DNA of 64,000 nt from Chrysomallon squamiferum (taxonomy: Eukaryota > Animalia > Mollusca): NCBI GenBank assembly GCA_012295275.1, contig CM022673.1, positions 23,746,001 to 23,810,000 on the forward strand. The letters are read 5' to 3'. How positions within the stretch are numbered: position 1 is the first letter of the stretch; each line of letters begins with the position of its first letter. Of this stretch, positions 1 to 64,000 are shown piece by piece. A program made the position numbers and the translations under genes. The notes beneath the pieces were generated by a model. That model was not told the DNA's origin and did not search any database. It saw only the letters and a list, made by a program, of their open reading frames with translations.

Positions 1-62
1 CACGCAAAGCCTGTGTGGAAAGACAAGTTATTAAGAGCAGTTAGAACAGTTAGACATCAAAA

Positions 63-270
63 ATCACTATATATTCTGATATAAAGATAACTATGTATTC
101 TGATATAAAGATCACTATGCATTCTGATATAAAGATCACTATATATTCTTATGTAAAGATCACTATAAATTCTGATGTAAATATCATTATATATTCTGAT
201 ATAAAGATTACTGTATATTCTGATGTAAAGATCACTATCGACTGTGATGTAAAAATCACTGTGTAGTATG
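63..270. repeat. 24-bp minisatellite (atcactatatattctgatataaag), about 8 copies
   Basis: Direct tandem periodicity; explains the IRIYSDLY repeat ORF 57..368(-). Confidence 0.9.
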
Positions 271-944
271 ATTTTAAAGATGTTAAAGAAATGATATAGC
301 AATCGATTTGTTTTGATTTGATTTAAGATACCACGCATAATTGCTTTGATCAAAAGCTTTGAAAACATGTTGAAATTAAAATGATTTATTGTGAAAGAAA
401 AAAAATTAATTTCTTTTTTCCAAAAACGTTAAGCTGAACTGAAAGCTGAGAAAATATTGCATTAACGGTTCTGATTCAGAAAGGGTTAAATTCCAGGGTT
501 TTTTTTACAAGTGAAAGGGTTAATTAAATTACGGTACTTTAGTTTTCACTGAGTGTCAATATTTCTTTCTGCAATCAGTAGCTTCCTCTGCTTATTAAAC
601 ACGACTTAGGATGTAGTGACTTTTACGTGACCTGACAGTAATACACATTTGACTGTACACAAACACTTTAGTCTGGTAAACTCTTCTAACAAGGCCATGA
701 ATGTGGTTATTCCGATAAATAGAGCTTTTAAATATAGCTTACACAGACACTACTTGTTTTGATATAATTACACAATTAAATATAGCTGTATACAGACAAT
801 ACTTGTTTTAGTACAATTATACAATGCACGCTCCTCATATTTGTGTTGTAGTTGCAGTTGTTTTGTTGTTGTTGTTTTTGTTGCTTTTGTTTGGTTGTTG
901 TTGTTTTTGTTGTAGTTGTTGTTATTTCTATTACCACTACTAAT

Positions 945-1405
945 TTTAGTTGCTCTGTGTTTTATTCCAAGTATTCTGTGTTTTATTTCAATTACAATGT
1001 GTTTAATTTCAATTACTCTCTGTTTTATTTCAGTTACTCTCTGTTTAATTTGAATTATTCTGTGTTTCAGTTACTCTGTGTCTAATTTCAGTTACTCTGT
1101 GTTTTATTTCAGTTACTCTGTGTTTTATTTCAGTTACTCTGTGTTTTATTTCAGTTACTCTGTGTCTTATTTTAGTTGCTCTGTGTTTTATTCCAATTAT
1201 TCTGTGTTTAATTCCAATTACTCAGTGTTTTATTTCAGTTATTCTGTGTTTTATTTCAGTTAGTCTGTTTTATTTCAATTACTCTGTGTTTTATTGCAGT
1301 TACTATGGTTTTTTAAATTTCAATTACTCTGTGTTTTAGTTTAGTTACACTGTTTTTATTTCAGTTAGTGCGTGTTTTATTTCAGTTTGAATGTGTTTTA
1401 TTTTA
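945..1405. repeat. 21-bp minisatellite (ttactctgtgttttatttcag), about 20 copies
   Basis: Direct tandem periodicity; the unit ends in a pyrimidine-rich tract plus TTTCAG. Confidence 0.9.
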
Positions 1406-1764
1406 ATTTTTCTATTTATTTAACGAGTCGTTTAGCTTCTGTTACTGAACATAAAGTTTAAAGTGTTTTATTGTGTGTCTGTGCACAGTGTGAGATCATT
1501 CAATCGATTTTTGCTGGCAATCTTCTGGTGGTCATCTCATATATTTTCATTGTTTTGAATTATCACACTAATCTGTGTTGAATTCTTTCTCTGTAGAGGC
1601 AATGCAATTTCTCATTTAACTTACATCAATAAAGTACGTGAATTTATCGTATGACTGATTTTCACAACGTTTTATAAAAATACATTTTTTTTTTTTTTTT
1701 TTTGTCCTGATGTAGCACAATTTAATCTTAATTATTACAGGTTCTTTGCAAAATTTAATTTTTC

Positions 1765-1889
<125 letters not shown>

Positions 1890-1939
1890 TAATGTTCATT
1901 TAAAGAATCTGTATAAATTGATTTTTTTTTTTTTTCCAG

Positions 1940-2085
1940 ATATTACAAACTGTTTCTGCAGACTGACCACCCGTGTGTGTTTTCAGATATCAACACAAAG
2001 CTTCTTGTAATAGGAATTTATTTTCTGGTAGCTGCCATTCTGTGTAACCCACTCTATGGGTGGGGTGAGTTCTCTCAGTACAAGG
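1940..2085 (+). CDS. GPCR exon: ICL2, TM4 and start of ECL2
   Basis: T-tract-ccag acceptor, G|gtaagt donor, open frame YYKLFLQTDHPCVFSDINTKLLVIGIYFLVAAILCNPLYGWGEFSQYK. Confidence 0.75.
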
Positions 2086-2325
2086 GTAAGTCCTGAATTA
2101 CACATGTATTTTACAATCTGCTTAAATTATCATTTGTTCCACGTTCACTGGGGTTGTAAATCTATTTTTGGTGTTAAATTTAAAGCGTGGGTGAGTAATT
2201 TACATGGACGGTTGAACTACAACACAGTCTCAAATTGCGTGTTAATTTGTACTGCAAATGGGAGGAAAGAAGATAATTATTGTAGTGTCTTTTACTTTAT
2301 AGTTCGATGTAATAATACATATTAA

Positions 2326-2368
<43 letters not shown>

Positions 2369-4732
2369 TTTTAAAGCATCATAATTTCTCAATTTATAAG
2401 TGAGAAAACTGCGTTCATTTTAGCGTAGTCTAAAAGAAATAATTACATGTCATCGTATTTCTCAAACAAAAAGTCAGATTAATAACATATTTGATGTGAT
2501 GTAAAACTCATTCCACCGGACAGATCTGGTTTCACTCTGAAATGAGCCATGTGTTGAAATTAATCATAAATAACCACAAACGACACACAGTTATAAACGA
2601 ATGAATCATCTCATCTCACCTTCTTCTTCTTCTTCTTCTTCTTCATCTTCGTTAATTATTAACAAGACAGTCTAGAATGTCAGTAACGTTCTTATTCTAG
2701 TTAATTATGTATAAAACAGTGATAGCGTAAACAAGTAATGTCTAAAGTAGAAATGTGTGTGGTAAAAGTACAGAACATTTGTCTCGTTAATTCTTAATTA
2801 GAAATGGTTAGACTCAGCGCGTGCACCCTGGAGGCGAGTCTCAAACAGAAAAATTACAAGTGTCATCGGTGCCTGCAGGTCACAGTTAGTCGTCTGTGTG
2901 TCTGTTTGTTTCCAACGAATTCATTTCACAGTAAATTTCTTCATTTTTTAAATTTAAATAATCCCCCGTCACCGGCATTACCCCTTCTGTTAACTGTCTA
3001 ATCAAAATGGCGTCCGATAATGTGTAATTAGTTGTCTTCCAAACTGCAACATCGTCTTACTGTTTGGTGTGAAAACGAACATTTGGTATCTGTTTAGGTA
3101 TTATGTATTATGCATAGACTTGAAAGCGTTATGGATGTTTTAAAATAGTTAATAACGATTTTTCGCTTCTATGACGTTATATTTAGAGTAGTGTTAAAAA
3201 TGTATGTTAAATTTGTTTAAAATATATATATCTAACCGTGCACTGGTTATTTTCGTTACTTAAAACAAGAGCTGTTTGAATTATAGTTAATAACAGAAAC
3301 ACAATACTCTTGCGTAATATCTTTGTTACGTAGAGATAATTATTATGTGAATAGCACTGACATAATATTTGTGTAATTTAAACATACGTGATATTGTTAT
3401 CTGAATAATATAAAACGTGTTATTACTGCTTATGTGACAGATTCAAAATGACTAAAGTTGACGAAATTCATTTCGTTTCTTATAATGGAGACAAAATGCT
3501 TAGAATCTTTAATATTTTAAAAAGTTTATACGTTCAAATGTCAACACTTTGTTTATTCAGTAAATAAAAACAACATGAATATTATCAACGAAAATCAATA
3601 ACAAATAACTAAAACTGAAAAAAAAAAAATTAATTTAAATTTGTTTCATGTTTTTTGTTGTTTTTAAAGAGATAATAAATATGACTTTTGTCATTGTTTG
3701 AATGGTGATGGTGATGATAATAATAATAATAAATCTGTTGGATTAAATTCAGTCATTTAAATTATTGTCGTCACTGTATTATATTTACCTTATTGCTTCT
3801 ACTACTAATAATACGACAAAATAAAATAAAAGTGGATGTGTTACGGTAGACATGTATATGGAATCAGGAGATAGGTACAGTATAATATATTAAAATGAAG
3901 TTAACCAAATAAATGTATTTATTTTATACACAACAGTAATAATGTAATGTATGTACTAAGCTCGCTCATGCTAAAGAACTGACAAATCTTATTAGCCTTG
4001 TCAAAACACAGATAACGAAGTTAATGGAATACAATCGTGATCAATGAAAGTAATGTCTTCTGTTCCTGTGTGCATTCGAGCTTTTCCCTTTTGTAGTAAT
4101 CAATGACATGCATCTGTGAGTTTTAGACAAATTTAATTTTTTATACTGAACGTTTAATTAAAATTCTGATTATAGTTACTGATGTAGAGTTTTAAAAACA
4201 CCAGAGACTGAATTCATTGATTTCATTTTTTTTCTTCAACAGAATATATCACATAGATTTAAAATGTCATTTCAATATATATTATAAAGTATATAGCCTT
4301 TCAGAGGTATAAAAATAAATTATCATGCATATGTGCAACAATTAGTATGATTTATTATAAAACAGCTTTGTCACAAACGAGTGCATTTCAGAAAGGTCCT
4401 TAAAAATTAAGATTTCATAAAAATGACAATTGTGCGTAAGCGGCATGAGAAAAATTAAATATCAAAAAAAAAATCTAAACTTTGGAGCTATCTATCTGGC
4501 TGACAACTTTAAATTTTTTATCACTGAAATTAGAATGAAAAGATCTACAGCTGTAATTTGGAATCAACCTTTTTATTTCCACATAGAAAGTCACTTTGGA
4601 GTACCTATTCAATGTGTGAAACTATATGGGTAGATAATATTAAATGCTGTGTTTGTTTTTTTATGTAAAATACTTCTTAATTGGTAATTTGAGTGTATTA
4701 TATACTTTGTGTTTTACACACACACACACAAA

Positions 4733-4778
<46 letters not shown>

Positions 4779-6987
4779 TGTATGCGTGTTTGTATGTATT
4801 ATCATTGATTTTCATGCTATCGGCATGAAGCTAATACAGTATTGGGATTATTTAACTGGATATAAATATGATATTTGTAATACAGGTTTACCTATAATTT
4901 TGCGGACATTAATGGTCCGGCACCATTGTTATTTTTAATTTATTAATTTTTTATTTTACTTTTTTTAATTCGTTTTTTTTTTTTTTTTTTTTTTTTATTG
5001 TTACAATTCTATTTCCGAATCATATCATAGTTTTCATCACCCTGACATTTCACTTCTTAAATATTTTATTCTGGAAAAAAAAAAAAAAAAAAAATTTTTG
5101 TTTACTTGAATGACATTTGGATTTTTTAATTGTTTTTTTTTTATTATTATTTTTTTTATTTATTCATTTTTTAAGACATATTTTAAATGTTAACAGGACA
5201 TTGATCAATCACGTAACATTTAGCAAGATCAATGACGTCAGACACTAATACCACTCGTGATAAGCTACTGTGAATGAAACAAACAAAATGAAGTCTCCTG
5301 TTAAAATTCATATAACCAGAGACTATTTTTAGGATTTTTTAATAAAAATTTTGTCACGCTATATACATGATCTGCCATGAGCGGCATCTATTCATAGAAA
5401 ACTGCCCGCTTAAAAACACACAAATCAAATACAAGTGAAATTTTACACGTTTTATTGCTTCAAGTTGTAATGAAAAGCATTTGAAGTATTTTTTATTGAA
5501 AGCATAAAAGCAAAAGAGAAGACTACGATAAAGAAACATTAATGTCTTGTAAACTTGCTAATAAAGGAAAACCACGTTTTAATTTTAATATAGAACTTTC
5601 TATGTTTTTAAAATATTATGGAAAAATTTAACTCGTCTCATAACAGGGCCCATTTCATTTTATTTTGTTGGTTTTTTTTTAATGTTAGGATTATAATAAT
5701 GATGCCGATTACTAATACAACTACTACAGCAACAACAATTTTACATACTACTACTGCTATTACTAAACGTACAACTACTAGTACTACTACAATTATTATT
5801 ATTATTATTATTATTATTTGCTTTTCATTTCAGGTTATTTTCACTTCACAGTTTTGCTTACTCAGAGACCAAGTCAGCTGTCAGACACACACATCTTCAA
5901 CTCCAGTTTTATAGAAAGCGTGACGTCACAGGGACAAGTCTCTGTCATAGAGAACATGACGTCACGAGGCTACGTCACTGTTACAGAGAACACCACAGAG
6001 TGTCAGCCCATCACCGACAGCAGACTTCAGTTAACTTCACAAATCAACTTCACTGACTTCATCGAAATTATTACAATGGGACTGAAAAACACATTCAGTT
6101 TTGAAACACGCGTTTCAGCGGTCGACCCTAATAAAATAACGTTTTTACTACGAGCAGACGACAGACAAAATCTTAAGGATTTTTTGATAAGTATCTCTGA
6201 CGGAAGTGTCAGCCGGAAGTTGGTGTCGTATCTGTTCAAATCATGTGACTGCGCCTATTTCCAATGTGCAGGGTTTCAGCATCGATCCCATAGAAGTGGC
6301 GCACTACCAAGAAATTTACATGGCTTTTCAAGGTAACATTTATTCACAAAATTAATATTATAAATTTATTAGTCGTCAGTTTTGTTTCTTTGATTATATG
6401 CACGAATGTCCGTGTGAAAGTATCTATATGTGTACCTGTTCGATTCTACATTGCTAACTCTTATTTTAATTTTTATATTATTAGATCCTATGGTATGTAC
6501 AGTGGACTTCACGTCAGCAAACAAATACAGCGGATATTTCGTAATACTCTTTGTGACGACGATGTCGGTGTTGCCGTACTGTTCTATCGTGCTGTTGGCC
6601 GTGGTGAGTATGTTTCGCTGCTGCCTCGGCTCTGTGGACGTGACGTCAGACGAATGGTCTAAGAGTAAAAAAGTTTTCATCGGAGGAATTCTCAGCGTCT
6701 TGTTTTGTGTTCCCTATTTCGTCTTTAATGTTCTCAATTTAAAGGGTTGGTCCGTGTCGCTGCACTGGCACACGACAATTCTTGTCCTGCTGTACACCAG
6801 CAGTCTGATTCCCAGTGTGGTCAGCTTTGACTTAAAGTGTATTGGTTACCTCAGCGAATTCTCGCCTTCTCCATCCCGCAAAACGGTGTATTTAAACAAT
6901 GTGGACTTCGAGTTAATGCAGACGCCTTTAACTGACACTGAGAAACTTGATCCTGTCCGCGGAAACATTTTGAACAATACAAATTAA
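1940..6987 (+). CDS. Opsin-like class A GPCR, 3' part (end of TM3 to C-terminus); 5' exons not found in the window
   Basis: Exons 1940-2085, (5834-6332) and 6485-6987. The direct join of 2085 to 6485 reads (R)YYKLF...PLYGWGEFSQYKDPMVCTVDF...LPY...FCVPY...LLYTSSLIPSVV, giving a DRY-like end of TM3, opsin-type GWG-x10-C-x2-D ECL2 and hydrophobic TM4-TM7. Confidence 0.7.
5834..6332 (+). CDS. GPCR extra exon inserted in ECL2 (499 nt, apparent +1 frameshift)
   Basis: ttttcatttcag acceptor in phase 1, aag|gtaaca donor, protein-like open frame with several N-x-S/T sequons; length is 1 nt over a multiple of 3. Confidence 0.55.
6485..6987 (+). CDS. GPCR last exon: ECL2 Cys, TM5-TM7 and C-tail
   Basis: tattag acceptor in phase 1; part of ORF 6430..6987; three hydrophobic helices with TM5 Pro and TM6 xxPY. 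Confidence 0.75.
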
Positions 6988-8099
6988 TAATTTTAATTAA
7001 AACTGAGAAGATGGATGGTTTACTCACGTGAGATACACCACGTGAGATTTGTTATATACGTTTACAAATATATATAAAATAATTTTTAGTCTCATTCTGT
7101 TGTGTGTTTTGTTCAAGTGTGTTTTAGTGACTAGTTTAAGGGTTAGAAAACTGATAGTTAAAACTGTTTTCAGTATCACTCCGAAAAACTGTTTTTTTTT
7201 TTTTTAACAAATCTACGTGGAACTAGTCTACAGTCATGCAGAACAAATCTAATCATATAGAACTAATCTAGGAGGCATATAGAACAGATCTATTCATATG
7301 GATCAAATCTAAAGGCAGATAAAACAAGTCACACAGAATGAATCTTGTGAGCTGGAACAAATCTATCCATGTAGAACAATTTTAAAATCAGATATAAAAC
7401 AAATCTTGTCACGTAAAACAATTTATTCACGTGCAACAGTTACACAGTTCTAAAGTAATGCCCAGAGGGGGAGGGGACACTAGGGCTGGGTATCATATAT
7501 CACTGTGCTGATTATTTGTTTGAGGTTTCCAGTTTGTGTTGTATTAAACTGCTGAACGTCTAAAGTTTTGGGACCATCACAAGCGGCTCTGCTCCTAAAT
7601 CCCGGTGGATTCCTAGAAATGAAAAATCGTAAATAACGAGATGACAAAACGAAAATGTTGCAGTAAATGAAAACACGTAACGAAGCATTAAATATAATTC
7701 CAGAGTTTAATTTGTAATATCAAACCATACATTCTGTGGTGCCTATTTTGGTCTGGATTGTAATTCATTTTGTCTGTCTTTTTTGTATTTTTTTTGTTCA
7801 AATTATTTTCAATCGATTTTAATATTTCGCTTGGTATTTTTCCGGTCTAGAGTTGTGTATTGTGTACACATGTGTAGACAATCAGAAAAATATTATATTT
7901 ACCACTACAGAACTAATCTATCTTCTCTTTGCCAACTTTTTCTCGATCAAATGACAGAACTAAAATCATTAGTTTGGCTGAATCAAATGACAAGAAATAC
8001 TGAATGTTTCGATTTAAATTATTTTATTTTTATTATTTTTGTTTTTATGTTGATGGGTTCTTGTCCTTTCTTATTTCTCTTTTAATATCTGGTTTAGAG

Positions 8100-8236
<137 letters not shown>

Positions 8237-8403
8237 GAACAACATATTTAACAAATCCTGTATTTCATTCTTATCGGCAAGTGTACACATAAATATTCCA
8301 TATCACACTAATTAAAGAGGTAAATAGATGTATACGGACTTGAGGATAGATATACAGAGTTTTATACAGACATGTATATACAGATTTATACAGACATACA
8401 ATG

Positions 8404-8450
<47 letters not shown>

Positions 8451-9093
8451 TGTATGTATGTGTCTCTATATATATATATATATATAAAGAGAGACAGCTT
8501 TATACAAATATAAATACGTACACAGAATTACTAATGTGTGTGTATGTGTGTATGTGTGTGTGTATACAGATATACAGATGTACACAGACAGACATTTAAA
8601 TGTATGCAGATACTAGACATTCAAATGTGTACAGACATACAGACTGATACACTTGTACACGAATATAATGTTTACGTATAGATGTATACAGATGTAAACA
8701 GGTACTCCAATTTGTACTCCAGACGTCTGACATTACGTAGGTTTAAAGAAGCAAAACAGTAAGAAAAGTAAATCACAAACAAGTAAATAATGTCAAACAA
8801 ACAAAAAATGGCTGCTCAGTCTGAATGGATTTTTCTCTATGTTACTTTAAATTGATCTCAATAAGGGGAAATAATTTTGAAACCTTTCATGAACGTTGAG
8901 TAATAATTTACATTATAATAATTAACTTCTTCTTCTTTTTGTTTCTTTTCTTACGTCTTCTTTATTTTCGATTATTATTATTTTTTTAAATATAAACATT
9001 AAAACATAATATTATTAAAATAAAAATAAAAACAACATATTAATCAGGTTGAAATAAAGGCTAATAATAATGGTAGTAGTAGTAGTTGTAGTT

Positions 9094-9141
<48 letters not shown>

Positions 9142-9277
9142 ATAATGATAACAACAAATAAATAAATAAAAATCAAGATTGTTTTAAGAAATCGAAATTA
9201 TTTCTTGTCAGTAAATTATTATTATTATTATTATTATTATTTTAATAACATTTAATTGCATAAAATTGCTCTTAATA

Positions 9278-9310
<33 letters not shown>

Positions 9311-10139
9311 GTGTGTGTGTGTGTGCACATTTAATTGGTGTGTTTATAAAAAGATATAATTAAAATTATAATTAATTTTATGAATTTTACTAAACTGGAA
9401 GTATAAATAACCATTAAAGAATCTGAGGAAGCCTTATATTTTTAATGATATTCTGAAGCTGAATTAAATTTGTTTTTCAGGGTAGATTTCAAAATGAGAT
9501 GTTTGCATCTTCGGGTATGCATCTGTCACACATGGCTGGACACAACGTGCTCTCTTCTGCTGTTGTCATGACATCAGACATATTGATTGATGACCAAATA
9601 GACGTTACTCAACCGGAAGTGAAAAAATTGAATTATGGGATAGTGATGCTATCAGGGCGTTTGCATGCAACAGTGTCATTCAGTGAAATTAATTTCTGTA
9701 AAATTAGATTTCATGCTAAAAAAATATTTAAAAAAAAAAAGAAAAAAAAAGAAAAGAAAGAAAAAGGAACAAAAGAAAACCTGCTCCAGTAAAAAAAAAA
9801 AACTAAAATAAATGAGAGATAGAAATACTGGGAGACGTACTAAATACTCATGCTCAAATACATATTTGATTTCACCAACACTAACACAAATATAATTATA
9901 TAATAAGCTTAACACACACAATAAGAAACAGCAAAAACACACGTACATATCTGAAAAAAAAAAATATATATATATACACACATATATATATTCACACAAA
10001 AGCTCATTTAAATATATACATAATATACATACACATATACATTCACAAACACTCATAAATATATATACATACACATACAAATACATTCACAGACACTCAT
10101 ATAAATATATATACATATGCATACATATACATTCACACA

Positions 10140-10175
<36 letters not shown>

Positions 10176-10481
10176 CACAAACATCCGGACACACAAGCAC
10201 AGACACTTTTATCCCTATCATGTTCTGTCTGCTACATGGCGACAGTGCAATAAGAACAGATCTGCAAAGCTTACTGTTACAAAGGTGTGTCCTTAAAATC
10301 CTAGCGTCTCATTAAAACGTGACCTGTTTTCGATTATCACTCGCAAGTTACTGATAGCTTCAAAATAGGTGATCTTTCAAAAAATATTTCTTTAATGATT
10401 TTGTTGGTGGTTTTTAGGGAAGGAACGCTTTTTTTTTTTGGAAGGGGGAGTGTTGTTTGTTTCTTCAATGGTGTTTTTGTT

Positions 10482-10580
<99 letters not shown>

Positions 10581-11092
10581 AAATAATCAGATATAATTAA
10601 TTCTACGTGTATATATAGCAGAAAAACTAATTATGTCTTGTAATTTGAGATTTTTCACTCTCGTAAATTCCCTTCATTATTGAAAAAGAGATGAGACCAC
10701 GAACAAAGGGAGACAAGCAACGACTGGCTGAACTCTTCACTAATGAAGTCATTAACAGGTGGCTATTTGTACACTGAACATGCGCAGAGAAGTCAGTTTC
10801 ACTTTTATTACAGATTGATTTCATTTTTACTTTCTCCATCCTAATTATAAACACCGAGTTATCTTCTTCGTGACATCTCTTATTTCTTAAATAAGGAATA
10901 ATCACGAAAAAGGTCACGTGACTTCATTAAAATTTTGGCGTAAATCTAAATATATCTTTCTTTCAGTTATAGTAATAGTACTACTACTACTACTACTACT
11001 ACTACAACTACTACTACTACTACTAGTAGTAGTAGTAGTAGTAGTAGTGGTAGTAATACTAGTAGTAGTAACATGTGGTAATAGTCGTATTG

Positions 11093-11131
<39 letters not shown>

Positions 11132-12290
11132 GCAGTATTATTAGTAATAGTAGTAGTACTAGTGGTGGTGGTGGTGGTAGTTGTGGTAGTAGTAATAGTA
11201 GCAGTAGAAGGTGTAGAAGTTAAGAGTACAATCCTATATAAAAATTAAACGTTGAAAATCCTGTGTTATAAATAGTTGTAATAACGAAACCATTGGTAAC
11301 GACTGACCGCTCCTTGACACTCCCCCCACTATTTTTAATATTCCTTTACTATTTATAGCAGCAGGAAAATTCCTTTTAGATTCCAAACGTCAGCGAGTTA
11401 TTCAGAATAAAATAGTTGTGGTACTGAGTTGGATTTCAACACCTTGTAAATCTAGATGTTTTTAATATCTGTTTACAGCTGTAATAAAAAGGAAGGGTTA
11501 CTTAGAAACGTAATATACACCCCACAGTTATTTCAACTACTCAAGTGGAAGCGTAGAGAAAATAAAATATTTAATAAAAGAAAACACATACTACAGTATC
11601 TTAATACGTTTAAAATCAGCGTTTAAAATAGTTTTAATACATGTATGTATGTTTGTATGGATAAAACAACGAGTGTGTATTACGAATGTAGGTAGTTAAG
11701 TATATGTACGTATGTATGTATGTTTGTATGTATATGTGTATATATATGTGTGTGTGTGTGTGTGTATGTATATGTATGTGTGTGTATGTATATGTATGTG
11801 TGTGTATGAGTGTGTGTGTATGTGAGTGTGTGTGTATGGGTGTGCATGCACGTGTATGATGTGTGTGTCTATTTATGTCGTGTATAGGTTCATGAGTTTG
11901 TCTGTGTTTATGTATTTGTATGTTACGTGATTGTGTTAAATGAGTGTTTGTATGTGTTGTGTGTCAGCATGTTTTATAGTGTGCTGTTTGATGAAACGGC
12001 GTGTATGATGATAAGAGAGATAACTAAAATACGACGGATGAACACCCTGACAGAGCATACATTAACGCATTTATCTAGGGTGGAGCCACTGCATAGTGCA
12101 TATATATCCAATCACTTTACAAAGATATTTTCTAAACTCATCTCTGCTTTCTCACATTTTTGTGTATAGCACACACAGTAGATACATTTGGTATAATGTT
12201 GATTTAATTTTCAGAGGTGTTTGCTTACATCCGAGTTTAGCCACCCCAATAAATCGTCTCTTTTAATTTTTTTATTATTTTAATATTTCG

Positions 12291-12338
<48 letters not shown>

Positions 12339-12607
12339 CATATTTACGTTTGTATGTGTATGTCTAGAAACAGAAAGGGATACGACACGCTTTAAATATG
12401 CGATGACCTTGTCCAGGTAGTTGTTGTTTGTTTGTTTTTGGTGAGAACAGTAAGCCCACTGTCAGGTAAAATCATATAATACTCTAAACACAAAGAAACG
12501 TGAGAGAGACAGTACAAAGAATGACACACAAACAAAACACGACGCATGCTTCAACAATAAACCAATTTATGAGCCACAGTACACAGAGACGCTCTCTAGA
12601 CAGGGTG

Positions 12608-12644
<37 letters not shown>

Positions 12645-13277
12645 CTCTTATTCCTCTGGATTGGTAACCATGGTAGCCCAATTGGTGTGATTATTTTCAA
12701 ACCAAACACATTTTATTAGACTGCTAAAGAATATGAGCTCCTTTTATACCAAGGTTTTATCTTAACAACCAGCAGAAGATAAACTGAGAATATTTGAACC
12801 AATTTCAAAACTGTCTTTACAAACAACCACATACACACGTAGTAGCTGAAGTAATAAAAGTAGCAGTGGTATACAAATACACAAGGATATTTTACAACAA
12901 AATACATCCATGTTGACCGCACACGGTACAAAGATAAAAAATACCTGCGACCTTTCCAAGTCTCTTTTCATTACACTTGTGTCATCTAAACATTTATTTA
13001 CTCTTGTCACATTGTTCACTTACAATGGGTTTATTTTCAGTTAAATAGATATTATTGTATTTATCACATACATGCATCTGACGCGTCTTATAGCTAAAGC
13101 CGTCTGTTTGGTGAAAACAAGAACTGGTTTTTCTGCTTTGTAGTGTAGTTTTAGAATCAAGGGACGCTCAGACACAGTCACTGGCCTTTGATAACATGTC
13201 TCTTTATCTCGCTTTGTAATGTTTTATTAAACAGTTAATCAATCTTATTACATTGTATGCATGTAATTTTGTAACTT

Positions 13278-13387
<110 letters not shown>

Positions 13388-14105
13388 GCACAATATTCTG
13401 TGTTGCTGTCGAATTTGCAATTATAATTTCTCTAACAATATTTTCAAATTACAAAGGAGCATTTAAACCAGATTCAGTTTTTCATCATTCGCAAACGAGG
13501 TCACAAGAAGCGTGCTTCGATATTTTTCTTGTGGCTACACTCTGGAAATGACAACATGATAATGAAAGTACATTAGAGATTAAAAAAAAAGAAAAAAGGA
13601 ACAGGTTAGGGGAAGTAGGCTGCAACAGGGGATAATTGCCAATTTATAAGATCTTTATAAAGATCTGGTTTCACGTAGTATTTCTGTAGGCAGTTAAGTA
13701 ATTCCAGTTATACTCTAGAGAAATCACTATACTCAGTCACGTGTTAAACTGATCACAATCAAATTCGAGCCAATACACTCGTCTCATAAACTCGTTTTAT
13801 TTTTTTTTATTATTATTATTATTTTTATCTCACTAGCTTATTAGTTTCACCACTATCTACCAATTCGAGTAGCTACTTGCTCGAATAGACTGATACATAA
13901 CACGTATCTATCTACACAGACACACATTCCATAAATTATTAAACGAAAACTGATCCAAAGCTTTCCAGGAAATTCGTGACACAGCATGTGCAGTAAATGC
14001 ATCATACGTGTAATAAGATATATATAATTACACGGGTGCATGACAGTACATGAAAATTATTTCTTTTTATCAAATTATACTGTGATATCCACAGTAATAT
14101 CTATT

Positions 14106-14466
14106 TCATAGAGATGTATATATATATATATATATATAGCTGTGGGCACACCTTTTATGTTACTAATGAAGTCCAGTTTTAATAGGCCATTGAAAGAATA
14201 GGTATTTTAAGACACACATACCCGCACATAAACATAAATACATACATACACCCACATAAAAGCACACACATACCCAGTTAAGTATGTGTTTATGTTTATG
14301 TGCGGGTATTGTGTCTTAAAATACCGATTCTTTCAATGGCCTATTAAAACTGGACTTCATTAGTAACATAAAAGGTGTGCCCACAGCTATATATATATAT
14401 ACATATACATACATATATATATACATATACATACATATATATATATATATACATACATCTCTATGA
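14106..14466. repeat. Long near-perfect inverted repeat (foldback or MITE-like)
   Basis: 14139-14245 is the reverse complement of 14282-14387 with few mismatches and a ~36-nt loop; symmetry continues through (TA)n to tcatagagatgta / tacatctctatga. Confidence 0.9.
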
Positions 14467-14477
14467 TATATATATAT

Positions 14478-14508
<31 letters not shown>

Positions 14509-14859
14509 TAGATGTATGTATGTAAATATAAATAAGATATATTTATATCTATATTTACAAACACACACACCCATATAGGTATGTATGTGTGTGTGTGCGT
14601 GCCAATATATATATATAGTCATTTTGATCAGACGAGCCCCTCACACACACACGTACACACAGTCACATCACTTGGTTGTATCCGCGTCTAACAGCGTGAG
14701 TTAGCAAAGCAGTGTGACCACAAATGGGTACACGTCTGATTTCATCCCATAAAAGGAAAGTGACAGAAAGACGTCGTTGTGTCTCTGTGTCTACTGATTA
14801 ATAAGAAAACCGCTGAGTTAGCCGTATTGATCAGAGAATAAGCCAGACTGTTTTTGTAG

Positions 14860-15457
14860 CAGTGCGGAGGCTAATTGAAATAAGTGGAGAGCGGGAAACG
14901 AACCGAGCGCCGACATCTAACTCAAAAATATCATTGAAGAAAATCGAAACGACTAGACACTGCGGCTCGCGGTGAAATCCTTCCTAGACAGAAACAGACA
15001 CAACTTTGTTGCATATTGGAATGTTCCTAGAGAGAAAAATAGACCGAAACTTATACATATTCATGGGCCGGTTACTGCCCGACTCGACTGCAGCACGAGA
15101 AGCGAATGCGCAATGACAGCGCGCGCGGTGACAGTCGTGTCTTGTTAGCAGACGGCGTGTATAAACACTGGACTGTACGTTCGTTCACCTGACTGTAAAC
15201 AACGTCGCCCACGTTGCACGACCGCGTGTTCTGGCTGTGAGTGGAGTTAGCTCAGCAGCAGGTAGCGCGGCACGGAAATACCGACTGAATGAGTTCACAG
15301 TGAATATGAGTGGTGGCCGTTGTCACTGGAGCAGGACGTCCGACACTCGCCTGCCGCTGTTGAGTAACAGGTAAATTGGAAAATCCAGCCAGCCAGCCGG
15401 TCGCGTTGTGGTTGTTGTTGTTGTTGTTGTTGCGGTTGTGGATGCGACGACTCGAGA
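14860..15457 (+). promoter_or_regulatory. CpG-rich promoter and 5' leader of the six-cysteine gene
   Basis: Locally GC/CpG-rich island in an AT-rich background, TATA-like gtataaa near 15159, directly upstream of the signal-peptide ATG at 15458. Confidence 0.5.
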
Positions 15458-33662
<18,205 letters not shown>

Positions 33663-35097
33663 TGACGTATTTCCTGTCAGATTTATAAAGATGTATAATT
33701 TACGACTGATAAAACTAAACTTAGTGCTGTTGTTTTCTCACAAGTATTACAATGATGAATTCAGTGTGCTATCAGTCTCGTAATTCATGAAGATCAAGAA
33801 AAGCGACATAGCTTGCTCAATATCTTCATTTTCATCGCTTCATGTTTACCTTGTGATTAACATGTTGTGTATATATGAGGTTTACTAGGTGTTTACTGGC
33901 TGTGTTTACTCGGAGTTTACAAACGTAAATACATGTGATTTTGAAAAGAAAGTTCTTGAAGATAAATTTATTGTATGGTTTTAACACTTCTTATACAAGA
34001 AAAAATGAAGAAAAAAAAAGATGAAAATAATTTATATGCATTTATCTCTGTATGTGTATGTGTGTGATGCTATGGTTTTTGTGTCTGCGTCAACGTGCAT
34101 TGTTAACTTCGAGGACCAAATTATTTACGACGAAATTGTACAATTATTATTATATACTGTATTTTCAGTTTCATTCTATCGATCATTCTTTTTTTTTTAT
34201 CTTTTAGCTGTCGTTACTTTAAACACTGTCAACATTTAGTGTGCTATTTACTGACTGTCTTTTCTCTTCTCTTCATACCTTCGGCGTTCAGAAACTAAAT
34301 CAAAGTTACCAACTCAAAATAAACAAAGAACCCCAGTCTATATATATGTTTATTTTTTACTTACCATTCTATTGCTTATACTTAAAATTCTAGTACATTT
34401 AGTTGCATTTTCTTAATCTCTGTAATTATAAATCTTTAATTAAATGTATCTGCCATTAATCAGTTACGAAACTGTATAGAATTACAATTGTTTAGAGTAA
34501 TGATATTTTACTGGTTGTTTATAATACAAGTGAATTTAACTGTAAACACAGATGTATAGATAGATATATAAGGTAGAAAATGAAATGTTCGCTTATCCAG
34601 ATATATACTTACGAGTGTACGTGTTAATGATTTAAATGTGTAACATTGAACAATACTATGACTTAAATCGGAATGTGACGTAATAATGTTAATCGTTTTT
34701 ATTTACAAGTGACAAATAAAAGTTCTATAATATTGTAAAATCAAAACTATTATGTAGAGTGATGTAGTACACAGAACAAATCATTTATATATTTTGTTTA
34801 TATTTTATACTTTGGTGCATTTACTTCATTTGTTTGTTTTTTTGTTTTGTTTTAAATTGCTACTCATTATTTCACAAATACATACTCAAATTTGTTAAAA
34901 GTCTGAATCGTTTTATTGACATTGTTTGATTATGTTCATATTCATCATGTTTTTATTTTTCATATTTTGTTGATGTTTGTTTTGAATTAACTAAAATGAT
35001 TGCTAAAGTATGTAATTATATAAATCTCATTTTAATGAAATCAAATCAACTGTAATACATATCTATATATAATCCTGCCAATTGTATTTGTGCATAT

Positions 35098-35163
<66 letters not shown>

Positions 35164-38100
35164 CAACAACAATAATAACAATAATAATAATAATGACAAC
35201 AACAAAGTAATAAATGAGTTCATTTTTTTTTTTTTTTTTTAGCAAACAGCTCAGTCTTTGAACTGTAGAAACCCCTCAAGTTTAAACGTTTAATAACATT
35301 TAGGACAACAGCTAAATGTGTCTGTCATTGATATGTCACGTGGTTAGATCACGAAATATTCATAATACAAAAGTCTGGTTGATTTTTTTCTCCCAGTGTA
35401 ATTTAAAAACTGTATACATGTATACCAGGCATTGTTTCTTACATGAGTTGAATGTTGGCACACCGCCAGCACAAACCAGGTTAAGCTCATGTATTGCTTC
35501 CAGTGCTGTACGAACTGTGTTCGAGTACACGCAGTTTCTCTCTGTTACTTGGTTAGCAGTGTGGCCTGTCACTCTGTCCGTGTTTAAACAAACTTGCGTC
35601 ACTGTTTGGTGCAGACTCTACATGCTGCATATATCACCACTTATTTAATGTGATGTAGATTCTTGTGCACACATTTGTTAACAGTGTACTAGATAGATAC
35701 ATACCCGCTATAATGTATCAGTTGTACAATGTACTTATTAAGTGTATGCAGTATATCACTTGTACTAGGTTCAGATATTTTATAACTGCTACTACGTGAA
35801 GACTAGTTAACATTGACTTTTCTCAGAAAAAACCCTGATATTTTATCAAGATGAATGGAGTTACATTTATTATAAATAATATAAAAACTATCTCAAATGC
35901 AAAAAAAGAATTCATGCGATCACATTTTTAAAAAGAAAATTAATCTGCTAATAATGTGTAGAGGTTAGAAAAGTGTGGTCCCAAAATGAATGTAATATTT
36001 GAACTATTTTTACCGGTAACAAAAAATGACACTGTGATGATGGCTGTTGGTTAATGCAATGTTTTGTATAGCAAGAGAAATGCTTTATCATTCATGTGGT
36101 TGTGATTTTTGTTATCTTTTTAGTTGCCTGTTATTTGTACACTACCTAGTCACTATCACACTTTAACAACCGTGACATGTTTTTAAAATATAGACCGAGG
36201 CATTTGTTTTTTTAAAAAAAAAATTTTTTCAAAAAAAAATCATATAAGAAAAAGAAATATAATAAATAAAAACAAAGCGAGAACTAAAAGTTTTTTTTTT
36301 TTTTTTTTTTTTTTACTGAAAAATAGTTACACAAATAATTAGACACGCTGAAGGCAAATCACTGTGAAATAGTGACTAGGTATTGTTGTTGTTATTTTGA
36401 GTTCAAAGTAAACAGAATGTTGGTGCCGAGTTGTAACCTTGGCAACCAAAAACAAGTATACATGTATATATGAGCGGTGGTGTGTTTGTTTCAGTGTTTA
36501 TAATAAGCCTCTTTCAAAGCTTCGATCATTTATTGGTTGTACTTGTTTCCTCATACATTTAAATTTATTTTTTACAATTCAAACGAATTAAAACAATCAT
36601 CTTCTTGTTTTTCTTGTTTGTTTTTTTTTTTAATAGTGATGAAATTTCTAACGAAATTATCGACTTCAGTTAGAAATGCTTTGAAAAAGAAAACAAAATG
36701 GGACACAGTTGTTGTACTTGAGATACGTTTTACTAGCAACGGCCGGTTGCTTCACTAAATAAAACAATAATTTAATTTGTTTATTATAAACATCTTTTTC
36801 CTCCATACAGGTAAACATTTGGCACTAATTTACGTAAAAAAAAAAAAAAAAAAAAAAAAAAAGATAAAAAATAAAAAAGAAATGTACTAATCATCAAAGC
36901 AATAAAGAAACAACTCCTGACACATAAATCTCATTATGAATATTGCTGTGTTTGATTTATTACGTGCACAGTACGGCGGAGGGGAAGTGATTATTCCTCT
37001 GATATTATGCGAAGACGTGTCGAGGTCTGGGAAAAATAAGTTAAAAAAATATGTGAAATTTTCTTTTAAAAAGCTAAGATAAGCGAATTAACGTTGCCTG
37101 CAGCCAGCTGGAGAAAAGGAGAATGTTATCGGTGCAAGATCAAATTACACAACAGAAGAGTCTGAGTGCAATCGTTATGAAAATATTTATCATACATAAT
37201 TTGTTATTTACTGTGCTGCATACACGCCTGAATACAGTGAAACTTACATGTTGCTTTTACCATTACAACAGGGCAGTCATGTCAGATATTTATAATAAAA
37301 GTCCTTGGAAATGAGTGGGGTTTTTTTTTTTGGTTTTTTTTTTGTTAAAAGTACAACTTGTAACAGTAATTAAATAAACTTTCTAACAGTTTTACGAGAG
37401 GATGCAGTTCAGTGAGTGGAGTGCTGACAGGCTTTTATCCCGTTCCAGCTAATTCTGAACGGTTTCGTGTGCGATTCCATGCATATGTGGAGGAAGCGTG
37501 AAAGAGGAGATCCCTGAATAAGCCATCTGCTTTCAAATTTGTCTGGAGAAAAGTTTCTCAACTCGGGATAACAAAAATATAAACAAAAAATTTACAAAAT
37601 GTAAAATAATTTAAAAAAAAGAATAAACATCACCGTGCGCATTTCACTCTGTGAGATTGTTGTAAGCTGTTTACACAGCAAGATTATTTAATTAAATACA
37701 ATTCGAAAACTAACACCGAAACCAATTACACAGTAAATTTAATAACAAGATTTCTTGCGTAAATGTTTTATGACCAAAATATTTATAAAACAACGCAGGA
37801 TTGTAGAATTACTGTAACAACCATTCTGAAAAATAAGATGAAGCCTACATTTGTTTGTTTCTTCTTCTTCTTCTTCTTCTTCTTATTATTATTATTGATA
37901 CTACTACTAGTACTACTACTGTTATTACTACTGTTACTACTATTATTACTACTACCACACCTGCTGCTGCCATTATTATCATCATCATCAGTATTTAGTC
38001 GTCTGCGCGATAATGTAAGCTCAGTCTGATATGACTTTTGTGAAATAATTACGATACTTTATCCAGCTAATCTGTTAAATCGATCACTTACAAAAATCTC

Positions 38101-38660
38101 GGTTTTTCTGATAAAATGGTAAACCCAAGAGATGAACTTGTGCTTAAACCATAAGAAAATAAGATGTGTTTCCTGTAAACTTCAAAAATAAAATTGAAAT
38201 TTCCTGCATCTGTTTTTAAAACGATACTGAATCAATTGAATAAGTTTAAGTCGTTTAGTTTTAACTCCTGGGAGTAAATGAAATGGGTTTTGTTCAAAAT
38301 ACGGAACTTAAAAAATATCTTTGCAAAGTCCCTCTCGATATTAACGTAAAAATTATGAATTTATTTTAATGAAAATAAAATAAAATAAAATAAAATAAAA
38401 TAAATAAATAAATAAATAAATAAATATAAGAACAATATATGCTGAACATAATATAAAGAAGAAACTTGCTATTTGTACGCAGTCGATTATGTTAAGATGC
38501 GATTAATAGTTTATCACAGATAACAATAATGATAGAAAATAAATAAATGAAAAAACACTGTTTTATAATCCAGAGAGTGTGTAAAGGGGAATAACTAAAC
38601 AGTCCCACCTGAGACGAAAATATAAATTTCAAACACAAACAATTAAAAAGTCAGTGAACA

Positions 38661-38691
<31 letters not shown>

Positions 38692-38736
38692 TATTATTAT
38701 TATTATTATAATTATTGTTGTTGTTGTATTTGTTTA

Positions 38737-38799
<63 letters not shown>

Positions 38800-39209
38800 T
38801 TAGTAATCTTCAACAATCAATTATTACCTCACATTTACTATAAGCACAATTATTATTTGAATAACAACAAAAAAAAAAAAAAAAAGAAAAAAATAAAAGA
38901 AAATGAATAAAAGTAACAAAAGAAGAAGAAAAAAGTATTATTATTATTTTTGTTTAATTGTTTCGGCTTATATTTGATTGTGCTTGCCTTGGTGTGTGCC
39001 TGTATATATGCAAGATTTTTAAAGACCAAAAAGATATAATAATTAAAATACAGATTTTGGATAATAAAAATAAATATATTTATATTTATAATTAATATCA
39101 ATATTATTAAAAGGTAAGTATAAACTAACATATGCGGATATGAATTTTATGTTTTAAAGAATCAAAGGAATTAATTAATTACGAGGTATAACAGGAGAGT
39201 TTAAATATA

Positions 39210-39490
39210 TCAGGACGCCGCTATTTTTCTGCAGTCGTCACATCGTAGACTAGAGGGCGGATTGATTGGCTTTTACGTTTTTAGGTGATTACATCACGGC
39301 CGATTTTGTGATGTGGAAAAATGGCGATAGTTTTAATAGTTCTATTTTAGTGTAAGCTTGATTATAGATCTCTCAAAATGTAACTTGGATGTATAAAGAA
39401 CTTTATTTCATTGTGTATTCGTGCCGCCGCAGCTGCTGTTTAATCAAAGAAAGATCAATACCAAAAATGTTTAGCATACTCAACAAAGGT
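39210..39490 (+). promoter_or_regulatory. Housekeeping-type promoter, possibly of the b5 reductase
   Basis: CpG-rich patch with gggcgg, inverted CCAAT (attgg) and YY1-type aaaatggcg near 39318. Confidence 0.4.
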
Positions 39491-39619
39491 TTAGATTTTA
39501 CTTTTTTATTTTACCTTTTTAATTTAGGTTAACCTCACACTGTGTAGGCATGTAATTGAGTGTCATAAGATTTGCACTATAGAAAATGAAACATAATTTA
39601 AACTCGTTTGCATGAGCAA

Positions 39620-40630
39620 TAAACCCAACAGTTTCTTCTTGTCCTCATGCGTGTTGTATCTTACAGTTCACGTTGTTATTAATATCTACTAATGTAAGAC
39701 AACTTCTTTGAAGTCGCCTCATATTTTCTGTGCATTATCCATGTGATTATTCCTCATTTAGTTGTTTTATAAGTTTTCATAATTTGATGCTGAACTTTTC
39801 AAAGTTTGAGTGCAGCAGTCTTGTCTCTACAGATTTTTCTTTGGATTCAGACTTGTTTTTCAGGCTTTACAATGCTGGAGCCTCAGCTGTTGTTTTGGTT
39901 CGGGTTCTGCTCTGCTTCAACGTGTGCCATTTGAATTTTTTCATTCCAATAAGGTACATATACTTTCCTGACTCCTCTTTGGAAATTTTCTTTGGCAGGT
40001 TTAATGATGTGGATATTGAATTATTTCATTACAGTGTCTATGTCCCTTATCTGGACTTCAATATCTTTGGTCAGCTCATTCGTACAATGCTTGAAAGTTG
40101 TCATTTTGCATTCCTATGTTCCACCTTCTGTGAAGCTGGATGTGTTTTGCTATCACTTAAGGTTAGGAGGACCGAGCTATGCTCCTGCTCCTTGACTAGT
40201 GATTCTATGGACACTATAGAACAGAAAGCAAAGTCGGGGGAGGTTACGGAATGCCAATGCCTCGAGTAGAATGTTGGTTTGATCAAGAGGGTCATTAAAG
40301 AGATTAAATTGTTGTTGTTGTTTTTTCATCCTGCCAGCTTTGTACCTCCTCTCCTCTTCTGTTAATGTTATTGTAACCCCAGCTCTGGACTGGCCACTGA
40401 CCTTAAGGAAGAAGTTACAGTCTGATGTACGGAAAACATTAAGGGACAGTTCTTTGTCATTTGGGCGGTGAAAATTTACAATGTGAAGGTGAGACGTTTT
40501 TGTTTTGATATTGACCTCAGTGAATCCAGCTGCCTCAATATATCTGTTAGTCTCAATGGAACAGATGTTATTTCTTACTAGAGTAACTCCCCCATCCTTG
40601 TTTCTTCCACTGCGATTGCTTCGGAATGTC
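39620..40630 (-). mobile_element. Degenerate non-LTR retrotransposon fragment (AP-like endonuclease and linker, I/Ingi-like)
   Basis: Minus-strand pieces FRSNRSGRNKDGG, RRGEEVQSWQDE, PTFYSRHWHSVTSPDFAFC, RRWN and PYWNE, broken by stops and frameshifts. Confidence 0.7.
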
Positions 40631-40846
40631 TGACCAGAAATGTAGTCACAATAGCTGCATAGTATTGTGATATATTACTTCTGACTTCAGCACTCTAGTT
40701 TCTGTTAGAATTACCTAACCCTTAATCCATATCTGTTTAGTCTCTACCCATTGACTAGTCCGGCATCAGTGTCCCTAACAGAAGCCAAAGCTGGCACCGA
40801 GTCAAGGAATGGACTATGAATAGAATTATTATTACTTTTGGCAAGT

Positions 40847-40903
40847 ACAGGCACGTTCACAAAGATAAAAAGACGCATAAGCACATAACTAAACAATTAA
40901 AAA

Positions 40904-40949
<46 letters not shown>

Positions 40950-41227
40950 TTATTTTTTTTGTTGTTGTTTTTGTTTTTGTTATGATTCCATTTGTATTTA
41001 TGTATAAATTGATAGAAGTATCAACTGTATTATAATACTGTTATTATCAGCATTATCACTAATAAACTGATGAATCAATCTTTTGTAAGTAATTCAAAAA
41101 TATTTACTTATAAATAAATAATGATAATAATAAGAGAAATGAATAAAGTTTATGTCATTTCTCTCTTTCTTTTTTAGTTGTTTAGTTATGTGCTTATGCG
41201 TCTTTTTATCTTTGTGTACGTGCCTGT
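40847..41227. repeat. Inverted repeat with 57-bp arms around a ~270-bp AT-rich spacer (MITE-like)
   Basis: 40847-40903 matches the reverse complement of 41171-41227 with 2 mismatches. Confidence 0.85.
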
Positions 41228-42848
41228 CTGCATTCTTAACCACAGAAGAGTAACAACCACAAACCATGGAACGGAGATGTGTAACCTTCATTTGGTATCG
41301 GCAACTGTAGTTATCTCCCTTTGATTTTTGTTCGGCCTCACCTGCCTGGAAAAGTGTAACGATGAATTATCTCGTTGTAAGTACATTGCTTGTTTTTACT
41401 TGAGTTTTGATAAAGTTTTAATTCTTGCCTAAACTTGTTAGCATATGCACTAAGCTGCAGACGAAATGACATGTTTGAACAGCAGAGTTGGCTATAGTCG
41501 TGTCGGATGTTCATTGGGGGAAATTGCATGATTGAATGATTATGACATCAGTTTCCGTCAGTCTGTCAGTCTGCACATCTCTGCTGGAATACAGTCATCC
41601 TTGCTGTATCCAATTCTTTATTGCGACCTCTAAATTTTCTTTCAACATGTGTTTTTGGTTAAAATCATTTTACTGTTATTTAATAAAATTAGTGGCATAA
41701 ATAATTTTTAAAAATGAATATGCATAAGATACTGCAGCTGTTGCTACACATTACAATATTCATTTACGTGCGAGAAACATTTTATCTGCAATTGATTTAT
41801 TTGATATTTCACTACAAACTATTTGTATCAGATTAACTAACAACATTGTTCGAAATGAAATTTTTGGTTATTGTCAGATGACATTTCCTGGTGATGTCTG
41901 CCACATCACAGTGACGGATGATTCAATTAACAGACAGCAAAACAACATTTTCTAAGAACGCCATTTTTATTTATTTAATTATTGTTATACTTTATTTTAT
42001 TTTTATTTTATTGTTATTTGACAAAGTTGTTTTCAAATATGTTATTATAAAATACTGGATTTTCAGATTTTAAGCTCAAATAAAATTCAGCTAGTATTAC
42101 AAACATTTAACCTACATTGTGAGTCTTGAATCAGTAGGTATGTGATGGAATGTTAAATACGATTTTTTTTCCACATTCCTACATTTCTGTATAAACTGGT
42201 TTTTCTTTTGAAGTCACAGAACATCTGGCACTTCACAGAGAATGACACATCACATAAGAATTTAACAGGGAAAATAAAATAGCAAGTTTAATTCATTGAA
42301 CTGATTGTTGTCTAACTTTTAAAGTAAACTTTAGTAAACATTCATTTTTTTTTAAAGTTTTGATTTAAAAAATTAAAAATTAAAAATTTCTTTTGTATTT
42401 CCACACTGCAAATTAATGTGCAGTAGATAAATTTTGAAACCTTAAGAGTAGTTACTTTTTTCATTTATTTTTTTCTTGAAGTTAATACAAAATCACAATT
42501 TCTTAACAACTATTAGTTGTAAGTGCACTGATGAACTTTGCTATATACTTTTTGACTACCTCTTTTACATCTGTTAATATGACACCAACATTTTCTCTGA
42601 CTTTTTAAAGCTTCCCAACATGTATTATAGAAACCTGTTTCTGATAATATCATGCCTGTACTCTGATTACACCTAAATGAAATACAGGTAGTGACGCACA
42701 TACCTCTTGTTGCCTCTCTATAAACAGATAAAAAGAACAAACAGTTATCTGTGAGGTGAACTGTTATAACAGTTCAAAGTTCAAATCATAACTGCTGTAA
42801 TTTCATTTTAATTGTGGATCTCACATGATGGATTATTCTCTCTTACAG

Positions 42849-42995
42849 AGTATTCCAGTTGCCATTGGCATCACGGTTGTTGCTTTGACAGCAGTGCTGG
42901 CAAGGATATTTCTGTTTGGAGACAAGAAGAAGAAGAATCCAAAAACCCTGCAAGACCCAAACATCAAATACCCACTGAAACTGATAGACAAAGAG
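42849..42995 (+). CDS. CYB5R3: b5 reductase copy 1 exon 2 (membrane anchor)
   Basis: [49 protein letters not shown]. Confidence 0.9.
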
Positions 42996-45900
42996 GTTTG
43001 ACTTTTTAAACATTTGTGTTTTCTGTGTGTAAAAGTAAGTAAACCAGCTCAGAAAAATAACTGCTTTCTAAAATAATTGTATGTTTTGTTTATCTTATTT
43101 ATTTTAAAATTTTTTAAAACAGATCATGACATTTATAATCATGACATTTATAAAATATGTAACTGCATTGTTCACATGCTTGTAATAAGTATGAACTGAA
43201 CAACTTTTGATTAAATGTGCTGTTGACAGTAATAATAATTAAACAGTAATACTTAAGATTTCCTTTAGTTGATGTGCCCAAGTGAATGTCTCATGGTCAG
43301 AACATGCTGTTAAAAGAATTTTATGTGGTCAGTTCTTACAAAAATGGAATAGAGATAAACTTAAGACAACTAAAGGCTTTAATTATAGAATGTTTAAAGA
43401 TAAGTTTAAATTAGAACATTATCCATTAAAACTGCCAACAAAACAAATGCTAGAATATTATGTGAATTTTGATTCAGTAATATCAAGCTTCCTATTGAAA
43501 CTGGTAGACGGTTCACTATTGAAAGAGAAGACAGAATATGTCATTTATTTATTTCTAATGTTGGTGATGAATTTTTGTATAAACTTTCCTGATTTTTGCA
43601 AATTATCATTGACAGAGTCAATCTTCTCGGTTAAGTAATAATTAATATATTTTGTACCACTTTAGAAAATACTGTTTAAATTATGTTTTATTTTTATGTT
43701 CTCAACACTTCACTCTGTGCAGTCTTTAGAGAAATAAACTTATTGTTTGCTGGTTCAGCACATTATTGTTTTCTACTAGTAACTGTTGTTTTTAAATACA
43801 GGTTATCAGTCATGACACAAGACGTTTCAGGTTTGCTTTACCCTCTCCAAACCACATCCTTGGTCTTCCTGTGGGTAAGACAACATTCTTGTTATTGTTT
43901 GTATGAGATAATTTTACTTCTTCATCAATCATTTTCAGGTTTTTTTAGAAGATATTTATTCAAGTTATTGTAAATTTGAACATTCAATTTAAACTGTTTA
44001 TTTGTCATTTTAATAATAAGTAATGTAGATTTTATCAGATTCTTTGCTGAATTTCTTTTCTGCATGCATTAACGACTAATAATTTGATAACAAAATAAAT
44101 GACTTTTTAATTAAAATTACTGCATTTTGCATAAGTAGGTTATTCTACTTTATATCTGAACAAAATGCAAACTGAAAATAGTACTATATAACACAAAACT
44201 GTAATGTGTATTTGTTGTGTATTATATAAGTATTCTCTATAATAAGTGCTGGAAGTTTATTATTTTATTTCTTTAGGTCAGCACATTTACTTGACTGCCA
44301 GAATTGATGGTCAGTTAGTGATCCGGCCATACACTCCAGTTTCCAGTGATGATGATAAGGGTTTCATGGACTTGGTTGTCAAGGTGATATCGTTTATTGT
44401 TGATTGTCAATTAAATATTTATTAGTGGTTGTAATCTGATACTATTCTAATAAATAACTTAACTTTATAATTTTATACCTTCTTTTATTTATAATTATGT
44501 TATTATTATTATTTTTTTTTTTTTTTTTTTAAAGGTGTGTTTTCACAATATTTAAACGAAATGTGTTTTCAGGTGTATTTTAAGAACGTTCACCCCAAAT
44601 TTCCAGATGGAGGTAAAATGTCACAGTATCTGGAGAGTATGGAAATTGATGACTACATTGATGTACGTGGACCTAATGGACTTCTTCAGTATGAAGGGAA
44701 AGGTCTGTTTAACTTATTCATTTGTCATGCTAACTAATAACTATATTGTGAGAAAACAGGCCTCAGCTATATTAGTACTACTAATGTTATTATTGTGAAA
44801 TTACCTCAGGAAGATGTATTAAGTAAAAGACTGTTTTATTATTATTACTAACTTATATTTTCTGACAGGTGTGTTCAAAATCCGGCCTGACAAGAAAGAA
44901 GAACCAGTGACAAAGGTGTACAAGAAACTTGGAATGATTGCAGGTGGGACAGGTAAGACAATTTATCATTATTACAACACATTATGTCAACACATTTCAA
45001 AAGTTTTTATATTGATAACATGTCTAGAATGGAGAAAAAAGTTTTTATTTTATTAATCTTTATTTTTGACTAATATATTAACATGAGTAATTCAGCAATC
45101 AAGTAATCCTACTTTAAATGTTACAGCTAGTGAAATATGTTACTTGTTTTTGCTACGGTAATCACTCCCGTGTTACAGTTAGTGAGATACATTACTTCTT
45201 TTTGTTGCAGAATCACTCCCATGTTGCAGCTAATGAGATAGGTCACATGTTTTTGTTACAGGAATAACTCTCATGTTACAGCTAGTGAGATACGTTACTT
45301 GTTTCTGTTACAGGAATCACTCCAATGTTGCAGCTAGTGAGACAGGTGTTTAAAAACCCTGAAGACCAAACAGAACTGTATCTGCTGTTTGCTAACCAGG
45401 TAACTGTGAACAGAAACTTATTACTTTTTATTGTCTTATTTTACCCAAAATTTCAAAATAATAATAAACATAAAAATGTATTTGTTTACTATATATAATA
45501 ATTAAACAATCAAATTACTAATTTTTATTTACTTTTTCTTTCCTTTGTTTCTTAAATAATATATTTAAATGATTAATGATTATGTGTGGGGGTGAGTGAG
45601 AATGTCTATGTATATATGTATTAAAAAAAAATATATCTATACAATTTTTAAGTAAAAGTGTTTGTGTTGTACAGACTGAGGAGGACATACTTCTGAGACC
45701 CGAGCTGGATGAGATTAAAGAGAGTCAGCCCAAACGTTTTCATCTGTGGTACACTCTCGACAAACCTAAAGAAGGTAACAACTTAACAGCACAGTCACTT
45801 ACTGCTAGCAAGTGTGTAACCTTCTGTTAACAAATAATTAACAATAATGTTACCCATGCTTAAAAACATTATTAATAACTATAGTGTCCCACTGAAAACT

Positions 45901-46458
45901 AATTAAAAATCTTTTACTTACTATTCCCAAATGTTAAGAAATAATTAACAAGTTTGTTATCTACTATTAACAATTCTAGTACATACTGTTAAAAAAGTTT
46001 TTAATAACTATTGGTTTGTATTAATAGATGTTTTTGGTTTTCTGGGAGGGTTTTGACAGCTTTCTGTTCTCAGTTAACAACAAAGATATTTTATACTGAG
46101 GTGATAGAAATTAAAACATCAAACACAACCTTTCTGCACTAATTGTAAGCATTGATGGGGACTCACTGATGATGTTATTATTTACTTGCATGTTTTATTT
46201 TAATATTACACAAACTTCTACACTTAATAAAATATCTGATCTGTCAGAAACATTTATGAAATGTTCAAAATGCTTTTTCTTTCAGGGTGGGAGTACAGCA
46301 AGGGGTTTGTCAATGATCAGATGATCAAGGAACACTTACCCCCACCAGGAGATGACACCCTCATTCTCATGTGTGGCCCTCCACCCATGATAAATTTTGC
46401 CTGTGTGCCTAATCTCGACAAACTGGGTTACAGTCCAAGTCACAGATTTTCTTATTGA
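42849..46458 (+). CDS. CYB5R3: NADH-cytochrome b5 reductase, copy 1 (exons 2-9; exon 1 not located)
   Basis: Exons 42849-42995, 43802-43874, 44277-44383, 44573-44702, 44869-44952, 45314-45399, 45675-45774 and 46286-46458; motifs [29 protein letters not shown]; exon 3-9 sizes 73/107/130/84/86/100/173 match my recollection of vertebrate CYB5R3; the symbol denotes the CYB5R1/2/3 family. Confidence 0.95.
43270..43570 (+). mobile_element. LINE (L2/CR1-group-like) ORF2 3' remnant in intron 2
   Basis: Frameshifted [14 protein letters not shown]...[11 protein letters not shown]...EREDRIC...VGDEF motif typical of LINE ORF2 C-termini. Confidence 0.65.
43802..43874 (+). CDS. CYB5R3: b5 reductase copy 1 exon 3
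   Basis: [24 protein letters not shown]. Confidence 0.95.
44277..44383 (+). CDS. CYB5R3: b5 reductase copy 1 exon 4
   Basis: [35 protein letters not shown]. Confidence 0.95.
44573..44702 (+). CDS. CYB5R3: b5 reductase copy 1 exon 5
   Basis: [23 protein letters not shown]...[12 protein letters not shown]. Confidence 0.95.
44869..44952 (+). CDS. CYB5R3: b5 reductase copy 1 exon 6
   Basis: [27 protein letters not shown]. Confidence 0.95.
45118..45345 (+). repeat. ~52-bp tandem array made of the exon 7 acceptor plus exon start
   Basis: About 4.5 units of gttacttgtttctgttacaggaatcactccaatgttgcagctagtgaga; the last unit holds the real acceptor; same array at ~55534-55760. Confidence 0.9.
45314..45399 (+). 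CDS. CYB5R3: b5 reductase copy 1 exon 7
   Basis: [28 protein letters not shown]. Confidence 0.95.
45675..45774 (+). CDS. CYB5R3: b5 reductase copy 1 exon 8
   Basis: [33 protein letters not shown]. Confidence 0.95.
46286..46458 (+). CDS. CYB5R3: b5 reductase copy 1 exon 9
   Basis: [20 protein letters not shown]...[28 protein letters not shown]. Confidence 0.95.
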
Positions 46459-46570
46459 GTTGCTTCATGATATTTGCCTGGCTGATTGTCTGTCTGTCTT
46501 GGAGGAATTAACAGCTGCTTGAAATTCTCTAAACAGACTGAATAATGTATTGACACCATAGTATATTCAC

Positions 46571-46610
<40 letters not shown>

Positions 46611-47146
46611 TACTATTAATAATTATATCTGATATTCTCCAAGGTTGTCAGGTTAATCAGACATTTTTCACTATTATTTAACAAACTCCAACTTTGTTTG
46701 GTTGAGGTAGCTTTTTGTTGTATTAAACTATATTTTAAAATACTGTTCTTTCATATCTAGACTATTTTAGTACAATTTTGCTTTCAAAGATGTCCTTTGA
46801 GGAACATTGTTATTGGCTTTGGATTTTACATTTTTGTATGTATTCATATATTTTTTATCAGATTAAAAGAGAGATTTCTCAAGGAATTATTTTTGTTTTT
46901 ATTACCAGAGTTTGTCCAGCTTGAATTGTTGCTGACATAAAAAATAGAGAAATAAAGAGAAGACATCCATTCAGTGTTTTTTTATTTATCTGTTTCTGAG
47001 TTTCACAGGTATTAATTGTATTTGTTTAATATTTATGCAGAGAAGCTGTCACTGGACTACAGACATATCTGTACTGGTATTAAAGTTTGTAAAAATATTC
47101 ACATAATATTTTTAAGCTTTTTCTTTTGTAGAAGTTTATCTTAAGA

Positions 47147-47152
47147 AATAAA
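47147..47152 (+). terminator. Likely polyadenylation signal of copy 1
   Basis: AATAAA followed by a GT-rich tract tgttttggttttgtttc; retained in copy 2 near 57449. Confidence 0.5.
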
Positions 47153-47622
47153 AGCTTTTTGATAAATGTTTTGGTTTTGTTTCTTTATATAAAATTATAT
47201 TTTAAAACTTCAAAACATTCCTTTGTCATTTAATTTTGACTGAAATAATAACAAAAAGAATAATAATAATACAAAATCTCAATTATTGAAAAAATATTTA
47301 AACATTCCAAACATACAGATAAATGATCACACAGCTTGGAGATGTGCTGCAGATATTGGTTTAGTTTTATTTTATTTTATTTTTTTTTAATATGTAAATA
47401 ATTTAGCATCTGTTGGACAAGAGATGTCAGAAAACAGTTTTTATTGAAAATTACATTATATTATTTAACAGACTTTTATTTTTACATTCATTGCAATTTA
47501 CAAGTCATTATTGCTTTAATAAATAAAATTGGTCATAATTAATCATTACTCCAAAAGAGTCATTTAAATTTTGTACGTTAATATTTATTTATTATTATCT
47601 TTTTTTATATATGTATGGAAAA

Positions 47623-47715
<93 letters not shown>

Positions 47716-48354
47716 AACATCATCAGTTATAAAGTTATTAGTTAATCTAATGTTAAATACTATTTTTTTTCCACATTCCTACATTTCTGTATAAACTGGT
47801 TTTTCTTTTGAAGTTACAGAACATCTGGCACTTCACAGAGGATGACAGCTCATAAGAATTTAACAGGGAAAATAAAATAGCAAGTTTAATTCATTGAACT
47901 GACTGTTGTCTAACTTTTAAAGTAAACTTCAGTAAACATTCTTCTTTTTTTTTAAAGTTTTACTTAAAAAAAATTTTTTTTTTGTATTTCCACACTTTTT
48001 TTTTTTTTCTTGAAGTTAATACAAAATCACGATTTATTAACAACTATTAGTTGTAAAGTGCACTGATGAATTTTGCTATATACTTTAATGTACACTTTTT
48101 GACCACCTCTTTTACATTTTCTCTTACTTTTTAAAACTTCCCAACATGTAGAAACATGTTTCTGATAATATCATACCTGTACTCTGATTACACCTAGTGA
48201 CGCACATACCTCTTGTTGCCTCTCTGTAAACAGATAAAAAGAACAAACTGTTATCTGTGAGGTGAACCGTTATAACAGTTCAAAGTTCAAATCATAACTG
48301 CTGTAATTTCATTTTAATTGTGGATCTCACACGATGGATTATTCTCTCTTAGAG

Positions 48355-49182
48355 AGTATTCCAGGTGCTGTTGGCATCACGGTTGTTGCTTTGACAGCAG
48401 TGCTGGCAAGGAAATTTCTGTTTGGAGACACGAAGAAGAAGAATCCAATAACTCTGCAAGACCCGAACATCAAATACCCACTGAAACTGATAGACAAAGA
48501 GGTTTGACTTTTTAAACATTTGTGTTTTCTGTGTGTAACAGTAAGTAAACCTGCTCAGAAAAATAACTGCTTTCTAAAATAATTGTATGTTTTATCTTAT
48601 TTATTTTTCAAATTTTTAGAACAGATCATGACATTTATAAAATATGTAATTGCATTGTTTACATGCTTGTAATAAATATGAACTGAACAACTTTTGATTA
48701 AATGTGTTGTTGAATTCTGACAATAATAATAATTAAACAGTAATACTTAAGATTTCCTTTAGTTGATGTGCCCAAGTGAATGTCTCATGGTTAGAACATG
48801 ATGTTAAAACAATTTTATGTGGTCAGTTCTTACAAAAATGGAATAGAGATAAACTTGAGACATCTAATGGCTTTAATTATAGAATGTTTAAAGATAAGAA
48901 TAAATTAGAACATTATTCTTAAAACTGCCAACAACAAAAAAATGATAGAAGAATATGTGAACTTAAAACAAGTAATGTCAAGCTTCCTCTAAAAACTGGT
49001 AGATGGTTCAGGATTGAAAGAGAAGACAGAATATGTCATTTATTTATTTCTGATGTTGGTGATGAGTTCCACCATATTTTTAACCGTGCATATTTATCTT
49101 TTGAGAGAAGTAAATATATACTATATTATTATATATTTAGACCAAATGCAATAAAATTTCAATGTTTCACACACAAACCATA

Positions 49183-49213
<31 letters not shown>

Positions 49214-50144
49214 TTTTGTATAAACTTTCCTGATTTTTGCAAATTATCATTGACAGAGTCAGTCTTCTGGGTTAAATAATAATTAATATGTTTTGTACCT
49301 CTTTAGAAAATACTGTTTAAATTATGTTTTATTTTATATGTTCTCAACACTGCACACTGTGTAGTCTTTAGAGAAATAAACTTATTGTTTGCTGGTTCAG
49401 CACATTATTGTTTTCTACTAGTATCTGTTGTTTTTAAATACAGGTTATCAGTCATGACACAAGACGTTTCAGGTTTGCATTACCCTCTCCAAACCATATC
49501 CTTGGTCTTCCTGTGGGTAAGACAACATTCTTGTTATTGTTTGTATCAGATAATTTTACTTCTTCATCAATCATTTTCAGTTTTTTTAGAAGATATTTAT
49601 TCAAGTTATTGTAAATTTGAACATTCAATTTAAACGGTTTATATGTCATTTTAATAATAAGTAATGTAGATTTTATCAGATTCTTTGCTGAATTTCTTTT
49701 CTGCATGCATTAACGACTAATAATTTGATAACAAAATAAATGACTATTTAATTAAAATTATTGTATTTTACATCAGTAGGTTATTCTACTTTATATCTGA
49801 ACAAAATGCAAACTGAAAAATAGTGCTATATAACACAAAACTGTAATGTATATTTGTTGTGTATTATATAAGTATTTTCTATAATAAGTGCTGGAAGTTT
49901 ATTATTTTATTTCTTTAGGTCAGCACATTTACTTGACTGCCAGAATTGATGGTCAGTTAGTGATCCGGCCATACACTCCAGTGTCCAGTGATGATGATAA
50001 GGGTTTCATGGACTTGGTTGTCAAGGTGATATCGTTTATTGTTGATTGTCAATTAAATATTTATTAGTGGTTGTAATCTGATACTATTCTAATAAATAAC
50101 TTAACTTTATAATTTTATACCTTCTTTTATTTATAATTATGTTG

Positions 50145-50177
<33 letters not shown>

Positions 50178-53100
50178 TGTATTTTCACAATATTTTAACG
50201 AAATGTGTTTTCAGGTGTATTTTAAGAATGTTCACCCCAAATTTCCAGATGGAGGTAAAATGTCACAGTATCTGGAGAGTATGAAAATTGATGACTACAT
50301 TGATGTACGTGGACCAAATGGACTTCTTCAGTATGAAGGGAAAGGTCTGTTTAACTTATTCATTTGTCATGCTAACTAATAACTATATTGTGAGAAAACA
50401 GGCCGCAGCTATATTAGTACTACTAATGTTAGTATTGTGAAATTATCTCAGGAAGATGTTGCTGTATCTAAATGGTGTTATAGTTAACATTGTTACAGTT
50501 TACGATGTTTAGGGGAACCGGAATAAGGGAGATAGTATTATATGACGTCACCGGGAGCGTGCGTCAGTTTTTGTTCGTAACCATTTTTGAAACGAAATAA
50601 ATTGTTTGGAAATTGAAATGAACTTTATGTTTTAATGTTAAAACGTAACAATTGGCGACGAGGATGGGATAACACGTGTTGAACTGTTTTTTGAAATGAT
50701 CTATTTATGAAATATGGCTACCTACGGTATAGTTGAAGAGTTTGATCTAGAAAGTTCCGATTGGGATGAATACATCGAACGTTTGGAACAGTATTTGTTG
50801 GCGAATGATGTTGACGATGCCGAAAAGAAAAGTTCCATTTTGTTGTCCGTATGTGGTGCCAAGACTTACAGGTTGATTTGAAATCTGACTTCGCCTGAGA
50901 AACCGGCAAGTAAGACTTAAGAACAATTGAAAACTTTGATAGGGAATCATCTCAAACCAAAACCTTTGGTGATTGCGGAACGGTTCAAATTCTATGAACG
51001 GAAACAAGAGCCGGGGAGACTGTAAGTGAATTTTTGGCTGAATTAAGAGAATTGACAGAACATTGTGAATTTGGTGCATTTTTGACAGAAGCATTAAGAG
51101 ACATTTTGGTCAGTGGTCTGTCTGAAAAGTCTATACAGAAAAAACTTCTCTCTGAACATGACTTGTCACTGAGGAAAGCCTTGCAAATAGCTGTTAGTAT
51201 GGAAATGGCGAAATCAAAAGAAAAAAATAGAAAGACAGGAAAGCAAACAGATGGAAAAAGGAAAAAATAAATTTCCAAAGTTAAAAAAGAAAAATTCTAA
51301 ACTGAATGTTGTTAATCAAGATTCTGATAGGGACCTGGCGGAATCAGAAGGTGGTACCAGTGATTCGGAAATTGAAAATGCTGAATCTGAAACAGGTTTA
51401 AAAATTCATGAGGTTCATGAAGAATCTGGAAGTAATGAAACTGAATCAGAAATTATAAAAGCTGTTCTTGAAAATAAAGAGGTTGCAATGGAAAGAAATG
51501 ACAGTGATTCTGAACAGTCAATTTTCACAGTGAAATCTTCGAAAGCGAAAGAAATTCAAATTTCATTGGAACTCAATGGTGTGCCATTCAAAATGGAAGT
51601 AGATACAGGTGCTTCTGTATCAATAGTTTCTAATAAGAGTTATCAGGAAAAACTGAAGAAAACAGTGCCATTGAAATCAACATCGATTGTGTTGAAAACT
51701 TATACAGATGAAGTGGTGCCAGTCCTTGGGCAAATTGAGGTGACTGTTAAATATGGAAAGCAGAAAAAACTTTTACCTTTAATTGTGGTGAAAGGAAATG
51801 GACTAACTTTGTTTGGACAGAATTGGTTCCAAAACATTCAGTTGGACTGGAACAGTATTAAGATTATGAAAGCCTGTGGAAACCCTGAAGATATGTTCAG
51901 TAGATATTCAAATTTTTCAAATGAGTTGGGAACAGTAAAAGGCGTAAGAGCTCATCTGAAAGTGAAAGAGATGCTACTCCAAAGTTTTTCAAGACTAGAC
52001 CAGTACCTTATGCTTTGAAGGAAAAGATTGCTGATGAACTTCACAGACTTGAAGCAGAAGGAATTGTAGAAAAGGTGGATTTTTCTGAATGGGCTTCTCT
52101 TATTGTACCTGTTTTAAAACCTGACAATACCATTCGCATTTGTGGCGATTTCAAGGTTACCATAAATCCTGTGTTGGAAGTGCCTGAGTACCCTTTGTCC
52201 ACTGCAGAAGACATTTTCAGCAAACTCAATGGAGGACAAAAGTTCTCAAAACTGGATTTGTCACATGCATACCAGCAAGTGTTGCTTGATGAAGAGTCGA
52301 GGAACTATGTCACAAACAATACTCACCCTGGACTTTATCGCTATACAAGGTTGCCATTTGGAGTTGCTGCAGTTTTTTTTCAACAAACTATGGACAAAGT
52401 GGTTCAAGGGCTAAAAGGTGTAGGTTACATTTTGGATGACATCATAGTCACTGGAAAGGATGACACCGAACACTTGAAACATTTGAAAAACACTTTGAAA
52501 TGCCTAGAAAAATATGGAATTCAACTGAAAAGGTCCAAATGTGCACTGATGAAAGATGAAGTTGAGTACTTTGCATTTATTGTGAACAAAAATGGGATTC
52601 AACCTTCTGAAAGAAAAGTTGAAGCTATTCTGAAAGTGTCTGAACCTAAGAACAAGAGTGAGTTGCAATCTTGGTTAGGTATTGAGAATTACTATTGCAG
52701 GTTTGTATCCAACATGTCAACAGTGGTGGTACCGCTAACAGCATTGTTAACCAAAGATACAGAGTGGAAATGGAGTGATGATTGTTACAAAGCATTTTCC
52801 AAAGTGGGAAAACTGTTAGCATCATCTGAAATTCTTGTCCACTATGACCCAATGAAACCAGTAATGTTGGCAGTAGATGCATCTGCACATGGTCTTGGAG
52901 CGGTAATATGACTTGGAAATGAAGGATCAGATAGGCCAGTAGCATACACTTCTAGAACTCTGACATCAGCAGAACGCAAGTATTCCCAAATTGAGAAAGA
53001 AGCACTGGCAATCATTTTTGGAATACACAAGTTCCATCAGTGCCTGTATGGTAGAAGATTTACTTTGTTCACAGATCATAAACCACTGACAATGATTCTT

Positions 53101-56100
53101 GGACCTAAAAAGAATATTCCTGTTCTGACAGCCTCACTACAGCATTGGGCTATTCAGTTAGCCACATATCAGTTTGACATTAAGTACAGAAAAACTACCA
53201 AAAATGGAAATGCTGATGCACTGTCCCGACTACCACTTCTGCAAACTGAAGAAATATCTGAAAGTGTGTTTTGGCATGAAGACAAGCAAGCAATGAGAAA
53301 TCAAATCAATGGATTACCTATCACTGCAAGAAATATTGCTAAAGCAACTGAAGTTGACGAAGTATTATCTCGGGTTGTACATTATAACATGTATGGATGG
53401 CCAAAAGAGTCTTCTATTTCACCTGAGCTGTTACCTTATTTCAGAGTGAAAGATGAATTAACCGTGGAGGAACATTGTCTTCTCAGAGGAATGCGAGTGA
53501 TTATTCCCGATAAATATCGAACAGATATTCTGCATTATCTTCATGAAAATCATGCTGGAATTGTGCGAATGAAATCTTTGGCTAGAACGCATGTGTGGTG
53601 GCCTCATTTTGATATTGACATAGAAAAGAAAGTTAGCAAGTGCAAGTGTTGCCAACTACAACAAACAGTCATGCCAAAAAGTACAGCTAATGCATCGATT
53701 TGGCCCACCAAACCATGGCAAAGACAACATGTTGATTTTGCTGAACCATTCATGAAAGAAATGTTCATGATTGTGGTGTTTGCACATTCTAAATGGATGG
53801 AAGTTTTTCGAATGTCCAGTACCAGAGCAACGCATGCAGTAGAGACATTGAGAAATCTCTTTGCAAGTTATGGAATGCCAGAGCAGTTGATTTCTGATAA
53901 TGGACCTCAGTTTGTTGCAGAGGAACTTGAAACATTTCTTAAGAAAAATGGAGTGAAACACATCAGATCAGCTCCATACCATCCAAGTTCAAATGGTGAA
54001 GCAGAAAGAGCTGTTTGTACTTTCAAAACTGCAATGAAAACAGTTGAACATGAGTCACGAACCATGAACCAGAAGATTTCATCATTCTTGTTTGCATATC
54101 AGAAAACTCCACACTGTACTACAAAATGTACTCCATCAGAATTGTTTCTTGGCAGAAGTGTTCGAACGAGATTGGATATCTTGTGTCCAAGTTTGGAGAA
54201 CTCTGTTAAAAAGAGAACTATTCCAAAAGCAAGTAAAACACGGGTGTTCAATGTTGGAGATTCAGTACAAGTGAAGAACTACAGAGGATCTGACAAGTGG
54301 TTGAGTGGAAAAGTACTGGGTCAACTAGGACCTGTTACCTACAGAGTGAAAGTTGGAGATTTTGTGTGTAAAAGACATGTGGATCAACTTCGTAAATGTG
54401 TGCATTTGGAGGATAATAGGAACCCTTCCGCTGAACTGTCTGCAATTGGTACTGAATCTGAAATGGAATTTGTTGAACCAACCGTTCAGGTGGAAGAGAC
54501 TGAGATGAAAAACAGAACAGTTACTTCTAATGCCATAGAGGATGCTTCTAATGCCATCGACGATACTGTTGACGATGTATGCAACTACCAATACCGTCAA
54601 CCCCAAGATGTCCTAGATGTGCTTGAAAAACAACTCAAAGACTGATAGAAACTATTTAAAGTGATTTAATCTGAATCTGTGTAATACGGAATTCACTGAA
54701 AGATTGTTGAATTAGTGTTATTTTTTTATTATATTTTTTTTAAATAATATTTGTTATTTGAAGTTCCATATGTGACCAATGGACATACTTGATAAACTGT
54801 AATTGACCTATTATGGTGTCCAATGAAAAAAAAAAAAAAAAAGTTTGTTTGTTAAGTTCAAAGTTCAATTGTTTAATTATTACTAATTAGTAAATCACAC
54901 AAATTTATTTTAGAATTTTACATGTAACACTATTTGTGGGTAACTTGAAAATTTGGAGGGGAGGAAGTGTTGTATCTAAATGGTGTTATAGTTAACATTG
55001 TTACAGTTTACGATGTTTAAGGGAACAGGAATAAGGGAGATATTATTATATGATGTCACTGGGAGCATGTGTCAGTTTTTGTTCGTAACCATTTTTGAAA
55101 CCATGTTTTTGGAAACTGAAATGAACTTTATGTTTTAATGTTAAAACATAACAGATGTATTAAGTAAAATTATTATGAAATTACCTCAGGAAGATGTATT
55201 AAGTAAAATTATTATGAAATTACCTCAGGAAGATGTATTAAGTAAAATACTTTTTTATTATTATTACTAACTTATATTTTCTGACAGGTGTGTTCAAAAT
55301 CCGGCCTGTCAAGAGAGAAGAACCAGTGACAAAGGTGTACAAGAAACTTGGAATGATTGCAGGTGGGACAGGTAAGACAATTTATCATTATTACAACACA
55401 TTATGTCAACACATTTCAAAAGTTTTTATATTGATAACATATCTAGAATGGAGAAAAATGTTTTTATTTTATTAATCTTTATTTTTTACTAATGTATTAA
55501 CATAAGTAATTCAGCAATCAAATAATTCTTTAAATGTTACAGCTAGTGAGATATGTTACTTGTTTTTGGTACAGTAATCACTCCTGTGTTACAGTTAGTG
55601 AGATAGGTTACTTGTTTTTGTTGCAGAATCACTCCCATGTTGCAGCTAATGAGATAGGTCACATGTTTTTGTTACAGGAATAACTCCCATGTTACAGCTA
55701 GTGAGATACGTTACTTGTTTCTGTTACAGGAATCACTCCAATGTTGCAGCTAGTGAGACAAGTGTTTAAAAACCCTGAAGACCAAACAGAACTGTATCTG
55801 CTGTTTGCTAACCAGGTAATTATGAACAGAAACTTATTACTTTTTATTGTCTTATTTTACACAAAATTTAAAAATAATAATAAACATATAATAATTAAAC
55901 AATCAAATTATTAATTTTTATTTGCTTTTTCTTTTCTTTGTTTCATAAATAATATATTTAAATGATTAATGATTATGTGTGGGGGTGAGTGAGAATGTCT
56001 ATGTATATATGTATTAAAAAAAAATGTAAAAGTGTTTGTGTTGTGCAGACTGAGGAGGACATACTTCTGAGACCCGAGCTGGATGAGATTAAAGAGAGTC

Positions 56101-56754
56101 AGCCCAAACGTTTTCATCTGTGGTACACTCTTGACAAACCTAAAGAAGGTAACAACTTAACAGCACAGTCACTTACTGCTAGCAAGTGTGTAACCTTCTG
56201 TTAACAAATAATTAACAATAATGTTACCCATGCTTAAAAACATTATTAATAACTATAGTGTCCCACAGAAAACTAATTAAAAATTAGTTTTTAATAAATA
56301 ATAAACAGTTCTATTCCCAAATGTTAAGAAATAATTAAAAAGTTTTCCACTATTTACTATTCTTAACAATTTTTAATAACTATTGGTTTGTGGGAGGGTT
56401 TTAACAACCTACATCAAAAAACATCAAAACCCTTTCTGCACTAAGCACTGATGGGAACTCACTGATGATGTTATTATTTACTTGCATGTTTTGTTTTAAC
56501 ATTACACAAACTTCTACACTTAATAAAATATCTGATCTGTCAGAAACATTTATGAAATGTTCAAAATGCTTTTTCTTTCAGGGTGGGAGTACAGCAAGGG
56601 GTTTGTTGATGATCAGATGATCAAGGAACACTTACCCCCACCAGGAGATGACACCCTCATTCTCATGTGTGGCCCTCCACCCATGATAAATTTTGCCTGT
56701 GTGCCTAATCTCGACAAACTGGGATACAGTCCAAGTCACAGATTTTCTTATTGA
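48355..56754 (+). CDS. CYB5R3: NADH-cytochrome b5 reductase, copy 2 (exons 2-9 with open frames, no own exon 1; may be a pseudogene)
   Basis: Exons 48355-48501, 49444-49516, 49919-50025, 50215-50344, 55288-55371, 55730-55815, 56049-56148 and 56582-56754; no stops or frameshifts; exon 2 acceptor changed CAG>GAG; LTR element in intron 5. Confidence 0.8.
48765..49208 (+). mobile_element. LINE 3' remnant with poly(A) tail (longer version of the 43270 fragment)
   Basis: ...REDRICHL...[11 protein letters not shown] continuing to aataaa plus an A-run at ~49183-49208. Confidence 0.65.
50460..50650 (+). repeat. 5' LTR
   Basis: Matches 54968-55153 with 10 substitutions and one small indel block; contains TGACGTCA and AATAAA. 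Confidence 0.95.
50653..50670 (+). promoter_or_regulatory. Primer-binding site for tRNA-Ser(GCU)
   Basis: TGGCGACGAGGATGGGAT is the complement of the animal tRNA-Ser(GCU) 3' end as I recall it (...AUCCCAUCCUCGUCGCCA). Confidence 0.8.
50714..54645 (+). pseudogene. Disrupted gag-pol of the Gypsy element
   Basis: Gag [11 protein letters not shown]...YIERLEQY with stops at 50879 and 50918; protease VDTGASVS; [11 protein letters not shown]; RNase H DAS, TDHKPL, NADALSR; integrase HHCC plus HVDF/SDNG/EAER; frameshifts near 51260 and 52015 and a stop at 52909. Confidence 0.9.
54968..55153 (+). repeat. 3' LTR
   Basis: Follows the PPT, ends taaca, then the TSD. Confidence 0.95.
55154..55246 (+). repeat. 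39-bp tandem amplification of the insertion-site sequence
   Basis: gatgtattaagtaaaa recurs at 55154, 55193 and 55232; single copy in the paralogous intron near 44790-44830. Confidence 0.9.
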
Positions 56755-56859
56755 GTTGCTTCATGATATTTGTCTGGCTGGTTGTTTGTCTGTCTGTCTT
56801 GGAGGAATTAACAGATGCTTGAAATGCTCTAAACAGACTGAATGATGTATTGACACCAT

Positions 56860-56908
<49 letters not shown>

Positions 56909-57946
56909 TACTATTAATAATTATATCTGATATTCTCCAAGGTTGTCAGGTTAATCAAGACATTTTTCACTATTATTTAATAAACTCCAACTTTGTTTGG
57001 TTGAGGTAGCTTTTTGTTGTATTAAACTATATTTTAAAATACTGTTCTTTCATATCTAGAATATTTTGGTACAATTTTGCTTTCAAAGATGTCCTTTGAG
57101 GAACATTGTTATTACCTGGCTTTGGATTTTACATTTTTGTATGTATTCATATATTTTTATCAGATTAAAAGAGAGATTTCTAAAGGAATTATTTTTGTTT
57201 TCATTACCAGAGTTTGTCCAATTTGAATTGTTGCTGATATAAAAAATAGAGAAATAAAGAGAAGACATCCATTCAGTGTTTTTTTATTTATCTGTTTCTG
57301 AGTTTCACAGGTATTAATTGCATTTGTTTAATATTTATGCAGAGAAGCTGTCACTGGACTACAGACATATCTGTACTGGTGTTAAAGTTTGTAAAAATAT
57401 TTACATAATATTTTAAAGCTTTTTCTTTTGTAGAAGTTTATCTTAAGAAATAAAAGCTTTTTGATAAATGTTTTGGTTTTGTTTCTTTGGGAAACTGTAT
57501 TTGTCAATATTTCATTTTATCTTAGTATAAAATTATATTTTAAAACTTCAAAACATTCGTTCATCATTTAATTTTGACTGAAATAATAACAAAAAGAATA
57601 ATAATAATACAAAATCTCAATTATTGAAAAAATATTTAAACATTCCAAACAGATAAATGATCACACAGCTTGAAGTCATGCTGCAGATGTTGGGCCTTTT
57701 TTTGTTTTGTTTTTTAATGAGTAAATAATTTAGCATCTGTTGGACAAGAAATGTCAGAAAATAGTTTTTACTGAAAATTACATTACATGATTTAACAGAC
57801 TTTTAATTTTAGATTCATTGCAATTTACAAGTCATTGCTTCAATAAATAAAATTGATCATAATTAATCATTACTCCAAAAGAGTAATTTAAATTTTGTAC
57901 GTTAATATTTATTTATTATTATCTTTTTTTATATATGTATGGAAAA

Positions 57947-57979
<33 letters not shown>

Positions 57980-57983
57980 TATC

Positions 57984-58030
<47 letters not shown>

Positions 58031-58269
58031 TTATTATTTATTACAACGTCATCAGTTATAAACAGTTATTAGTTAATCTAATGAATTAATGTGTTAAAAA
58101 AATGTATAAATGGATTAACTGGTACTCTTGCTAGCCAGATTTTAATTTGAGAATGTTAAAATGTATTTTATTAATAGTATATTTGTGAACGATATTAAAT
58201 TTTAATCAATCGAAACCACAACTTGAAACACTCCTTCTCAAGCACAGAAATAGAAAGTAGAATTTACTT

Positions 58270-58500
58270 CAAATAGGGCGGTATTCATCCGCTTCTGAAA
58301 GCATGAGACTACATCTGAGATGTTAATTGCTTCACTATAACTAATAAAACAAGTTCAAACTATTGAAAACAGCTAAATGTATTTGCTCTGTTATTAATTC
58401 GATATGAAATATAGAATTCACTTTATCTTTCTAGAACTATATTGTAGTAGTGTAATAACTAGTTTAGTTTGTTGTTCGGTGAACTTCCGCCATATGGAAA
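58270..58500 (+). promoter_or_regulatory. Likely MED25 promoter
   Basis: GC box gggcgg near 58276 and overlapping ETS/YY1-type acttccgccat near 58483, about 150 nt before the ATG. Confidence 0.45.
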
Positions 58501-58645
58501 AATAGACGGTAGTTTTATTAATCGATAACCGTATTTAAAATGGAAAATGTTATTTATTAATAGTTTACCCAAGTTTGCCTGTACAGTTTACTTATTTACT
58601 GACTGAAAACTGCAAATTTATGGAAAACAGACATTGAAAGAAGAA

Positions 58646-58770
58646 ATGATTCCTTTGGTCGACAACCCTGTGGGTCCAGTTTATGATGTTGTGTTTGTTG
58701 TTGAAATGACAGCAAATTTGGCAAGTTATATAAATGCACTGAAAACATCATACATTTTACCAACACTCGA
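58646..58770 (+). CDS. MED25: MED25 exon 1
   Basis: MIPLVDNPVGPVYDVVFVVEMTANLASYINALKTSYILPTL. Confidence 0.9.
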
Positions 58771-59094
58771 GTAAGTAACTTTAAAAATAAATAAATAAAT
58801 AAAATAAGAGAGAAAATAATACGTGTTTTTTTAATACTAAAATATCTAATAGTCGCGTGTGATTATTTTGATCAGGATTCATAATATCAATATCATGCAC
58901 TATGCAGACTAATCTTAGTAATCACGTCAGACAGATGATACTTTGATAGTCAAGTACTGTATAATGTTACATTTACAGTAATTGTGTATTCAGTAATAAA
59001 TCTTCGTTATGGATCTTGTTATAAACAAAGGAATAACTCAGTTTCTTATAAAACAATTCAAAATATTTGAGAGGGTTTGGGTTAGTTTAGAATT

Positions 59095-59133
<39 letters not shown>

Positions 59134-62100
59134 ATTCGCTTTTCCTAAGTTGAAAAGATATTACACCAATCTGAAACATGATTTTGGATTCAAACTTGTT
59201 CAAATCTTAAACGGCTCCTATCTGATTTTGAATATAATATATATTTTGGCTCATTTTTATTGATGCATATTAATTTATTTTTTAAACATTTAAAAAAAAA
59301 ATAATTATTATAATGTATTGTACATAAAACCTCAATGCGCTTTAATTATTCACAGTCATAATTTTAAGTCTTTAAATCTTAACACTTCTGAACACTTTTT
59401 GGAGTATTTTACCCAAAAATGGTAAGTCCTATCAAACAATATTACTCAGTTTTAAAAATGTACAAGAATTTTCATTGATATTTGTTTTGTGTTTTTGTCA
59501 ACAGACACTTCAATGGAGCTCCTGCTGATCCTACTGATTATGGAAATGATGTAAGGTTTATAATATCTTTTAATTAAAACATTAATAAAAATCTCTCTAT
59601 ACATGGCTGTATGTATTATATATTACATAAATGTACATATAAACAGCCACACTCATGCACACATATGCATCTTTCTGAAATTACTGTTGTTTGTTCACAT
59701 ATTTTTAAGTTATTATAAGTTTATTATTATTATTATGAAATGTATTACAATTTTCTTTAAAATGCAGATGTGCATGATTTACTTTTACTGTGTACATAAG
59801 TGTAGTAAGCTAGCACTGGCTTTGTCTTAGTATGTGTGTTCAAATACATTTCAGCCAATCAGTTATTTAATATTTGTGTTTTACAACTGAATGATATGTT
59901 GTTAATTTTTTTTTTTTTTTTTTTTATACTTGAATGGCACATTCTTAAAATATTTTAAATATTTTTTAAAGGTATTTGTTAAAATGATTTTGTTTTATAA
60001 TTTAATGGTACACTGTTAAAATGTTTTTGTTTTACAGTTCAGTAGTACTTTGTATGATTTAGTAACATTCCACTCAGGAGACATAGCACCAAGTCCTGCT
60101 TCAAACTGTACATATCCAACAACCAGCATCCATAAGTTTATTTCCTGGTTAGATGATGCTGAGTGAGTATTATAATTAGTAACATTCACTAGTCACAAAT
60201 GTTACATTTAAATATCAATACTCATAAATTTAAGTATCAAAATTCATAAATTTATATATCAGTAGTCACAAATATAAATATCAGTATTCACAAATTTAAA
60301 TATCAGAATTCATAAATATAAATTTCAGAATTCACAAATATAAATATAAGAATTAATAAATTTATATATCAGAATTCATAAATTTAAATAACAGAATTTA
60401 CAAATTTAAATAACAGAATTCACAAATTTAAATAATAGTATTCACATATTTAAATATCAGTATTCACAAATTTAAATACCAGCATTCACAATGGGTTGAT
60501 ACTTATTTTCCAGAGTCATGTGTTGTTAATAATGTGATATCTGAGTCAGTCCATACTGGCTACATCTCGCACGAACAAGATTCTCTCCTTTAACATAATT
60601 AAGATAATAATAATGATAATAAATAATGAGATACTGACAGTTTACTTTTCACTACTGCAGGTTCATTGGAGGCGAGGCACAGAGATTCAGTCACATTTCT
60701 GAGGGTTTAGGAACTGCCCTGCAGGTTTTTGATCACATCAAACAGTGCAGAAATCCAGGGTTGGTTTTCTTTGTACACACAGTTCATGTTATTACCCCAA
60801 AACAAGTCTAATAAATGTGTTAGCATTTAAAAAATTATAATAATAATAATAGTCATGGTAAAAGAGATATTTGTTATTTGCTAAAGTCTGTTTTATGATG
60901 TACTGTCATGCAACACACTTTTTAATTTTTTGTGATTTATGTGGACATCTGAGTTCCACCTCTATCTGTGTGAACTATTTTGTCTCCCATCACTCCCTCT
61001 CTCTCCTCTCGCCATATACAAACACAAACACATCCTATTCTTGTGTAGATATGCAACATTTATAACTGACTTTTATTTTAAACAATATTTTAAGCTCTAC
61101 TGGTTTATTTCTATAATGATTTTTACATTTATTTTAACTTAATATATTTCTTCTTCACTTCTTGTCTTTTGCTTTCCTATATTTATACTGTAAAGCACCC
61201 TTGGATAGACTTAGTTAGGGTGCTGTGTAAATATGGTATAATGATAACAAAAAGAGTGTTGTATTTGTAACAGAATAACGACACAGAGACACTGTATACT
61301 TGTGTGTAATTCACCTCCGTATCACCTGCCCTGTCAGGAAAGTCATGATTACTCGGGCTACACCAGTGACCAGTTGGCCACCATGCTGGGAAAGGTAGAA
61401 TATAACAAATACCATTTTAAATGAAAAATGTATAAATTAAGAGGTTTATCTTTTTATTTATTTATTTTTTGGTACTATTTCACTTTTTTACATTCACTGT
61501 TACAGTATTTAAAATCTATCAATTAAGCAGGATTAACGTTTGTTACAAAATTTTCCTGAAAGTAGTTTATTTTCTGATTATCTAATAATATCTCCATGAC
61601 AGCCAAACGTTTTTAGAAAGAAGATATTGCGGTTCATAATTGCTAACCCTGGTTTTGAAGCTGACCTATTTTCCCATGTTACCTATGGTTTATTTTCAGA
61701 TTATCTACTAATATCTCCATAACGATCAAAGAATTTTAGAAAGAAAATATTACAGTTCATAATTTCTAACTATTTTCCTACTACCTGTCTTTATAAATAC
61801 AAATGATTGCTATATGCTAAATATTTTAATATCTACAAAGTTGTCTGGTTTTACATTAAAACAGTTCCGATATATTTTTACATGAACATAATATTGCTGA
61901 AGTAATTTATTGACCTTTCTTTCACTACGTGAATTTTTTCTTTGACAGAGAGGTATTCATTTATCAATTATTTCACCAAAGAAGATCCCAGCTCTTCAGA
62001 AACTATTTGAAGAGGTGAGTTTTTATTTATTTTTAAAACTATAAATTTGATACCATTTTAATTTTGGTTGTCATCAGTGACTAAAATAATATTACCTTGC

Positions 62101-63911
62101 TATATTTTGTATATTGTTAACATTTTAACGTTTCTACACTTTGATATTTCAGGCGTATCCACAGGAGAAACCATTTGCACAGAAAGACTACACCATTGAC
62201 CCGCGACATCTTGTTCTCCTTCATGGCTTTCAGCTGCAAGGTTTAATGTTTCTCCATTAATTTACATTTTTACATTTTGTTTATTTTCAAATGTCATATT
62301 CTACATTTTACTTCTCAGAAGTTTAAATTCTTTTATGTTTTCTCATTTACTCGGTGGACGAGCAACGTTTACTAACTGTATACAGTGTTATTAATTATTT
62401 CTCACAGAACGCTCTCACACACCAACAGTGGAAGATGATAAACAAACAAACGAGTTGATAAAGCCTGGTCTGGGAGGTGAGTTTCTGTTTATTAAATCTG
62501 GTTATTGATTTATTTTTATAATACAAGTTTAAAGTGTTGACTGTAATTGTCATTAATGATTAAACAGGTATATTGTAGGTGTCACTTAGTTAATAATCCT
62601 TTCGCAAGAATGATAAGATAGTTATTTCTGATTTCAGGAACTGCAGCAGGTGGGGTAACAAGAACACACTCTCCAGCTCCTCCTGGTAGCTGTGATGGTC
62701 AGTTCAAAGTACCTGGTCCAGCAACATCAGCTGTCCCTGCCCAGTCTAGTAAGTGTTTGGTTAATATGTAGTCATCTGACAAGTAAGTGTTTACTTTATA
62801 TGTAGTCATCAGACAATTAAGTGTTTACTTTATATGTAGTCATCAGACAATTAAGTGTTTACTTTATATGTAGTCATCAGACAATTAAGTGTTTACTTTA
62901 TATGTAGTCATCAGACAATTAAGTGTTTACTTTATATGTAGTCATCAGACAATTAAGTGTTTACTTTATATGTAGTCATCAGACAACAAAGTGTTTATTT
63001 AATATGTAGTCATCAGACAAGTAAGTGTTTTCTTTATATGTAGTCATTAGACAACAAAGTGTTTATTTAATATCTAGTCATCAGATAAGTAATTGTGTAT
63101 TTTATATGTAGTCACCAGATAAGTGTTTACTTAATTAATGTTATCAGTCAACTAAGTGTTTGTTTAATGTGAAGTCATCCATAAAATCGACTTAAATTCT
63201 AATCATAGCTCAATTAAGTGTTTAATCAATGTGTAATTATCATACAAATGCTTATTAATCTTCAGTCTAGTAAGTGTTTACTTAATCAGACAGTAAAATG
63301 TTTACTAAGTGTAATAAGCAGATAAGCAGATGTCTATGATATGTAGAATATTTTTTTTTTTTTTTTTTGTTATTTTAGATTTGGCAGCAATGCCTCAACA
63401 TCCATCTCCCCAAGGATTATCTCCCCTGAATCCTCAGTCACAGGCCTCTAATCCGTCAGTCGCCCCCACTCAGCTATCTCCCGGTCCCATGCAGCCACCC
63501 ATACAACAGGTGCGTCCTGTCATGTCACTGCCCTCTGGTGCAGCGATGCAGACACCAAATATTGTGACATCCATATCTGGCGGGATGACTGCAAACACAG
63601 GGCCACCGTTACGACAGGTATTACCTCTACAGGTAAAAATTATTGTCATATTTGAATATTTACTGAATAGTTACCTAATTAAAAAAAGATCTTGTATTAC
63701 AGCAAATTCATTTGTGTTACTGTAGAGTTAAAATCAGCAGTGTGACAAGTATAAGATCAATTGTTTTTTTTTTGTTTTTTTTACAGTTTAAAGTAGTTGT
63801 TATTAGCTTTCAAAATTGTTACAGTTTGTCTTTTACATTTTTATTTAATTATATATTCTAAATAAAAGACTGTCTTTCAGGGTATGGTGAAACAGGAACC
63901 TGTAAATGCAG
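58646..63911 (+). CDS. MED25: Mediator subunit 25 (VWA domain and Pro/Gln-rich linker), truncated by the window end
   Basis: Exons 58646-58770, 59505-59550, 60038-60162, 60661-60759, 61274-61394, 61949-62014, 62153-62240, 62408-62476, 62638-62748, 63379-63632 and 63881-63911 join in frame; DVVFVVEMTANL, CILVCNSPPY, RGIHLSIISPKKIPAL and DPRHLVL match the MED25 VWA domain. Confidence 0.93.
59505..59550 (+). CDS. MED25: MED25 exon 2
   Basis: HFNGAPADPTDYGND. Confidence 0.9.
60038..60162 (+). CDS. MED25: MED25 exon 3
   Basis: FSSTLYDLVTFHSGDIAP...FISWLDDA. Confidence 0.9.
60205..60490. repeat. 22-bp intronic minisatellite (aattcacaaatttaaatatcag)
   Basis: About 13 tandem copies seen directly. 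Confidence 0.85.
60661..60759 (+). CDS. MED25: MED25 exon 4
   Basis: FIGGEAQRFSHISEGLGTALQVFD. Confidence 0.9.
61189..61232 (+). mobile_element. L2-type LINE/SINE 3' tail stem-loop remnant
   Basis: tgtaaagcaccct...agggtgctgtgtaaat with an 8-bp stem, resembling the common tgtaaagcgcc...ggcgctatataaat tail. Confidence 0.4.
61274..61394 (+). CDS. MED25: MED25 exon 5
   Basis: ITTQRHCILVCNSPPYHLPCQESHDYSGYTSDQLATMLGK. Confidence 0.9.
61949..62014 (+). CDS. MED25: MED25 exon 6
   Basis: RGIHLSIISPKKIPALQKLFEE. Confidence 0.9.
62153..62240 (+). CDS. MED25: MED25 exon 7
   Basis: AYPQEKPFAQKDYTIDPRHLVLLHGFQLQ. Confidence 0.9.
62408..62476 (+). CDS. MED25: MED25 exon 8
   Basis: Phase 1-1 exon RSHTPTVEDDKQTNELIKPGLG with good splice sites. 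Confidence 0.8.
62638..62748 (+). CDS. MED25: MED25 exon 9
   Basis: Phase 1-1 exon TAAGGVTRTHSPAPPGSCDGQFKVPGPATSAVPAQS. Confidence 0.8.
62749..63310 (+). repeat. 34-bp minisatellite starting at the exon 9 donor
   Basis: Unit (g/t)taagtgtttactttatatgtagtcatcagacaa; period confirmed at 62767 and 62801. Confidence 0.9.
63379..63632 (+). CDS. MED25: MED25 exon 10 (Pro/Gln-rich)
   Basis: Inside ORF 63330..63725; ttttag acceptor, cag|gtaaaa donor. Confidence 0.8.
63881..63911 (+). CDS. MED25: MED25 exon 11 (31 nt)
   Basis: tctttcag acceptor, g|gtaagt donor, GMVKQEPVNA. Confidence 0.7.
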
Positions 63912-64000
63912 GTAAGTTGAAAGGTTTAATTTTTTTTTTTTTTTTTTTTTTTTTTAATTAGTATTTTAATTAAATATTAACAAATATTTAAGTAAAAAAT

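What the first reader, a model, noticed from the sequence alone, without database searches (positions are those of the whole stretch)
5834..6332. A whole extra domain plugged into ECL2 of the opsin-like receptor as one skippable exon
Seen: skipping this exon gives the canonical opsin GWG-x10-C spacing. Including it inserts about 166 aa between GWG and the disulfide Cys: an S/T-rich stalk with sequons NSS, NMT, NTT and NFT, then ETRVSAVDPNKITFLLRADDRQNLKDFLISISDGSVSRKLVSYL. Inference by eye: the last segment resembles the beta-beta-alpha-alpha pattern of SEA or TRADD-N-like ferredoxin folds. A retinal-less opsin scaffold with a switchable glycosylated ectodomain over the pocket is an architecture I do not recognise and is my best candidate for a new system here.
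Basis: partly seen in the sequence, partly recalled or inferred. Interest (0 to 1): 0.8.

Follow-up and report, generated by a model that had tools for sequence, protein, structure and literature searches.

The report
Folded domain grafted into GPCR loop
A rhodopsin-family membrane receptor, likely of a snail, carries as its own exon an extra domain in its outer loop that abalone relatives share and that is predicted to fold like TRADD-N, a module normally used inside cells for immune signalling, so it likely serves as a sugar-coated outer lid or docking site; nothing seen shows that it is switchable or senses light.

Summary
As assembled, 5834-6332 is 499 nt and shifts the frame when joined to 6485. 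A second individual lacks one G of the run 6271-6273, giving 498 nt = 166 codons, and homologs confirm that tail frame. Seven of nine substitutions in the exon are synonymous. Three abalone RefSeq proteins (431 aa, uncharacterized, 7tm_1) carry the same insert between GWG and the ECL2 cysteine, so the architecture is conserved. The insert is predicted to be a ferredoxin-like domain with a glycosylated loop inside it; best structural match TRADD-N (Z 8.5, next 6.7), SEA domains 4.8-5.6; both families' beta2-beta3 serine motif is absent. Not supported: skipping (no junction seen, no insert-less form found) and opsin identity (no TM7 lysine; rhodopsin ties with 5-HT5A). Best reading: an orphan class A receptor with a constitutive, exon-shuffled TRADD-N-like ectodomain in ECL2. 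I found no description in nine paper searches.

The parts
1940..2085 (+). Exon: end of TM3 (R-Y of the E/DRY motif), ICL2, TM4 and the GWG start of ECL2; ends in phase 1
   Evidence: Splice signals; 31 of 48 identical to Haliotis XP_048242632.1 residues 80-127. The exons for TM1-TM3 were not found in the window and would lie upstream of it.
2086..5833 (+). Phase-1 intron, 3748 nt, GT-AG
5834..6332 (+). Inserted-domain exon: 499 nt in the window, 498 nt (166 codons, phase 1-1) in a second individual
5836..5862 (+). Predicted strand 1 of the inserted domain, directly after GWG-x6
   Evidence: Conserved with Haliotis (10 of 11 identical between two abalones); strand at residues 3-11, block pLDDT 83, in the model of the abalone insert
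5866..6045 (+). S/T-rich, sequon-bearing loop of variable length inside the domain (60 aa here, 45 in abalone, over 100 in P0001); predicted disordered
   Evidence: 32% S+T, sequons NSS/NMT/NTT; pLDDT under 50 for residues 13-57; least conserved part, 56% between abalones
6046..6270 (+). Predicted folded core: helix 1, strands 2-3, helices 2-3, CxC...C; conserved sequon N-F/I-T/S at its start
   Evidence: 28 of 74 identical to Haliotis; 44% to P0001 over the matched stretch, E 7.6e-24; block pLDDT 75-92 over residues 61-120 of the abalone model
6271..6273 (+). Run of three G in the window, two in run X2: a 1-nt difference that breaks the frame in the window (assembly error or null allele)
   Evidence: table 4 (one contig, depth 41.3 of 41.3)
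6272..6332 (+). Predicted strand 4 and last helix of the domain, in the frame that joins 6485
   Evidence: 11 of 20 identical to P0001, 6 of 20 to Haliotis; strand 132-139 and helix 141-155 in the model
6333..6484 (+). Intron, 152 nt, GT-AG
   Evidence: 4 substitutions and a 2-nt insertion in X2
6485..6987 (+). Last coding exon: ECL2 cysteine, TM5-TM7, C-tail, stop
   Evidence: 28% identical to Haliotis 284-428, pairwise E 6e-21; no lysine within TM7

Best explanation
This is a divergent, orphan class A (rhodopsin-family) receptor gene, shared with abalones, whose second extracellular loop holds one extra exon encoding a predicted ferredoxin-like domain, likely of TRADD-N ancestry, that is likely included in all working transcripts and displayed outside the cell as a glycosylated, likely disulfide-locked lid or docking surface. 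Shown: the exon, its coding constraint, its position between GWG and the ECL2 cysteine in the window and in three abalone gene models, and loss of the opsin lysine. Predicted: the fold (strand 1, a disordered glycan loop, helix 1, strands 2-3, helices 2-3, strand 4, last helix), with strand 1 and the last helix entering and leaving at the receptor so that the ECL2 cysteine keeps its place. Inferred: the module arrived by exon shuffling as a phase 1-1 exon into an ECL2 intron; it lost the TRAF-binding serine and gained sequons and four cysteines on moving outside the cell; it gates or replaces the pocket as the ligand site for an extracellular protein or glycan, not retinal. The extra G in the window is likely an assembly slip or a null allele.
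For: Architecture: Haliotis rufescens XP_048242632.1, H. cracherodii XP_071099239.1 and H. asinina XP_067655933.1 all have TM4-GWG-insert-PMIC-TM5 with Pfam 7tm_1; unnamed P0001 is an ORF of the insert alone that ends at the same F-Q-G point as the donor. Selection: 7 of 9 exon substitutions synonymous, the other two T>S and I>L, P 0.0006-0.003; core 76% against loop 56% between abalones. Outside location: C54 lies 25 residues before R79 of ERY and C287 follows the insert; 6 of 8 sequons of H. rufescens, 5 of 6 of H. asinina and 4 of 5 in the window's three exons lie in the insert; no hydrophobic 19-mer in the insert (max 0.88 and 0.35); four cysteines recur in all four aligned inserts (three columns invariant, the first offset by one in MAFFT). 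Fold: mean pLDDT 64.5, core 75-92; Foldseek rank 1 is TRADD-N 1f3v_A, E 0.095, prob 0.94, TM 0.50; VIA Z 8.5, rmsd 3.5, 108 aligned, next 6.7. By eye, the 29 residues from strand 3 to helix 3 align without gaps to the human TRADD row in Kaur et al.'s alignment with 11 (P0001), 8 (window) and 7 (H. rufescens) identities (chosen after the fact, no E-value). Kaur et al. report DEDD2-clade TRADD-N domains in molluscs and propose retrotransposon-driven fusions (PMC8195603 section 11).
Against: No sequence-level hit to TRADD-N or SEA in Pfam or PDB. In the wide structural search no match reached Z 8; the TRADD-N NMR chain 1f2h scored only 5.1, tied with SEA domains (GPR126 5.6, PCDH15 5.5, TROP-2 5.1, dystroglycan complex 5.1, TMPRSS6 4.9) and below an IS200 transposase at 6.7. 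The model rests on four sequences. The TRADD-N uS motif is replaced by an invariant Asn. No spliced RNA was seen for any junction; RNA cover is two short low-depth contigs that could be DNA. The abalone models have only one hydrophobic segment before TM3 and lack D2.50, W6.48 and NPxxY (numbering from my knowledge of class A), so G-protein signalling is uncertain. No ligand evidence of any kind.
Confidence: 0.55

Rival explanations
1. The insert is a SEA-type (or other ferredoxin-like) extracellular module, not a TRADD-N descendant; the TRADD-N match reflects a shared fold.
For: SEA domains are extracellular and sit among glycosylated S/T-rich segments (PMC6954182 passages); several SEA domains score Z 4.8-5.6, tied with the TRADD-N NMR chain; Kaur et al. 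note TRADD-N profiles also hit dystroglycan.
Against: The TRADD-N crystal chain stands 1.8 Z above the next row and about 3 above the best SEA; Foldseek ranks it first; no GSVVV-type motif in the beta2-beta3 turn; no Pfam SEA hit.
Confidence: 0.25
2. The protein is a non-signalling or atypical receptor, possibly with six helices, whose membrane part mainly anchors and presents the inserted domain (adhesion, scavenging or decoy).
For: All three abalone models begin 8 residues before an ICL1-like segment and show one hydrophobic stretch before TM3; D2.50, W6.48, N7.49 and Y7.53 are not recognisable; TM5-TM7 are only 27-28% identical between window and abalone, below the insert core at 38%; Pfam 7tm_1's best stretch covers only TM2-TM4.
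Against: ERY, ICL2 and TM4 are 65% identical between window and abalone and the N-terminal 127 residues 97% between abalones, as expected for a kept G-protein or partner interface; the missing TM1 may be an annotation gap.
Confidence: 0.3
3. One reading: the exon is alternatively skipped, giving a lidded and an open form of the receptor.
For: The 498-nt exon is symmetric and the 2085>6485 join is in frame with GWG-x10-C; splicing of an S/T-rich linker does tune GPR126.
Against: Symmetry is also what a shuffled constitutive module needs; no joint seen; a search of 237-755-aa proteins with residues 70-300 of the abalone protein found 2 of 608 candidates, both with the insert; the clusters hold no short isoform; both splice sites look strong.
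Confidence: 0.15
4. The scaffold is a lysine-less opsin (opsin-derived, like gluopsins or pseudopsins) re-purposed for chemosensing.
For: Squid rhodopsin is the top PDB hit, E 1.3e-6, with GWG-x-YT aligned at TM4; GWG-x10-C spacing on skipping.
Against: 5-HT5A is within 1.2 bits; no opsin cluster among the ten Atlas rows; pseudopsin signatures (DKY in 18 of 19, Tyr at 306 and Asn at 310 in 19 of 19; PMC10097855 supplement) are absent; the gene's motifs are not in that paper's data.
Confidence: 0.25
5. The extra G is real in the sequenced animal: a loss-of-function allele, or one that only the skipped form could rescue.
For: X2 is another individual (16 substitutions in 1259 bases), so it does not test the window's own haplotype.
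Against: A one-base difference in a G run is the typical long-read slip (own knowledge); the rest of the exon and the last exon show no decay.
Confidence: 0.25

Closest known systems
TRADD-N superfamily, DEDD2/TRADD clade (PDB 1F3V; Kaur et al. 2021, PMC8195603: abstract, passages, sections 8 and 11, supplement files 2 and 4 in part)
   Same: Predicted four-stranded ferredoxin/RRM-like fold with a split second helix; best structural match (Z 8.5); similar strand 3 to helix 3 pattern by eye; the family occurs in molluscs and is mobile.
   Different: uS motif absent; no Death-like partner domain; here extracellular by topology, glycosylated and cysteine-bearing. The only GPCR fusion I saw in their table is Capitella ELT87317.1, with TRADD-N in front of a coiled coil and the 7TM, not inside a loop; some cnidarian, echinoderm, hemichordate and oyster entries have TRADD-N beside TM helices of unstated topology.
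Complement C3a receptor (PMC7615941, passages)
   Same: Class A receptor with an ECL2 of more than 150 residues.
   Different: That loop is unresolved in the structures and largely dispensable; here a conserved folded domain is predicted, inserted before the ECL2 cysteine and on its own exon.
SEA-bearing adhesion GPCRs GPR126/GPR110/GPR116 (PMC6954182, passages)
   Same: Ferredoxin-like extracellular domain with S/T-rich glycosylated neighbours on a GPCR.
   Different: Class B2 receptors with the domain in the N-terminal ectodomain; cleavage motif in the beta2-beta3 loop; here class A, inside ECL2, no such motif.
Opsins and lophotrochozoan pseudopsins (PMC10097855 passages and supplement; PMC10733189 passages)
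   Same: 7tm_1 fold, GWG at the end of TM4, ECL2 cysteine; no K296, as in pseudopsins.
   Different: No K296, no NPxxY, no pseudopsin DKY/N-x-I signatures; similarity to opsins ties with amine receptors; I saw no such ECL2 insert mentioned in the passages read.

Membership tests
Class A GPCR (7tm_1) | Pfam 7tm_1 match above the curated cut-off | tested here: met
   Abalone orthologs 43.8 and 36.6 bits against 30.5; the window's single exons alone give no hit
Class A GPCR (7tm_1) | C3.25, E/DRY and ECL2 cysteine | tested here: met
   C54, E78-R79-Y80 and C287 in P0002; R-Y and the ECL2 Cys in the window
Class A GPCR (7tm_1) | Seven helices; D2.50, CWxP, NPxxY | tested here: inconclusive
   Abalone models show no TM1 and the motifs are degenerate; the 5' exons are outside the window
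Opsin | Retinal-binding lysine K296 in TM7 | tested here: not met
   No Lys within TM7 of the window or H. rufescens; the first K follows the helix
Opsin | Placement inside the opsin clade | not testable with these tools
   No opsin sequences were at hand for a tree; phmmer ties rhodopsin with 5-HT5A; Atlas rows are non-opsin
Pseudopsin (De Vivo et al. 2023) | DKY at 134-136, Tyr306 and N-x-I at 310-312 | tested here: not met
   Table against ERY and the TM7 ends
TRADD-N | Two-layer alpha+beta RRM/ferredoxin-like fold with four-stranded sheet | tested here: met
   Predicted model; 1f3v_A Z 8.5, rmsd 3.5, 108 aligned; Foldseek rank 1; but 1f2h only Z 5.1
TRADD-N | uS motif in the beta2-beta3 turn (TRAF-binding Ser67) | tested here: not met
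   Invariant Asn there in 4 of 4 aligned inserts, a sequon in 3 of 4; motif defined in section 8
TRADD-N | Profile-level sequence homology | tested here: inconclusive
   No Pfam or PDB HMMER hit; 7-11 of 29 identities to human TRADD by eye; no HHpred database available
TRADD-N | Cytosolic adaptor next to a Death-like or effector domain | tested here: not met
   Lies between TM4 and TM5 of a 7tm_1 protein with sequons concentrated in it
SEA domain | Ferredoxin-like alpha/beta sandwich | tested here: inconclusive
   Fold class fits, but SEA chains score Z 4.8-5.6, level with unrelated ferredoxin-like chains
SEA domain | GSVVV/GSIVA or furin site in the beta2-beta3 loop (in cleaved members) | tested here: not met
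   against the passage
SEA domain | Extracellular, heavily glycosylated context | tested here: met
   Sequons and S/T-rich loop; glycosylation itself predicted, not shown
Alternatively spliced cassette exon | Both inclusion and skipping junctions in RNA | tested here: inconclusive
   No joints in 3 small RNA runs kept as contigs; no short isoform among homologs

The most novel reading that the evidence does not exclude
A cytosolic death/immune adaptor module (TRADD-N) was exon-shuffled into the ECL2 hairpin of an opsin-derived, lysine-less receptor in an early gastropod, turned into a glycosylated extracellular sensor that binds a protein ligand and drives the receptor from its lid, and can be spliced out to reopen the pocket.
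Probability: 0.07. Interest if true: 0.85.

Novelty: new variant of a known kind. Interest (0 to 1): 0.58.

Why it matters
Class A receptors normally add ligand-binding domains at the N-terminus (own knowledge); long ECL2 loops such as that of C3aR are unresolved and largely dispensable. A conserved folded domain grafted into the ECL2 hairpin, with the disulfide cysteine kept, would be a natural example of domain insertion at the lid of the pocket and a template for engineering one. If the TRADD-N ancestry holds, it is a case of an intracellular signalling module moved to the cell surface. The orthologs are annotated only as 'uncharacterized', and surveys that filter by K296 (PMC10733189 passages) would not keep them. 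Limits: few species seen, no ligand, no function, no evidence of the switch.

Tried and rejected
In-frame inclusion through another splice site in the window's own sequence: the in-frame GT donors in 5834-6332 are weak and all would cut the conserved tail; no acceptor near 6485 restores the frame except 6531, which would drop the ECL2 cysteine. Transposon or local duplicate origin: no copy in the window, no Pfam family, no BFVD match with E under 0.001. Word-index searches with the insert and with the last exon against 292-2000-aa proteins found none of 314 and none of 549 candidates, although the abalone orthologs exist, so those blanks mean little. Atlas: no usable hit for the insert. PDB sequence searches with the three exons, the four-sequence profile and P0001 gave nothing under E 0.2. 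Scans of metagenome contigs (0 of 106 and 0 of 306 pattern matches confirmed) and prokaryote genomes (0 of 149) found no relative. The single-sequence model of the window's in-frame part was poor (pLDDT 41) and gave only Z up to 4.5 to dimeric ferredoxin-like proteins. No whole genome is held, so the 5' exons, copy number and paralogs are untested. Not in print: paper searches (accessions: 0 papers) gave no description; supplement file 4 of PMC8195603 is cut and file 13 was not searched, and I read only 30 of 1257 'receptor' rows, so a listing there is not excluded. Earlier findings: none near, by sequence, or holding all the words.

Full report
What is in the sequence. The window is AT-rich, microsatellite-rich animal DNA. 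Three + strand exons are involved: 1940-2085 (end of TM3, TM4, GWG), 5834-6332 (the insert) and 6485-6987 (ECL2 cysteine, TM5-TM7, stop). All four splice sites are canonical. But the middle exon is 499 nt: it starts in phase 1 and ends in phase 2, so its inclusion shifts the frame and stops at 6660-6662. No good alternative donor or acceptor mends this.

The frameshift is one base. Run X2, which covers introns and differs from the window at 16 of 1259 positions (so DNA of another individual, by inference), lacks one G of the run 6271-6273 in its only contig there (depth 41.3 of 41.3). That makes the exon 498 nt, 166 codons, phase 1-1. Homologs agree: tblastn of P0001 changes frame at this point, and the tail read in the frame that joins 6485 has 11 of 20 identities to P0001 against 3 of 21 for the window's frame. 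Whether the window's G is an assembly slip or a null allele cannot be told from these data.

The exon is coding and constrained. Of nine substitutions in it (eight in X2, one in RNA run X3), seven are synonymous and two conservative; expected synonymous fraction 0.22-0.28, P 0.0006-0.003. One of 5000 shuffles is stop-free in that frame. RNA evidence is weak: one 163-nt contig inside the exon (X3, depth 5.6), one 255-nt contig in the last exon (X1, depth 2.1), nothing in X4, no joints or loose ends; DNA carry-over is not excluded.

The architecture is conserved. A full HMMER scan of 1.84 billion representatives found two relatives of the insert. P0002 is Haliotis rufescens XP_048242632.1, 431 aa, 'uncharacterized', with Pfam 7tm_1; H. 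cracherodii XP_071099239.1 and H. asinina XP_067655933.1 are its orthologs. Each reads TM4-GWG-insert-PMIC-TM5, collinear with the window's three exons (65% identity to the TM4 exon, 38% to the insert core, 27-28% to the last exon). P0001 (ENA, unnamed) is an ORF of the insert alone that ends where the window's donor lies, which suggests the same intron. No form without the insert was found: 2 of 608 candidates of 237-755 aa passed, both with it. Earlier notes of this scan call the genome a snail; my own evidence says only that the nearest named relatives are gastropods. The range beyond these species is unknown, since word-index searches missed even the abalone proteins.

The fold. AlphaFold2 on a four-sequence alignment, with the H. 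rufescens insert first, gives mean pLDDT 64.5: strand 1 (3-11), a disordered stretch (13-57), helix 1, strands 2 and 3, helices 2 and 3, strand 4 and a last helix, with 75-92 over the core. So the S/T-rich, sequon-bearing part is a loop within the domain, not a stalk beneath it; it is the least conserved part (56% between abalones against 76% for the core) and in P0001 it is over 100 residues with 12 sequons. Foldseek ranks TRADD-N (1f3v_A) first, E 0.095, prob 0.94, TM 0.50; realigned, it scores Z 8.5, rmsd 3.5 over 108 residues, next 6.7. The wide search, which holds the NMR chain instead, has no match at Z 8; TRADD-N 5.1 ties with SEA domains at 4.8-5.6 and many unrelated ferredoxin-like chains. 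By eye the strand 3 to helix 3 segment matches human TRADD in Kaur et al.'s alignment at 7-11 of 29 positions without gaps, but HMMER finds no link, and the uS motif that defines the TRADD-N interface (PMC8195603 section 8) is replaced by an invariant Asn. I put TRADD-N ancestry at about 0.6 and do not file the domain as a member.

Which side of the membrane. The class A landmarks C3.25 (C54), ERY (78-80) and the ECL2 cysteine (C287) are kept in abalone; the insert has no hydrophobic segment; and 6 of 8, 5 of 6 and 4 of 5 sequons of H. rufescens, H. asinina and the window's exons fall in it, with four recurring cysteines. An extracellular position is therefore likely, though not shown. That it caps the pocket was not modelled.

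Is it an opsin? TM7 has no lysine. Squid rhodopsin is the top PDB hit of the abalone protein (30.7 bits) but 5-HT5A follows at 29.5 among 91 class A hits; the ten Atlas rows shown are adenosine-, kisspeptin-, prostanoid-like and other non-opsin clusters. The pseudopsin signatures of De Vivo et al. are absent. The abalone models also lack a TM1 and the D2.50, W6.48 and NPxxY motifs (numbering from my own knowledge), so it may be an atypical or non-signalling receptor. GWG-x10-C is, to my recollection, not confined to opsins.

How it most likely works. A phase 1-1 exon carrying a ferredoxin-like, likely TRADD-N-derived module entered an ECL2 intron before the split of abalones from the window's lineage (inferred; Kaur et al. 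propose retrotransposon-driven TRADD-N fusions, section 11). Because strand 1 and the last helix are where the chain enters and leaves, the ECL2 cysteine keeps its place (inferred). Outside the cell the module lost the TRAF-binding serine, gained glycans and likely disulfides, and likely serves as a lid or docking surface for a protein or glycan ligand (untested). The skip product is in frame because the exon is symmetric; that is expected of a shuffled module and is no evidence of a switch.

Compared with what is known. C3aR has an ECL2 of over 150 residues, unresolved and largely dispensable (PMC7615941 passages). Adhesion GPCRs carry SEA domains in the N-terminal ectodomain (PMC6954182 passages). 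Lineage-expanded lophotrochozoan class A receptors have ECL2 of 25-30 residues (PMC11886862 passages). Kaur et al. list one TRADD-N plus 7TM fusion, in tandem, in Capitella, and several TRADD-N entries beside TM helices (file 4 is cut). Nine paper searches showed no description of this gene or architecture; subscription journals are mostly not covered.

Verdict. New variant of a known kind; interest 0.58.

Noticed in passing
window 50998-54645 (+): LTR-retrotransposon-type pol region in several separate ORFs; Pfam RVT_1, RNase H and integrase domains. Broken into pieces; appears to be an old Ty3/gypsy-like copy (family name from my own knowledge).
   Followed up: partly
Haliotis P0002/P0004/P0006 residues 1-54: All three abalone models start just before an ICL1-like segment and have only one hydrophobic stretch before TM3, yet residues 1-127 are 97% identical between H. 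rufescens and H. asinina: either a six-helix receptor or a shared missing first exon.
   Followed up: partly
P0001 residues 13-90: The loop inside the domain has expanded into a six-residue-period repeat carrying 12 N-x-S/T sequons.
   Followed up: no
window 14601-15600: The most GC- and CpG-rich kilobase of the window (up to 57% GC), followed by an ORF with a cysteine run at 15368; looks like a promoter or first exon of another gene. No Pfam hit.
   Followed up: partly
window 40177-40674 (-): 165-aa frame resembling a decayed LINE-type endonuclease by eye; only a weak DUF6759 hit.
   Followed up: partly
window 43680-43973 and 49307-49633 (+): Two near-identical stretches about 5.6 kb apart (same translated text): a local duplication or repeat element.
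   Followed up: no
window 63318-63725 (+): Pro/Gln-rich, GC-rich exon-like frame with a likely start codon after a pyrimidine tract; no Pfam hit.
   Followed up: partly
window 57-290 and 955-1400: Two minisatellite arrays (about 21-bp and 18-bp units) upstream of the TM4 exon (by eye).
   Followed up: no
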